A stretch of 64,000 bases of DNA from an uncultured delta proteobacterium. GTDB lineage: Bacteria; Desulfobacterota; Desulfobacteria; Desulfobacterales; UBA2156. A program made the position numbers and the translations under genes. Below are positions 1 to 64,000 of this stretch, one piece after another. The notes beneath the pieces were generated by a model, which was given only the letters and a program-made list of their open reading frames with translations, was not told the origin of the DNA and ran no database searches. Position 1 is the stretch's first letter; each line of letters opens with the position of its first letter. The DNA is taken from the NCBI GenBank assembly GCA_963736855.1, contig CAVTQK010000015.1, positions 128,001 through 192,000 of the forward strand, written 5' to 3'.

Positions 1-123
1 ACAGCTCTAAGCCGATTTTGAACAGACCCACCGATCCCGACAGCATCCGGGCGTAAACCAAGGCCTCTTTTTCGGAGGAAAAATCCAGTGGAAAAATAAT
101 CCGATCTTCTGGTCGTTGGGAGC

Positions 124-1095
124 TCATAGTCCGATTTCTCTTTTCAGTAAGGGGTCGCGCTGATCTTGCGGGCAGATCAGATTCAGGGCGCCCGGGATGA
201 TCGAAATGATCGAAGGGAGCAGGCCCGGCCCCTCTCCGTCTACATCCAGAAGGACGGGATGGTTCGAAGCGGCTTCTACGCGGGTACCGATAAATCCTGA
301 TACGCCTTCGATCTGCTGGATTCTCCCATTATACAGGTACTGCAACTTCGAAAAAATCCGATGTAGAGGGATGTCGCCGATCACGGTGATATGAAAGACC
401 CCGTCGTCAGGATGGGCATCCGGCGCTACGAGCATGCCGCCTCCGTGGTATCTGCCGTTGGCAATCGCAACATTCCATGATCGCCATGTAACAGAAGGGT
501 TTTCGTCGATTTTCAGATGGATCTGTTTTTTTCCGTAACGCAAAACAGCAATCATGGTAGCCCAAAAAAAAGCGAAAGCCGGCCCCAGGGATCGGGGCGC
601 TTTCCGAACCTGATGCGCTACCTCGCCTCCGAGGCCGAAGCTTACCACATTTACAAAGAAACGCTGCGACCTTCGGCCTGCCGAATCCTTAAAGACGATT
701 CGTCCCACATCCATGGGTCTAATCGGCATCGTCTGGATCAGGGTAAGGGCTTCATCGATATCCCTGGGGATAGAAAGGGTTCTGGCAAAATCGCAGCCGG
801 TTCCGTTGGGTACAATTCCGATGCAAACCTTTTCCCGAAGTTCACGGTCAAAGGCCATAAGGGAGTTGATCACCTCGTTCAAGGTTCCATCCCCGCCGAC
901 TACCACTAATCGCCGGGTCCCCTCGACGACGGCTGCAGTGGTCAGAGTGGTGGCATCTCCGGGGAGCCGGGTGAGGACGGTTTTGAATTCACGGAGGATC
1001 CTTTTGGCTTTGACGGCAATCCGGGGCCACCGGGTTGCTGTGGATCCTCCTCCTGCATGAGGGTTTACAATGAAAACCGTTTCGGGTGAAGCCAT
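124..1095 (-). CDS. Diacylglycerol kinase family lipid kinase (YegS/BmrU-like)
   Basis: Motifs VNPHAGGG, VVGGDGTLNEVIN, PNGTGCDFAR, NGRYHGGG, DVDGE. Confidence 0.9.
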   Translation of the reverse strand: MASPETVFIVNPHAGGGSTATRWPRIAVKAKRILREFKTVLTRLPGDATTLTTAAVVEGTRRLVVVGGDGTLNEVINSLMAFDRELREKVCIGIVPNGTGCDFARTLSIPRDIDEALTLIQTMPIRPMDVGRIVFKDSAGRRSQRFFVNVVSFGLGGEVAHQVRKAPRSLGPAFAFFWATMIAVLRYGKKQIHLKIDENPSVTWRSWNVAIANGRYHGGGMLVAPDAHPDDGVFHITVIGDIPLHRIFSKLQYLYNGRIQQIEGVSGFIGTRVEAASNHPVLLDVDGEGPGLLPSIISIIPGALNLICPQDQRDPLLKREIGL

Positions 1096-1316
1096 GGCTG
1101 CCTTAGACGCATCGCCCTATGTTTTTTACCCTTTGCGTAGCCAAAAAGGGAAAAGAGGGACCGGATTCTTCTACATAGGATAAAACACAGGATGTGGAAA
1201 GCTTTTTCACATAAAAACGGTCAAGGAAAAATCTATTGAAGGAGTCGAGCAGATGATGATATGTGCTTTTCATATCAGGGAAAAATTTGTATTAATGACA
1301 ATTGGTCGTTAGAATT

Positions 1317-2741
1317 ATGGGTCTTGGAAGCAAACAGCAGAATTTGTTACGAATGCTGCCGGGAGTCGATCGGATGCTTGAGGCGGCCCGGGCTGAAGCT
1401 TTTTTCAACGCGGTTCCCCAGATCCTTTTGACTGAAAGCGTACGAGAAGTCATTGCATCCCTCCGTGAAGAGATTCTGTCTGAGGAGGTGGCCGTCGGCT
1501 CTGACGACCTGAACATCAAGACGCTTTTAGACCGGATCCGGGAGCATATACAGCAACGTCTTTCGCCTAAACTCAAGCGGGTGGTCAACGGGACCGGTGT
1601 CGTGGTCCATACAAACCTTGGACGTTCCCTCCTTTCCGAGATGGCCGTAAAAAATCTTGTTGCAATTGGATCCCGATATTCCAACCTCGAATTCGACCTT
1701 TCCAAAGGGATCCGTGGGTCCCGGTACGCCGCCGTAGAGGAGATTTTATGCGAAATCAGCGGAGGCGAAGCCGCCATGGTGGTAAACAACAATGCGGGGG
1801 CGGTCCTCCTCTGTCTGGAGACCCTGGCCAGTGGAAAAAAAGTGATTGTTTCCCGAGGGGAACTGGTGGAAATCGGCGGGTCTTTCAGGATTCCGGATAT
1901 CATGGCCAAAAGCGGAGCCATCTTAAAAGAAGTCGGCACCACCAACCGCACCCACCGCCATGACTACGAGGGGGCTATCGAAAATGAGACAGGCCTTCTC
2001 CTCAAGGTGCACCGGAGCAATTACAGCATGGTGGGATTCACGGCAAGCGTCTCCTTAAACGAACTCGTAGAATTGGGCCGAACCTATCACATTCCGGTGA
2101 TGGAGGACCTGGGCAGTGGGACCTTCATCGATCTTTCCAAATATGGACTGATTAAGGAGCCTACGGTGCAGGAGTCCGTCGTCGCAGGAGCCGATGTAGT
2201 TACCTTCAGCGGCGACAAGCTTCTCGGTGGTCCACAGGCCGGCATCATCATAGGGAAAAAGGAGTTCCTGGACCGGATCAAAAAGAATCCCTTGACCCGA
2301 GCCCTGAGGATCGACAAACTCACCCTTGCCGCCCTGGAAAGCACCCTCTCTTTATACCGGGATAAGGATGACGCCGTCGCATCGATTCCGACATTGAAAA
2401 TGATCACCACCTCTTTAAAGGACATCAAGAAGCGGGCCAGACGCTTGCAGCGGGAGCTTAAAAAACTCGGTTCCCCTCGTCTTAGGGTCATTTTGATGGA
2501 TCTTTCCTCACGGGTGGGCGGCGGTGCTCTGCCCATGCTGAATCTTCCCTCGAAATGCCTCGGCATCCGGATTGAAGGGATGTCGGCAAACGTCTTGGAA
2601 CGGTTCATGAGGGAAAAAACGGAAGTTCCCGTTATCGGCAGGATCGAAGCCGACTTCTTTATTCTGGATCCCAGGACGATTCAGGACGAGGAGATTCCCA
2701 TTATTAAAAATGCTTTCTCAGATCTATTCCAAAGGACCTGA
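1317..2741 (+). CDS. selA: L-seryl-tRNA(Sec) selenium transferase
   Basis: VVNGTGVVVHTNLGRS, VSRGELVEIGGSFRIPDIM, EVGTTNRT, PLP-lysine motif FSGDKLLGGPQAG; ATG at 1317 preferred over TTG at 1302. Confidence 0.97.
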   Translation: MGLGSKQQNLLRMLPGVDRMLEAARAEAFFNAVPQILLTESVREVIASLREEILSEEVAVGSDDLNIKTLLDRIREHIQQRLSPKLKRVVNGTGVVVHTNLGRSLLSEMAVKNLVAIGSRYSNLEFDLSKGIRGSRYAAVEEILCEISGGEAAMVVNNNAGAVLLCLETLASGKKVIVSRGELVEIGGSFRIPDIMAKSGAILKEVGTTNRTHRHDYEGAIENETGLLLKVHRSNYSMVGFTASVSLNELVELGRTYHIPVMEDLGSGTFIDLSKYGLIKEPTVQESVVAGADVVTFSGDKLLGGPQAGIIIGKKEFLDRIKKNPLTRALRIDKLTLAALESTLSLYRDKDDAVASIPTLKMITTSLKDIKKRARRLQRELKKLGSPRLRVILMDLSSRVGGGALPMLNLPSKCLGIRIEGMSANVLERFMREKTEVPVIGRIEADFFILDPRTIQDEEIPIIKNAFSDLFQRT

Positions 2742-2743
2742 GG

Positions 2744-4087
2744 ATGGCTGACGGCGGACGTATCTCTTTTGAAGAAAAGTTAGCGACCGGGTCGTTTCTT
2801 TTATCCAAAAGTGATTTTCCGGCCAAAAAGGCCCAGGGAGGACTCGATAATTTCATCCTAACGGCCTTTTTGAAAAACACCTTCCCCGAAACAACCTTCG
2901 AGGAACCGTTCGTCGAGTATGCTCTTCGTCGTCTTGGGGATGCCCGGTCATTCGGGGTTTTGATGATTCGCCTGGACCCTATCAAAGAGGGGGTGGCGGA
3001 TCCCGTTTCGGATCGGGAAGGACAGGTAAGGGATCTCGTGGAAATCCTGAGGCCCTTTTGCAGGGATGGAGGTTCCGGATGGGGGTCGTATGAATCGGAT
3101 ATCTTATGTGGTTTTTTCCCAGGCAATACCGATCTGGATTGCATGAAAATGGGGAGCGCCGTTCAGGAACAGTTGAGCCGGCGTCGCCGGGAGACCGTTT
3201 CCATGGGTTGCGCCCGGTATCCCATGATCAACTTTTCCAAGATTCAGGTTTTTGAAAATGCCAGGAAAGCCATCGATCATGCCGCCTTTTTCGGTCCCGG
3301 GAGCCGTATCGCTTTTGATGCCGTAAGTCTCAACATCAGCGGCGACAACCGGTACCAGGAAGGGGATATACCAGGCGCCATCCGGGAATATCGGGCGGCG
3401 CTTAAAATCGAGCCGACGAATGTTAATGTACTCAATAGCCTGGGAGTCTGTTATGCGGTAACGGGGGACTTGAACCGGGCTGTGGAGTGTTTTGAAACAG
3501 CCTTATGGATTGAGCCCGGTGAAGTCATGACCTTGTATAACCTGGCGTTGGCCGATCAGGCGGGGGAGAATATGGAACAAGCCCTGAAAAGATACCAGGA
3601 GGTCCTTGACATCCAAAAAGACCACTTCGAAACCCTGTTTCAAATGGGCCGCCTCTACGTCGATCAGGAAAGGCCCGGGGAGGGGGAGCCCTATCTAAAG
3701 AAGGCCGTTTCCCTGCGGCCGGGATCCGGTCCGGCGAACCGATATCTGGGAGAATGCTGCATGGGGATGGGAAAAATCGATGAAGCCATCCAAGCCTTTA
3801 AAAAAGCAATCAAAATCAATCCCAATGATGCGGCATCGCTTTCCGCTTTGGGATATCTTTTCAACGAGGTTGGAGAAAACCCGGAAGTAGCCCTGACCTT
3901 TTGCGAACAGAGTGTGAAAATCGCCCCGGAAGACGGGGTGTTCTGGTATCGCCTGGGCGTGCTCTATTACAATCATCATCGGATCCAGGATGCCGAAAAA
4001 GCACTTTCTGAGGCCCTTCGACTCGGATACGATGCCACGGCTTTGCTGAATAAAATCCAGCAGGCTCGACAGGAAAACTCTCAATGA
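2744..4087 (+). CDS. Tetratricopeptide-repeat protein with an N-terminal degenerate GGDEF-like region
   Basis: Several TPR-type helices in the C-terminal half (NSLGVCY, YNLALA, RYLGEC, SALGYLF); N-terminal TVSMGCA...ARKAIDHA resembles the end of a GGDEF fold but the GGDEF motif is absent. Confidence 0.75.
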   Translation: MADGGRISFEEKLATGSFLLSKSDFPAKKAQGGLDNFILTAFLKNTFPETTFEEPFVEYALRRLGDARSFGVLMIRLDPIKEGVADPVSDREGQVRDLVEILRPFCRDGGSGWGSYESDILCGFFPGNTDLDCMKMGSAVQEQLSRRRRETVSMGCARYPMINFSKIQVFENARKAIDHAAFFGPGSRIAFDAVSLNISGDNRYQEGDIPGAIREYRAALKIEPTNVNVLNSLGVCYAVTGDLNRAVECFETALWIEPGEVMTLYNLALADQAGENMEQALKRYQEVLDIQKDHFETLFQMGRLYVDQERPGEGEPYLKKAVSLRPGSGPANRYLGECCMGMGKIDEAIQAFKKAIKINPNDAASLSALGYLFNEVGENPEVALTFCEQSVKIAPEDGVFWYRLGVLYYNHHRIQDAEKALSEALRLGYDATALLNKIQQARQENSQ

Positions 4088-4671
4088 CAGCGGATTTTAA
4101 AAGCCACATTCTGGAGACGCTTCAAGAAAGCATTACGACCAAAACCGGCGCCGTCCGGGAAAATCTTACGAATCTCATCCGCGGTGCCGACCTTTTGGCG
4201 ACGTGTTTTTCCGGCGGCCATAAAACTATGATTTTTGGAAATGGCGGCAGCGCTGCCGACGCCCAACATATTGCGGCGGAATTCGTAAACCGGTTTCAGG
4301 TGGAACGCCCACCTCTGGCAGCCATGGCCTTAACGACCGACACCTCCATTTTGACTTCCATCGGAAACGATTACGCTTTCGATGAAGTCTTTGCCAAGCA
4401 GGTCCTGGCCATCGGAAAAAAAGGCGATATCGTCTGGGGCATCAGCACCAGCGGTAATTCACCCAACGTCCTCAAAGGGATGGAGGCGGCCCGCCGAATG
4501 GACCTGATTACAATGGGGATGACCGGAAGCGGCGGGAAACTGTGCCAGGTCGCGGATTTGTGTTTCTGTGTTCCGTCCGGGATCACGGCCAGGATTCAGG
4601 AATCCCATATCACCATGGCGCACATCCTGTGCGATTTGGTGGATCGGATCCTCTTTCCCGAACAATTTTGA
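4084..4671 (+). CDS. gmhA: D-sedoheptulose-7-phosphate isomerase (phosphoheptose isomerase)
   Basis: FGNGGSAADAQHIAAE, TSIGNDY, ISTSGNS, ARIQESHI. Confidence 0.95.
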   Translation: MTADFKSHILETLQESITTKTGAVRENLTNLIRGADLLATCFSGGHKTMIFGNGGSAADAQHIAAEFVNRFQVERPPLAAMALTTDTSILTSIGNDYAFDEVFAKQVLAIGKKGDIVWGISTSGNSPNVLKGMEAARRMDLITMGMTGSGGKLCQVADLCFCVPSGITARIQESHITMAHILCDLVDRILFPEQF

Positions 4672-5633
4672 TGAACGTGGAAAGCGGCCCCATGGCAAAC
4701 CCATTTGAACCGGTCGATTTCAAGCGGATTCGGACCTATTCCCTGATCGAAAGGAGCAGTAAGGTCGAGACGGAGCAGTTTGCTCGAGCGTATTCTGGAG
4801 GAAGCACCTTTAGCACATTTTTTTCGAGTCTCCCCGATGTGCTGGCAGGAAAGGAAATCCGTGAGGTGGTTGCCACCGTGGCCGGCGCGACGACTCAAGG
4901 AAAGACCGTTCTGTTCGGTATGGGCGCCCATGTCATTAAGGTGGGTCTGAACCCCATTGTCATTGATCTGATGGAGCGAGGGGTGATTTCGGCCGTCGCT
5001 ACAAACGGTGCCGGAGTCATCCACGATCTGGAGGTGGCTATGGCCGGAAAGACCTCGGAGGAAGTGGGGGCCTCCCTCAGCAACGGCACCTTCGGAATGG
5101 TCCGGGAACCCGGTGATTTCCTGAATCGGGTCATTCGGGAAAAATCCGGGGGACTGGGACAACGGGTGGGCGAGGCTATCCTGACCGAAGAGCTGCCGCA
5201 CCGGGATCTTTCTATTCTGGCCGCCGGCGCCCGTTTGAAAATCCCCGTCACGGTGCATGTGGCCTTTGGAACCGATATCGTTCATATGCATCCGGCCTTT
5301 AATCCGGAACGGACGGGGCGGGCCACGCATACGGATTTCGAGACTTTTGTAGCCGCGGTGGCCACGCTGGAAGGGGGCGTTTACCTCAACGTGGGTTCTG
5401 CGGTCATTCTCCCGGAAGTCTTCCTCAAGGCCCTGGCGATAGTCCGGAACCTGGGGTATCCGGTGAAAAGGTTCACCACCGTCAACATGGACTTTGTCCG
5501 TCACTACCGACCCATGACCAACGTGGTCGCTCGTCCTACTGCCGACGGCGGCCGAGGGTATGCCCTAGTGGGACACCACGAGATCATGCTCCCTCTTTTG
5601 GCTGCCGGTATCATCGAAGCCCTCGGAAGCTGA
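4671..5633 (+). CDS. Conserved protein, probably deoxyhypusine-synthase-like fold
   Basis: ATG overlaps the gmhA stop (TGATG); GMGAHVIKVG, TNGAGVIHD, NVGSAVILPEVFLKA, GHHEIMLPLL; the fold assignment is inference. Confidence 0.6.
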   Translation: MNVESGPMANPFEPVDFKRIRTYSLIERSSKVETEQFARAYSGGSTFSTFFSSLPDVLAGKEIREVVATVAGATTQGKTVLFGMGAHVIKVGLNPIVIDLMERGVISAVATNGAGVIHDLEVAMAGKTSEEVGASLSNGTFGMVREPGDFLNRVIREKSGGLGQRVGEAILTEELPHRDLSILAAGARLKIPVTVHVAFGTDIVHMHPAFNPERTGRATHTDFETFVAAVATLEGGVYLNVGSAVILPEVFLKALAIVRNLGYPVKRFTTVNMDFVRHYRPMTNVVARPTADGGRGYALVGHHEIMLPLLAAGIIEALGS

Positions 5634-5650
5634 ACCGCAGTCGATACCTC

Positions 5651-6577
5651 ATGGAAATCTACCTGATCGCCGGAAGCATAAGGGGTCTCATACATCGGCT
5701 CCATCTGTCGCTTACCGAACTGCCGAGCTTTGTACAGCGTCATGGTTTTGAGGGGATCGAGATTTCCGATCGGTTGATCGGCGGCAGCGACGATGCCTCC
5801 CTTGCCGATTTTGCTGTTTTGTGTCAACAGATGTGTCTGGGGGTCGTCCTCGATGTCGGCTGCGATTTGACCCTTTCCTCGGAGCGGCGCCTGGCGGGTC
5901 AGGTTGCATATGCCAAGAGCATGACGCGTACGGCGAAGGCTCTGGGTGCTCGAGGGATACGGATCTGGCTGGGGGGACAACTGTTCAGCATCCAGCAGCT
6001 CCTGTTTGGCTCAAAAAAACGCGCCCCGTCTCCGGAAGCGTCGGGAAACCAAAGGAGCGGGACTTCGGATTTTGTTAAAAGGCTTTTGTCTTCCGGTCCG
6101 GTGACGGGAATCGCCCACTCTTTTCGGAAAAACATGCCGTCACGGGTTTTCAGCCTTGAAAGGAAGATGCACCGGGCTATTGCATCTCTCAAGCAGGTCG
6201 TTGAGGATCCGGAAGCCGAAGGCCTTTTTTTTGCGGTGGAAAATCACTGGGGGATCAGCGCGCAGCCGAAAATCCTTCTTGCCGTCATTGACGCTGTAAG
6301 GTCTGTCCGACTCGGCACTTGTCCGGATTTTGCCAATTTCCCGAAAGATGTGGATCGGTACGAAGGGCTACGGCGACTGACGCACAGGGCTTTCCTTGCC
6401 CATGCCAAACTGAAAACCGGGGGAAGCTCGGAGGAAAGGGAGGTTGACTTTCACCGGTGTCTGACGATATTGAAAGAAAGCGGCTTTGATGGCATCCTGG
6501 CGGTGGAACACGATGGTCCGGGAGACGGGCTTTCCTGTTGCCTGACCATGCAAAACCTGATCCGTGATTTCTGGTAA
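5651..6577 (+). CDS. Sugar phosphate isomerase/epimerase family protein (TIM barrel)
   Basis: GFEGIE, AVENHWG, CPDFANF, HAK, GFDGILAVEH metal-binding pattern. Confidence 0.8.
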   Translation: MEIYLIAGSIRGLIHRLHLSLTELPSFVQRHGFEGIEISDRLIGGSDDASLADFAVLCQQMCLGVVLDVGCDLTLSSERRLAGQVAYAKSMTRTAKALGARGIRIWLGGQLFSIQQLLFGSKKRAPSPEASGNQRSGTSDFVKRLLSSGPVTGIAHSFRKNMPSRVFSLERKMHRAIASLKQVVEDPEAEGLFFAVENHWGISAQPKILLAVIDAVRSVRLGTCPDFANFPKDVDRYEGLRRLTHRAFLAHAKLKTGGSSEEREVDFHRCLTILKESGFDGILAVEHDGPGDGLSCCLTMQNLIRDFW

Positions 6578-6629
6578 ATGCCTTAAGGATGTGGGAACCG
6601 GTTGCGAAAATTGCGCCGATGGTTATTAT

Positions 6630-6820
6630 TGACGAAATCGTAAAAAAGTTATTTTGTTCGCTTCGTGACCATTTTCGGGAGATGCTCACGGCTTCTTTAA
6701 ATTTCAAGAACTCGGCGCAAGCGCATCAAACAGCTTGAAATTATTAACGCTCAGCCGTTCGTATCTCTTTTTTTGAAAATGCTCAAATCTCGCTTGCAAA
6801 AGCTTTTTGCGAAGACCTCA
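6630..6820. repeat. MITE-like palindromic intergenic element, subfamily B, copy 1
   Basis: Ends TGACGAAATCGTAAAAA...TTTTTGCGAAGACCTCA; core TCAAGAACTCGGC...TCAAACAGCTTGA shared with 60860-61050; TTAT on both flanks. Confidence 0.75.
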
Positions 6821-6893
6821 TTATTGGAGCAAAAAAAGATATGGCGTCGCGGATCGCGTGGCCCGAAAAGGATACTCGAAAGGGAGCAAATCC

Positions 6894-7121
6894 ATGCCGA
6901 TTTATGAATATCGATGCAATGACTGCAACAAAAAATTTGAATACCTGGTCATCGGAAAAGATGGACCGGATGGTTGTCCTTCCTGCCGGAGCAAAAAGGT
7001 TTCGCGCATCATGTCTGCCTGTGGATTCCTGAGCAAGGGAAAAAGCGGAGAGACTGTATCCAAGTCGGCCGGATCTTCGTGCAGCGGATGTTCATCAAGC
7101 AACTGCGCGAGCTGCGGATAA
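6894..7121 (+). CDS. FmdB-family zinc-ribbon protein
   Basis: MPIYEYRCNDC...CPSCRS and Cys-rich tail CSGCSSSNCASCG; ATG at 6894 after GGGAG. Confidence 0.9.
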   Translation: MPIYEYRCNDCNKKFEYLVIGKDGPDGCPSCRSKKVSRIMSACGFLSKGKSGETVSKSAGSSCSGCSSSNCASCG

Positions 7122-7123
7122 GC

Positions 7124-8071
7124 GTGTCGGATTCCATCAAGATCGGAACCCGGGGAAGCAAACTGGCCCTCTGGCAGGCCGAGTGGGTCAAATCCGCGAT
7201 CCAGGCTGATCATCCGGGGCTGAGCGTCGAGATCGTTACAATCAAGACCACCGGGGATAAAATATTAGACGTTCCCCTTGCTCGTGTGGGCGGAAAGGGG
7301 CTTTTTGTCAAGGAAATCGAAGAAGCCCTTCTCCAATCAGATATCGATCTGGCCGTGCATAGCATGAAGGATATGCCGGCACAGCTTCCCAAAGGTCTGA
7401 AAATCGGTGCTGTTCCCGAGCGTGAAAATCCACAGGACGTACTCATCTCAAAATCCGGCAAGGTCTTGGCAGAGCTAACATGGGGGTCGAGAATCGGCAC
7501 CAGCAGCCTCCGCCGGTCCGTTCAGTTGAAACATCGGCGTCCGGATTTTGAGATCCTGCCTCTGAGGGGGAATATTGATACCCGGATCCGGAAGCTTGAG
7601 ACGGAAAACCTGGACGCCATCGTCCTGGCCGCGGCCGGGATGCGGCGCATGAGCCTGGAAAATTATATCAGCGAATATCTGGATCTATCGGTGATGCTTC
7701 CCGCCGTCGGACAGGGTGCTCTCTGCATCGAGATCCGGAAAGACGATCCCGTAATCGCTGTTCTCGTTGAAAAGCTGAACCATCCGATCACGAGGATCGC
7801 GGTAGAGGCGGAGCGCGCATTTTTAAGCCGCATGGAGGGGAGTTGCCAAGTCCCTATCGCGGCGGCCGGGAAGGTTTCGGGGGATATCGTTTCCCTTTAC
7901 GGGCTCATCGCCGATCTTGACGGAAAGCGCCTGATTCAAGATAACCTTTCAGGACCGAAAGAGGCCCCTGAGCGGGTGGGATACAGCCTGGCCGATCGGC
8001 TCCTCGAAGCGGGCGGAAAAGAAATTCTCAAAACTGTTTTAGCGCAGATCAAAGATGGAGAAAAAAGGTAA
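7124..8071 (+). CDS. hemC: Hydroxymethylbilane synthase (porphobilinogen deaminase)
   Basis: IGTRGSKLALWQ, GGKGLFVKEIE, AVHSMKD, GTSSLRR, EGSCQVPI; GTG start at 7124. Confidence 0.97.
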   Translation: MSDSIKIGTRGSKLALWQAEWVKSAIQADHPGLSVEIVTIKTTGDKILDVPLARVGGKGLFVKEIEEALLQSDIDLAVHSMKDMPAQLPKGLKIGAVPERENPQDVLISKSGKVLAELTWGSRIGTSSLRRSVQLKHRRPDFEILPLRGNIDTRIRKLETENLDAIVLAAAGMRRMSLENYISEYLDLSVMLPAVGQGALCIEIRKDDPVIAVLVEKLNHPITRIAVEAERAFLSRMEGSCQVPIAAAGKVSGDIVSLYGLIADLDGKRLIQDNLSGPKEAPERVGYSLADRLLEAGGKEILKTVLAQIKDGEKR

Positions 8072-9593
8072 GGTCTATCTGGTGGGCGCGGGTCCGGGGG
8101 ATCCGGGACTGATCACCCTCAAAGGGCTGGAGTGCATCCGGAAGGCGGACGTCATCATTTACGATTTTCTGGCGTCCCCCAGCCTGCTTTCCCATGCCGC
8201 TAAAAAGGCGGAAATCCTGTATGTGGGAAAGAAGGGAGGTGATCACACCCTTTCCCAGGAGGGAATCAATGCATTAATTGCTAAAAAGGCTTCTCAGGGT
8301 TTCGTGGTGGTCCGCCTGAAAGGAGGCGACCCATACATTTTCGGCCGAGGCGGTGAGGAGGCAGAGGTCCTGGTGGAAGCCGGTATCCCTTATGAAGTGG
8401 TTCCTGGGGTCACCTCGGCCATTGCGGCACCGGCATATGCCGGCATTCCTTTAACACACCGGGCGTTCACTTCGACGGTGGGATTTGTCACCGGCCACGA
8501 GGACCCCGCCAAGGAGGTTTCCGGTATTGATTGGGAGGCTCTTGCCAGGGGAATGGGGACCCTGGTTTTTTTAATGGGGATGAAGAACCTTAAAGGCCTT
8601 GTTTCACGGCTCACGACGGCAGGGCTGCCCGGGACTACTCCCATCGCCCTGGTCCGTTGGGGAACCACGCCGGATCAGGTTACCGTGACCGGAACCCTCG
8701 AAACCATCGCCGATACGGTGGAGAAAACCGTTTTGAAGCCCCCGGTGGTGATTGTTGTGGGAAAAGTCGTGAGTCTGAGGACAAAGCTCGCTTGGATTGA
8801 AAAAAAGCCGCTTTTCGGCAAGCGCATCGTGGTGACCCGGGCCCGGGAACAGGCCAGCGATCTGGTGCAGGCTCTCTCGGAGCTTGGCGCGCGTTGCCTG
8901 GAATATCCTACTATCCGGATTGCGCCGCCTGATAACTTCGAGCCACTGGATGCCGCCATCGAACACCTCTCCAAGTACGATTGGTTGGTGTTTACCAGCG
9001 TCAACGGGGTCGCCGCCTTTTTCGAGCGTCTCTTTCGCCAGGGAAAAGATGTCCGGGTGTTAGGGCATGTAAAGACTGCCGTGATCGGCCCGGCCACTGA
9101 AAAGAAACTTCTTGAATTCGGGATTAAAAGCGACATTGTTCCTGAAAGCTATCGCGCCGAATCCGTTATTGAGGCGTTTTCGAAAGAAGTCATTTCAGGG
9201 AAAACCGTTCTGCTCCCCAGGGCCCGGGAGGCCAGGTCAATCCTTCCTGAAGAACTGAGGAAGATGGGGGCGAAGGTGAATGATATCGCCGTCTATCGCA
9301 CAGAAGCGGCAAGAGAGGGCGCCGAGACCATCCTCGACCTTCTGGGTGAAAAGGGTGTGGACATCATCACGTTTACGAGTTCGTCTACGGTGAAGCATTT
9401 TAGGGCCCTTTTACCCGAAGATCGATTTGCAGCCCTTATGGAGGGGGTGCAGGTGGCCAGTATCGGTCCGATCACCAGCGATACGGCCCGGACTCTGGGA
9501 TTCACCGTTGACATCACGGCAGAAACGTTTACCATTCCGGGTTTGGTGGAAGCCATCCTCCAATATCAAAAAAGGGCTTTCGACGTTTCCTGA
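8055..9593 (+). CDS. cobA: Uroporphyrinogen-III C-methyltransferase / uroporphyrinogen-III synthase fusion (CobA-HemD)
   Basis: VYLVGAGPGDPGLIT, RLKGGDPYIFGRGGEE; HemD half with VVTRAREQ, FTSVNGV, FTSSSTV, SIGPIT. Confidence 0.95.
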   Translation: MEKKGKVYLVGAGPGDPGLITLKGLECIRKADVIIYDFLASPSLLSHAAKKAEILYVGKKGGDHTLSQEGINALIAKKASQGFVVVRLKGGDPYIFGRGGEEAEVLVEAGIPYEVVPGVTSAIAAPAYAGIPLTHRAFTSTVGFVTGHEDPAKEVSGIDWEALARGMGTLVFLMGMKNLKGLVSRLTTAGLPGTTPIALVRWGTTPDQVTVTGTLETIADTVEKTVLKPPVVIVVGKVVSLRTKLAWIEKKPLFGKRIVVTRAREQASDLVQALSELGARCLEYPTIRIAPPDNFEPLDAAIEHLSKYDWLVFTSVNGVAAFFERLFRQGKDVRVLGHVKTAVIGPATEKKLLEFGIKSDIVPESYRAESVIEAFSKEVISGKTVLLPRAREARSILPEELRKMGAKVNDIAVYRTEAAREGAETILDLLGEKGVDIITFTSSSTVKHFRALLPEDRFAALMEGVQVASIGPITSDTARTLGFTVDITAETFTIPGLVEAILQYQKRAFDVS

Positions 9594-9756
9594 ACCGCTT
9601 GAGGCGATTCCATTCGGCTTTAAAGGGTACCCTTTCGCCCGATGGAATTTACCCTAACCCATTTTTCATCATTCCTTTTAAGCCAAGACCCTGGCATTTC
9701 ATTGGTGCATCGGAAATTCGTTCAAATCGTCGGAAGAAAAAAAACCCGGCATCGGA

Positions 9757-10488
9757 TCATGGGGCTATGGAAATCAACTCCACTTCAAAGATCAGGGTTG
9801 CATTGGGACCGATAGGGCCTCCGGGGGTTCCGGACTCGCCATAAGCGAGCTGGGGCGGGATAACAAGTTGCCATTTGGATCCTTCTTTCATGAGCTGAAG
9901 GGCTTCGGTCCACCCCTTGATTACGCCATTGACCGGAAATGTGGCGGGTTTTCCTCTTTTGTAGGAGCTGTCAAACTCCGTCCCGTCGATGAGGCTCCCT
10001 TTATAGTTGACGGTCACCCGATCCGTCTCCTTGGGAATCTTGCCGGTCCCTTCCTTGATCACGTGATACTGTAAGCCGCTCGGGTTGGTCTTCACACCTT
10101 TTTTGCCCCGATTTTCATCGAGAAACTTTTTACTTTCCACTTTATTTTTTTCTCCCAACACTTTCATCTTTTTTTCCTGTTCGGCCCTTTCGGCCTGTTG
10201 CTTTTCAGTCAGCTTTTTCTGAAGACCTGCCAAGATCTCCTGTATCTCTTTTTCGGTCAACAGCATTTCTTTGCCGGCAAATCCGTCCCTGACCCCTTTT
10301 TCGATGAGGGCAACGTCCAAATCTAAAGCGTGCATTTCAGAAAAGCGCTTCATGTTTTTTGCGGTGCTGACCCCCATAGAATAACTCAACTTGGCCTTGT
10401 CGGTCTTCAGGACAGAGGAGTCCTGAGCCGATGCGGCAAGTGTCGTGACCGCCAGAAGCACCAGAGAAATAACAATTTGATAAATCAT
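9757..10488 (-). CDS. FKBP-type peptidyl-prolyl isomerase (FkpA/Mip-like, exported)
   Basis: Signal peptide; [44 protein letters not shown]. Confidence 0.95.
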
Positions 10489-10653
10489 TTTTATTTCCTT
10501 TCCGCCATCATGAATGGGAATACCGATGCCGGCAGCCTATAAGCCGGATGCGGGATTGTCAATGCTTGTATCTAGAGATTCGAATACTCCAGGATTGCAC
10601 TTAATCCTTCGGATTGTTGGCAGGGATGACGATTCACGTGTAGGGCGCAAATT

Positions 10654-11388
10654 TTACTTCATCCTGCGGATGCGTACCTCGATCTCCCCGGCATCTTTCA
10701 TCAATTCCACCAACCGGTTAGGATCCGTATCGCTGAAATGATATGGATACAGGATGTTAGGCCTGAAAGCCTTGGCTGCGTCGGCCACCATCTCCGGGGT
10801 CATTGTGTAAGGCAGGTTCATGGGCAAAAAGGCCACAGCGATGTCTTTCAGCGCTTTCATCTCCGGGGTGTTTTCGGTGTCGCCCGCCACGTAAACACGT
10901 TTATTTCCAAAGGTAATCAGATATCCGTTTCCGTTTCCTTTTGGGTGGAAAGGCTCTCCGGAATCTCTTTTATGAGCAAGGTTGTAGGCCGGGATTGCTT
11001 CTATAGTCAGTCCGCATACGGTCTTTACATCCCCGTTTCCCATGGGGAGCCCTTCTTTAAGCGTCTGGATGCAATCGCGGGCGAAAACGCGTACGGTTTT
11101 TTCGGTTGAGACGGCTGCAATGGCATCCGGGTCGAGATGGTCGCCGTGGCTATGGGTGACAAGGATCAGGTCTGCTTTAGGAAGCGCGAGGTAATCGGCC
11201 AGCTTTCCCCACGGGTCCACATGGATCACTTTTTTTTGGAAGATGAACATGAGCGTTCCATGACCGATGAAAGTGATCTCAAGGTCGCCGGCGGATGTTT
11301 TGATCAGGTCCTTCTCAAACGGCTGCGACCCCGCCACTGCAGACCCCATCGCCGCTGAAAAAAGAATGAGAAAAACAAGAGGTTTCAT
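10654..11388 (-). CDS. Metallo-beta-lactamase-fold hydrolase, exported
   Basis: Signal peptide; THSHGDHLD, AGDTE, PYH. Confidence 0.9.
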   Translation of the reverse strand: MKPLVFLILFSAAMGSAVAGSQPFEKDLIKTSAGDLEITFIGHGTLMFIFQKKVIHVDPWGKLADYLALPKADLILVTHSHGDHLDPDAIAAVSTEKTVRVFARDCIQTLKEGLPMGNGDVKTVCGLTIEAIPAYNLAHKRDSGEPFHPKGNGNGYLITFGNKRVYVAGDTENTPEMKALKDIAVAFLPMNLPYTMTPEMVADAAKAFRPNILYPYHFSDTDPNRLVELMKDAGEIEVRIRRMK

Positions 11389-11611
11389 AAAATGCGCTCC
11401 TTATGCATAGGCAAGGGCTACGTTTGGATTGAAGTCGATAAACGCCTTTTGAGCAATGCCTGAAAAACTTTAGGATGAAAAGACAGCGACTGACAAGTTG
11501 AAAGTGAAAAAGTCCCGAATGGTTTTGACTGTTAGTTTCCGGTGGAAGAAAAGATCCTGTCGTTCCGCGCGGGATAAACGATCGGCTCTTGACAAAAGCA
11601 GATAGAGGGTT

Positions 11612-11645
11612 AAAAAAAAGCGGGGCGGCATATGCCTCCCCGCTT
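11612..11645 (-). terminator. Intrinsic terminator after the small basic protein gene
   Basis: Minus strand reads AAGCGGGGAGGCA-TA-TGCCGCCCCGC followed by a T run. Confidence 0.8.
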
Positions 11646-11668
11646 CTCACTTAAGGGCTGTTTGAAGG

Positions 11669-11782
11669 CTATTTCTTCTTAGTGGTGGTGCTTTTTTTAG
11701 TGGTGCTTTTTTTGGCAGCGGGCTTCTTTTTGGCAGCAGTGGTGGTCTTTTTTACAGTGGTGGTCTTTTTTGCTGTTGCCAT
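11669..11782 (-). CDS. 37-aa Lys/Thr/Ala-rich small basic protein (histone H1-like composition)
   Basis: Translated by hand: MATAKKTTTVKKTTTAAKKKPAAKKSTTKKSTTTKKK-TAG; AAGGAGG Shine-Dalgarno 5 nt before the ATG; terminator follows; below the ORF-track size cutoff. Confidence 0.85.
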   Translation of the reverse strand: MATAKKTTTVKKTTTAAKKKPAAKKSTTKKSTTTKKK

Positions 11783-12009
11783 GGCAACCTCCTTGATGGG
11801 TTTATGGATGGTGTTGACGACCGTGCCCTTAAGCAAAGAAGTGTACTTTTTTTATATCCTTTATTTTGTGGTAAACAGTCTGTTATTATACTATATACAG
11901 TATGTCAAGCTTTTTTTTTCAAAAAAATCATTATTTTTTCTTCGGAAAGCCCATGGGACCGGGGGATGATCTGATCCAATTTTTTAGGGGTTTTATTTAG
12001 AGTAATTAG

Positions 12010-13146
12010 ATGCGAGTATCGGTTTTTCTTTCAATCTTTTTATCGATATACGGGTTGCTACACGCCTATACCTTCTTCAAGGTGAAAAACGCATTCCTGT
12101 TGAGCCGGAGATCGGGCATCGGCCTTTTTGTGTTTTTGGCTTTTATGGTTTTGTGTCCCATGCTCACCCGGCTGTCAGAGAGGTTATCGTCGGAGGTGCT
12201 ATCCATAAGCCTGGCGTATGTGGGATACACATGGATGGGTGTGTTGTTCCTTTTTATCAACCTCCATTTATGTCTCGATATCGCCGGTTTTTTATGGAGA
12301 CTCTTCACCCGTGGCAAACCAGTGCTGGGTAGGATGCTTTCCCGCAGGGTTGCTTTTTGGTTTTGCGCTGCCGCTTCCGTGGTTTTAGCTTTCTATGGAT
12401 ATTTCGAGGCGCTCCGTATCCATACGGATCATGTGGTGATCCAGAGCCTGAAAATTCCGGCTGCTATAGGCAAAATCCGAATCGTCCAGATATCCGACGT
12501 GCATCTGGGAATCATGGTCAGGGAATCCCGGCTTAGAAGCATCATTCGAAAGGCGGCGGCGGAAAAGCCGGATATTTTGGTCTCCACCGGGGACTTGGTG
12601 GATGGCCAGATCGATGACATTTCCGGGATGGCCGGGTTGTTTCGCAGTATCGACGCCCCGTATGGAAGGTTCGCCGTTACCGGAAACCATGAATATTATG
12701 CCGGCATCGAAAGGGCTGTGGCTTTCACCGAGCAAGCTGGGTTCACCCTGCTGCGGGGAGACGAACGGGATGTCCGGGGAATAATGAGCGTGGTGGGTGT
12801 CGAGGATCCGGCGGCCGGTCGATTCACGGACGTTTCAACCCGATCGGAGGACCTGCTTTTATCTTCAGAGACAGACAGCCGTTTCGTCTTGCTATTAAAG
12901 CACCGCCCCGTGCTGAACCCAAGGAGCGCAGGGCGTTTTGATCTGCAGCTTTCCGGTCATGCGCACAAAGGACAGATCTTTCCCTTTTCATTGATCATCA
13001 GGGCGATTTACCCCATCGATGCAGGGTTGCTTCCCCTTCCCCGCGATGGTTTTTTATATGTCAGCCGGGGCTCCGGGACCTGGGGACCGCCCATGCGGAT
13101 TCTTGCCCCACCGGAGGTGACGGTGATTGACCTTATTCCGAAATGA
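12010..13146 (+). CDS. Membrane-anchored calcineurin-like metallophosphoesterase
   Basis: N-terminal TM helices; SDVHLG, TGDLVD, GNHEYY, SGHAHKGQ, VSRGSGTWGPP. Confidence 0.92.
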   Translation: MRVSVFLSIFLSIYGLLHAYTFFKVKNAFLLSRRSGIGLFVFLAFMVLCPMLTRLSERLSSEVLSISLAYVGYTWMGVLFLFINLHLCLDIAGFLWRLFTRGKPVLGRMLSRRVAFWFCAAASVVLAFYGYFEALRIHTDHVVIQSLKIPAAIGKIRIVQISDVHLGIMVRESRLRSIIRKAAAEKPDILVSTGDLVDGQIDDISGMAGLFRSIDAPYGRFAVTGNHEYYAGIERAVAFTEQAGFTLLRGDERDVRGIMSVVGVEDPAAGRFTDVSTRSEDLLLSSETDSRFVLLLKHRPVLNPRSAGRFDLQLSGHAHKGQIFPFSLIIRAIYPIDAGLLPLPRDGFLYVSRGSGTWGPPMRILAPPEVTVIDLIPK

Positions 13147-13200
13147 AAAGGAGAAGGCATCCATGAGATGTCCGATTATGAATTTTCGCTGCGTAAATTT

Positions 13201-13355
13201 TGATGAAATTGTAAAAACTCAAAATTAGGATGGCAAAGTAAAAAGCTTCAGATGCAAGGTGCGCAAATCCTGAGGAATGAGGCGTACATATGGGTACGCC
13301 GCAATGACGAAGGATGCAGTGCAACGCAGCAGATGGACTTTTTACGAAGCTATCA
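13201..13355. repeat. MITE-like intergenic element, subfamily A, copy 1
   Basis: Near-identical to 29765-29920 and to the reverse complement of 34230-34384; ends TGATGAAATTGTAAAAA / TTTTTACGAAGCTATCA; AATTT on both flanks. Confidence 0.9.
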
Positions 13356-13384
13356 AATTTTACGGGTTATCTGGAGGAAAGGAT

Positions 13385-15262
13385 ATGATCGCGGCGGAAC
13401 ATCTGACGAAAAGCTACGGATCCTGGATCCTGTTCGACCGCATCAGCTTCAAGATCAACCCCAAAGAGCGGGTGGGGCTGGTGGGTCGAAACGGGCACGG
13501 GAAGACTACCCTGTTTCGGATCATCCTCGGTCAGGAGGACTACGACGGAGGAGTTCTTTCCATCCCCAAAAACTACCGGATCGGTCATGTGGCTCAGCAG
13601 CTTGACTTTGTGGAGGATACGACGCTCGAGGAAGGGATGCGGGGACTTCCGGCAAATGAAAAGGATCACCGCTGGAAAGTGGAAAAGATCCTGGCCGGCC
13701 TGGGCTTTTCCGACCGGCAGATGGAAAGCCGACCGGAAATTCTATCCGGAGGATTCCAGGTGCGACTTAACTTGGTGAAAACGCTGGTCTCGGAACCGGA
13801 TCTGCTCCTTTTAGATGAGCCCACCAATTATCTGGACATCACTTCCATCCGATGGGTTCAGCGCTTTTTGTCGGATTGGGCGCGGGAGCTGATCCTGATT
13901 ACCCACGATCGCGGGTTTATGGATGGCGTCGTGACCCACACCATGGGAATTCATCGGAAAAAAGTGAGAAAGATCGCCGGGAACACAGGAAAATATTACG
14001 CCCAGATCGCCCAGGAAGAAGAGATCCATGAAAAAACGCGCATCAAAGATGAGCGACGAAGACAAGAGGTCGAGCAATTCATCACCCGTTTTCGAGCCAA
14101 GGCCCGGTTGGCCGGTCTGGTTCAAAGCCGAATCAAGACTCTATCCAAAAAGCAGAAAACAGAGAAGTTGGAAAAGGTTCGCGATCTGGAGTTCAGCTTC
14201 AACTACCGGCCTTTCCGGAGTAAGCAACTGCTGACCGTCAGCGAGCTGTCCTTTGCGTACCCGGGTCAGAGCCCACTGTTCCATGACCTGGATTTTTCTG
14301 TTCATTCTACGGACCGTATTTGTGTCGTGGGTCCTAACGGGAAGGGCAAGACCACGCTGTTAAAGCTTCTAGCCGGAAAATTGGTGCCGCAGGCCGGGGA
14401 TGTCACGTATCATCCGGATGCTGCCGTCGGCTTTTATGAACAGACGAATGTGCATAGCCTGCGGGATTCTTTTACGGTGGCCCAGGAAGTTCAGTCCAGT
14501 CTCGGCGACGGGGATTACCAGAAGGCCCGGAATATTTGCGGTGCCATGCTCTTTGAGGGCGACGACGCCCTGAAAAAAATTGCGGTGCTGTCCGGCGGTG
14601 AAAAGGCACGGGTGATTCTGGGTAAAGTAATCGCCTTGCCGGTAAACCTGCTCCTTTTGGATGAGCCCACCAATCATCTGGATATGGAATCCGCCGACGC
14701 CCTCCTGGCCGCCATTGACGCGTTCGATGGAGCGGTGATTTTGGTGACGCACAATCAAATGTACCTGCACGCATTGGCTAACCGGCTCATCGTTTTTAAA
14801 AAAGATCGGGTGATCTTCTTCGAAGACGGTTATCAGGAATTCCTGGAGGCAGGTGGATGGGAAGACGAAACAGCCGGAAAAACCGCGGCTTTCCGTCCCG
14901 ATGCCCCCAATGCCTGCGATGCCGCCGTAGAGCGAAGGGATAAAAAGGCGCTCCGAAAAGAAAGATCCAGGATCATCAATGAGCGTTCCCAAAGCCTCAA
15001 ACCTCTCTTGAGAACGATCGGAGAAACGGAGAAGCGCATAGAGGATCTCGAATCGAAACTGAAGAAGATGCAGGCCGATCTGATATGCGCATCGCAGGAA
15101 AAAGATGGAATGCGTATTGCCGAACTCTCCATCGAAACCAGTCGCTGCCGACAGGAGGTCGACCGGCAATTCGGAGACCTGGAAAGACTGTATCTTGAAA
15201 AAGAGACCCTGGAAACGGAATATGCTCGACAACTGGAATCCCCCCAGGATACCTTAACGTAA
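13385..15262 (+). CDS. ABC-F family ATP-binding protein
   Basis: Two ABC cassettes (GRNGHGKTT, LSGG, LDEPTN; GPNGKGKTT, LSGGEK, LDEPTNHLD), coiled-coil tail, no TM segments; likely start ATG 13385 because the upstream ORF extension is MITE sequence. Confidence 0.93.
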   Translation: MIAAEHLTKSYGSWILFDRISFKINPKERVGLVGRNGHGKTTLFRIILGQEDYDGGVLSIPKNYRIGHVAQQLDFVEDTTLEEGMRGLPANEKDHRWKVEKILAGLGFSDRQMESRPEILSGGFQVRLNLVKTLVSEPDLLLLDEPTNYLDITSIRWVQRFLSDWARELILITHDRGFMDGVVTHTMGIHRKKVRKIAGNTGKYYAQIAQEEEIHEKTRIKDERRRQEVEQFITRFRAKARLAGLVQSRIKTLSKKQKTEKLEKVRDLEFSFNYRPFRSKQLLTVSELSFAYPGQSPLFHDLDFSVHSTDRICVVGPNGKGKTTLLKLLAGKLVPQAGDVTYHPDAAVGFYEQTNVHSLRDSFTVAQEVQSSLGDGDYQKARNICGAMLFEGDDALKKIAVLSGGEKARVILGKVIALPVNLLLLDEPTNHLDMESADALLAAIDAFDGAVILVTHNQMYLHALANRLIVFKKDRVIFFEDGYQEFLEAGGWEDETAGKTAAFRPDAPNACDAAVERRDKKALRKERSRIINERSQSLKPLLRTIGETEKRIEDLESKLKKMQADLICASQEKDGMRIAELSIETSRCRQEVDRQFGDLERLYLEKETLETEYARQLESPQDTLT

Positions 15263-15417
15263 AGGCGCTTTCGGGTTCCGATTTTAAACTTGCATGGGAC
15301 GCCCAGGTCGTCTATCCAAGAAAGAAATAACGGCGAAAAAAGACATCGGCCTGCTTAAGGGTGTATGGCAGCATTTAACAAACCCTTGAAAAGCGGAAGT
15401 GAGGGCTTCCGATAAAG

Positions 15418-15755
15418 ATGAGTAATCTTTTTCAAGTCGCTTTTTTTACCTGCCTCCTGCTGTCTTCTTTTATAAGTGAAATCAAATTGTTAGATCAAAC
15501 GTGGACTCCAGGCGATCGGAAAACCCTCCGATATGGGGTTTATGTGAGCCGAATCGGGACGTTTGATCCGCACAAGGCGTCATCTTCTTCGGATCTTGTT
15601 ATCGCCGATTTGCTTTTCAACGGGCTTCTTCGGTATCACCCCGGCAACGCACCGAAAATCGATTCGGATTTGGCATCCGCCATACCGTACATGCAGATCA
15701 TCCACGGAAAATAAGTTTGGACGTTCAAGCTTAAAGAAGTGGTGGTGTTTCATGC
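15418..15755 (+). pseudogene. 5' fragment of a family-5 ABC transporter substrate-binding protein
   Basis: TFDPH...LLFNGLLRY...DLA, then in-frame TAA (15712-15714) followed by VWTFKLKEVVVFH; cut off by the IS at about 15755. Confidence 0.7.
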
Positions 15756-16414
15756 ACTTCCTGAACCGCTGAAAAACTGGAGGCCGTCCCCTCCTGTTCC
15801 ACAAAGAACATGGAGTAATGCTCACTGTTGGCATCGTCCATGGTGACGATCAGATCCCAGTAGCATCCCGGAACCCATTCATGCATGCTGCCGTCCTGAT
15901 GCAGCATCATCCCGACCACCGGGGCCCGCTGACGCCGTTTGCGATGTCGACCCCGAACCCGACACCTTATTAACCAGCCCGGCTTCCTGCAGCGTATTCT
16001 TCACCCAGCTGTAGGAACGCACACCCGCATGCATCCGACGATAAAAACCGTAAAAATGCTTGATGTTCCACCCCCCGTAACGCTCACGATAGGTTCCCAA
16101 AACCTGCATCACTTCATCCACCGGCGCACGGCGATGAGATACCTGAGTCAGACGTTTGTCCAATAAACCCTCCATCCCATCCTCTTCGTACCGGTAAATG
16201 TAACGACGAAACGTCCGCTCACAAACCCCCAACAACCGCGCCGCCTCCTGCTGCGTTAACCGATCCTCACCCCATCCAAAATACGCTTCCTCAAACCGCA
16301 TCATCCGAGCCTCCTGTAACCACTGTGTCCGCTTCATCAGTCCACCTCCTCGGTGACTTCATAAACCGGACAGTTTATGTGTTACAAACCCGGACAGTTT
16401 ATTTGTTCTCTACA
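15755..16414 (-). mobile_element. Truncated, frameshifted IS (ISNCY/IS1202-like DDE transposase), left part only
   Basis: HTH AARLLGVCERTFRR; after a frameshift GMMLHQDGS and LIVTMDDA (first two acidic DDE residues); terminus TGTAGAGAAC at 16414 with two subterminal CCGGACAGTTTAT repeats. Confidence 0.85.
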
Positions 16415-16746
16415 GGCGATACAATCCCGATTGACAGCGCATTCACCTTCGGATAATCGAAACCCATACGCCATGACAAATGTGTGTTCCCATATCTGGG
16501 GGTGCAAATGATGGTAAAACACAATTCATACCCATCCTTAGCACGTACGTGTAAAAGCGATTTCTTATCAATTAGATAAGGCGCCAACCGAAATGGCGAA
16601 AGAGGGCCCGAGCCCGGTTTACGGGAAATGGCCTACGGTGACGTGACCCACACCCGAAAATGAAAGGGCGATCTACCCGGGAGATGGGAGGGTATTGCTG
16701 GAAGATTCGACTGAATACTGATTTGCACTGAATTCATGTATCAAAT

Positions 16747-17913
16747 ATGACTGCATACACCTTTCCCCTTGAAAATAACCTTGTGGTGTTCCGGCCGGGA
16801 GTAAGAGGCCTATTCATTTTAAATGAAACCGCGGGTATGATCTGGAAAGGGCACGCTGATCGATTGCATCCCGGGCAAATTGCTTCTCAACTTGCAGAAC
16901 AATTTCATATTTCAAAAGAAAATGCTCAAAAGGATGTTGAACAGACAATTCGATTTTGGGCTGCTCATGGTCTCGTGGATGCAACATTGGGAAAAGCCTC
17001 CTTACAGCCAGGTACCCTGGATCATTCATCCAACCAAGCTTTCCCTCCGCCTCGAATTTCAGTAAAATCTTTTTTTTCTCAGCACTCATATTCGCTATTT
17101 GACAAATCCTTTCGAATCGGTTTTGAAACACTTGATTTGAAAAATGCCATTCACCCCCTGCTTTTTCAGTTTGAAACCGTTTCAGAGTCAACGACCAAAG
17201 TCCGGATCGATATTTTTTCAAATGAGGGCACCTATTTTGTCGCAAGAAACGGCAAGATCGTCGGGCAAAACGCCGCCATACATGAGACTGTCAGCCTGGT
17301 GCTAAAAGAACTCTTTAATATTCTTCACCCGGAAATGGAGTGGATGGCGGTCCTCCATGGAGCGGCTGTCGGAAGTTATTCTCATGGCATCTTGTTTCCA
17401 GGAGATGGGGGAAACGGAAAGTCCACACTGGTGGCCGCCCTTTCCAAATGCGGTTTCGGTTATCTCAACGACGACACCGTTCCTTTGGATGCGAACACGC
17501 AATATGCAGCCGCTCTTCCATTTAACATCTGCTTAAAGGAAGGAAGCTGGGCGACGTTACAATCTTATTATCCGGAAGTAGATTCCCTTCCGGTTTATGA
17601 ACGATATGGGAAACTGGTCCGTTATCTGCCAATTGAAAGAAACTCCGTTTGGAAAGACGTACGCTATTTCCCGGTTAAAACCGTGATTTTTCCTGCATAC
17701 CGAAAAGAAGGGGAAAACCGCCTCGAAAAGATTTCAAAAACCGAGGCGCTTAAACATTTTGTCCAATCCGGTATTTGGATTTCGCCGGACCCGGAACATG
17801 TGAGCCGGTTCATCGAGTGGATGAGATATCCTTCCTGTTACCGGCTTTCATATCATCTGCTTTCATGGGCGATTCAAAAAATCAGCGAGTTGGCAGACAA
17901 TGAAGCCGTTTAA
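16747..17913 (+). CDS. PqqD/RRE-domain - HPr-kinase-like P-loop kinase fusion
   Basis: N-terminal PqqD pattern LNETAGMIW...IASQLAEQFHIS...DV...GLV; C-terminal LHGAAV, Walker A GDGGNGKST, YLNDD. Confidence 0.85.
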   Translation: MTAYTFPLENNLVVFRPGVRGLFILNETAGMIWKGHADRLHPGQIASQLAEQFHISKENAQKDVEQTIRFWAAHGLVDATLGKASLQPGTLDHSSNQAFPPPRISVKSFFSQHSYSLFDKSFRIGFETLDLKNAIHPLLFQFETVSESTTKVRIDIFSNEGTYFVARNGKIVGQNAAIHETVSLVLKELFNILHPEMEWMAVLHGAAVGSYSHGILFPGDGGNGKSTLVAALSKCGFGYLNDDTVPLDANTQYAAALPFNICLKEGSWATLQSYYPEVDSLPVYERYGKLVRYLPIERNSVWKDVRYFPVKTVIFPAYRKEGENRLEKISKTEALKHFVQSGIWISPDPEHVSRFIEWMRYPSCYRLSYHLLSWAIQKISELADNEAV

Positions 17914-19042
17914 AGCCTTTCTTTTTTTGTGCCGATGTATTTCCTTTGAAGGTGATGACGCCAAACAGGCATCCCGCTTAAGACGAGAGATTGCCGCTGG
18001 AAATGCCGATTGGGAAATGATCATTAAAATAGCCGACCGTCATTTCGCTCTTCCGTTTTTATATCAAAGGCTTATAGAAAAAAATCTGCTCCAATATCTT
18101 CCCTCGAATAAAAGATTTTTTTTAAAAACTATATTCGAGCTTAATCTTTCCCGAAACCGGTTGCATAAGAAACAGGTCTTTGAAATCGCCCGGTTGTTCA
18201 ATGCCATCGATGTGGAGCCGTTGCTGTTAAAAGGGAGTGCAGCCCTTTTTTCAGGTCTCTATGCTTCCGATGGTGGAAGAATGATGAACGACCTGGATCT
18301 TCTTGTTCCTTACCCAAAACTCGAGTCTTGCATTCGGACCTTATTTGAATCCGGATATCGATTAATGCGAGATGAGGATCTGCCCGATCAATATCATGCT
18401 TATTTGCCGCTTGTGCACGAAAAGTATCTAACAAGGATTGAAATTCATAAGTATCCTATAAAGTTAAATTATAGTTCCATTTTAAATACAAATGAAATTT
18501 GGGAAAAATCAACTCCTTTGATATTTCAAAATGCCAGACTTCGAATTCCTGATTATCAGCATTTTATTTTACACAATATCATCCACAGTCAGCTTTCACA
18601 TAGGGGTAATAAAAAAAATAAAATCTATTTGTATCAGATGCTTGATTTGGTAATGCTAAGAAGAAATCTTGACAAAAAAATTGATTGGTATGACATAAAA
18701 AACCGATTTGAAAAAGCAGGGTATATACATCCTTTTTTGTCCTATTTGGTAATTGCTAGTAACCTTTTTAAACAACATGTGCCGGATCAAATTTGTTCAC
18801 GGCTCAAAGCTGCCATTATTTGGCATGTTTTCGAAGTTCTTTGCAATTATCCGATGGTAAACCATTTAAGAAATGCCATATATTCTTACATTGAAAATGT
18901 TAGAGTTGCATGTGGAGATCCGACAGAAAGAAGAATTTTGTTGAAAAAATTTTTAAAGACCAATACCTATAGGAAAAATATTATTTTATTTTTCAAAAAT
19001 ATTAATCATTCTTGTTTTACAAATAACAAACCATTTATTTGA
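17900..19042 (+). CDS. Nucleotidyltransferase family protein (NTP_transf_5-like)
   Basis: PLLLKGSA...LY...RMMNDLDLLV...IEIH signature; overlaps the upstream stop; visibly AT-rich. Confidence 0.85.
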   Translation: MKPFKAFLFLCRCISFEGDDAKQASRLRREIAAGNADWEMIIKIADRHFALPFLYQRLIEKNLLQYLPSNKRFFLKTIFELNLSRNRLHKKQVFEIARLFNAIDVEPLLLKGSAALFSGLYASDGGRMMNDLDLLVPYPKLESCIRTLFESGYRLMRDEDLPDQYHAYLPLVHEKYLTRIEIHKYPIKLNYSSILNTNEIWEKSTPLIFQNARLRIPDYQHFILHNIIHSQLSHRGNKKNKIYLYQMLDLVMLRRNLDKKIDWYDIKNRFEKAGYIHPFLSYLVIASNLFKQHVPDQICSRLKAAIIWHVFEVLCNYPMVNHLRNAIYSYIENVRVACGDPTERRILLKKFLKTNTYRKNIILFFKNINHSCFTNNKPFI

Positions 19043-19061
19043 AAAATGAAAGGAAGGGAAA

Positions 19062-19250
19062 ATGGATCAGAAGTCTCAAAATAAAAATGATGTTGAAAAC
19101 ACGGTTAACAGCCTAATAGTAGACCAGGATCGACGGGCTATGCTCAAAACCATAGCTTATGCAGCTCCAATTACAATCATGCTTTTAACATCCGAATCGG
19201 CTTCACCAGCATCAAGACCACAGAACGGAGATGGTATCGGTCGTCCATAG
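19062..19250 (+). CDS. Small peptide, candidate RiPP-like precursor (C-terminus replaced by IS3 sequence)
   Basis: AAGGAAGGG ribosome-binding site; DRRAMLKTIAYAAPITIMLL motif then Ser-rich TSESASPAS; last five residues and stop lie within the IS3 inverted repeat. Confidence 0.65.
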   Translation: MDQKSQNKNDVENTVNSLIVDQDRRAMLKTIAYAAPITIMLLTSESASPASRPQNGDGIGRP

Positions 19251-20234
19251 TGGACACCAATTCATCATGCTGCTAGCCGCTGTTCATAGAATCGGCGGTC
19301 GAATGCTGTCGGTGAAAGATAGTCCAGCGTTTTCTGAGTCCTCTCTCTGTTGTAGAAAACTTCAATATATTCGGTTAGTTCCCTGATGGCCTGGAGTCGG
19401 GTAGCGAAACGTCGATGAAAGATCAGCTCGGTCTTAAGCGTTGCCCAGAAGCTCTCCATGGGGGCATTGTCATAGCAGTTCCCGATTCCGCTCATCGAAA
19501 CCGCCATTCCGAGGCGATGGAGCATCTCCCGGTATTCGTGAGAACAGTACTGACTTCACTTATCTGAGTGATGAAGCAGACCGGTACAGGGTCCTGAGGT
19601 CTCCACAGCCCGCATCAATGCGCTTAATCCGATGTGCCCCGATGCGCACTCCATTAGCCGACATATCCCGCTGCAACCGTTCCGGACCGCAAGTCTCCCG
19701 CGTACGCCTGTAGGCGGCCCGGATCTCAATTTCCAACCGTCCCTCTTCCCGCGCCCGCCGAGAAGGCCCACGGCTGCGCCTGGCATGAAATCCGCTGGCC
19801 GATACCCCCAATACCCGACACAACACCCCCAACGGATAGTCGAGTTGCATATCCTCCATCACCGCGTGCCGTGCAGCGACTCCTTGGCAAAGTACGCGGC
19901 CGCTTTTTTAGTATGTCTCGCTCCATCTTCACAAGGACCAGTTCCAGCTTCACCCGGGCCATCTCAACCTTCACCTCAGTCAAAGGCCTGTGCGTCGAAC
20001 CGATCCTCTCCAGCTTCCCGGCCTTGAAAGCCCGAACCCAGTTCTCCAAGGTCGATTTCGGAAGGGAAAGGCGCATGGCTCCCTCTCCAACCGATAGGCC
20101 CCCTTCGGTAACAAGACGAACCGCCTCTAGACGAAACTCTTTGCTGTATTTGCTGTATGGAACCTTTTCCATCCTGACACCTCCGTCTATCAATCATTGT
20201 AAACTTTAGTGTCCATTATTTTCAACCTATATCA
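19232..20234 (-). mobile_element. IS3-family element with an internal deletion in orfB
   Basis: Imperfect 29-bp terminal IRs TGGTATCGGTCGTCCATAGTGGACACCAA / TGATATAGGTTGAAAATAATGGACACTAA; orfA YSKEFRLEAVRLV from ATG 20172; AAAAAAG slippery site near 19903-19909; orfB remnants LCRVLGVSASGF and GNCYDNAPMESFWATLKTE. Confidence 0.9.
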
Positions 20235-20235
20235 C

Positions 20236-20406
20236 CCTCCCGCTGCGTTAACCGATCCTTACTCCATCCAAAATACGCTTCCTCAAACCGCATCATCCGA
20301 GCCTCCTGTAACCACTGTGTCCGCTTCATCAGTCCACCTCCTCGGTGACTTCATAAACCGGACAGTTTATGTGTTACAAACCCGGACAGTTTATTTGTTC
20401 TCTACA
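20236..20406 (-). mobile_element. Second left-end remnant of the ISNCY/IS1202-like element
   Basis: Near-identical to 16244-16414 in the same orientation; cut by the IS3 end at 20234. Confidence 0.88.
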
Positions 20407-20422
20407 TTAAAATGAATAACCC

Positions 20423-20451
20423 TTGACAAAGATTCTTTTATTAAATATAAT
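20423..20451 (+). promoter_or_regulatory. Consensus sigma70 promoter of sat
   Basis: TTGACA (20423-20428), 17-nt spacer, TATAAT (20446-20451). Confidence 0.85.
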
Positions 20452-20529
20452 TTTTCGCTTAAACCTTACCAAGGCTCAATCTGTGCAAACAGATCAGGGG
20501 AATAACATCATCGAAAGGAGAAAAAATCT

Positions 20530-21807
20530 ATGTCGAAACTTATCCCACCACATGGCGGCAAGGGGCTCACCATCTGCCTGCTCGAAGGAGCGGCGCTGAA
20601 GGCGGAAAAGGAAAAGGCCAAAGGGCTCAAACAGGTTCAGGTTTCTCCACGGGTCAAGGGGGACCTCATCATGATCGGGATCGGGGGATTCAGCCCCCTG
20701 ACGGGATTTATGACCAAAGCCGACTGGAAGAGCGTCTGTGACAAGTTCCTGTTGAGCGATGGTACATTCTGGCCGGTTCCCGTCACCCTGGATGTCTCCA
20801 AGGCGGATGCGGACGCCATTAAAACCGGGCAAGAGATCGCCCTGTATGATCCCGAACGCAAGGAGATCATGGCCACCATGAAGGTCACCGAAAAGTTTGC
20901 GATGACCGAAGCCGACAAGCGGTATGAATGCGAAAAAATCTTCATGGGCGAAGGAACCAAAACGGCGCAAGAATTCTGGAAAGTCGCCGAGAAAGATCAT
21001 CCCGGCGTTCAGATGGTGATGAAGCAAAAAGAGTATAATCTCGCCGGACCGGTGAAGGTGCTCAGCGAAGCGGAATATCCGACCAAATATGCCGGCGTCT
21101 ACATGCGGCCTGCGGAATCTCGGAAGATCTTCGAGCAAAGAGGGTGGAGTGAGATTGCCGCTCTTCAGCTTCGAAACCCCATGCACCGCAGCCATGAATA
21201 CCTGTGCAAGATCGCCGTTGAGGTGTGCGACGGCGTATTCATTCATTCACTGGTCGGAAACCTGAAGGCCGGGGATATCCCCGCCGAAGTTCGGGTCAAA
21301 TGCATCGATGCGCTGGTGAAGAACTATTTTGTCGAAGATAAGGTGCTCCAGGGCGGATACCCTCTGGATATGCGATATGCCGGGCCCAGGGAAGCGCTGT
21401 TGCATTCCACATTCCGGCAGAATTACGGCTGCTCCCGGATGATCATAGGACGGGATCATGCAGGCGTGGGCGACTTCTACAGCATGTTCGAAGCCCAGAC
21501 CATTTTCGACAAGATTCCCAAGCCGAAGGAACCGGGTAAAGCCCTTTTGTGTACCCCCCTCAAGATTGACTGGACCTTTTACTGCGTGAAGTGCGACGGC
21601 ATGGCCTCCTTGAGAACCTGCCCGCATAAAAAAGAGGATCGTGTACTCCTTTCCGGAACTTTGCTCCGAAAGCTCCTTTCGGAAGGCGGCAAGGTGCCCG
21701 ATCACTTTGGACGGGATGAGGTACTGGTACTTCTTCGCGAATATTACGCAGGGCTGACTGAAAAAGTGGAGATCAAACTCCACGGCGCAGCCACCGGACA
21801 AAAGTAA
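20530..21807 (+). CDS. sat: Sulfate adenylyltransferase
   Basis: [51 protein letters not shown]. Confidence 0.98.
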
Positions 21808-21870
21808 AGATATTCAAATTCCGATAAGAAAAGGGGCCGCACAAAAAATACTCGTGCAGCCTCTTGAAAT

Positions 21871-21899
21871 AAAAAGGAGGCCATTCGGCCTCCTTTTTT
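21871..21899. terminator. Bidirectional intrinsic terminator between convergent sat and qmoC
   Basis: AAAAAGGAGGCC-ATTC-GGCCTCCTTTTT. Confidence 0.85.
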
Positions 21900-21918
21900 C
21901 ATGCTTTATGGCCGGCGC

Positions 21919-23067
21919 TTATTTCCTGCCTGAGTACTCGTTATAGGCCATGGCCACCGTGCGATAGACGATATGGGCGAGCTTGGAAAAAGGCGTATAG
22001 GCGAACAGACTCCATACACACATGAGATGAATGATATAAAGGAATACCGAAAGTCCTGCCAAACCTCCCAGTCGGGCCATCTGAGTGAGAAGTCCGGTTA
22101 GGCCCAGGAGTAAGACTAAAACCACAAGGTACCAATCCCAGTATCCGGACACCTGGTCCTTTTTGGAAAGCCGATTCTTAATCAGGAAGATCGAACCGAT
22201 GACCAGGGCTACCCCTCCGGCGTTGCCCAGCCATTTCACCGGATTGATTTGGGAATACGGACCTTCGATATGGAAGATCCACTCCGCGATGAAGAAACAG
22301 TTGGTCACGATAAACAGACCGATGAACCCAAAAAGAACCATCATGTGTGAGGTGGATCGTTCCCGGTTTTCGGTGCATTCGTTGAACTTTTCATGTTTCA
22401 GTATCGTGGGGATGACGGTCGCCAGGGCCTTGATAAAACCGATGGGATCGATTTTTGTTTTATCGGTTTTCCCTTCGGCAACGGCGTTTTGATGAATGTC
22501 TGTTAGAAACCGTTTCAGGCCGATGGCAAAAACACCTGCGGCAAAGGCCGCCGTCGGGAGCATGATGATGTCCACCAGGTAGTTGTTGATGTATTGGGCC
22601 TGCCAGACAAAGTCCCCTTCAGGGCCGAAGTTGAGCCAATGGATACCGAAGACTTTGAGAACCAGCCCCACTGCCAGGAAGATGGCGGCGGGAACGGCGA
22701 ATAGGATAGGAAGCATCTTCGGATCCCGGACCGCCTTGGCCAACGCTTTGGGGGTCGCATATTCCCCGATGGTGTAGGATCGAATGGCGGCCAGGACATC
22801 GCCCGGCTTGGCACCTCTCGGGCACAGGGTGGAGCAGTCTCCACAATTATGGCACAGCCAGATGTCCAGATCACGCACCAGCTTATCCTTCAGGCCCCAG
22901 GAAGCGGCGATCATTTCCTTTCGCGGAAAGGGCTTGTTGTCCGGCGAAATAGGGCAGGCCACCGAACATGTGGCGCATTGGAAGCATTTTTTCAAATCTT
23001 GCCCGCCCAGCTTGCCGACCTCTTTGATAAAATTCATGTCAGGCGCAATACGGTAAGTATTTGCCAT
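21919..23067 (-). CDS. qmoC: Quinone-interacting membrane-bound oxidoreductase subunit C
   Basis: CFQCATCSVACP, PFPRKEM, CHNCGDCSTLCP, TM region ending SKLAH; ATG 23067 best spaced from AGGAGG. Confidence 0.95.
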   Translation of the reverse strand: MANTYRIAPDMNFIKEVGKLGGQDLKKCFQCATCSVACPISPDNKPFPRKEMIAASWGLKDKLVRDLDIWLCHNCGDCSTLCPRGAKPGDVLAAIRSYTIGEYATPKALAKAVRDPKMLPILFAVPAAIFLAVGLVLKVFGIHWLNFGPEGDFVWQAQYINNYLVDIIMLPTAAFAAGVFAIGLKRFLTDIHQNAVAEGKTDKTKIDPIGFIKALATVIPTILKHEKFNECTENRERSTSHMMVLFGFIGLFIVTNCFFIAEWIFHIEGPYSQINPVKWLGNAGGVALVIGSIFLIKNRLSKKDQVSGYWDWYLVVLVLLLGLTGLLTQMARLGGLAGLSVFLYIIHLMCVWSLFAYTPFSKLAHIVYRTVAMAYNEYSGRK

Positions 23068-23109
23068 TTCCATACCTCCTGTTTTATTTGGCGATTCCGC
23101 GCGGTTTTC

Positions 23110-25446
23110 TTAGAATCCCTTGAACGGGTTGGGGCCCATGGTTTCAATGGATTCCACAAAATCGTTGATGATTTTCGGCAGCTTGTCGTAATCATCAATG
23201 GCAACTTCGAATTGAGCGACACGTTCGGTTTCCAATGCCAGGCTGGCCAGGGCATCACCGATTTTTTTCATCCGGATATCCGCCAGTTCGCTCCCCTTGA
23301 TGAAATGGCATTGATAATCATCCCCGTACTTGCATCCTAAAAGGAAAACCCCGTCCATACCCTGGGAAAGGGCGTCCTTGATCCAGATGACGTTGACGGA
23401 TCCTAAACACCTGACCGGGATAAGCCGGACGTCTGCCGAATAGGAAAAACCATTGATCCCTGCGATATCCAGAGCGGGATATGCGTCATTCTCACATACC
23501 AGACCAAGAATCCGCATCGGAGGTTCGCTGTAATCATCTGCAGACGGCACGCGGATGGCTTTCACCATGGAGCCGATGCTGTCGATGTTGTAATCGGCGA
23601 AACCGATGATGCGTTCCGGGCAAGCTCCCATGCAGGTTCCGCATCGACGACATCGGGTGGGATTCGGCTTTGGAGTCCCTTTGGCGTCGTCATCCAGGGC
23701 GCCGAAGGGGCACTCCTGGGTGCATCGCTTGCATTGAGTACATCGTTGGAAGAAAAAGTCTGGGAATGTCATGTCCCCGGATCGCGGATGTACCGAGACA
23801 CCCCGGTTGCTCGATTCAAGGCATTGAATCGCCTTTAAAGCCGCTCCTGTGGCGTCTTCCATCGATTCTTCCACGGTAAGTGCCCGACGGATGGCGCCGG
23901 CCGCATAGATGCCGGTGCGCTGCGTCTCATAGGGAAAACAGATGTAGTTGGAATCCGCATAGTCGTTGAATATGGCGTTGTCCCGGAACCCGGGGCCCTG
24001 ACGATAGGCCAGGTTTACTACCGGATCGTCTTTGGTGACCGGAACCATACCGGTACCCAGGACCACCATGTCGGCGGAGACCTCCACCTTTTCCCCCAGA
24101 AGGGTATTTTCTGCGGTCACAATAAGGTTGCCGCCGTTTTTTGAGACTTTCACCACTTCTCCCTTGGTCAAGAAAATTCCCGGATCCTGCTGGATGCTTT
24201 TGTAAAAACCCTCCGAAAGGCCGGGGGTGCGCATGTGCTGATAGAAGATAAAAGCTTTTCCGTCATCCGGGTAATCCTCGCGGACGTATTTGGCCTGTTT
24301 GAGAGCCACCAGGCTGGTCACGGATCCCGCATAGTCGAAATCCGAGTCGTCCCCTTTACCCGGGCTCTGGATAAAGACCACGGATTTGGCGGATTTGCCG
24401 TCTGAGGGTCGAACGACCTTGCCATGCTTGGCGATTTTTTCAAACTGGGCGTTGGTGACTACGTCGGGGATCTCGCCAAAGCCAAGATGGGTCAGCTCGT
24501 CCTTTGCCGGCTGATAGGGTCGCCATCCGGCGGCAAGGATCACGGCGCCGAATTTTTCGCCGTTGGGGTCAAAGGTCAGGATGTCCTGTCTGCCCTGGTT
24601 GTACTCCATGTACTTGGCATGCAGCTGCTCGGCATCCAACTCCTTTCCCTTATCGTCCACCCTCATCTCCGGAGGTAGGGGGAAGGGGACATCGAACTCG
24701 ATTTTTTCTCCGGGCTTTTTAAGTGTCACCGTGAAATTACCCGGCTCTCCGGCGATTCGAGCTACCATGGTTTCAGTCCGGACAGTGATAAGGGGGTTGT
24801 CCGAAACCTCTTGAATCTTCTTTTCCACAATAGGCGGAATCAGGTTTTCATAGGGATATCCCGTGGGAAGCTGCTTGCGCCAATGACCGGCATGCCCCCC
24901 CAATTGTTGCTCCTTTTCCACGATGGTGACTTCATAGCCGGCGGCAGCCGCATCCAGGGCTGCCGACATGCCGGTGATCCCGCCGCCGATAACCAGAATC
25001 TTACGGGTAAAGTTCTCGAGTTTAGAGGGTTCGGGGAGCGTGACCTTTTTTACGCGGGCCATCCCCATTTTCACATAGTCTTCGGCCATCATCTGGACCC
25101 GGTCAAATTTATCCGAATCGGCTTTTTCTTCTTCCGTGAGTGCCGGAAAGACCTTTCGGGGATGTGACCATACTACGCCTTCCCTCAGATTAACCCGATC
25201 CACGATGCAGCCGGGAAAACGGAAGATATCAAAATTAACCCGACGGGAGCAGGCGGCAATCACCAGCGTGTTGATTCCGGAAGTGATTTCGCTTTTGAGC
25301 AGGGCAACCCCATCTTGGCCGCAAAGAAAAGGGTGTGTCTTGTAAGGAAACTTTTCGGCCTGGGGCACCTTACTGAGTGCTTCAATATTCAGGGCATCCC
25401 CGATGCCGCACCCCGTGCAGATATAGACGCCATATTTTTTATCCAT
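23110..25446 (-). CDS. qmoB: QmoB (HdrA-like FAD/Fe-S subunit with MvhD-like C-terminus)
   Basis: VIGGGITG, CTQCKRCTQECP, CRRCGTCMGACP, CENDAYPA, VRCLGS, QCHF. Confidence 0.95.
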   Translation of the reverse strand: MDKKYGVYICTGCGIGDALNIEALSKVPQAEKFPYKTHPFLCGQDGVALLKSEITSGINTLVIAACSRRVNFDIFRFPGCIVDRVNLREGVVWSHPRKVFPALTEEEKADSDKFDRVQMMAEDYVKMGMARVKKVTLPEPSKLENFTRKILVIGGGITGMSAALDAAAAGYEVTIVEKEQQLGGHAGHWRKQLPTGYPYENLIPPIVEKKIQEVSDNPLITVRTETMVARIAGEPGNFTVTLKKPGEKIEFDVPFPLPPEMRVDDKGKELDAEQLHAKYMEYNQGRQDILTFDPNGEKFGAVILAAGWRPYQPAKDELTHLGFGEIPDVVTNAQFEKIAKHGKVVRPSDGKSAKSVVFIQSPGKGDDSDFDYAGSVTSLVALKQAKYVREDYPDDGKAFIFYQHMRTPGLSEGFYKSIQQDPGIFLTKGEVVKVSKNGGNLIVTAENTLLGEKVEVSADMVVLGTGMVPVTKDDPVVNLAYRQGPGFRDNAIFNDYADSNYICFPYETQRTGIYAAGAIRRALTVEESMEDATGAALKAIQCLESSNRGVSVHPRSGDMTFPDFFFQRCTQCKRCTQECPFGALDDDAKGTPKPNPTRCRRCGTCMGACPERIIGFADYNIDSIGSMVKAIRVPSADDYSEPPMRILGLVCENDAYPALDIAGINGFSYSADVRLIPVRCLGSVNVIWIKDALSQGMDGVFLLGCKYGDDYQCHFIKGSELADIRMKKIGDALASLALETERVAQFEVAIDDYDKLPKIINDFVESIETMGPNPFKGF

Positions 25447-25459
25447 GAATAACCTCCTC

Positions 25460-26737
25460 CTACTTTCTCACCAGGGTTTGGATCGCTTTCAGAGCCATGC
25501 CGGTTGCGTTCTGGTTCGATGAGACGACATCGGCCGGCTTGTTCGCACATCCTGCCGCGAACATGCCTCCCTTGGCGAAATCGTTGATGACAAATCCATC
25601 TTCGGTATATTTCAAGTCGGCGGGGAGTTTGGTTTGGGCGGCGGTGGGCTGCATACCGGTGGCCAGGACCACCATTTCCACGGTCTGCCTGATCTTTTCT
25701 CCCGTGACGGCGTTTTCTGCCACCACGGTGATGTTCTGGGTTGCCGGATCCTCGCCGACTTCCGCGACTTTTCCCTTGATGAAGTGAACCTTATCGTCTT
25801 CCTTGATTTTTTTATAAAAGCGCTCGTACCGGTATCCGGGCGCCCTCAGATCGATGTAAAAAATATAGACGTGGGCCTCTGGATTCCGTTCCCGGATGTA
25901 GGTGGTCTGCTTCAGAGATGCCATGCAGCAGATGTAGGAACAATAGGGAAGATGATTTTCATCCCGGGATCCGGCGCACTGGACAAAGGCGATGCTTTGA
26001 GGAACCTTTTTGTCCGAAGGTCTAAGGATTTGTCCTTTGGTCGGCCCGTTGTGCGCTGCCAGGCGTTCCATCATCATATTGGTGATGATGTTGGGATACC
26101 GTCCGAACCCGAGATTGTCGATCTTACCGGCATCGTAAGGTTCCCAGCCCGTGGCCCAGACGATGGCGCCCACATTCAACGTCAATGTCTTAGGTTTCAT
26201 GTCGAGATCAACGGCATTGTATTTGCAGGCCGCCTTGCACCGTTTGGCGTCTTCGGTGCCGATGATTTGGGGAGAAAGAACATACCGTGCGGGAAAGGCC
26301 ATTTCGAAAGGAAGATATGCACCTTTATGCCGGTCCATGCCGAAATTGTAGTCATTGGAAATTTCTGTTTCACAAGCCTTGGCACAGTCCCCGCAACAGG
26401 TGCAATTTTCGTTGATATAGCGGGGATTCAGCTTCACCGTGACATCGTAGTTACCTGGAACGCCGACTACCTTCTCGATCTCCGCCAGGGTGAAGACCTT
26501 GATGCCGGGGTTGTCTTTAATTCTCCTGAAATTGATTTCGAGGCCGCAGGTGGGCGGACACAGCTTGGGGAAATATTGATTCAGCTGCGTCACTCTCCCC
26601 CCAACATAGGGGTTCTTTTCAACGAGAAACACCTCGTACCCCACCTCGGCGGCTTCCAGAGTGGTCGTCAGGCCGCTGATGCCGCCTCCCACGACCAGAA
26701 TGCTTCCGCTTCCCGGGGCTCCTTTGTTGTCTGTCAT
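25460..26737 (-). CDS. qmoA: QmoA (HdrA-like FAD subunit)
   Basis: VVGGGISG, YFPKLCPPTCGLE, QCAGSRDE...CSYICC; lies downstream of aprA. Confidence 0.95.
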   Translation of the reverse strand: MTDNKGAPGSGSILVVGGGISGLTTTLEAAEVGYEVFLVEKNPYVGGRVTQLNQYFPKLCPPTCGLEINFRRIKDNPGIKVFTLAEIEKVVGVPGNYDVTVKLNPRYINENCTCCGDCAKACETEISNDYNFGMDRHKGAYLPFEMAFPARYVLSPQIIGTEDAKRCKAACKYNAVDLDMKPKTLTLNVGAIVWATGWEPYDAGKIDNLGFGRYPNIITNMMMERLAAHNGPTKGQILRPSDKKVPQSIAFVQCAGSRDENHLPYCSYICCMASLKQTTYIRERNPEAHVYIFYIDLRAPGYRYERFYKKIKEDDKVHFIKGKVAEVGEDPATQNITVVAENAVTGEKIRQTVEMVVLATGMQPTAAQTKLPADLKYTEDGFVINDFAKGGMFAAGCANKPADVVSSNQNATGMALKAIQTLVRK

Positions 26738-26845
26738 GCCATCCCTCCGTAATTTAGGGTGATTGGGTTATGGGTGATAGGCGACGGGCGATCCACCGGC
26801 CCGGTCGATCACCCCTCATATACCACCCATAACCGGGGATTTTAA

Positions 26846-26880
26846 CAAAAACCTCCAGGTGTCTGGCGACACCTGGAGGC
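26846..26880 (-). terminator. Probable intrinsic terminator after aprA
   Basis: Minus strand GCCTCCAGGTGTC-GCCA-GACACCTGGAGGT followed by TTTTG. Confidence 0.7.
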
Positions 26881-26913
26881 ATGTTTGCCGACTAGTTCAT
26901 AGTCGTTCCTCGA

Positions 26914-28891
26914 TTACGGGATAATCTTAATGTAGTCTTTCTTGAAGACATCCCATTTCTGTGCTTTCGGGTCGAACTTGGAGTTGACGAAGCAGAACCA
27001 GTTCTTGTCATCCTGCCCCGGGTAATCTGACTGATAGTAGAAGCCGGGATACCGGGTTTCTTTCCGGAACTGGATGTGCCGCAGATGGGATTCCACGGTC
27101 CAGATGCGGTGCAGGATTTCCCACGACCGCATCAGTTCGTGCAGGTCGCCGGCAGCCAGTTTCTGGCAGTCTTCACGCATCCATGCCAGCATCTCCATGA
27201 TGATTTCCAGGTTCTTTGAAGTCGTCATATAGTAGGTGGCCGTTCCGGCGCCGTATTCGTGGGTGGCCTTCATCATCCGGTACATCATGCCGTTGGGCTT
27301 CATGTAGTTGGGGTTGATGTCTTCGGCCGTGGTGTACTTGACATTGTCCAGATAGGTACGAACCGGTTTGTACACATAGTCGATGACCTGGTCCTTGGTC
27401 ATGGCCACTTCCGGTTTGAAGTCCGCGTGATCTTTGGCGTAGCGGACCATCTGTTTGACGGCAATCCGGCCTTCGGCATGTGAGCCCGAGGAAAACTTGT
27501 GGCCGGAGCAGCCGACACCGTCGCCGGAGGTGAAAAGTCCGTTGACCGTGGTCATGCGGTTGTAGACCTTGCCGTTGTCGGCCTTGATCTTGTAAGAAGC
27601 CGGGATCCAATCGAAATCCGGACCCGAAACCCAGAACCCGCAGCAGCCCGAGTGGGATCCGAGCAGGTACGGCTCGGTGGGCATGACTTCGGAGTTTTTC
27701 TTTTCCGGCTCCGTGTTTGTGGCGCACCACAGGTTGGCCTGGCCGCAGGTCATGTCCAAAAAGTCTTCCCAGGCTTCCGATTCCAGATGCTTGAGTTCCT
27801 TCTTGTCCATGGTCTTTCCGAGTTCGGCCAAAGCGGTCACAGTATCCATCATGATGGGTCCGCGGCCTTCCTTCATCTCGAAGAGCATCAGGTGGTTCCG
27901 CAGGCAGGTAGGGGTGACAGCGGCGGTGCCGTAAGGCGCATATTTCTGGAGTTCCTTCTTAGCGGCCTCGCTGGCGGCAAAGTTTTCGCCCAACCCATTG
28001 AGGGTCTTGGCCTTGAAGAGCAGGAACCATGCACCCACCGGGCCGTAGCCGTCTTTAAAACGCGCCGGGGTGAACCGGTTTTCCATCATGGAAAGTTCGG
28101 CGCCGACCCGCATCCCCAGGTAATAGGTGGAGCCGGAGTTCCACACCGGATACCAGGCCCGGCCTTTCCCTTCGCCGACACTCCGGGGCTGATAGATGTT
28201 CACTGCGCCGCCGCATGCGATCATGGCGGTTTTACACTTGAAAAAGTATACCTTGTTTTCCCGCACGGAGAATCCGAGTGCGCCGGCGATCTGGTTCGAC
28301 CGATTTTTATCCAGGGCCAGTTCCACGATGAAAACCCGCTCCAGGATATTGTCAGCGCCGATGGCTTTCTTGGCGGCTTCGGCGACGATGCGTTTGTAAG
28401 ATTCGCCGTTGATCATGATCTGCCATTTTCCGGTGCGGACCGGCTTGGCTCCGGATTTCAGTGTGCCCATTGTCTGGCCTTTTTTTCCGTCGAGGTTTTT
28501 GTCTTCGGCGGATTTTTTCCAGATGGGGAGCCCCCATTCCTCGAACAGGTGCACGGAATCGTCCACATAATTACCCAGGTCGAAGATCAAGTCTTCCCGG
28601 ACGATCCCCATGAGGTCGTTTCTGACCATGCGCACATAGTCATCCGGGTGAATTTTCGCCGATATAGGTGTTGATGGCGGAAAGGCCCTGCGCCACGGCG
28701 CCGCTGCGCTCCAAGGCGGCCTTGTCCACCAGAAGGACGCTCTGCTTGTCGGACATCCATTTTTTGACCTCGAACGCCGCGCCGCATGCAGCCATGCCGC
28801 CGCCGATGATCAGGATATCGACTTCGCGTTCCACAAACTCTGGGTCTCTTACGGCCTTGAGTTCCCCTTTGGGTTTGTTCGGTAATGCCAT
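26914..28891 (-). CDS. aprA: Adenylylsulfate reductase alpha subunit, interrupted by one +1 frameshift near 28647
   Basis: N-terminal IIGGGMAACG, ERSGAVAQGLSAINTY; continues in another frame as DDYVRMVRNDLMG, GKWQIMINGES, HKFSSGSHAEGR, ETRYPG; span 1978 nt = 3n+1. Confidence 0.95.
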
Positions 28892-28965
28892 TTTATATCC
28901 TCCTTCAAATAATGATACGTGATTGTTTGTTCCGCGGGTATGACACCCCACCCGTCTTTTGAGGC

Positions 28966-29403
28966 TTAAACCAGCGCTTTGGGCCTGGGCATTTTAAATC
29001 CCTCGGCTTCCTGGGTGGAAAGAAGCGGACTTTCAATGTCTTTGCCCTTCAGGTTCGCATAGTCGTTAGCCGCGCCTTCGGGCGTGGTCCGGATGGGGAA
29101 CTTGAACCGTTTGATGACACCGTTTCGGAATTTGCAGGTCCACATCACGTCTTCGGTGCCCAGCATCGGCATGACGCTGCTTCCCATGGGCACAAAGTCG
29201 GCATATCCTCTGACTTCGATGGCCTGGGTCGGGCAGATCTTCACACACGAAAAGCATTCCCAGCACTGATCCGGCTCCTGATTATAGGCTTTCATCTCAT
29301 TGGGTTCCAACACCATGAGATCATTGGGGCAGATGTACATGCATGCCGTTTTTTCCCCGCCTTTGCAGCCGTCACATTTCTCAGCTATTACAAAACTTGG
29401 CAT
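28966..29403 (-). CDS. aprB: Adenylylsulfate reductase beta subunit
   Basis: CDGCK...ACMYICP, CWECFSCVKICP, RFKFPIRTTPEG. Confidence 0.98.
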   Translation of the reverse strand: MPSFVIAEKCDGCKGGEKTACMYICPNDLMVLEPNEMKAYNQEPDQCWECFSCVKICPTQAIEVRGYADFVPMGSSVMPMLGTEDVMWTCKFRNGVIKRFKFPIRTTPEGAANDYANLKGKDIESPLLSTQEAEGFKMPRPKALV

Positions 29404-29659
29404 TTACATTACCTCCTCGTTGTTTTTGTGCAAAAATGGTTTCTTTTGCAGCTTTTTGTAGTCTTTGACTCAAATAATCCAAACGTGGTTTTTCCTTCTA
29501 CACCTCCCTTCATTTTATGCCCCTTCACGCTTTACTCGTCGGGCCGATTTGTCGGATTCCCTTTTCTGTCAGCCAAAGGGCAGGCTATGCAATGAAGATC
29601 AATTTGATTTTGATTTCAGCGGGATGGACCAATCCCTTTCCTTATACCAAGAAAAACTT

Positions 29660-29688
29660 TAACTATCATCCGGTGGAATTCTTGTCAA
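29660..29688 (-). promoter_or_regulatory. Candidate sigma70 promoter for aprBA
   Basis: Minus strand TTGACA, 17-nt spacer ending TGA (extended -10), then weak -10 TAGTTA. Confidence 0.45.
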
Positions 29689-29764
29689 GCACTTTCAAGA
29701 TAAAAAATTCATTTGGCAAACCTTGTTCAGGCGAAAGGGATCTGCCTTTGGAAGGGTTCAATTT

Positions 29765-29920
29765 TTATGAAATCGTAAAAACTCAAAATTAGGATGGCAA
29801 AGTAAAAAGCTTCAGATGCAAGGCGCGCAAATCCTGAGGAATGAGGCGTACATATGGGTACGCCGTCAATGACGAAGGATGCAGTGCAACGCAGCAGATG
29901 GACTTTTTACGAAGCCATCA
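29765..29920. repeat. MITE-like intergenic element, subfamily A, copy 2
   Basis: Near-identical to 13201-13355; ATTT on both flanks. Confidence 0.9.
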
Positions 29921-30044
29921 ATTTTTATTGACAGGTACCAGGAACCTGCTACCTCTTTAGTCAGGGCGACTGGACCAAAAAAAACATCTGTAAGGGTGCC
30001 ATTTACGTCCTGAAAACCAAAGATTGAAAAAGGTCCAAATCGTA

Positions 30045-30779
30045 ATGGATGCAAAGATGGTTACCATTGCTATGGATGAATGCTTTCGATTCTCCTGTGG
30101 AAAGGGGATATCATGTTTCGGCGTCTGTTGTCGGGATCTCAATCAGTTTCTGACGCCGTATGACATCCTCAAGATCAAAAACAGACTGAATCTTTCCTCA
30201 ACCCAATTTCTCAAGCGCTATACCCTGAGCCACACCGGTCAACGGTCCGGACTTCCGGTCATCATCTTTCGCTTCAACGATCATCCGGATTCGACCTGTC
30301 CTTTTCTATCTCCTTCCGGGTGTAGTATCTATGAAGATCGCCCCACGGCCTGCCGATTGTATCCGATTGCCAGGGCCGTTTCAAGGGATCGGGAAACGGG
30401 TGCGATATCGGCTAATTTTGCCCTCATTCAGGAACCTTTTTGCAGGGGGTTTGAAGGCAAAGGGGAGCAGAAGGTGCAGGAATGGATCGAAGACCAGGAT
30501 CTTGAACCTTACATCCGTATGAACGATCTCCTTCTGGATTTGATCGCCATCAAAAACCGAGTCCGGCCCGGTCCGCTGACGGTGGAGCAACGGCACTTCT
30601 TTCACCTGGCATTATATGACCTGGATCGCTTCCGGGTCGAAGCGGGAAAGGGGCTGCTTGAAGGGTTTTTAAAGAAAAAAGAAGCTGAAGACGCGGCCTT
30701 GATGGACGACACGGCTATATTGGAGTTGGGGCATCGATGGATGGCACATGTTTTAGCGGCACATTTTAACGAGGATTGA
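30045..30779 (+). CDS. YkgJ-family (CxxCC) cysteine-cluster protein
   Basis: FSC...CFGVCCRDL, CPFL...CSIYEDRPTACRLYP. Confidence 0.88.
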   Translation: MDAKMVTIAMDECFRFSCGKGISCFGVCCRDLNQFLTPYDILKIKNRLNLSSTQFLKRYTLSHTGQRSGLPVIIFRFNDHPDSTCPFLSPSGCSIYEDRPTACRLYPIARAVSRDRETGAISANFALIQEPFCRGFEGKGEQKVQEWIEDQDLEPYIRMNDLLLDLIAIKNRVRPGPLTVEQRHFFHLALYDLDRFRVEAGKGLLEGFLKKKEAEDAALMDDTAILELGHRWMAHVLAAHFNED

Positions 30780-30783
30780 TTCG

Positions 30784-31599
30784 ATGGAAATCGATGGTAA
30801 GGTCGCTTTGGTACTGGGATCGATCAGGGGAATCGGAAAAGGAGTTGCCGTCGCCCTTGCTCAAAAAGGGGCGAAGATTGCCGCAACTTATTGGGACTGG
30901 GAGGAGCATCTGGAGGTTCTGAGGCAAAGTTTGGAGACCATAGGGGCAGAACCTCTCATTCTCAAAGTGGACTTACTTCAAACAGAAAAGATCGCCTCTA
31001 CGGTGGAGAAGGTGGCAAATCAATTCGGAAGGATCGATATTCTCATTAATAACATCGAGCGGGGCGGATGGCCCATCGTCCATGGCCCCTATATTCAGGA
31101 CCAGTGGGATCTGGAGCTTGCCACCACACTCAGGGCCAAATGGTGGGTTTTCAATGAAGCGCTTCCCTATCTAAAGGCCTCTGGTGAAGGTATTGTCGTG
31201 AACCTGTCATCTATAGCCGGCGTCGTGGGAAGGTGCGGACCGGCCGCCCCGGTCTTCAACGATGGGTACGCCTCTGCCAATCGAGGGGTTTCGCTTTTAA
31301 CCGAGACCTGGGCGCGTATGGGGGCTCCTGAAGTGCGCGTCAATGAAATTATGTTGGGATTCGTGGAAACCCGCCATGGAGAAGGGACCCGTGGGTGGGC
31401 CCTCCTGTCGGACGCCCAGAAAGCGGCGATTCTCGACCATACGCTACTTTGTAGAATCGGCACTATCGAAGACGTGGTCAAAGCGGTCTGTTTTCTGGTG
31501 GAGGATGCATCCTTTATGACCGGGAGCGTCCTTCGCCTGGACGGGGGATACATATTGGGAGGCGAGTCGGTTTCTCCCATGCCTCCGGGTGTTCTGTAG
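30784..31599 (+). CDS. SDR-family oxidoreductase (atypical)
   Basis: LGSIRGIG, GRIDILINN, YASAN in place of YxxxK, TGSVLRLDGG. Confidence 0.88.
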   Translation: MEIDGKVALVLGSIRGIGKGVAVALAQKGAKIAATYWDWEEHLEVLRQSLETIGAEPLILKVDLLQTEKIASTVEKVANQFGRIDILINNIERGGWPIVHGPYIQDQWDLELATTLRAKWWVFNEALPYLKASGEGIVVNLSSIAGVVGRCGPAAPVFNDGYASANRGVSLLTETWARMGAPEVRVNEIMLGFVETRHGEGTRGWALLSDAQKAAILDHTLLCRIGTIEDVVKAVCFLVEDASFMTGSVLRLDGGYILGGESVSPMPPGVL

Positions 31600-31643
31600 A
31601 AACTGAGTATCGGGGTTTTCCAAACAGAACGGATTCGGGTTAC

Positions 31644-32420
31644 CTATTTGAGGTTGGAGCCCGGTATACCCCACAACAGATATTTCACCCACTCAAACCC
31701 GAACTTCAGCAATTCCGTGTCATCGTCTTGGATCCGGTCAGCAACGGCGGGCGCGATGGGGTATCGTTTTAAAAAAGAGCTTTCGAAGACAAAATCGTGA
31801 AACCGGTCGATGTTGTAGGTCGCCATGAAGACCATCTTTCCCTTGGGGCTCGATAGACCGGCTTTCCCCCAGGGGTCTTGCTGGAAGAGGCGCTTCAGCT
31901 CACTCCAAAGAATAGTCATCTCGTTGTAGAGCCGCGCACCCTGGTCGTGAGACCAGCCGTCGGGGGTCCAGGAAGCTTTTTCAAATTGCCCCATGCAGAA
32001 ATCGAAGGGCCGGAAAAAATGGACCAGCCGGCTTTGTCCGGAAACGGCGTCGAAGGACACCCCCTGTTCGAGCGGATAGAGGCGGCAGGTGTGGGGTCGG
32101 TGCTCATATACCGTGCACCCTGAAGCGGACAGAAAAACGCATGGATGTTCCACTTCCTCGGCCATCTTCAGGAGAATATCCGGAAAATATTCTTCTTTGC
32201 GCAGCACGATATCCACATAGCGTTCCAGGAATACATCGGAACTGATTCCCAGCCCTTTTCTGAGTCTTAGAACATCGTATGGGTGTAAAATTAGGTTTAA
32301 ATTCCGGCAACATCGGTTGAAACAACCGATTCCGGGGTGACAGCGAAAATGAAAGACCGTATCAGAGCCCAGGTACTGTCCCGGGAGGTTCTCCAGGGGG
32401 ATATCTTCAAAATATTTCAT
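31644..32420 (-). CDS. YkgJ-family (CxxCC) cysteine-cluster protein, paralog of 30045-30779
   Basis: FRC...CFNRCCRNL, CVFL...CTVYEHRPHTCRLYP; ATG at 32420. Confidence 0.88.
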   Translation of the reverse strand: MKYFEDIPLENLPGQYLGSDTVFHFRCHPGIGCFNRCCRNLNLILHPYDVLRLRKGLGISSDVFLERYVDIVLRKEEYFPDILLKMAEEVEHPCVFLSASGCTVYEHRPHTCRLYPLEQGVSFDAVSGQSRLVHFFRPFDFCMGQFEKASWTPDGWSHDQGARLYNEMTILWSELKRLFQQDPWGKAGLSSPKGKMVFMATYNIDRFHDFVFESSFLKRYPIAPAVADRIQDDDTELLKFGFEWVKYLLWGIPGSNLK

Positions 32421-33075
32421 GTCGTTTCCGGATGTCACATAAGTGGGTGGGAAAATCCAGAACCTTGGGCTTTTTCTCAAAATCCAGGAGCATTTCCGCC
32501 ACCGTCATCTTGATATTGTAGTCGGCTCCGATCTCTTTCCGCAGATTCTGCTCATAGGCTGCCAGATCCCGATAAAAGGGTGTCCGGTCGAATGGGATAT
32601 AGGGGATCTGCCCGCAAGTCCGATCAAATACGTGGCATCCTGAACCTCGAAAGATCGCTTTTCCCGGCGTGTGGAGTTCGTGGGGAATGCCGTGAAGCCG
32701 ACAGAGCATAGGACGCCAACCGTAAAGAATGCAGAACCTTTCTTCATTGAGAGGGCAAAATAATGGGGAAGAAAGGCCCGACTTATCAGCGGTGTCCATA
32801 TGCCGGCGATAGGCTTCGGCCCGTTTTTGAACTTCCCGCCGAAGAGACGGCCCTAAGGTCATGTAACCTTCTAATAAATAAAGATACTCGATAAAGGTGA
32901 AATGGTAAAACCGGGTCCGGCAGCAGCTGTCTTCACAGCCGTTGCAGATAAACCCATAGAGTGTTGCCGTTTCGCGGTAGGCCTGATCCATGGCCGCGTA
33001 CAAGCGTTTCAGGAGACGGAGATGGGGTTCGAATGTTTCCAGGGGGGCGCTGATACTTTTCGGGATAGGGTCCAC
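32407..33075 (-). CDS. YkgJ-like cysteine-cluster protein
   Basis: CNGCEDSCC, CPLN...CILYGWRPMLCRLHG. Confidence 0.75.
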   Translation of the reverse strand: MDPIPKSISAPLETFEPHLRLLKRLYAAMDQAYRETATLYGFICNGCEDSCCRTRFYHFTFIEYLYLLEGYMTLGPSLRREVQKRAEAYRRHMDTADKSGLSSPLFCPLNEERFCILYGWRPMLCRLHGIPHELHTPGKAIFRGSGCHVFDRTCGQIPYIPFDRTPFYRDLAAYEQNLRKEIGADYNIKMTVAEMLLDFEKKPKVLDFPTHLCDIRKRHEIF

Positions 33076-33084
33076 AGGACGGGA

Positions 33085-34149
33085 TCAGACAATCGGTTCC
33101 GGGAAAAAGGTTTTATGATAAAGGGCCAGCGCGTATCGGTCCGTCATTGAGGCGATAAAGTCGCAGACGATGCGTTCCCTGCTTTCCGGGAGCGGGTTTA
33201 TTTCCTTTAGCCCCATCCTTTTGAGTTCTTTTTGAAACAGGTCATCATCAGTCATGAGGCAGGAAAAAAGCTCAGAAAGAATTTTTTTAGCTTTGATAAA
33301 TTCCCGGTGGACCTGTTTGGCCCGATAGACGTTATTGTATAGGAAGTGCCTTAGTTCGCTCATGGCCGCATAAACCTTATCGCTCATGTTCAAGAGAAAT
33401 TGTCCATCAGAGGGAGTACTGGTATGGATGACATCTATGATCATGGTGGTGGCTCTTTCCAAATGGTTATTCCCCAGCACCGTAACACAGGATGTCGGAA
33501 CCTGGTCTTCATGGATGACCCCACTGCGAATGGCATCTTCCAGGTCATGATTCAAATAAGCGATGATGTCCGCGATGCGTACGACCCGGCCTTCGATTGT
33601 ACAGGGGAGTTCATTCAGATCATCCGGAATGATTTTTCCATAACCTTTGGAATGCTTCAGAATGCCGTCTCGGACTTCAAAGGTCAGATTAAGCCCCATG
33701 CCATTATTTTCCAGGATATCCACGACTCTCAAACTTTGTTTATGGTGCGAAAATCCGTCGGAACAGATTTCCTTGAGAATAACTTCCCCGCCGTGTCCGA
33801 ACGGGGGGTGGCCCAGATCATGAGCCAGGGCGACGGCTTCCGCAAGGTCTTCGTTCAAGCGCATGGCGCGGGCGATGGTGGTGGCGATCTGAGCCACCTC
33901 GAGGGTATGAGTCAGCCGGGTTCGGTACTGATCCCCTAAAGGAGATAGGAATACCTGGGTCTTGTATTTTAGTCTCCGGAAGGCATTGGAATAAACGATT
34001 CGAAACTTATCCAGCTGAAACGCCGTCCGGACCGGGCAGGGAGGCTCGGGACGTAGTCTCCCTCGGGTTTTGGAACTGAGGCATGCGAAAGGAGACATGA
34101 ACCCGCATTCGCGTTTTTCGAAGTCTTCTCGGATGGATTTGGTATTCAT
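33085..34149 (-). CDS. dgt: Deoxyguanosinetriphosphate triphosphohydrolase-like HD protein
   Basis: FRRLKYKTQVF, RTRLTHTLEV, HDLGHPPFGHGGE, DIIAYLNHDLED, DFIASMTDRYA. Confidence 0.92.
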   Translation of the reverse strand: MNTKSIREDFEKRECGFMSPFACLSSKTRGRLRPEPPCPVRTAFQLDKFRIVYSNAFRRLKYKTQVFLSPLGDQYRTRLTHTLEVAQIATTIARAMRLNEDLAEAVALAHDLGHPPFGHGGEVILKEICSDGFSHHKQSLRVVDILENNGMGLNLTFEVRDGILKHSKGYGKIIPDDLNELPCTIEGRVVRIADIIAYLNHDLEDAIRSGVIHEDQVPTSCVTVLGNNHLERATTMIIDVIHTSTPSDGQFLLNMSDKVYAAMSELRHFLYNNVYRAKQVHREFIKAKKILSELFSCLMTDDDLFQKELKRMGLKEINPLPESRERIVCDFIASMTDRYALALYHKTFFPEPIV

Positions 34150-34229
34150 CAAAAGCCGGGAGGAAACCTTTTTCACCGTGTTTTATCGGAAGATTATTCC
34201 AGATGTCGACCATCGAGTAAAGGATTATT

Positions 34230-34384
34230 TGATGGCTTCTTAAAAAGTCCATCTGCTGCGTTGCACTGCATCCTTCGTCATTGCGGCGTACCCATATGTA
34301 CGCCTCATTCCTCAGGATTTGCGTGCCTTGCATCTGAAGCTTTTTACTTTGTCTTCCTAATTTTGAGTTTTTACGATTTCATCA
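34230..34384. repeat. MITE-like intergenic element, subfamily A, copy 3 (inverted)
   Basis: Reverse complement of copies 1 and 2; no clear flanking duplication. Confidence 0.9.
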
Positions 34385-34505
34385 TTTGTATCCGATTCAA
34401 AAAATCAGTATAATCAAAAGAAATCTAAAGATCGACACTCGATGGGTAGAAAGAGCATGTAGCCCGATCGATGCAAATATCCGAGTCGTAGAAGGGAATA
34501 CCGGG

Positions 34506-35057
34506 GTGCAAGGTCACCATCTCATACTTGGCGAACAAGTTGACTTCTTGACCGGAGAGGTGTTGAAAGATACCCATGATGAACGGTATCGTCAACAAAT
34601 TGCGCGCCTTCTAGTTCAGGATAAAGGGTATTCAAAACGCGAGATTACACCCCGGTGCCCCTTGCGGATTGAGGCCGGAGAAAAGCAGGCCATCATCACC
34701 ATTGATTTCAAGGTAACCCTTTCAGAGAAAGATTGCATGGTGATCCGGTACGGCCCCGGTTCTTTGGTGACCCGGAGAAGGGCGGTTTTAGCCGCATCCC
34801 GCTTGCTTTCCCCGTATCAAATCCCGGTGGCCGTGGTCACCAACGGTGAGGACGCCGAAATTCTTTCAGGAACAGACGGGAAAGTCCTGTCCCAGGGACT
34901 GGAATCGATTCCTGCCCGGAATGAACTGATTCAAATAGCCTCTCACCATGCTTTTGAAATTATAACCACCCATCGGGTGCAGATGGAAAACCGGATCCTG
35001 TATGTCTACGAGGTGGATGGGTGCTGCCCGTGCGATGATAACATCTGCAGGCTGTAA
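34506..35057 (+). CDS. Stand-alone protein resembling the type I restriction enzyme HsdR N-terminal domain
   Basis: DERYRQ...KGYSK...VVTNG pattern; Cys-rich tail CCPCDDNIC; GTG 34506 chosen as likely start. Confidence 0.6.
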   Translation: MQGHHLILGEQVDFLTGEVLKDTHDERYRQQIARLLVQDKGYSKREITPRCPLRIEAGEKQAIITIDFKVTLSEKDCMVIRYGPGSLVTRRRAVLAASRLLSPYQIPVAVVTNGEDAEILSGTDGKVLSQGLESIPARNELIQIASHHAFEIITTHRVQMENRILYVYEVDGCCPCDDNICRL

Positions 35058-35063
35058 GGAAAA

Positions 35064-35573
35064 ATGGTAGCTGCCCATCACACTTTTTTCATGGAACAAG
35101 CACTAGAAGAGGCCAGAAGAGCACTGCGACAGGGAGAATTTCCCGTCGGATGCGTCATTGTCATCAAAGAGCAGGTCATTGCGACGGGCTTTCGCCGGCA
35201 AACCAGGGGTACCCGGGCCAGTGAAATCCACCATGCGGAAATGATTGCCCTTGAGCGATTGACGAGTGCCGATTTAATGGATCCCGCCGGAACGATCACC
35301 CTCTATACCACTATGGAGCCGTGCCTGATGTGTTACGGTGCAATACTGCTCAGCGGGATCCGGAAAGTCGTCTATGCCTATGAAGATGTCATGGGAGGTG
35401 GTACAGGATGTGACTTGACGCGGCTTTCGCCGTTGTATCGGAGCCGTCCGGTGGTCCTCGTGCCCAATATCCTTCGGGAAAAAAGTCTTTCTCTATTGAA
35501 GATCTATTTTAAAAATCCTCGAAACCGTTATTGGGAAGGGAGCCTCTTGGCCAGATATACCTTAAGTCAGTAG
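35064..35573 (+). CDS. Nucleoside/tRNA deaminase (TadA-like)
   Basis: GEFPVGCV, HAE, TMEPCLMC. Confidence 0.88.
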   Translation: MVAAHHTFFMEQALEEARRALRQGEFPVGCVIVIKEQVIATGFRRQTRGTRASEIHHAEMIALERLTSADLMDPAGTITLYTTMEPCLMCYGAILLSGIRKVVYAYEDVMGGGTGCDLTRLSPLYRSRPVVLVPNILREKSLSLLKIYFKNPRNRYWEGSLLARYTLSQ

Positions 35574-35739
35574 AACTCAAAGGGCCTCCGGAAAAGGCTT
35601 CACAAGGGTTCCCGGATGCACTTTTTACTTGCATTTCGCAATCTTCTTGTATATCAGCGTCAACAAAAAGCGACTTCCCCCGATTGAAAACCGGAGGGAG
35701 CACCCAGAGGAATAACCCATATGAAGACAGGAGGTGGCA

Positions 35740-36261
35740 ATCGTTAACCCAAAAAATCAAGACCAGGCTCATGTGAATCAATATATCAAGGCCAAGGAGG
35801 TTCGGGTCATCGATCCCGAAGGGAATCAAATGGGGATCATTCCTCTCTCAAGGGCGCTGAGTGCAGCGGCTGAATTCGGGTTGGATCTGGTGGAGGTCAG
35901 CCCAAACGCGGACCCGCCTGTATGTAAGATCATGGATTACGGCCGCTACAAATATGAGCAAACGAAAAAAAAGCAGGTCGCCAAGAAAAAACAGAGCACC
36001 TTTCAAATCAAGGAAATCAAAGTCAGGCCAAAGACCGGTGAACATGATCTGCAGGTCAAGATCGGCCACATTCGAAAATTCCTCGAGAGGAAGGATAAGG
36101 TAAAAGTTTCAGTCCTTTTCCGGGGTCGAGAGATCACCCTGGCGGAAAGGGGGATGGAGCTGTTAGCCCGAATCTCACACGAAGTGGAAGATATCACTCA
36201 CGTGGAACAGGAGCCGAAATTCGAAGGTCGGATCATCGTCATGGTGCTGGCTCCCAAATAA
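35740..36261 (+). CDS. infC: Translation initiation factor IF-3
   Basis: LDLVEVSPNADPPVCKIMDYGRYKY, FRGRE; AGGAGG at 35729-35734 is well spaced for an ATC start at 35740. Confidence 0.97.
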   Translation: MVNPKNQDQAHVNQYIKAKEVRVIDPEGNQMGIIPLSRALSAAAEFGLDLVEVSPNADPPVCKIMDYGRYKYEQTKKKQVAKKKQSTFQIKEIKVRPKTGEHDLQVKIGHIRKFLERKDKVKVSVLFRGREITLAERGMELLARISHEVEDITHVEQEPKFEGRIIVMVLAPK

Positions 36262-36293
36262 ACCAAAGGCTCGGGTTTGATTTAAAAATAGTG

Positions 36294-36379
36294 TTGCGTA
36301 TGGGTTGATCTTCTTATAAAATTAGGTTTAGGTGGCGTGAGCTTGAGAAAGGATGCCATGCTCACGCCATCTATTTTTT
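36294..36379 (+). promoter_or_regulatory. Promoter-like sequence followed by a terminator-like hairpin upstream of rpmI
   Basis: TTGCGT-17 nt-TAAAAT, then 14-bp stem TAGGTGGCGTGAGC / GCTCACGCCATCTA and T6. Confidence 0.55.
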
Positions 36380-36578
36380 ATTATAATGCCCCGTTTTTGC
36401 ATCGAGATAAAGCTACTGCTTTCAGGCCAAGACTCGAGTCCGATCTTTATCCTGAAAGAATTGAATGGGCTGAGGGACAAACAATTCAAAGCCTTTTGAA
36501 TTAAGTTCCCTCGAATCCCTGAACCCTTAGGTCGCCGGCTTTAGCCGGTGAGCAGGTTACTTTTAAGCGAGGTAGAAT

Positions 36579-36776
36579 ATGCCGAAAATCAAGACAAACC
36601 GTTCAGCGGCAAAGAGATTTAAGAAGACGGGAACAGGCAAGTATGTCTATTCCAAGGCTTATGGAAGCCACATTTTGACTAAAAAAACCAGGAAGCGAAA
36701 ACGTTCATTGCGCAAAAGCCGGGTCGTTTCCGGTTCCAATCAAAAAACGATCCGGCTCCTTTTGCCCAACGGATAG
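36579..36776 (+). CDS. rpmI: 50S ribosomal protein L35
   Basis: [27 protein letters not shown]. Confidence 0.97.
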
Positions 36777-36792
36777 AAGAGAGAGTGATATT

Positions 36793-37143
36793 ATGAGAGT
36801 TAAAAGAGGGTTTAAAGCAAGAAGACGTCGGAAAAAGGTACTCCAACTGGCCAAGGGATTCCGGGGTGGCCGGAGCAAGCTTTTTCGCACGGCGGCCGGT
36901 GCAGTTGACAAGGCTCTGATGTATGCCTACCGGGACCGGAGGACAAAAAAGAGGAATTTTCGAAGGCTTTGGATCGTTCGAATCAATGCGGCGGCCCGCA
37001 TGAATAACCTGTCTTACAGCCGATTCATCCAGGGGATAAAACGTGCCGGTATGGCCCTGGATCGAAAAGTGCTGGCGGATCTTGCAATATCCGACCCTTC
37101 CGGGTTTTCTCAGATCGCCAATCTGGCGGCTCAACAGGGATAA
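36793..37143 (+). CDS. rplT: 50S ribosomal protein L20
   Basis: [32 protein letters not shown]. Confidence 0.98.
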
Positions 37144-37263
37144 CTCTTTAAATGTGTTAAAAACCGCCAGAAGCCGAATCTGTTTTATAGAACGTCTGGT
37201 GGCGGGTCCATAATGAAGCCGCAGTCATTCAAAAATCGGGATATCTATCCGTTCGGGGATCCA

Positions 37264-38268
37264 GTGGACTCCATTCAAAACGTCCGGGAACATGCTTTCA
37301 AAGAACTGAAGGCGTCAACAGATGCTGAGGCTGTCAGTGCTCTGACAACCCGATATTTAGGCCGGAAAGGGATCCTTACAAAGCTGTTGCGCAGCGTTTC
37401 GACGCTTCCACCGGATCAGAGGGCTACATTCGGCAAGGAAGCCAATGCTCTTAAAGGTATCCTGGAGCAGGCGCTTAAGGAAGCCTTAGAGCGATTCGAG
37501 AATTCCGCAGAAAAGAAGGAAGACTGGGTGGACATTTCCTTACCCGGTCGGGTTCCCGCCATCGGTGCTTTACATCCCCTCACCCAGGTCATGGGAGAAA
37601 TCTGCGATATCTTTTTAAAAATGGGATTTGACATCGCCGAAGGACCGGAGGTGGAAGCCGATTACTATAATTTCGAAGCGTTGAATATCCCCAAGGATCA
37701 CCCGGCCCGGGACATGCAGGATACATTCTATGTCTCTGACAACATTGTGTTAAGGACCCACACGTCTCCGGTTCAGATCCGGACCATGAAACAGCAACGT
37801 CCCCCGGTGAGGGTCATCGTACCTGGTAAGGTTTTTCGTTGTGATTCGGATCTGACCCACACCCCCATGTTTCACCAGGTGGAAGGGCTCCTAGTGGATG
37901 AGGGTGTCTCTTTCGGGGATCTGAAAGGAACCTTGACCGCTTTTGTGCACCAGATGTTCGACGAGCAGACGACGCTGCGGTTTCGCCCCAGCTTTTTTCC
38001 TTTCACCGAACCGAGCGCCGAAGTGGATATCGCTTGTGTAATGTGCCGGGGAGCAGGCTGCCGGGTTTGTTCCCACACCGGCTGGCTGGAGATTCTGGGA
38101 TCGGGCATGGTTCACCCGGCCCTCTTCGAAAATGTAGGCTATGACCCTGAACAATACACGGGATTTGCTTTCGGCATGGGTGTAGAACGGATTGCCATGC
38201 TGAAATACGGCATTGATGACATCCGTAAATTTTTTGATAACGACGCACGGTTTCTGATGCAGTTTTAA
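37264..38268 (+). CDS. pheS: Phenylalanine--tRNA ligase alpha subunit
   Basis: [37 protein letters not shown]; start uncertain (ATG 37213 or GTG 37264). Confidence 0.97.
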
Positions 38269-38270
38269 AC

Positions 38271-40685
38271 ATGAAGGCGAGCCTAAGCTGGTTGAAAACA
38301 TATGTGCCCATCGAAATGGGTGCTTCCGAGCTGGCCGATGCCTTGACGATGGTTGGCTTTGAAGTGGAATCGGCCACCGACCGGTTCGATTTCATGAAAG
38401 GCATCCTGGTGGGAAGGGTGACGGAAGTCAGGCCGCATCCCAACGCCGACAAGCTGAGAGTCTGCGATGTGGATGCAGGAGGACGCCGGTTAAAAATCAT
38501 CTGCGGGGCTCCCAATGTCCGACAAGGGATGCTGTCCGCCGTAGCTCTTCCCGGGATCCGGTTTCCGAACGGAACCGTGCTGCGAGAATCGTCCATCCGA
38601 GGCGTCGTTTCCGAAGGGATGTTGTGCAGCGAGAAGGAACTCGGGCTGGGAGACGATGCCTCCGGAATCCTGAAGCTTGACGCTTCTCTTAACCCCGGCC
38701 AGGAGCTCGCTCAGGCCTTAAAGCTTTCCGATACCGTTTTTGAAATCGGTGTGACCCCTAACCGGCCCGATTGCCTGGGCATGATCGGAATCGCTCGTGA
38801 AATCGCCGGGATTCAGAGGTCTCGAATAACTTATCCGGACGTGCGCATTGATGAGGATGACGATCAGATCTCGACGCTGGCCTCAGTGACCATTGAAGCT
38901 CCTGAGCACTGCCCTCGATATGATGCCCGTCTCGTTTTCGATATCAGCATCGGTCCCTCCCCGTTCTGGCTTCAGGATCGCCTATTTTCTGTAGGATTGA
39001 GGCCGATCAACAACATCGTGGATATCACGAATTTCATCCTGATGGAGACCGGACAGCCTTTGCACGCCTTCGATTTCGACCGCCTTGCCCAACACCGGAT
39101 TGTGGTTAAGACCGCCAAAGAAGGTACACGATTTATTACACTGGACCAGAAAGAACGAATCATGTCTTCGGATACCCTGATGATCTGTGACGGGGAAAAA
39201 GAGGTGGCGATTGCCGGGGTCATGGGAGGGATGAACTCGGAGATCACAGAGAAGACTACACGGGTGTTGATCGAAAGCGCCTGCTTTGATCCGGTAAGCA
39301 TCCGAAGGACCGCCAAACGGCTGGGAGTCAGCACCGAAGCCTCCCATCGATTTGAACGAGGCGTAGACCCGGAAGGGGTTATTTTCGCCCTGAACCGTGC
39401 GGCCCGGCTGATGAGCGAGCTTGGTGGAGGAAGGATTGTCAGCGGATGGATCGATGCCTGTCCGAAAGAGATTTCAAAAAGGGAAGTCACCTTGAGCCTT
39501 TCCCGGACAAACCATCTGCTGGGAACCGGTTTTACTCAGGAAAAGCTTAAAACGCTTTTAGAATCCATTGAATTTCGTGTCACTCCTATTGATGAGGACC
39601 GTCTGCAGGTTCTTGCGCCGAGCTTCCGGGTGGATGTCAAGAGGCCCGAAGACCTCATGGAAGAGGCGGCCCGGCTGTCGGGATACCAGCATATTCCGGT
39701 GACGTTTCCTTCCATTCCCCCCGTTCAAAGGCGTCGCAATCCATCTTTTTGGATCAGAGACGTCATCCGGCGATGGATGGCGGGCTTTGGCTTCCTGGAG
39801 GCAATCAACTATAGCTTCATCCATAGCCGGTTTGATGACCATCTGGGGCTTCCGGAGAACGATTTCCGACGAAAGACCATGCGGATTCTAAATCCCATTT
39901 CCGATGAGCAGAGTCGGATGCGGACCACGTTGATCCCGGGTCTTCTGGGTTCCCTCCAGAGGAATCTGGCCCAGCAGTTCCGATCCTTGCGTCTTTTTGA
40001 AACGGGAAAGGTGTATCTCCCCCAAAATCCGGATGACCTTCCCCAAGAGACGGAAATGCTCGCCGTGCTGTGGACCGGTTTCCGTTTTGAACCCGGATGG
40101 TACGGCAAAGAAACCCCTTGCGATTTTTTCGATATCAAGGGTACAGTAGAAGGGTTGGGGAAGGCTATCGGGATTAGAACTATCGAGGTTGCACCGATGC
40201 CGGATGATTTCTGTGCCTACCTGAAACCCCATCGTTCAGCCATGGTCCGGACTGAAAACCAAGATATCGGATGGATGGGAGAGATGCGTCCTGAGACCCT
40301 GACGCCCTATGATATCCACCAGGAAGTTTTCATTGCCGAACTGAACCTTGATGCCTTGTTGCCCTTCACGATGCTACATAAAAAAGCTGAGCCCATTTCC
40401 CGGTTTCCCGCAGCGACCCGAGATTTTACCCTCATTGTCGATAAAAGGGTCCTGGCAGGGGAAATTCTTCAATGTGTAGCATCCGCTGGTGAAAAATGGA
40501 TTGAAACCATCCGGCTTTTTGATGTATTTGAAAAAGATCCTATCCCGGCAGGGAAAAAAAGCATCTCCTTTCGGATTGCTTACAGAAGCCAAACTCGAAC
40601 GTTGGAGGACAAAGAGGTGACCCAGGTGCATCAAAAGATATCGGATATGCTCCTGAAGACTTTTGATGCCTCACTGCCGGAATGA
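38271..40685 (+). CDS. pheT: Phenylalanine--tRNA ligase beta subunit
   Basis: HPNADKL, ICGAPNV, TPNRPDCL, RFERGVD, RTLED. Confidence 0.97.
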   Translation: MKASLSWLKTYVPIEMGASELADALTMVGFEVESATDRFDFMKGILVGRVTEVRPHPNADKLRVCDVDAGGRRLKIICGAPNVRQGMLSAVALPGIRFPNGTVLRESSIRGVVSEGMLCSEKELGLGDDASGILKLDASLNPGQELAQALKLSDTVFEIGVTPNRPDCLGMIGIAREIAGIQRSRITYPDVRIDEDDDQISTLASVTIEAPEHCPRYDARLVFDISIGPSPFWLQDRLFSVGLRPINNIVDITNFILMETGQPLHAFDFDRLAQHRIVVKTAKEGTRFITLDQKERIMSSDTLMICDGEKEVAIAGVMGGMNSEITEKTTRVLIESACFDPVSIRRTAKRLGVSTEASHRFERGVDPEGVIFALNRAARLMSELGGGRIVSGWIDACPKEISKREVTLSLSRTNHLLGTGFTQEKLKTLLESIEFRVTPIDEDRLQVLAPSFRVDVKRPEDLMEEAARLSGYQHIPVTFPSIPPVQRRRNPSFWIRDVIRRWMAGFGFLEAINYSFIHSRFDDHLGLPENDFRRKTMRILNPISDEQSRMRTTLIPGLLGSLQRNLAQQFRSLRLFETGKVYLPQNPDDLPQETEMLAVLWTGFRFEPGWYGKETPCDFFDIKGTVEGLGKAIGIRTIEVAPMPDDFCAYLKPHRSAMVRTENQDIGWMGEMRPETLTPYDIHQEVFIAELNLDALLPFTMLHKKAEPISRFPAATRDFTLIVDKRVLAGEILQCVASAGEKWIETIRLFDVFEKDPIPAGKKSISFRIAYRSQTRTLEDKEVTQVHQKISDMLLKTFDASLPE

Positions 40686-40731
40686 TTTTCCTTAAGGGCG
40701 ACTCCTAGTGTGCCGACCGTGAGGCTTGAGG

Positions 40732-41088
40732 GTGAAGCGCATTTCATTGCCCGATAAGATCTATTTTAAGATCGGGGAAGTAAGCAAGATCGCCGGTGTG
40801 CCTCCCTATGTGCTGAGATTCTGGGAAAATGAATTCAGAAAGATCAGACCCAAGCGCACCCCCACAGGCCAGCGTCTCTATCGGAAAAAAGACCTTGAAC
40901 TGATCCTGACCGTCAAGGAACTTCTTTACGACAAGCAGTTCACCATTCGCGGTGCCAACCAGTATTTGAATGCTATGAAAGAAGAAGAAAGGGCCGAGGG
41001 GATTTCCCCCTCGACCCTGGATACGATCAAATCGGAGCTTCGTGATATTTTGTCGGTTCTAAGGGATGATCCGTCCTCCCGGCCTTAA
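40732..41088 (+). CDS. MerR-family HTH regulator
   Basis: YFKIGEVS...VLRFWENEF...GQRLY; usual position downstream of pheT. Confidence 0.9.
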   Translation: MKRISLPDKIYFKIGEVSKIAGVPPYVLRFWENEFRKIRPKRTPTGQRLYRKKDLELILTVKELLYDKQFTIRGANQYLNAMKEEERAEGISPSTLDTIKSELRDILSVLRDDPSSRP

Positions 41089-42188
41089 AAGAACATCCGT
41101 AGGCCAATCCCAATCCGACCCCTTTCCTCCACCTCGTCAAATTCGTCAAAGGCCGATCGTCCCTCTATAAATAAGCCGAAATTCACTCCCGTGGGATTCT
41201 CTGTTAACATAAATCCAGCTTCCAATAAAAGATCGATCCGGGTATCGAAGCTGGTGTCCCACATGCCAACCCCGGCCCCGAGGAAAAATTTAGATGTGGG
41301 ATAGAAAAAATACAAGACATCCGCCAGAATAGGAGGATTATCTTCACACCCTTCCATCAAAGGTGCAAATCCGACCAGACCGGCTATGGCATTTTTTTCA
41401 TTGAACCAATGCATATAGCCGACACGAATCGGCAGGAAGGTGGCGGGATCGAATTGTTTCATAAACCCTACATCGCCGATGATGTGCCCTTTCCGGGGCG
41501 CCGGTACACCGGCAACAACAGCAGGAGCAGCAGCGGCGACAGGCGGGGCCGCTGCGGCGGGTTTGGGTGCAACAGCGGGTGCAGGAGCGGCCGCGGGTGC
41601 GGGAGCAGGGCCACCCTCGACTTTTGCCGGAGGTGCGGGTGCCGGAGCAGGTGTCTTGACAGGTGCCGGAGCAGGTGTCTTTACAGGCGCCGGTGCCGGT
41701 GCAGGCAGCGGGGCTGCCACGGGTGCAGCGGCGGGCGCAGCTACGATCTTTTGCAAGGCGATATTCATGCAGATCACAGGAAATACGAAAGTATAGTCGC
41801 TTTCCTTATGTCGCATGACTATCCGGTACGCCTTGAAGGTATCTTTCCCGGCCCAAATTACATCTTTGAGCACCACAGGTTTGTTCTTCTTTTGAAAGAT
41901 CATCCAGAGGAATCTTTCCTTAGGCGCTACAGTTATGGTTTCAATTTTTGCGGTTTCAAGGGTCTTCATGAATGGTTCAAAAAGATCGACGGCGCCTGCT
42001 TGAATGAACCCGGCCTTAACGTCGGATTGCATCTTTTTAAACACCGGATAGACCTGTTCAGGCTTTAAAACCTTGCCTTTATAAAAAGGGCTGGTTGCAA
42101 GTTGTTTCAGCTGCGTTGCGGCAAAAAGTGGCGAAACTCCCAGCATTAAAGTCAGCATCAAAACAGCGGCCGTTACCTTTATCTTCAT
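41085..42188 (-). CDS. Exported hypothetical protein with Pro/Ala-rich linker and probable C-terminal beta-barrel
   Basis: Signal peptide ending PLFA; long P/A-rich tract; amphipathic strands FFLGAGVG, GLFIEGR and terminal IGIGLRMFF. Confidence 0.7.
   Translation of the reverse strand: MKIKVTAAVLMLTLMLGVSPLFAATQLKQLATSPFYKGKVLKPEQVYPVFKKMQSDVKAGFIQAGAVDLFEPFMKTLETAKIETITVAPKERFLWMIFQKKNKPVVLKDVIWAGKDTFKAYRIVMRHKESDYTFVFPVICMNIALQKIVAAPAAAPVAAPLPAPAPAPVKTPAPAPVKTPAPAPAPPAKVEGGPAPAPAAAPAPAVAPKPAAAAPPVAAAAPAVVAGVPAPRKGHIIGDVGFMKQFDPATFLPIRVGYMHWFNEKNAIAGLVGFAPLMEGCEDNPPILADVLYFFYPTSKFFLGAGVGMWDTSFDTRIDLLLEAGFMLTENPTGVNFGLFIEGRSAFDEFDEVEERGRIGIGLRMFF
41637..41700. repeat. 24-nt coding tandem repeat (PAPAPVKT units)
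   Basis: GGTGCCGGAGCAGGTGTCTT(G/T)ACA twice plus degenerate flanking units. Confidence 0.7.
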
Positions 42189-42376
42189 CTCTTACCTCCT
42201 TGACGGGTGTTGAATCGGAAGCCCTCGTCCGATAATGATCACTCTACCCAGTTTTGATAAGGCTAAACAAAATCCCGTTTGTGCAGTCTCTATCTCCCCT
42301 TTTTGGAAATGTCAAGGCCGGTTTGAGGTATAGTGCCCAATTTTTATTCGATGGAAAACCGGGCGTTGGAAAATTC

Positions 42377-42405
42377 TTGACAAAAGAGATTCCCTATTGT
42401 ACCGT
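42377..42405 (+). promoter_or_regulatory. Candidate sigma70 promoter for tRNA-Gly and rimP
   Basis: TTGACA-17 nt (ending TG)-TACCGT, 14 nt before the tRNA. Confidence 0.55.
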
Positions 42406-42419
42406 TCCGCAACTTGAGA

Positions 42420-42495
42420 GCGGGCATAGCTCAGCTGGTAGAGTACAAGCTTCCCAAGCTTGGTGTCGCGAGTTCGAATCTCGTTGCCCGCTCCA
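42420..42495 (+). tRNA. tRNA-Gly (anticodon CCC)
   Basis: Acceptor GCGGGCA/TGCCCGC, D-arm GCTCAGCTGGTAGAGT, anticodon arm CAAGC-TTCCCAA-GCTTG, T-loop TTCGAAT, encoded CCA; 76 nt. Confidence 0.97.
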
Positions 42496-42632
42496 AAGTT
42501 GACCGTCTTTTCATGCGGAATGAGACAGCGGCAGCGTTTGAATGAATGGGATACGGACGTGAGCTTTTCGGTGGAGTAACGTTCATGGTCGATTGAGGGT
42601 TTTCCGCAAAAAGATTTACCCGGATGAAAAGG

Positions 42633-42660
42633 AACGGGCTCCAAGCCCGTTTTTTGTTTT
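42633..42660 (+). terminator. rimP-leader terminator/attenuator hairpin
   Basis: AACGGGCT-CCA-AGCCCGTT then TTTTGTTTT, just upstream of rimP. Confidence 0.7.
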
Positions 42661-42695
42661 CATCAGAAGGCGGCGAGGCGTTGACTCAAAAGCGA

Positions 42696-43220
42696 ATGAA
42701 GGGAAAAAAAATAGACCGGAACCTGCCGGAGCGATTTTTTTCAATCGACGGACTGAAAATCGCCGAAAAGGTGAGGGAGATCGCCACCCCGCTTTGTGAA
42801 AGCGAGGGTGTTGAGGTTGTTCATGTGGAATACCAAAGGGAGCAGACCGGAAAGGTCCTCCGCGTATATCTCGACAAACCCGGTGGGATTGCGCTGGATG
42901 ACTGCATATCCATCAGTCGACAGCTTTCCGACCTTCTTGACGTTAATTTTGAGACCCGGGGCGCTTATTCACTGGAAGTCTCTTCGCCCGGGCCCAAGCG
43001 GCCTCTTTGTAAAAAGGAGGATTTCGAGTCTTATAAAGGGTATAAAGCCCTGATCCGCACGGCCCGCTCGATGGGTGGGCGAAAAAACTTCAAAGGGATC
43101 CTGAGGGGCGTTATAGAGGATCGGATAATCCTCCAAGCTGAGGATAGGGACATAGCGATTCCCCTTGAGGAGATTGCCAAGGCGCATCTTTTAAGGGAAG
43201 ATGGAGAAAACACATGCTAA
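42696..43220 (+). CDS. rimP: Ribosome maturation factor RimP
   Basis: LRVYLDKPGGI, YSLEVSSPG; upstream of nusA; start uncertain. Confidence 0.93.
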   Translation: MKGKKIDRNLPERFFSIDGLKIAEKVREIATPLCESEGVEVVHVEYQREQTGKVLRVYLDKPGGIALDDCISISRQLSDLLDVNFETRGAYSLEVSSPGPKRPLCKKEDFESYKGYKALIRTARSMGGRKNFKGILRGVIEDRIILQAEDRDIAIPLEEIAKAHLLREDGENTC

Positions 43221-44596
43221 TGTCGGAGATCAAACGGGTCATTGACCAGGTCAGCCGAGAAAAGGGGATCGAGCGGCGGGTCTTGATTTCTGCCCTGGAA
43301 GAAGCGTTGAGATCGGCAGCGAAAAAAAAGATAGGAAGCAAGGCCGATATTGAAGTCCACTATGACGATAAAACCGGTGAAATCGAGGTGTTCCAATTTA
43401 AAGAGGTTGCCGAAATTGTCGCAGAACCCGACTTGCAGATCGATTTTGAAACCGCTCGAAAGCTTGATCCTGAATGTGAAATCGGTGACAGTATCGGTAC
43501 CAAGATGGATACCACCACCTTCGGGCGGATTGCCGCCCAGTCGGCCAAGCAGGTGATCATCCAGAAGATGAAGGATGCCGAACGGGATGCCGTATTTTCC
43601 GGATTTATTGATCGCAAGGGAGAAATCATCAATGGGATCGTTCAACGGATAGACCGCAATGACATTATCGTCAATCTGGGTCAGACCGAAGGCATCCTCA
43701 CGGCCAAAGAACAGATCCCAAAGGAAACTTTCCGAAGAGGGGATCGGATCCGTGCTTATATTAAAGATGTACTATATGAGAGTCGTGGGCCGCAAATTTT
43801 TCTTACCCGAGCCGATGATCAGTTCCTGATCGCCTTGTTCAAAACAGAAGTTCCGGAAATCAGCGAAGGTATTGTGAAAGTCGTGGGAGCTGCCCGAGAA
43901 CCCGGGAGTCGGGCGAAGATCGTGGTGTCTTCCACCGACCCTGACATCGATCCAGTGGGAGCTTGTGTGGGAATGAAGGGAAGCCGCGTTCAGACCGTGG
44001 TTCAGGAACTCAGGGGAGAGAAGATCGACATCATACCATGGCATGTGGATGCGGCCAAGTTCGTCTGCAATGCGCTGGCGCCGGCGGAGATCTCCCGGGT
44101 AATCATCGACGAAGAGAATCGCCTTATGGAAGTGATTGTTCCGGACGAATTTCTTTCCGTGGCCATCGGCAAGCGCGGGCAGAATGTGCGGCTGGCTTCC
44201 AAACTGACAGGGTGGCGTCTTGATGTCATCAGTGAAACACGGTACAGTCAGACGATGAAGGAAGGATACAATTCCCTCCTTGCACTACCGGAGATTGGTG
44301 CAACTCTGGCCGACGCTTTGTATGAAAGGGGCTTTTTTTCTGTTGAAGAGCTCAGCAAGGCATCGATAGAAGATCTGACCCCCATTCGGGGCATTGGAGA
44401 AGAAAAAGCAGCGAAACTAATCAGGCTTGCCAAAGAAGCGGTGATTAAAGCCCTGATGACGGAAGAAACCGACTTGGACGAATCCGAAGCCGGCCTTGAA
44501 GAGGAAGGATCGGTGTCCAAGAGGGAGGTGGCTTCGGATCAAAAAGGGAATCCAACAGGAGAAAGCGATCCGGAAATCAGAACCGAAGAGACATAA
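43214..44596 (+). CDS. nusA: Transcription factor NusA
   Basis: [44 protein letters not shown]. Confidence 0.98.
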
Positions 44597-44680
44597 TCTG
44601 CGCCGGTAACCACCATGACGATGCGATGCCAACGAAAAGGCTTGTATCGACGCATACCGAACCGATGGGATGGGGGATGG

Positions 44681-47383
44681 ATGGCAAAAATCAGGGTATA
44701 TGAGCTTGCCAGAGAGCTGAATATGACCAACAAAGTGTTTCTTGAGAAATTGGGAGAACTGGGCATATCCGTAAGCAGCCATGTCAGCACTCTGGACGAG
44801 GGCCAGGTTGCTGGGATCAAATCGGCCATTCTCGGCAAAAAAACGGAAGAAGTTGAACTTACACGCGTTAAGCCTACCGTCATTCGCAGGCGAATCCGCC
44901 GGGTGGCTCAAGAAGAACCTCCACGTGTGGAAGTGGTGGCTCCTCTCGCTTCAGAAGAGGCAGCCCCGCTGGAAACGGAGACGCAGACGCTTACAACCGA
45001 AGCCGATCTTGCTGTTGAAGAAGAGGTTGAGGAATCGGCTCCTGAATCCGTCGAAACCGAAAAAGCTGCGGTGCTGCCCGGGATAATACAAACGGCGGAA
45101 CCGGCCGATGTGATTAAACCGGCAAAGCCGCAAAAAACGCCGGAAGCAAAGCGGGAAGCTGTTTCTCCTTCCTTGCCTGAAAAGGAAAAGCCTGCCGGGA
45201 CTGCAGAAGTCGTTCTCGAAAAGCCCAAAAAAGCAAAAAAGAAACGGGAAAAAGAATTCCCTGCAAAGATTATCAAACTTCCGGAGGCTCCAAAGCCGGA
45301 AAAGCCTGTCGAGCCTGAACCCGTCACTCAGAGACCTGAAGAAATCGTATCAAAGGTATTGGAATTTAAGAAAAAGGCGGTGGAATCCGAAGCGGTGGAA
45401 TCCGAAGCGTCGGAAAAAGACAAAAAGAAAAAAAAGGGGAAAAGAGAAGCCGAAGAGGACGTTAAAGACAGAAAATTTTTCAAGAAGAAGATCTCTTTCA
45501 AGAAAAAAGAGGTCGTGGAGGGAGCGGATCTTTATACCGAACGGGCGGTATCTCGAAAAGCCAAAAGAGCCATAAAGGGAAAGCCATCGATTCAAATGCA
45601 AAAGCCCCAAATCACGGTACCTAAAGCGATTAAGCGGCGACTCAAGATCGACGAAACCATCGTGTTGTCGGATTTATCCAAGCGGATGGGTATTAAAGCG
45701 GCCGATCTCATCCGGAAGCTCATGTCTCTGGGGGTCATGGCCACGGTGAACCAGACTGTGGATTTTGAAACGGCATCATTGGTTGCTGCGGAATTCAATT
45801 ATGATGTCGAGAAGGCGGCTTTTGAAGAGGAATCCGTCATCAGGGTGGAAGAAGATGAGCCGGGAAAGCGAGTGGTCCGGCCACCGGTTGTAACCATTAT
45901 GGGCCATGTGGACCATGGTAAAACGTCCCTGCTGGATACCATCCGAAAGACCCGGGTTACCGAAGGAGAGGCGGGGGGCATCACGCAGCACATCGGCGCC
46001 TACAATGTGACCACCGATAAGGGACAAATCGTATTCTTGGATACACCGGGCCACGAAGCTTTTACGGCCATGCGAGCGCGGGGGGCAAAAGTCACCGACC
46101 TTGTTGTCCTGGTGGTGGCTGCTGATGACGGTGTCATGCCGCAAAGCGTGGAGGCGATCAATCATTCCAAAGCAGCCGGTGTGCCGCTCATCGTGGCGAT
46201 CAATAAGATCGACAAGCCCGGCGCCAACCCGGATCGCGTGAAGCGGCAACTCGCGGAGCTCGGATTGGTTCCCGAAGATTGGGGAGGAGATTCCGTTTTT
46301 CTGGAGGTTTCAGCGAAATATAACCAGGGTATCGAAGACCTTTTAGAAATGATTCTCCTTCAAGCCGAGGTGCTGGAGCTTAAGGCGAATCCGGATAAGC
46401 TTGCCCGGGGCCATGTTATCGAGGCGAAGCTGGACATGGGGAGGGGCCCGGTGGCGACTCTACTGGTCCAGGAAGGAACCCTCCGGACTGGTGAATCGGT
46501 GGTGTGTGGAATTCACCATGGGAAAATACGCGCCATGCTCAGCGATCGCGGTACCCAGATTTCCGAAGCGGGCCCTTCAATTCCCGTAGAGATTGACGGA
46601 CTTTCGGGGGTTCCCATGGCGGGGGACGAGTTTTTGGCCATGGAACATGAAAAGAATGCTAAACAGCTCAGTCTCTATCGCATTCAGAAACAGCGATCCA
46701 AGGGGCTTGCCAAGTCAAGCCGCCTCAGCCTTGAAAAGCTTTACGAACAGCTCAAAGCCGGTGAAGTCAAAGATCTCAACCTGATCATCAAAGCGGACGT
46801 ACATGGATCCATCGAAGCGCTCAGCGACTCTCTTGTGAAGCTTTCCAACGAAGAGGTGAGCATCAACGTCGTTCATTCGGGTACAGGTTCCATCGTGGAA
46901 TCGGATGTTTCGCTGGCAGCCGTCTCCAACGCGGTTATCATCGGTTTTAGCGTTCGGGCAACGCCCAAGGCAACCGAGCTGGCTGCTGAGGAGAATGTGG
47001 ATATCCGTTATTATAACGTGATTTATGACGTGATCCGGGACACCAAGGACGCCATCGTCGGCATGATGGCCTCTACGTTCGAGGAACGTTCCTTGGGCCG
47101 TGCGGAAGTGCGGGAAATCTTCCATATTCCGAAAATCGGAACCGTCGCCGGAAGCTATGTGACGGAAGGGAAACTGGAGCGCGGTCAACCGGTCAGACTC
47201 GTGAGAGACGGAGTCGTCTACTATACGGGGAAAATCGCCTCGTTAAGGCGTTTTAAAGATGATGTGAAGGAAGTGCAAAGCGGTTATGAATGCGGGATTT
47301 CGGTGGAGAATTATAACGATATGAAAGTGGGTGACATCGTCGAGTGTTTTTATCTCGTGGAGATCCGTCCTAAAATCGATTGA
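44681..47383 (+). CDS. infB: Translation initiation factor IF-2
   Basis: [10 protein letters not shown] start; [29 protein letters not shown]. Confidence 0.98.
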
Positions 47384-47407
47384 GGGGCAACGGGGTTTTA
47401 AGATGCC

Positions 47408-47695
47408 ATGGTCGTCGGGTACGGAATCATCACCTTCCGGGTTCACGAGAGCCGGTCTTTGAAAGAAAAGAGAAGGATCGTCAAATCCATCGTCATGCAA
47501 CTGCAGCACCATTTCAATACTTCCGTGGCGGAAGTCGGGGCGTTGGACTTATATCAGAGGGCGGAAATCGGATTTGCTTTTGTAGGGAACGATCGACAGG
47601 TGATCAACTCTAAAATCGACAAGATGTTCAATTATGCCGAGGCTCTTGGGCTTGCAGAGATCATCGATACTGAAATGGAGATTTTCAACATATGA
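47408..47695 (+). CDS. DUF503 (YlxP-like) protein
   Basis: SLKEKRRIV, FNTSVAEV; located between infB and rbfA. Confidence 0.88.
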   Translation: MVVGYGIITFRVHESRSLKEKRRIVKSIVMQLQHHFNTSVAEVGALDLYQRAEIGFAFVGNDRQVINSKIDKMFNYAEALGLAEIIDTEMEIFNI

Positions 47696-48081
47696 AGCCC
47701 TTTCGAAGAGTAGATCGAGTCGCGGCGCAGATTCAGAAGATACTTTCAGAGATCCTTCAGAAGGAGATCCAGGACCCACGTCTGAAGATGGTGACCATCA
47801 CCCGGGTGAAACTGACTTCGGACCTGAAGTTTGCCCGGATCTATTTTGCTTCCATTTCCGGTGAAGAAAGGAAGGTAATCATCGCCGCCGGGTTCAAAGA
47901 TGCTTCCGGATATATCAAGCGCGCCCTTTCAGGCCGGCTAGACTTGAGGTACATGCCGGATTTACAATTCTTCTACGACGAATCGTATGACCACGCATTA
48001 AAAATCTTCCGGATCCTGAAAACACTTGAAACTGATAATGGAGATCATGGAACAGATCATCGAGAAACTGAAGAACAGTAA
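47692..48081 (+). CDS. rbfA: 30S ribosome-binding factor A
   Basis: DPRL, DLKFARIY, LRYMPDLQFFYD. Confidence 0.95.
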   Translation: MKPFRRVDRVAAQIQKILSEILQKEIQDPRLKMVTITRVKLTSDLKFARIYFASISGEERKVIIAAGFKDASGYIKRALSGRLDLRYMPDLQFFYDESYDHALKIFRILKTLETDNGDHGTDHRETEEQ

Positions 48082-49018
48082 GCAGGTGTTGATTGCTTCA
48101 CATACCAACCCGGATGGAGATGCCATCGGGTCCCTAATTGCCTTGGGTCTTTCTTTACTCGCACTTGGAAAAGAAGCCGTCCTCTTCAACGAAAGCCCGA
48201 TCCCCGCGGTGTATCGGTTTCTTTCCGGCGTCGATCAGGTTGTCATTCGGCTGAAGAAGGACTGCGTCTTTGATACAGCGGTGGTCCTCGACTGCGGCGA
48301 TTTACATCGCGTGGGTGGGGCGGCACCGATTGTTGAGCATATACCGGTGGTGATCAATATCGACCACCATGTTACGAACACTCGGTTCGGTCACTTCCAA
48401 CTCATCGATCCGGGAGCCTGCGCCACGACGGAAATCATCTACCGACTGATTACGGCGATGGAAATTCCCGTGACCCTGGAAATCGCCAATGCCATCTATA
48501 CGGGGATTCTCACGGATACCGGGTCATTCCGTTTTTCCAATACAAACCGGTATGCCTTTGAAATCTGTGAGAAGATGGTCGCACGGGGGGTGGATCCGTA
48601 TCGGATCGCCCAGCAAATCTATGGCGCATACTCATTGGGACGGATCAAGTTGTTGAACCTGGCATTGGATTCCATAGAGATCTCCAAAAACGGAAAGCTT
48701 TCCATGATGGCGGTGACTCAGCAGATGATCCGGGAAACCCGGGCACGCGCCGGGGATACCGACGGACTGATTAATTATGCCAAGGGGATCAAGGATGTCA
48801 AAGTTGCCGTGCTCATTGAAGAATTGAACCACGGCAGATGCGGCAAGGAAAGCCGGCTCCCCTATCACGTGAGCCTGCGATCGGACGGGTCCGTGGATGT
48901 GGCGGTCATCGCCGCCGCCTTTGGTGGGGGAGGGCATTCGAGCGCAGCCGGTTTCAGCATAGAGTCGACGCTACCGGAAATCAAAACGAAGATTATAAGT
49001 CTTGCGGAGGAGATGTGA
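48047..49018 (+). CDS. DHH/DHHA1 phosphoesterase (NrnA-like)
   Basis: HTNPDGDAIGS, IDHH, TDTGSF, FGGGGH. Confidence 0.92.
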   Translation: MEQIIEKLKNSKQVLIASHTNPDGDAIGSLIALGLSLLALGKEAVLFNESPIPAVYRFLSGVDQVVIRLKKDCVFDTAVVLDCGDLHRVGGAAPIVEHIPVVINIDHHVTNTRFGHFQLIDPGACATTEIIYRLITAMEIPVTLEIANAIYTGILTDTGSFRFSNTNRYAFEICEKMVARGVDPYRIAQQIYGAYSLGRIKLLNLALDSIEISKNGKLSMMAVTQQMIRETRARAGDTDGLINYAKGIKDVKVAVLIEELNHGRCGKESRLPYHVSLRSDGSVDVAVIAAAFGGGGHSSAAGFSIESTLPEIKTKIISLAEEM

Positions 49019-49953
49019 GTCAACAGGTCTCGGACACTGGCCCGGGAATATTGTTGATCGATAAACCCGAGGGAATAACTTCGGCCGGAGTCGTCGATAG
49101 AGTCAAGCAGGCTTCGAAAGCCCTGAAAGTTGGTCATGCGGGAACGCTGGACCCCTTTGCTACTGGGCTTTTGATATGCTGCATCGACAATGCGACCCGA
49201 CTGGCACGTTTTTTTCTCGAAACAGACAAGACCTACCGCGCAACTCTCCATCTGGGAGTGGAGACCGATACGGGCGATTCCACGGGAAGAGTGCTGTCGG
49301 AATTTTCAGGCGGTGTGATTTCTAAAGACCGGATCTGTTCGGCTTTTCAGCAGTTTGTAGGAAAGATCAGCCAGGTCCCTCCTGCATTCAGCGCACTGAA
49401 ACACCAGGGTATACCGCTGTATCGCTGGGCCAGACGTGGAAAGACGATCCAAAAACCGCCCCGAATAGTGACCATTCACCGGTTGACGGTTCTCGATATC
49501 GACTTTCCAAGGGTACGTTTTGAAGTGGTTTGCTCGGCGGGTACCTATATCCGGAGCTTGGGCACCGATGTGGGAACAGCACTGGAATGCGGTGGGCACC
49601 TGTCACAGTTGAGAAGGGTCCAAAGTGGTGGATTTCATGTGGATGAGGCCATCCCTCTGGGCGTTCTCGAAGAAACTTCCGCTATCGGAAGGTTGAGGGA
49701 AAGAATCATCCCCATGGCGTCAGCCCTGAAAGGTTGGCCCGAATTGGCGGTGGGCGATACCGTTGCCGAAAAAGTTCGGTACGGCAGGCCCATTTCCGCC
49801 GATGACATTCCTACAGGTTGCGTGGGAGTTTCTGAAAATGATCTGACAACCTGCATTAAGGTGATCGATGAAAAGGGAACACTATTGGCTCTTTTGCATC
49901 GAAACGGAAAGGGCGGGTATGGATATTGCGGTGTTTTTGGAAATCAGGCATGA
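49015..49953 (+). CDS. truB: tRNA pseudouridine(55) synthase
   Basis: KVGHAGTLDPFATG, PPAFSALK, CSAGTYIRSL; GTG overlaps the upstream stop. Confidence 0.96.
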   Translation: MSQQVSDTGPGILLIDKPEGITSAGVVDRVKQASKALKVGHAGTLDPFATGLLICCIDNATRLARFFLETDKTYRATLHLGVETDTGDSTGRVLSEFSGGVISKDRICSAFQQFVGKISQVPPAFSALKHQGIPLYRWARRGKTIQKPPRIVTIHRLTVLDIDFPRVRFEVVCSAGTYIRSLGTDVGTALECGGHLSQLRRVQSGGFHVDEAIPLGVLEETSAIGRLRERIIPMASALKGWPELAVGDTVAEKVRYGRPISADDIPTGCVGVSENDLTTCIKVIDEKGTLLALLHRNGKGGYGYCGVFGNQA

Positions 49954-50019
49954 TTCATTGGGCGAATTTGCGTTTGCACGAAGGAAATAATTCAATTTCA
50001 AAAAACGATGGAGGAAAAA

Positions 50020-50289
50020 TTGGCATTCACGGCAGTTGAAAAAGAGGAATTGATTAACCGGCATAAGCTTCATGATTCGGATACCGGCTCTCCGGAGGTC
50101 CAGGTCGGGCTTTTGACCCATCGGATCAACTACCTCACCGAGCATTTGAAAACACATCAGAAAGATCACCATTCCCGGAGAGGATTACTGATGTTGGTGG
50201 GAAGGCGGCGCAGGCTGCTGGACTATGTCAAAAACAAGGATATCCAACGTTACAGGAAGATCATAGAAACCCTGGGGCTGAGACGATAA
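50020..50289 (+). CDS. rpsO: 30S ribosomal protein S15
   Basis: [22 protein letters not shown] start after GGAGG. Confidence 0.97.
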
Positions 50290-50367
50290 GCATCGTCTCA
50301 AAGGATATCCGATCCACTAAATCGGGCCGGCCTTCGCCTGCCCCCAACGTATTGTTTGGAGATTATA

Positions 50368-52467
50368 ATGGAATTGGTATTTAAAGCAGAGGTAGGCGGC
50401 CGAACGCTGAGTTTACAGACGGGTAAAGTTGCAAAACAGGCCTCGGGAGCCGTCATGGTTCAATACGGCGAAACGATGGTCCTGGTGACAGTGGTTTCTT
50501 CGGAAGACCAGCGGGTAGGCATTGATTTCCTTCCGCTTTCCGTGGAATATCAGGAAAAGATTTACGCGGCCGGAAGGATCCCCGGTAATTACTTCCGACG
50601 GGAGATCGGACGACCCAGTGAAAAAGAGACGCTGACATCCCGGCTCATCGATCGTCCCATACGCCCGCTCTTTCCCAAGAAATTCAATTTTGAGACTCAG
50701 ATTATTGCCACTGTCCTGTCCATGGACCAGGAAAACAATCCGGATGTCTTGGCTATGGTCGGGGCGTCGGCTGCTTTGGAGATATCCGATATCCCCTTTG
50801 ACGGCCCTATTGCCAGCGTCCGAGTGGGGCGCATCGACGGGAAATGGGTGGTCAATCCCACCATCGCGGATTATGACAAGTGTGATATCAACATCATCGT
50901 TGCCGGCTCGAAAACCGGGGTTGTCATGGTGGAGGGGGGGGCGAACATTATCAGCGAGGCCGACATGCTCGAAGCCATTTTCTTCGGTCACCGGGAGCTC
51001 CAACCCCTCATCGAGATTCAGGAAAAGCTCAAAGAAGCCGCCGGTCTTCCTAAGAAGTCCTTCGCCCCTCCGCCAACGGATGAAAGCTTTTTTCAACGGA
51101 TTTCGAAGATGGCTTCCGATCTCATCCGGGAAACGCTTTTGGTTCCCCAGAAAAAGGCACGCAGCAAAGGGCTGGGATCCGTGAAGAGCCGGATTCTGGA
51201 AAAGCTTGGGCCGGAATACGCGGATCGAAAGGCGGAAATCGACGATTCTTTTGACGATCTGAAGCGCCGCATCTGCCGGGATTTCATACTCCGCGAAGGA
51301 CGCCGCATCGATGGCCGTCGCTTCGACGAGATCCGACCGATTTCCTGTGAAGTGGGAATCCTTCCGAGACCCCACGGCAGCGCCCTGTTCACCCGTGGCG
51401 AAACCCAGGTGCTCGGGGTCCTGACATTGGGCTCCGGTCCCGACGAACAGCGGGTGGAGACGTTGGTCGGCGATGAATTCAGGCCGTTCATGCTCCATTA
51501 TAATTTTCCCCCTTATTCGGTGGGTGAGGTCAAGCGCCTGAGCGGACCGTCGAGACGGGATATCGGCCATGGAGGCCTCTCCACCCGGGCCATCGAGAAG
51601 GTCATCCCCAATAAGGAACATTTTGAGTATACCATCCGTATCGTCTCGGAAGTTTTTGAGTCCAACGGCTCTTCATCCATGGGGACCGTTTGTGCAGGCA
51701 GCCTCGCGCTTATGGACGGCGGGGTCCCCATCAAGGCGCCGGTTTCAGGGATTGCCATGGGCCTCGTCAAGGAGGGGGATCAGGTGGTTATTTTATCCGA
51801 CATCCTGGGGGACGAGGATCACATGGGTGATATGGATTTCAAGGTGGCGGGCTCCCGTGAGGGGATTACGGCGCTCCAGATGGATATCAAGATCCGAGAG
51901 CTTTCGAAAGATATCCTGGAAAAAGCCCTGGAGCAGGCGCGGATCGGCAGGCTCTTCATTCTCGAAAAGATGCTGGAGGCACTGAAGGAACCGCGAAAGG
52001 AAACTTCCCCGTACGCCCCCAAGGTGATCTCCACCAAAATCAACCCGGACAAGATCCGGGAGATCATCGGTCCGGGAGGAAAGATCATCAGGGCACTGCA
52101 AACCGAGACCAACACCCGCATCGAAGTGGAGGATTCCGGAATTGTCAAGATCACGGCCTTTTCCCTCAAGGACGGCGAAGAAGCTCTTCGTAGAGTCAAG
52201 GAAATTGCAGCCGAGCCCGAAGTGGGTACTATTTATGAAGGGACCGTGGTCAAAGTGGCGGATTTCGGCGCTTTCGTGGAAATTCTCCCTGGAACGGACG
52301 GCTTGGTCCATATTTCCCAACTTGCGGATCATCGGGTTAAAAAAGTGACCGACGTGGTCAAGGAGGGGGACAAAGTCAAAGTCAAGGTTCTCGAGATCTC
52401 TCCGGAGGGAAAGATCCGCTTAAGTCTTAAAGAGGCGCTTGCCGAACTGAATAGGCAACAGCAGTGA
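50368..52467 (+). CDS. pnp: Polyribonucleotide nucleotidyltransferase
   Basis: [38 protein letters not shown] and S1 domains. Confidence 0.98.
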
Positions 52468-53720
52468 TCCATAAGACCCGCCTTTCAAACGGCGTTCGGA
52501 TTATAACGAAAAAGATACCCCATTTCCAAAGTGTTTCCATGGGGGTATGGGTCAACGCCGGTGCCAGGGATGAGGCCCCGGATGAAAACGGCCTCTCCCA
52601 TTTTATCGAGCACATGATTTTCAAAGGAACCGCTAAAAGATCCGCATATCAGATCGCCAAAGAGTTTGATGCCATCGGCGGGCACACCAACGCCTTTACC
52701 TCCATGGAAACGACATGTTATCACGCCAAGGTCATGCACGACCGCTTGGTGACCATGGTCGACATCCTGTCGGATATTTTCCTGAATTCCGTATTTGATC
52801 CCGTTGAAATCAATCGGGAACAACCGGTCATCTTCCAGGAGATCGGAATGCTTGAAGACACCCCGGAAGAGTTCATCCATGTGCTGTCCGGAAATACCTT
52901 TTGGGGAGAAAGCCCTTTAGGAAGGTCGATTCTGGGGACCCGGGAAAATCTTTTGCGATTCGATTCCCACGTCGTTCAGACTTTTTTTCAAAAACTATAC
53001 CAGCCGGATCGGATCCTGATTTGCGCCGCCGGCAACACAGAGCATGACCGGATCCTGGAACTCCTGGGATCGGCCTTTGAGGCCATTAGCCCCGGAGACG
53101 GTCTTCCGGATCGGGCCACGCCTGTCGGGAACGCTCAAATCCGCCTGTTTCGAAAAAAAATGGAACAGGTACACCTGTGCATTGGAACTCCGGGCCTTTC
53201 ATCGACCGACCCGAAGCGATTTGCATTTTCGCTTTTGAATACCCTGCTGGGGGGAAACATGAGTTCGCGTCTCTTTCAGGAAATTCGGGAGCGCCGCGGG
53301 CTGGCCTACAGTGTCTATTCCTTCATTTCCGCCTATGCCGACACCGGGATGTTCGGCGCATACGCCGCATGCGATGCAAAAAAAATCAAGGAGGTAGTCG
53401 CACTGATTCTGGAGGAAGTGCATAGGATCAAAACGCATCCTGTTGAAGGCATGGAATTGAAAAACGCCAAAGAGTTTCTCAAAGGAGGCCTTTACCTGAG
53501 TTCCGAGAGCGTGGACAACCAGATGGTTCGCCTGGCCCAAAACGAGATTCTTTTCAATCGAGCCATCCCCCTTGGAGAGGTCGTTCAGGGGATAGAATCG
53601 GTCACGGCTGATGAAATCCGCGACCTTGCTGCGGAGCTGTTTCATTCGGATTGCCTGGCCATAACCCTTTTGGGCCCGATACCCGCCCGAATGAACCTCC
53701 AGGGGCTTTTATCCCTGTGA
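52464..53720 (+). CDS. M16 family zinc peptidase
   Basis: HFIEH (HxxEH), [21 protein letters not shown]. Confidence 0.93.
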
Positions 53721-53770
53721 AGATTTCAGAACAGGCAGCGGCAATGAATCGCAAACCACAGGAATCGGCC

Positions 53771-54247
53771 ATGAGCGAGGGGCCCACCGTTAAATTCCTG
53801 CGGTTGCGACCCCACGCAGAAGGAGATATCCCGTTTCCCTCCTACATGACACCCGGAGCTTCCGGAATGGACATCTGTGCGGCAGTCGAAGGGGAAACGG
53901 TCTTAGCGCCCGGCGAAATCCGGTTGATCCCTATGGGTTTCGCCGTTTCCATTCCACCCGGTTATGAAGCCCAGATCCGCCCCAGAAGCGGACTTGCCGT
54001 CCAATACGGCATCGGGATCATCAATTCCCCGGGGACCATCGACGCTGACTATCGTGGAGAGGTTATGGTGGCCCTGATCAATCACGGAAAACGAGATTTC
54101 ATTGTACGCAGGGGCGACCGGATTGCCCAGATGATCGTTCAACGGGTTTACCGAGCCAGAATCGAGCCGGTAACAAATCTCGACAAGACCTCAAGGGATG
54201 CCGGCGGATTCGGGCATACGGGAATCCAGTCGGATTTAGGAGTCTAG
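53771..54247 (+). CDS. dut: dUTP diphosphatase
   Basis: GASGMD, RPRSGLA, GTIDADYRGE, GDRIAQ, GGFGHTG. Confidence 0.96.
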   Translation: MSEGPTVKFLRLRPHAEGDIPFPSYMTPGASGMDICAAVEGETVLAPGEIRLIPMGFAVSIPPGYEAQIRPRSGLAVQYGIGIINSPGTIDADYRGEVMVALINHGKRDFIVRRGDRIAQMIVQRVYRARIEPVTNLDKTSRDAGGFGHTGIQSDLGV

Positions 54248-54303
54248 GGAGTAAATTTCAAAACTGAAATACCTGGATTCAACAGGGGGGACGGTCACAT
54301 CTC

Positions 54304-55083
54304 ATGGATTACAAGCTGGCCGTATGCGTGCTGGCAAGCGGCAGCCGGGGAAACGCCATCTATGTCAGCGACGGTATCACATCGATCCTCATCGATGCAG
54401 GACTTTCCGGAATCGAGATCGAAAGGCGCCTGAAATGCCGGGGGATTTCTCCAGAAAACTTTTCGGCCATCGTGGTCACGCATGAACACACGGATCACAT
54501 CCTGGGAGTGGGTGTTCTGTCGCGGCGGTACCACATCCCCGTCTACCTGAGCGGCGATACCAAGCGGGCAGCCGAACCTGAGATCGGAAATCTGTTTCAA
54601 ATCGTCGATTTTGAACCCGGACGTATGTTTGCCGTCCGGTCTTTGATGTTGCATCCTTTTACGTTATCCCACGACGCCGAAGATCCGGTGGGACTGACGC
54701 TATCCGGTAATGGGAAAAAGATCGGCATCGCCACGGATATGGGCTTTACCACCGGGCTGGTTAAGGATCACTTGCAGGAATGCACCCTTCTGGTATTGGA
54801 GGCCAATCATGATGTCCAAATGCTGGAGGAAGGGCCGTATCCCTGGCCTCTCAAGCAACGCATCCAAGGCCGGCGAGGGCATCTTTCCAACGTCCAATCA
54901 CGGGATCTGCTTAAAGAGATCCGGCATCGGGGGCTTGCGCATGTCGTGCTGGCCCACCTCAGTGAAACGAACAACACTCCTGAAAAAGCGCTTCGCACCA
55001 TAGAGGGATCCGTCGATTCCCGCTTTACCCGTATCGACGTGGCGCTTCAGGACCGGTGCGGCGACCTGCTCATCATTCCATGA
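54304..55083 (+). CDS. MBL-fold metallo-hydrolase (YycJ/WalJ-like)
   Basis: LASGSRGN, THEHTDH, SHDA, LEANHD, GHLSN, AHLSETNN. Confidence 0.9.
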   Translation: MDYKLAVCVLASGSRGNAIYVSDGITSILIDAGLSGIEIERRLKCRGISPENFSAIVVTHEHTDHILGVGVLSRRYHIPVYLSGDTKRAAEPEIGNLFQIVDFEPGRMFAVRSLMLHPFTLSHDAEDPVGLTLSGNGKKIGIATDMGFTTGLVKDHLQECTLLVLEANHDVQMLEEGPYPWPLKQRIQGRRGHLSNVQSRDLLKEIRHRGLAHVVLAHLSETNNTPEKALRTIEGSVDSRFTRIDVALQDRCGDLLIIP

Positions 55084-55107
55084 ACATTTAAAGCCCAAAG
55101 ACGGGAA

Positions 55108-56181
55108 TCAGCAAGGCGCCGGGATCGCCTTGCCTTCCACGAACAGGAAATCCCTGGGGCAGAAAGGATCCGGTCGAATCAAAACCGAATGGATGTGAAA
55201 CCGGGCCTTCAGCGATGCGATGTTCCGATTGGCATATCCGGCCGTTTTAGAGGCGGTAAAGGGATGTATCCGAATGATCAAAGGATCGGAAACGGTTCCT
55301 TTTTCCTGCAAGTAAGAAACCAGGACGTCGTAAAACATTTCGGATTGGACCAGATGGCCGAAGGCGGGATGAAAGGGGCCTGCGACAAGATGGCTTTCCG
55401 GCCGCAATGTCTCGGAGGGCTGAAGCCCCATTCGGATGACCCGGATTTTATGCTGCAAAAAGTAGAGATAAAGCCTTTTGACATGGCCCACGCAGGCATC
55501 CAAAGGCCAGGGAGTGTAATCGCCACGGGCATACCATCGGGCTAGCTCACTTCCTTTGAGAACTACGGCGGGATAAATCCGCACGCAATCGGGAGCCAAC
55601 GCGGCGACTTTTTCGACGCTTGAAAAGGAACCTGCTTCGGTATCGCCGGGAAGCCCCACCATGAGTTGGACACCGATCCGATAACCCCGTCCTTTCAGAA
55701 GGCTCACGGCTTTCACGGTGTCGGAGGCCGAATGTCCACGTTCGCAGGTGGCGAGGACCCGATCATCCATGGACTGAACACCCAGCTCCACAGTGGAGAC
55801 CGGGAAGCCGGAAATGAGTTCGAGCCGTTTTTCCGTGATTGTATCAGGGCGAGTGGAAAACCGGATTTGATCGGCAACTCCTTCGTTGATCAGGTCGGTA
55901 GCGGCTCTTAAAAAAGAGATCACCCGGTCTTTAGGCATTCCCAAAAAGGTGCCTCCGTAAAAAGCCACTTCCACCGGATGCCGATTTTTCCCTTTATGCT
56001 TCAGGTGTTCCAGCGCATGTTGGCGGAGATTTTCCGGTTTGAAATCGGGGATTTTATCAGTGTCCATGGCAGCTTGATTGCAAAAGATACATCTGTGGGG
56101 ACACCCTTGATGGCGGAGAAATACCGGAATGATAAAAGGTTTCTTTTCAGGGATTAAAAAAGCATTTCTCTCTCGGCTCAT
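55108..56181 (-). CDS. Radical SAM protein (Elp3/YhcC-like)
   Basis: GCPHRCIFC, STRPD, ELGVQS; ATG overlaps the rnc stop. Confidence 0.9.
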   Translation of the reverse strand: MSRERNAFLIPEKKPFIIPVFLRHQGCPHRCIFCNQAAMDTDKIPDFKPENLRQHALEHLKHKGKNRHPVEVAFYGGTFLGMPKDRVISFLRAATDLINEGVADQIRFSTRPDTITEKRLELISGFPVSTVELGVQSMDDRVLATCERGHSASDTVKAVSLLKGRGYRIGVQLMVGLPGDTEAGSFSSVEKVAALAPDCVRIYPAVVLKGSELARWYARGDYTPWPLDACVGHVKRLYLYFLQHKIRVIRMGLQPSETLRPESHLVAGPFHPAFGHLVQSEMFYDVLVSYLQEKGTVSDPLIIRIHPFTASKTAGYANRNIASLKARFHIHSVLIRPDPFCPRDFLFVEGKAIPAPC

Positions 56182-56897
56182 TGATCTTTCGAGCATTCGG
56201 AAAAACCGGCATCTATGCGTGTGAGGGCGTTTTGTGCAGCATCCTGCTCGGCGGCCTTTTTGTTTTTACCGGTTCCTTGTGCCGTAATGCCGAGTACCTC
56301 AACCTGGATTCGGAAGATCTTGTCGTGATCGGGACCGCTTTCCTGTAATACGGTGTAAACCGGCACCATCTCTCTATTCTGTTGAACAATCTCCTGGAGT
56401 CGCGATTTGGCGTCCGTTGCCAAAAACGGCAGAGCCGGGCCCCGGATGTAAGGAAGGAAAAGGTTATGAATGAGGCGAAAGGCGGCGTTAAAGCCGCCAT
56501 CCAGGTAGACAGCGGCGATAAGGGCTTCGAATGCATCGGCCAGGATGGACGATTTTTCCCTGCCGTTGTTTTTTTCTTCCCCTTTTCCGATCAGTAAATA
56601 AACGCCCAGTTCCAGGGATCGCGCACATTCGGCCAGCCGGGACTCACTGACCAGACCCGAACGCATCTTGGATAGATCCCCTTCCTTGAATTCGGGAAAA
56701 CGTTCTATCAGCAGATGTCCCACCGCCAAGTTTAAGACTGCATCCCCGAGGAACTCCAGGCGCTGGTTATCCTTGAGCCCCTCCTGGTCCGGACGCTCAT
56801 TGACATAGGAAGTGTGATACAGGGACTCGAGAAGGAGCCTTTTGTCCGAAAAAGCATAGGAAAGCCGGTCTTCGAGCCGGTTGAGGTCTACTTCCAT
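56178..56897 (-). CDS. rnc: Ribonuclease III
   Basis: NQRLEFLGDAVL, DAFEALIAAVYLDGG, dsRBD GPDHDK...KKAAEQ. Confidence 0.97.
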   Translation of the reverse strand: MEVDLNRLEDRLSYAFSDKRLLLESLYHTSYVNERPDQEGLKDNQRLEFLGDAVLNLAVGHLLIERFPEFKEGDLSKMRSGLVSESRLAECARSLELGVYLLIGKGEEKNNGREKSSILADAFEALIAAVYLDGGFNAAFRLIHNLFLPYIRGPALPFLATDAKSRLQEIVQQNREMVPVYTVLQESGPDHDKIFRIQVEVLGITAQGTGKNKKAAEQDAAQNALTRIDAGFSECSKDQ

Positions 56898-57748
56898 TTC
56901 CTTTCAATAATTTCTTGGAATAGTGAAAAAGGGACAGATAGATCCCCTTTGCCCACCCCCAGGCGGATATCGGGTTTCAATTCCCCGTGAAAATCGGTTC
57001 CTCCGGTAATCAGCAAATCGTGTCGGCGTGCCAGATGCGCGAAAAAGGCTGTACGTTCAGGGGAATGCTCGGGATAATAGGTTTCCAATCCTCCGAGGCC
57101 CATCGATTTGAGACGGATGATGAGGTCTTCCAACACGCGGTCTTCGACAATATTCAAAAGAACCGGATGGGCCAATACCGCAAGACCCTTCGCTTTCCGG
57201 ATCAGGGTGATGGCCTCACGGCATCCGATGCGGAATTTGTCGATGTAGGCGGGCTTTCCCCTACCCAGATATCGATCAAAGGCATCATCAATGGAAACGG
57301 CATAATTTTTTTTCACCAGGACTTGGGCGATGTGGGGCCGTCCCACCTGATCCCCGGATGCCGCCTCCTGGACTTCAGCTATGGTAATCCGGATGCTCAT
57401 CTCCTGAAGCTTTTCCAGGATCTTCGGGTTCCGGTTGCGTCGGGCGTTCTGGAGCAAAAACAAGGTCTGATTCAGTTCGGGATGGTCCACATCGATATCG
57501 TAGCCCAGGATATGGAAGGTGGCGGATACGGGAAAGTCAGCCAAGGGGGCGGCGCTGATTTCAACGCCTGTAAGAAACCCCAAACCATGGGGGATTCCCG
57601 CGGCAAGCGCTTCTTTCACGCCCGCCACGGTGTCATGATCGGCGATGGCGATAGCGCCTAATTTCTGATCATTGGCCAGTTTGAGAATTTCAACGGCGGA
57701 ACAGGTACCATCCGAGGCTGAGGTATGAATGTGCAGATCGATGTTCAC
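56888..57748 (-). CDS. PHP-domain protein
   Basis: DLHIHTSASDG, ADHDT, GRPHIA, LAHP, GGTDFHG. Confidence 0.92.
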   Translation of the reverse strand: MNIDLHIHTSASDGTCSAVEILKLANDQKLGAIAIADHDTVAGVKEALAAGIPHGLGFLTGVEISAAPLADFPVSATFHILGYDIDVDHPELNQTLFLLQNARRNRNPKILEKLQEMSIRITIAEVQEAASGDQVGRPHIAQVLVKKNYAVSIDDAFDRYLGRGKPAYIDKFRIGCREAITLIRKAKGLAVLAHPVLLNIVEDRVLEDLIIRLKSMGLGGLETYYPEHSPERTAFFAHLARRHDLLITGGTDFHGELKPDIRLGVGKGDLSVPFSLFQEIIERKWK

Positions 57749-57755
57749 ATGGACT

Positions 57756-58118
57756 TCACAGGCCGAGGGCCTTTTCAAGAGCTTCTTCTTTGGTTTTACA
57801 ATCGATGCAGAGGGTAGTGACCGGCCGCGCCTTCAGTCGCTTGATGGAAATTTCGCCGCCGCAGGATTCACAGATCCCGAAGGTTCCGTTTTCGATGCGT
57901 TCCTGTGCCTTTTTGATTTTTTTAATCAGCTTGCTCTCCCGGTCCCGGATCCGGAGCATGAAATTACGGTCCGATTCAAGAGAAGCTCGGTCGGTGGGGT
58001 CCGGGAAGTTATCCTTAACCGTTGTCATACCAGAGACCGTATCATCCACCTGGCTGAGCAGCTCGTTGAGCTGGTTGTTGAGATATTTCTTGAAATAATC
58101 AAGATCGTTCTGTTTCAT
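57756..58118 (-). CDS. dksA: RNA polymerase-binding protein DksA
   Basis: DPTDRA (DxxDxA), CESC...RLKARP...CIDC zinc finger. Confidence 0.95.
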   Translation of the reverse strand: MKQNDLDYFKKYLNNQLNELLSQVDDTVSGMTTVKDNFPDPTDRASLESDRNFMLRIRDRESKLIKKIKKAQERIENGTFGICESCGGEISIKRLKARPVTTLCIDCKTKEEALEKALGL

Positions 58119-58398
58119 GAAAGCTCTCCGCAGATTTCGATAATGACTCACTTTAAAGTTTGAATAAATATCAATAAAAATCATTATTGTAAAGAATAAA
58201 ATCCTTCTTTTTGAAAAACATACGGTACCAGGAAAGGCTCAATGTCATAAAATCAACGAACTGGTTTGTGAGAAGGGTAAAATCCTCTCTTTTGAATTTT
58301 ATGATTCCTCGGAATTTTCCATTGGGCCTTATCGGCTCCACGGTTTTAACAACTAGATCATCAAGAGAAACTGGATTTTTTACAGCATTGTGGGAATG

Positions 58399-58562
58399 CC
58401 TAATGGCCACATTCTCTGCCGACAAGCCTTCCTCGGTTACCCGTCGCACGGCCTCCAGTCGCAATTCCTTGGTGTGCTTGCTGTATGGTGCCTTTTCCAT
58501 TTCGACACCTCCGTTTGCCGGTCATTGGAAACTTTGGTGTCCATATTTTTCAACCTAAATTA
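58399..58562 (-). mobile_element. IS3-family left-end remnant related to 19232-20234
   Basis: MEKAPYSKHTKELRLEAVRRV matches orfA; degenerate IR TGTCCATATTTTTCAACCTAAATTA. Confidence 0.75.
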
Positions 58563-58868
58563 CCCCTCATCATCGCGGTGATCGGTGATCCCAAAGGAAC
58601 CGGGGTGGATATGTTTATGGAGGAAGGAGGTGTCGGATACCAGTTTGCCTGCGGTGCGGCCATCCAGAATATGCTGCTCGCCGGCCATGCCCTTGGCTTT
58701 GAAGGGCTGTGGTTTATCTTTTTCGACAAGAAAGCCATACGGAAGATTCTCGGGGTACAAGAGAAAAAGGTTCCCATCGGCATGGTGTGCCTGTGAAAAC
58801 CTCTCGGCGCACCCGGGGCTATTCCCAGAAAAAACTTTCAGGAAAAGACCGTATGGATTGAGGCGTAA
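58563..58868 (+). pseudogene. 3' fragment of a nitroreductase-family gene
   Basis: PLIIAV, AAIQNMLLAGHALG, VCL-TGA-KP...PRK (TGA where Gly is expected); 5' end missing at the IS3 remnant. Confidence 0.75.
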
Positions 58869-58957
58869 GGAGTATTCAACAGATCTTCCAAAGATCAGAC
58901 ATCACCCGGGTTGAAACCCGATTTATCTCTTCTTCTTTCTTTTATCTTTTTGGCTTC

Positions 58958-60265
58958 TCACCTTACCAGATTTGACAGAACCAGCACTGTCCAGTAAGGA
59001 GATAGCATGAGGATGATTATGGAGATGATGTAAGAAGGCATATAGTAAAAGGCTCCCCTGAAAACGGTTCCAAGGGGGATATCTTGTGCCATTCCGGCTA
59101 CCACGTAACAACAGATCCCTATGGGAGGCATGATGGCCCCCATGGTGGTGACGATGCAAATGACCTGGCCGAACCAGATCGGATCATAGCCCATCTGGGT
59201 TACCAGAGGGAAAAATATGGGCAAAGAAATCAAAAGAAAGGCAAGCGCGTCCATGACACACCCGCCGATGATGTAACAAATCAGGATGAGCCAAAGAAGC
59301 ATCCATTTTGGCAAGGCGAGAGAACTGATTATGGAGGCTGCTTCAAAAGGCAGCCGGGTCACAGCCAGAAATCTACCAAAAATCGTTGCTCCGGCCAGGA
59401 TCATGAAGACAAGACATGAGATGCGGAGGGTGTCGGCAATGGATGCGATGAATCCTTTCCAGGACAGTTTCTTCCGGATCAGGCAGATCACGAGGCTGAG
59501 GGCACAGCTTGCGGCTGCGGCTTCCGTCGCGGTGACGACGCCCGTAAACAGGGCATACATGATAATAGCGAAGAGAATGAGAATGTCCAGGATCTCCGGA
59601 AGGGCCTTCATCCGTTCCCGCCATGTATTTTTAGGGCCTTTGGGGCCCCAGTCCGGGTGGCGAAAACAAATGTAGAAGACCGTTGCCGCGATCAAGACAG
59701 TGAGAATGGCACTGGGGATGATATTTCCAAAAAAGAGTTTACCGATGGATTGTCCCGTGTACAGGCCGTATACGACAAGAACAATGCTTGGAGGGATGAG
59801 GACGCCGAGCGTAGAACCGGCAGCGACAGAGCCTGCATTGAGCATCGGGTGATAATGATACTTCTTCATCTCAGGGATGGCCACACTGCTCATGGTAGCA
59901 GCAGTCGCCGTATTTGAGCCGCTGATGGCCGAAAAGGCGGCACAGGCCATAATCGTCGTGATCGCAAGCCCGCCTCTGTAATGGCCGAACCAGCGGTAAG
60001 TAGCGTAGTATAGGCTGTGGTTGTATCCTCCGTAATGGACGAATTCCCCCACCAGAATAAACATAGGGATCACGGTGAGTCCATAGTTTGAGAAAATATT
60101 CCACAGGTCGGGGCCGATCATTCCAAGGGCCGCCTTGAAGGAAGTCACATAAGTAACTCCCAGAAAACCGACTATCATCATCGTAAAAGCTGCGGGTATC
60201 CTGAACAGGAACAACACCGCGAACATTACTACAATTCCGATTACCCCCACCATGGGCCCACTCAT
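58958..60265 (-). CDS. dctM: TRAP transporter large permease
   Basis: IPMFIL, AISGS, GVLIPPSI, TATEAA, PPIG; many TM helices. Confidence 0.93.
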   Translation of the reverse strand: MSGPMVGVIGIVVMFAVLFLFRIPAAFTMMIVGFLGVTYVTSFKAALGMIGPDLWNIFSNYGLTVIPMFILVGEFVHYGGYNHSLYYATYRWFGHYRGGLAITTIMACAAFSAISGSNTATAATMSSVAIPEMKKYHYHPMLNAGSVAAGSTLGVLIPPSIVLVVYGLYTGQSIGKLFFGNIIPSAILTVLIAATVFYICFRHPDWGPKGPKNTWRERMKALPEILDILILFAIIMYALFTGVVTATEAAAASCALSLVICLIRKKLSWKGFIASIADTLRISCLVFMILAGATIFGRFLAVTRLPFEAASIISSLALPKWMLLWLILICYIIGGCVMDALAFLLISLPIFFPLVTQMGYDPIWFGQVICIVTTMGAIMPPIGICCYVVAGMAQDIPLGTVFRGAFYYMPSYIISIIILMLSPYWTVLVLSNLVR

Positions 60266-60269
60266 GGTT

Positions 60270-60755
60270 CTATTGACCACCCTTCTTCCGGAATGTGCTC
60301 AGGAAATCGATGACGAGTGTTAAAGACAGAAGGGCAAAGCCTATGGCAACGCAGAAAATGAAAGGATAATAAACGATCTTAAGGGTCTCAGACACTTCTC
60401 CGCAGGAAGCGATCCTTAAGCCCCATCTCAGAATGACCCAGGAAATGACGGCGAAAAAAAACATAGCGATTAAGAAACCGATCCCATCAAGGATTCTCTT
60501 GGCTCCATCAGGAAAAGTTGCCGACAAGATATCCACGACGATGTGGCTTTTCTTTTTCTGAGTATAGCCCAGAGCAAATGCGGTGACCACGGCGCCCAGA
60601 AAAGATGCAAGCTCATAAGCTCCCCGATAAGGCATCCCGAAAATCCTAAGGCAGACGTTCCCTGTCGCCAGGGTCATCAGGGCCAGTACCGCGATGCCGC
60701 CGATCACAAGGAACGATTTATTCAGGAAGTTGTTTAGCTTTTCAAGGAGTTCCAT
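60270..60755 (-). CDS. dctQ: TRAP transporter small permease
   Basis: Four TM segments, HIVVD motif, between the dctP- and dctM-like genes. Confidence 0.9.
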   Translation of the reverse strand: MELLEKLNNFLNKSFLVIGGIAVLALMTLATGNVCLRIFGMPYRGAYELASFLGAVVTAFALGYTQKKKSHIVVDILSATFPDGAKRILDGIGFLIAMFFFAVISWVILRWGLRIASCGEVSETLKIVYYPFIFCVAIGFALLSLTLVIDFLSTFRKKGGQ

Positions 60756-60783
60756 GACGATACCCTTTACCCGGCAGCTTTAA

Positions 60784-60821
60784 ATTCCCCTTTCCTCCGG
60801 TAACACGGAGGAAAGGGGAAT
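60784..60821. other. Strong stem-loop between dctP and dctQ
   Basis: ATTCCCCTTTCCTCCG / CGGAGGAAAGGGGAAT perfect inverted repeat with a 6-nt loop. Confidence 0.7.
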
Positions 60822-60859
60822 GACGAATATGAATTCAGAAAACATGCAGGCTGATTACT

Positions 60860-61050
60860 TGATGAAATCGTAAAAAGCTGATTTTTCTCACGCCGCAAGT
60901 CTTTTGGGAAGATCCAAAGGGTTTCGCTAAATCTCAAGAACTCGGCACAAGTGCCTCAAACAGCTTGAGATTTTTAACGCTCAACCCTTTGCATCTCTTT
61001 TTCCGAAAAGACTTGAATGGCGCTCACAAAACCTTTTTACGAAGCCATCA
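60860..61050. repeat. MITE-like palindromic intergenic element, subfamily B, copy 2
   Basis: Ends TGATGAAATCGTAAAAAG / CTTTTTACGAAGCCATCA; TTACT on both flanks, one copy containing the dctP stop codon. Confidence 0.8.
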
Positions 61051-62085
61051 TTACTTGAATTCCTTCGCGTACTTCTCCTTTAGGGCCAGAGCATCTTTAA
61101 CAATCTGATCGCCGGGGAGCCCTGCGGCTGTTACTTTCTTCACGTAAGCGGCAATAATGGGCTCCAGTAATTTGGGCATTTCCGCTTTTTCTTTGGCCGG
61201 AAGTTCGAAGATCTGCAGGTTGTATTTTTCCTTGGACCATTTGATGGCTTCCAGTACATGGTCATCCACATACTTTCCGGTCCACTGGGCTTGCTCCGTT
61301 CTCAGATCATCGAGTACCTTCTTCACGTCATCAGGGAGGGATTCCCATTTTTGTTTGTTCATGACAACGGCAAAGGTCACCACCCACAGGTCGGCCATCG
61401 TGACATTGGCTGTGTATGCCGCGTAGTTGAAATCCTTGAGAACTTCCATGGAGGAAACATGCCCTTTGACAACGCCTTTCTGGAGTGCTTCCGGAGTGTC
61501 GGATTGAGGCATGGCCACCGGAATTCCACCTAATAGCTTGATGATGTCAGCCTGAGTTCCTCCGACTCTCAGCTCCATGCCTTTGAGATCTGCCAGGGAT
61601 TTAACCGGAGTCCTGGTCATGATATTCGCAGGGGGACAGGTAAAGAGAGTGAGGATTTTGACGTCTTGAAATTCCTTGGCCTTGTATTTGTCGATGAGGT
61701 CATAGAGGGCCATGCTCGCAGCTTTGGCGCTTGGAAATCCAAGAGGCAGATCAATGGCCTCTGAAATGGGAAAGCGACCCGGTTGGTAACTCATGGCGAA
61801 ATTGCCGATATCGGCGGTTCCAGCCACGACCCCATCGAAGATGTTTTTGGCAGGCAGCAGGGTCCCTCCGGGAAAGGTCTGGACCGCAACTTTACCGTTG
61901 GTTCTCTTTTCTACCTCACCTTTCCATCTTTCCATCTGTACGCAAGGGAATGTCGGAGCAGGCGGAAAGTTTGCATAGGTCAGCTTGATCGGGTCAGCAG
62001 CAGAAACATTCCCGGAAAGCAATACGAAACCCAGCAGTGTGGCAATAAAAAGTCCAAAAATGATACACGCACCCTTTTTAATCAT
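61051..62085 (-). CDS. dctP: TRAP transporter substrate-binding protein
   Basis: Signal peptide; FPGGTLL, DLKGMELRV, ALQKGVV, WESLPDD. Confidence 0.93.
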   Translation of the reverse strand: MIKKGACIIFGLFIATLLGFVLLSGNVSAADPIKLTYANFPPAPTFPCVQMERWKGEVEKRTNGKVAVQTFPGGTLLPAKNIFDGVVAGTADIGNFAMSYQPGRFPISEAIDLPLGFPSAKAASMALYDLIDKYKAKEFQDVKILTLFTCPPANIMTRTPVKSLADLKGMELRVGGTQADIIKLLGGIPVAMPQSDTPEALQKGVVKGHVSSMEVLKDFNYAAYTANVTMADLWVVTFAVVMNKQKWESLPDDVKKVLDDLRTEQAQWTGKYVDDHVLEAIKWSKEKYNLQIFELPAKEKAEMPKLLEPIIAAYVKKVTAAGLPGDQIVKDALALKEKYAKEFK

Positions 62086-62604
62086 CTCGGCACCTCCTTA
62101 AGATTGAGAACTATTAATTATCCCCTATTACCGTGTTCTTTGTTCACCTCCTTTCCATGTTCGTCATGTTGTTTCTGGTAAAGGGTTTATAGTGGAAAGG
62201 GTTCTGAACGAAAATGTTCTGAGGGGTCACATAAAGGCTCTCTTTTTCTTGGATGAACTTTTCAGCCGTGGCCTGATCCATAGCGAAAATAATAGAAGCG
62301 ATTGCATGGAATTGATAATAATCCGCTTTTTTGTGGGCCGGTTAAGCGAAGTCACGGATTGTGTTTTGCCGTCATCTGAGAAATGAGAACATGCAGTTTT
62401 TTGGCTTATGGCTTTTCAATTATCCAGGCCAGGGTATGCTGTCAATAAAAAACTCGTCGGCATCTTGCTGAAATTTTAACTGATTTGAGCATAAAGTACC
62501 GTTTCGGCTTTGGCGGAAAAAGGCCGGGAGAGATATTTATGACGGCTGGATACCGATAGATCTCCTCCGGAGGATGACAAGGCTTTTTTGTGTTGGAGTG
62601 GATT

Positions 62605-64000
62605 TTACGAAGTTTTTTCTCCTCTTGAATCCTTTCCTTTGCCTTCCTCGCTGATGGAAATGGGGTCTGCCAGGCGTTTCAGGTATTCATAGCGCGCAAG
62701 GATCTCCTGCTCCAACTGATCATGGAGCCTTTGAGCCTCTCCGGGAAAGGTTTTTTCCAGCACGGCATACCGGACTTCACCCCTTAAAAAGTCCCGAAGG
62801 GTGCCATCCGGCGCCTTAGAGTCGAGGATGAAGGGGTTTTTCCCTTCGGCTTTCAAAGCGGGGTTAAAACGATAAAGGGGCCAATAGCCGGAAGCGACGG
62901 CCAGGCGGGTTTCTTCCTGGCTCTTTCCCATGCCGGCTTTGATCCCGTGGTTGATGCACGGGCAGTAGGCCATGATCAGGGAAGGTCCGTTATAGGCCTC
63001 GGCTTCCGTTAACGTCTTGATGAGTTGCTGTTTGTTCGCCCCCATCCCCACAGAGGCTACGTAGACGTAACCGTAGCTCATGAACATTCCTCCCATGTCT
63101 TTTTTCGACGTTTTTTTGCCGGACGCCGCGAACTTGGCGATGGAGCCCACGGGGGTGGCTTTTGAGGATTGTCCGCCGGTATTAGAATACACTTCGGTAT
63201 CAAAAACCATCACATTGATATTTTCTCCCGAGGCCAGAACATGGTCGATACCGCCGAAGGAAATATCATAGGCGCTCCCATCGCCGGCGAAAATCCAATA
63301 GGATTTTTTAGTGAACATTTTGGCATAGCTGAAAATTTCGGCAAGCAAAGGATTTTCGGAACGCGCGGGGAGCAGGGCCTTGAGCCGGTCGCCATAAGCC
63401 TTAGATTGGCTTGGGTCGTCTGAATTTTCTAGCCACCCGGTCAGGACTTCTTTGAGATCTTGGGGCAGATCGGTTCCCAGCGCCTCTTTGACTCGATCGG
63501 CCAGTTTGCGCCGCTGTTGAAGAGCGCCCAGGAACATCCCATAGGTGAATTCCGCCGGGTCTTCGAAGAGGGAATTACCCCAGGTGGGACCAAAGCCGTC
63601 CCGATTGACACAGTATGGGATCGTGGGCGTGCTTCCTCCCCAGATGGAGGTACAACCGGTGGCGTTTCCGATTACCATCCGTTCACCGAAAAGCTGGGTG
63701 ATGAGCTTGGCGTAAGGGGTTTCCCCACACCCGGCGCAGGCTCCGGAAAATTCAAGCAAGGGTTGAAAAAACTGGCTTCCTTTCACCGAATTCCGGTTGA
63801 CCAGATGATCCCGAACCGGCAGGGAAACCGCATAGCGATGATTGGGCACCTGAAGATCGGTTTGAGTCTCGAAGGGGCGCATAATCAGGGCTGGCGTCTT
63901 GGCCGGGCAGATATCCGCACAGTTACCGCACCCCAGGCAATCGAGCACGTTCACCTGGACCCTGAAAAAAAAGTCTGAGAACTCTTTTCCAATCGCCTTT
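62605..64000 (-). CDS. nifJ: Pyruvate:ferredoxin (flavodoxin) oxidoreductase, 3' part; frame open to the window edge
   Basis: DCLGCGNCADICP, EFSGACAGCGETPY, NATGCTSIWGG, TPP motif GDG...DTEVYSNTGGQ, YCPCINHG. Confidence 0.96.
   Translation of the reverse strand, partial: KAIGKEFSDFFFRVQVNVLDCLGCGNCADICPAKTPALIMRPFETQTDLQVPNHRYAVSLPVRDHLVNRNSVKGSQFFQPLLEFSGACAGCGETPYAKLITQLFGERMVIGNATGCTSIWGGSTPTIPYCVNRDGFGPTWGNSLFEDPAEFTYGMFLGALQQRRKLADRVKEALGTDLPQDLKEVLTGWLENSDDPSQSKAYGDRLKALLPARSENPLLAEIFSYAKMFTKKSYWIFAGDGSAYDISFGGIDHVLASGENINVMVFDTEVYSNTGGQSSKATPVGSIAKFAASGKKTSKKDMGGMFMSYGYVYVASVGMGANKQQLIKTLTEAEAYNGPSLIMAYCPCINHGIKAGMGKSQEETRLAVASGYWPLYRFNPALKAEGKNPFILDSKAPDGTLRDFLRGEVRYAVLEKTFPGEAQRLHDQLEQEILARYEYLKRLADPISISEEGKGKDSRGEKTS

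Follow-up and report, generated by a model that had tools for sequence, protein, structure and literature searches.

In the window (the whole 64,000-nucleotide stretch of DNA analysed here), we found a compact three-gene cassette whose sequence is best read as that of a Gram-negative, likely Tat-exported cousin of the linear polyphosphorylated peptides (LPPs). In the available text of Popov et al. (Nat Commun 2026, PMC13381572), LPPs are made by an RRE, an HprK-like kinase and an NTP-transferase, with no cyclase needed, and the main text describes them as restricted to Bacillota (the supplementary cluster tables might list others). The cassette encodes an RRE-kinase fusion, an NTP_transf_5 transferase and a short peptide (Table 1); all three co-oriented ORFs of the first-pass annotation were present. 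As we picture the pathway, the RRE would likely grip a YxxP motif lying inside a twin-arginine-type signal, the kinase would likely phosphorylate Ser51 of the peptide, the transferase would probably attach a hexose to the Ser51 phosphate, and the modified peptide is predicted to leave the cell by Tat. We consider this account as a whole, with RRE-guided phosphorylation of a single Ser, probable hexose transfer and predicted Tat exit, to be rather probable.

Table 1. Features of the cassette and its flanks (window coordinates)
Feature	Position	Strand	Basis
ISNCY transposase fragment and element end	15879..16414	-	NCBIfam match and repeat comparison
Repeat of ~157 nt directly upstream of cassette	16417..16573	.	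43 blastn matches in genome
RRE(PqqD)-HprK-like kinase fusion, 388 aa	16747..17913	+	Pfam/NCBIfam, AlphaFold, Foldseek
RRE domain, aa 13-77	16783..16977	+	PqqD PF05402 match and residue alignment
NTP_transf_5 (pol-beta-type) transferase, 380 aa	17900..19042	+	Pfam, homologue alignment and Foldseek
Shine-Dalgarno-like AGGAAGG of peptide gene	19051..19057	+	Sequence
Precursor peptide ORF, 62 codons	19062..19250	+	Blind HMM match; codons 1-56 native
Twin-arginine-type motif DRRAMLK	19128..19148	+	TatFind-like rule
YAAP, Y33-P36, predicted RRE-binding motif	19158..19169	+	Peptide-family comparison
Ser51, predicted phospho-acceptor	19212..19214	+	18 residues past Y33; LPP spacing
IS3-family element, internal deletion	19232..20234	-	NCBIfam/sequence; right repeat overlaps peptide gene
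Second ISNCY end copy	20236..20406	-	98% identical to 16244-16414, 171 nt

The kinase fusion and the transferase

The proposed fusion of a PqqD domain to an HPr-kinase-like domain held up. PqqD PF05402 matched the fusion at E 3.9e-10 and 40.3 bits (cut-off 23.4), the Pfam match to Hpr_kinase_C was weak, and the motifs LHGAAV, GDGGNGKST and NDD were found. An AlphaFold model (pLDDT 93.3, pTM 0.91) retrieved PEPCK/HprK folds and TbiB1 (TM to target 0.82) in Foldseek. The predicted catalytic residues H204, K225, D242 and D243, the same His-Lys-Asp-Asp set as in lasso kinases, are all intact; among 100 aligned homologues, H204 and K225 were conserved in every one and D242 in 97. In the RRE, N26 (kept in 96/100 homologues) and D63 (84/100) align with N33 and D70 of LppB, which hold the Pro and Tyr of YxxP according to the available text of Popov et al. 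(PMC13381572); from residue numbering, we infer that PDB 9x8z_B is LppB. The fusion profile had 1,527 representatives at E<=1e-30, unfused kinases counted too, and the fusions did not form one clean clade in a quick, midpoint-rooted tree.

The best-scoring kinase family for the window kinase was HPr-rel-A (TIGR04352, TIGR04353). TIGR04352 (HprK_rel_A) gave 62.7 bits, under its cut-off of 200, compared with 86-100 bits for three other fusions and 361 and 396 bits for split controls. No match at E<=1 was obtained with TIGR04353, a separate PqqD chaperone, the RRE of the window kinase being fused. In two loci of HPr-rel-A type with kinases scoring above this cut-off, L140 and L145, an NTP_transf_5 gene is adjacent and a twin-arginine protein encoded upstream matches our peptide profile weakly. 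The substrate of HPr-rel-A is, however, a protein of 160-240 aa, whereas that of the cassette would be a short peptide, and in the quick midpoint-rooted tree the window kinase lay on a different branch from the HPr-rel-A kinases. Our literature search returned no relevant paper on HPr-rel-A, TIGR04352, TIGR04353, PF14907 or NTP_transf_5.

The transferase gene starts within an overlap with the stop of the kinase gene, and its annotation as an NTP_transf_5-like nucleotidyltransferase was borne out by a 128-bit match. Of its motif residues (K111-G112, R127 and D131-x-D133), G112, R127, D131 and D133 were invariant in 40/40 aligned homologues. The DxD corresponds to D134/D136 of PsmN, required for +162/+324 Da hexosylation of phosphoserine (PMC6993621, PMC9266682, PMC11912497). 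In the accessible parts of these sources, PsmN is the sole NTP-transferase encoded next to a kinase of this kind for which an activity has been found by experiment, namely transfer of hexose onto phosphate; LppN showed no activity, and lppN deletion was without effect (PMC13381572). By analogy with PsmN, the transferase may add one or more hexoses to the phosphate, an assignment that we make tentatively, at slightly less than even chances.

Nucleotidylation, originally proposed as the second step, appears less supported by this analogy, and we regard addition of NMP in place of hexose as unlikely. The fuller version, in which the transferase places NMP on phosphoserine or a hydroxyl and other enzymes add the sugar later, seems to us distinctly unlikely as well. 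It draws on the pol-beta NTase fold, the top Foldseek matches being the NMP-transferring enzymes MenT1, LnuA and ANT(2'')-Ia, and on a review that, in its available text, leaves room for PsmN nucleotidylation followed by a host glycosyltransferase (PMC6993621/PMC9266682/PMC11912497). Against it, the PsmN-dependent products described there are those of +162 and +324 Da, and PsmN likewise resembles ANT(2''), so that the fold does not settle the chemistry. A sequence search found no solved structure among relatives of the transferase.

The peptide, its serine and its leader

As annotated, the 62-codon ORF has its own ribosome-binding site, AGGAAGG, 5 nt before the ATG. An HMM built from eight peptides of other loci matched it blind among 9,456 small ORFs (E 4.4e-7), which exceeds chance and marks it as a predicted precursor. 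The peptide belongs to no Pfam or NCBIfam family, falls into unnamed clusters only in the ESM Atlas, and in its exact 62-aa form is absent from the called proteins of the collection.

Within the peptide family, the YxxP-like motif has its Tyr in 16 and its Pro in 31 of 42 members. Conservation in the core is strongest at a single Ser, which lies 18 residues past this motif. Ser at Y+18 occurred in 23/42 peptides, a count reached by 0 of 20,000 within-sequence shuffles (which ignore kinship), and 39/42 had a Ser somewhere between +17 and +22; L074, L137 and one peptide of L139 had none nearby. The Y+18 Ser, within AQAQS, was also present in 120/120 best of 797 database relatives, a set that is one close subfamily chosen with a profile itself containing the Ser. 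Family cores can be as short as 2-3 residues, and the precursors of L101 and L139 terminate at the Ser or immediately after it. In LppA, according to the available text, the Tyr is at -16 and only Ser3 of the core AQS is phosphorylated (Popov 2026, PMC13381572); the Tyr-to-phospho-Ser spacing of LPPs, 18 residues, is thus identical to that between Y33 and Ser51. The single Ser51, rather than the Ser-rich stretch favoured earlier, is the likely predicted target of modification, and we think it quite probable that the kinase acts on the peptide, which would be (poly)phosphorylated on Ser51.

Tat signal peptides are built from an RR-x-x-hydrophobic motif, an uncharged h-region, a basic c-region and AxA. 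In the window peptide, DRRAMLK is followed by a 15-residue uncharged stretch, and YAAP sits within the hydrophobic region. A TatFind-like rule scored 35 of 42 family peptides as Tat type against 101 of 7,613 background ORFs, which agrees with the Tat-like export signal suggested at first; RR was present in 36 of the 42, a basic c-region in 28 and AxA in 31. The precursors share all four elements with the Tat signals of TIGR01409. They differ in that [YFVL]-T-[AP]-P is conserved within the signal and in that there is often barely any mature domain. The TIGR01409 cut-off was reached by 1/24 peptides, the window peptide being without a match. A cleavage site in the window peptide is doubtful, since it lacks the AxA and basic c-region of its family and has Pro at the family -1 column (TSESASP/AS). 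In the large subfamily of 120 relatives, where the motif is LTA[MI]-like, RK replaces RR in 120/120, which weakens the Tat claim for that subfamily.

TatC was found in 36/37 carrier genomes, including the host genome, but it is common in these phyla, which makes it a weak argument for Tat export. An archaeal-type signal peptidase (TIGR02228) scored above cut-off in 2/37 carrier genomes, with no match in that of the host, and no signal peptidase was detected among the 268 neighbour ORFs scanned. We lean slightly towards export by the housekeeping Tat system with signal peptidase I, which on these signals would replace the ABC exporter and dedicated peptidase of LPPs. A literature search, outside which most subscription papers lay, found no paper joining a twin-arginine leader with a PqqD/kinase RiPP precursor; what it returned concerned lasso peptides, LPPs and exosortases.

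Distribution and relation to known systems

The search for related loci was run from a five-sequence alignment. Among 39 fusion loci, window included, the peptide was present in 35, as anticipated for a recurring small RR/YxxP-type ORF, the transferase in 32 and both in 29; for the 26 loci with at least 3 kb on each side, the counts were 24, 24 and 22. Five of the seven loci without a transferase have short flanks. The distance from kinase to peptide is at most about 2.1 kb, and the peptide gene may precede or follow the kinase gene and be on the same or the opposite strand. The cassette is widespread among Gram-negative bacteria, co-occurs across phyla and is uncharacterised.

No lasso cyclase (Asn-synthase-like ORF; phmmer of all ORFs with two seeds) and no B2 leader peptidase (PF13471) was encoded in any of the 39 fusion loci, consistent with the lasso-free module first proposed. 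B2 was found nowhere in 26/37 carrier genomes; in that of the host, the only match was a partial one of 41 positions on another contig, and a full B2 is missing. The window does contain a lasso B1-type RRE and a YxxP leader motif (YAAP, 33-36), and the paeninodin kinase PadeK and the pseudomycoidin PsmK/PsmN pair, as described in the available sources, share with the cassette a B1-type RRE, a His-Lys-Asp-Asp kinase and a DxD NTP-transferase. Unlike these lasso systems, however, the cassette lacks a macrolactam cyclase, a B2 peptidase and an ABC exporter, and its target Ser would lie near the core start, whereas that of phosphorylated lasso peptides is C-terminal. ABC_membrane was found near cassettes only in the split locus L011, and the ABC match at 13277-15262 of the window is a soluble ABC protein by sequence. 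That the cassette is what remains of a lasso cluster whose B2 and C genes disappeared at the IS3 junction is scarcely credible: DNA was lost at that junction, which has no target-site duplication, and in split-architecture L011 the neighbouring genes include those for lasso B2, cyclase, B1 and ABC proteins, but the absence of B2 and cyclase just described and peptides without lasso ring residues or a Thr(-2) pattern speak against it. Lasso enzymes acting in trans were rejected, the second PqqD/kinase locus of the genome, on C13, being broken and the genome lacking B2.

As far as the available text of Popov et al. describes them, LPPs share with the cassette the RRE/HprK-like kinase/NTP-transferase set without a cyclase, a YxxP leader, a conserved N-terminus followed by a C-terminus that varies strongly (35-200 aa; PMC13381572), AQS at the Ser and frequent polysaccharide-locus context. 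In contrast, the RRE is discrete in LPPs and kinase-fused in the cassette, the dedicated archaeal-type signal peptidase and MsbA-like exporter of LPPs are not linked to the cassette, and the hosts are Bacillota and Gram-negative bacteria, respectively. The LPP leader, YxxPxVLxHQxIxFETxxS, has no twin-arginine signal, whereas the cassette leader appears to be of Tat type; the window peptide matches its YxxP and Ser(+18) but not HQ and FET. The suggestion of a new peptide class therefore stands as regards a cyclase-free module, and not as regards priority, Bacillota LPPs being already in print (PMC13381572). In that source they are the only characterised cyclase-free form with an RRE, HprK-like kinase and NTP_transf_5 protein. 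What is new is the fused clade, the Ser spacing identical to that of LPPs and a recurring large secreted partner. The fused clade is the smallest version: it has two enzymes and a peptide with a single predicted Ser, and for export it apparently needs no more than housekeeping machinery. It thus offers a direct test of NTP_transf_5 function and of a signal peptide as RiPP leader.

The partner proteins, large, secreted and sharing an unnamed domain with WN-x-x-G-[HN]-P-[FY]-P, are encoded beside 11/39 loci from three phyla; their domain is absent from the host genome. Exopolysaccharide genes lie beside at least eight loci (L004, L011, L130, L131 and L134-L137). In the surroundings of most loci, that of the window among them, both glycan genes and the partner domain are absent. 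A role of the product at the cell surface or in the matrix we judge to be an even call. A more speculative extension, which we doubt as a whole, is Gram-negative pre-export phosphoglycosylation in which the Tat signal would double as RRE leader and ruler, placing one tag on cores from two residues to 200-residue proteins; the phospho-sugar might then prime or anchor a surface glycan or dock the WN-x-x-G-[HN]-P-[FY]-P proteins.

It is improbable, in our view, that the peptide is never released and serves, membrane-held by an uncleaved signal or as a tiny carrier, to present a phospho-sugar that primes or anchors glycan or docks a secreted protein. The very short cores would suit such a role, as may the exopolysaccharide and partner genes nearby and the LPP clusters that the available text also places in capsule loci (PMC13381572); the many loci with neither kind of neighbour and the lack of the partner domain in the host genome do not, and AxA in 31/42 peptides suggests cleavage. 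Polysaccharide genes nearby and a weak Foldseek likeness of the transferase to FKRP (E about 0.08) could instead mean that both enzymes act on sugar or polysaccharide intermediates, the small ORF being an unrelated exported mini-protein. This is very improbable given a kinase that carries its own peptide-binding RRE, in which the residues that grip YxxP are conserved, a peptide that accompanies it in most loci and in varied gene orders, and homologous kinases that, in the available sources, act on peptide Ser.

Insertion elements and the state of the window copy

The cassette sits in an IS-flanked island, as annotated: an ISNCY fragment borders it on the left and IS3 fragments border it on the right, with an ISNCY end on both sides; the ~157-nt repeat had no Rfam match. 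Scans for promoters and terminators did no better than chance. The IS3 terminal repeat starts at 19232, within codon 57 of the peptide gene, and an IS3 copy elsewhere in the genome matches from exactly this base, so that residues 58-62 (GIGRP) and the stop are IS3-derived. Of the 62-aa peptide taken at first as native, only codons 1-56 therefore stand. There is no target-site duplication at the junction, indicating that DNA was lost. Judged from its sequence, the window peptide has lost its native C-terminus and retains the leader and predicted target Ser51. With its native end replaced by that of IS3, the window product is altered or decaying. A protein-level search with codons 1-56 gave no candidate for the native tail, and no contig of near-identical strains from four studies spans 19232, although such contigs cover parts of all three genes; no RNA data set was listed as containing the sequence.

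The loss of downstream genes at the IS3 junction, which the first-pass annotation had suspected, is unnecessary as an explanation, since the three-gene set is the complete conserved unit in relatives and no conserved downstream gene is missing from the window copy; what was lost is the 3' end of the peptide gene. With its IS-derived tail, the window copy is a poor test object, and the intact loci L003, L005, L072 and L157 are better ones.

Recurrence of the peptide gene with the kinase fusion

The three co-oriented genes proposed in the first-pass annotation agree in coordinates and strand with the ORF calls (see the table). In the RRE-kinase fusion, residues 13 to 77 form a PqqD domain (E = 3.9e-10), and the HprK-like domain has TIGR04352 as its top family (62.7 bits, under the cut-off of 200). 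AlphaFold modelled the fusion protein confidently (pLDDT 93.3, pTM 0.91); structural matches of the model are PEPCK/HprK folds and TbiB1, a lasso RRE. The second ORF encodes an NTP_transf_5 protein (128 bits) in which G112, R127, D131 and D133 are invariant across 40/40 homologues; its model (pLDDT 89.7) is structurally near the pol-beta-type transferases MenT1, LnuA and ANT(2'').

The window peptide is a real, conserved gene. An HMM made from 8 peptides of other loci recovered it blind among 9,456 small ORFs (E = 4.4e-7). Loci with fusion relatives were collected by genome and metagenome scans and from genome samples of three phyla, where 33/401, 70/401 and 7/301 genomes had a match, mostly to unfused kinases. 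The small ORF with an RR/YxxP-type leader accompanies the fusion at 35 of 39 single-ORF fusion loci, the transferase at 32 and both at 29; these counts come from a second-round profile built with the window peptide among its sequences, with same-place duplicates removed and a few near-identical strains kept. Where at least 3 kb were available on each side (n = 26), the corresponding numbers were 24, 24 and 22. The titles of fusion-related records name Gamma- and Alphaproteobacteria, Thermodesulfobacteriota, Bacteroidota and Planctomycetota. The peptide profile retrieved 797 small proteins at E ≤ 0.01, and among the best 120 there was neither a functional name nor any Pfam domain.

Features of the cassette, its relatives and their surroundings (L numbers, loci carrying kinase or peptide relatives)
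Location	Strand	Feature	Remark
Window 15418-15714		98-aa ORF, probably debris	No family match; overlaps weak inverted IS3-interior match at 15504-15559
Window 16417-16573		Repeat of ~157 nt, MITE-like	43 blastn matches genome-wide; no Rfam match
Window 16747-17913	+	RRE-HprK-like kinase fusion, 388 aa	ORF call
Window 17900-19042	+	NTP_transf_5 transferase, 380 aa	ORF call; 14-nt overlap with fusion ORF
Window 19062-19250	+	Precursor peptide, 62 aa	ORF call
L001:9091-12925 and 16386-18365 (host genome, contig C13)		Second, decayed locus	NTP_transf_5 gene intact; cupin and HprK-like genes frameshifted; PqqD with stops, radical SAM fragments, Asn-synthase-like amidotransferase
L011:901-8828 (Bacteroidota)		Complete lasso set (B2, cyclase, B1, ABC)	Adjoins family peptide and kinase
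L022:1862-3595; L094:1192-2925		Single 577-aa kinase-transferase fusion ORF	Behind peptide gene
L101:338-768; L139:10296-11202; L136:9921-11170		Cassettes with two or three precursor genes	Some precursors stop at the conserved Ser or one residue past it
L016:1798-2652		MbnB/TglH-type enzyme with CGCG core	Next to precursor
L074:6615-7916		Radical SAM enzyme	Next to precursor
L073:9110-9445		Cys-rich core	Next to precursor
L005:7256-7939		Methyltransferase	Between peptide and kinase
L075:2319-2957; L076:2271-2828; L027, L029, L096, L140, L142, L144, L145, L162-L164		Twin-arginine proteins, 160-240 aa	
L003, L004, L007, L010, L014, L015, L021, L023, L089; L011, L017, L157, L158, L159		Large secreted proteins with unnamed module	

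Precursor anatomy and the clipped window copy

We compared 42 precursors, including a handful whose loci are split or broken, after removing 7 of 49 profile matches (one false, one weak with an uncertain start, five near-duplicates). Their common plan is RR placed 12 to 13 residues ahead of [YFVL]-T-[AP]-P, with a hydrophobic run, a basic c-region (28/42) and AxA (31/42); the leader pair is RR in 36 and RK or KR in 5. A twin-arginine pattern was found in 35/42 precursors versus 101/7,613 background small ORFs, under a TatFind-like rule. TatC is encoded in 36/37 carrier genomes. The same or a similar leader also heads larger proteins, both at fusion loci and upstream of canonical split HPr-rel-A cassettes.

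The post-leader segment is variable (median 13 residues, range 2 to 177) and in many cases Pro-rich. Its single conserved residue is a Ser at +18 from the first motif residue, present in 23/42 precursors, a count reached by 0/20,000 within-sequence shuffles that leave kinship uncontrolled; 39/42 have a Ser between +17 and +22. In the best 120 of the 797 database matches, one close subfamily chosen with a profile that already contains the Ser, it lies in AQAQS in 120/120, with RK replacing RR.

In the window peptide, the spacing from Y33 to S51 is exactly 18; the family AxA is absent, with Pro at the usual -1 column. This copy has been clipped by an insertion sequence. An IS3 repeat begins at 19232, the third base of peptide codon 57, and a copy on contig C6 of the host genome matches it from exactly that base; GIGRP and the stop are thus IS-derived and the native tail has been replaced. 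What remains native includes the leader and Ser51, and the two enzyme genes are intact. The other IS3 end lies at 20234, and no target-site duplication flanks the element. Pieces of all three genes were recovered from near-identical strains in four studies, none of whose contigs spans the junction.

Relation to lasso peptides, LPPs and HPr-rel-A

A lasso-cluster remnant was ruled out: when all ORFs of all loci were searched, both a cyclase-like gene and the leader peptidase B2 were found at 0/39 fusion loci, in agreement with the earlier reading of the window cassette as lacking both. B2 was not found anywhere in 26/37 carrier genomes, several of them incomplete, and in the remainder its matches sit on contigs other than the cassette's; the host genome search returned no full-length B2. 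Pfam was run on 268 of the 307 neighbour ORFs selected for scanning; L011 was the only locus with either an Asn-synthase or an ABC exporter. There, split PqqD and kinase genes lie beside a lasso cluster, an arrangement resembling the lasso/LPP co-location reported for Bacilli.

Linear polyphosphorylated peptides (LPPs) offer a closer likeness. According to Popov et al. 2026 (PMC13381572), the Tyr of LppA sits at -16, and Ser3 of its core AQS, the only residue polyphosphorylated, is at Tyr+18, equal to the Y33/S51 spacing; LppB grips YxxP with N33 and D70, and lppN deletion is described as causing no change. The fusion profile matches PDB 9x8z_B, which we infer to be LppB from numbering that agrees with an 18-residue offset; N26 (96/100) and D63 (84/100) of the fusion align with the two gripping residues. 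For pseudomycoidin, PMC6993621 gives +162/+324 Da hexose on phosphoserine, requiring PsmN and its D134/D136. The fusion clade appears to resemble LPPs in its mode of working. Unlike LPPs, however, it has neither their peptidase and exporter nor the HQ/FET leader residues, and we therefore do not file it as LPP; the LPP-type peptidase TIGR02228 was above cut-off in 2/37 carrier genomes and absent from the host genome. Our verdict is a new variant of LPP-type kinase/transferase peptide systems, sister of HPr-rel-A (TIGR04352/TIGR04353). No description of a twin-arginine-leader version was found in the literature searched.

Proposed pathway and genomic setting

In the pathway we propose, the fused RRE is predicted to bind YAAP in the cytoplasm and the kinase would phosphorylate Ser51, perhaps more than once. 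The transferase would then add a cap to this phosphate, hexose being a likelier cap than NMP. Tat export would follow, directed by the signal-like leader, and cleavage by signal peptidase I would leave a short core whose modified Ser is at +1 or +2.

Polysaccharide genes adjoin the cassette at at least 8 loci, and large secreted proteins beside it share an unnamed domain at 11/39; together these neighbours suggest a surface role for the product. By hhalign (probability 96.5, E = 7e-10), the proteobacterial or desulfobacterial domains are homologous to those of Bacteroidota T9SS proteins, and the host genome search found none. The module, a possible partner of the modified peptide, comprises one part of ~210 aa, which contains WN-x-x-G-[HN]-P-[FY]-P and FWV, and another of ~150 aa; Bacteroidota versions carry a T9SS signal at the end. 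It matches no family in Pfam or NCBIfam, and the Atlas gives unnamed clusters.

The low G+C contents of the three cassette genes (0.46, 0.35 and 0.43, versus 0.51 for the genome) and the absence of a full-length fusion from the 40 relatives searched, 5 of the same genus, are consistent with horizontal acquisition of the island. ORFs near the cassette resemble sat/qmo/apr of sulfate reducers.
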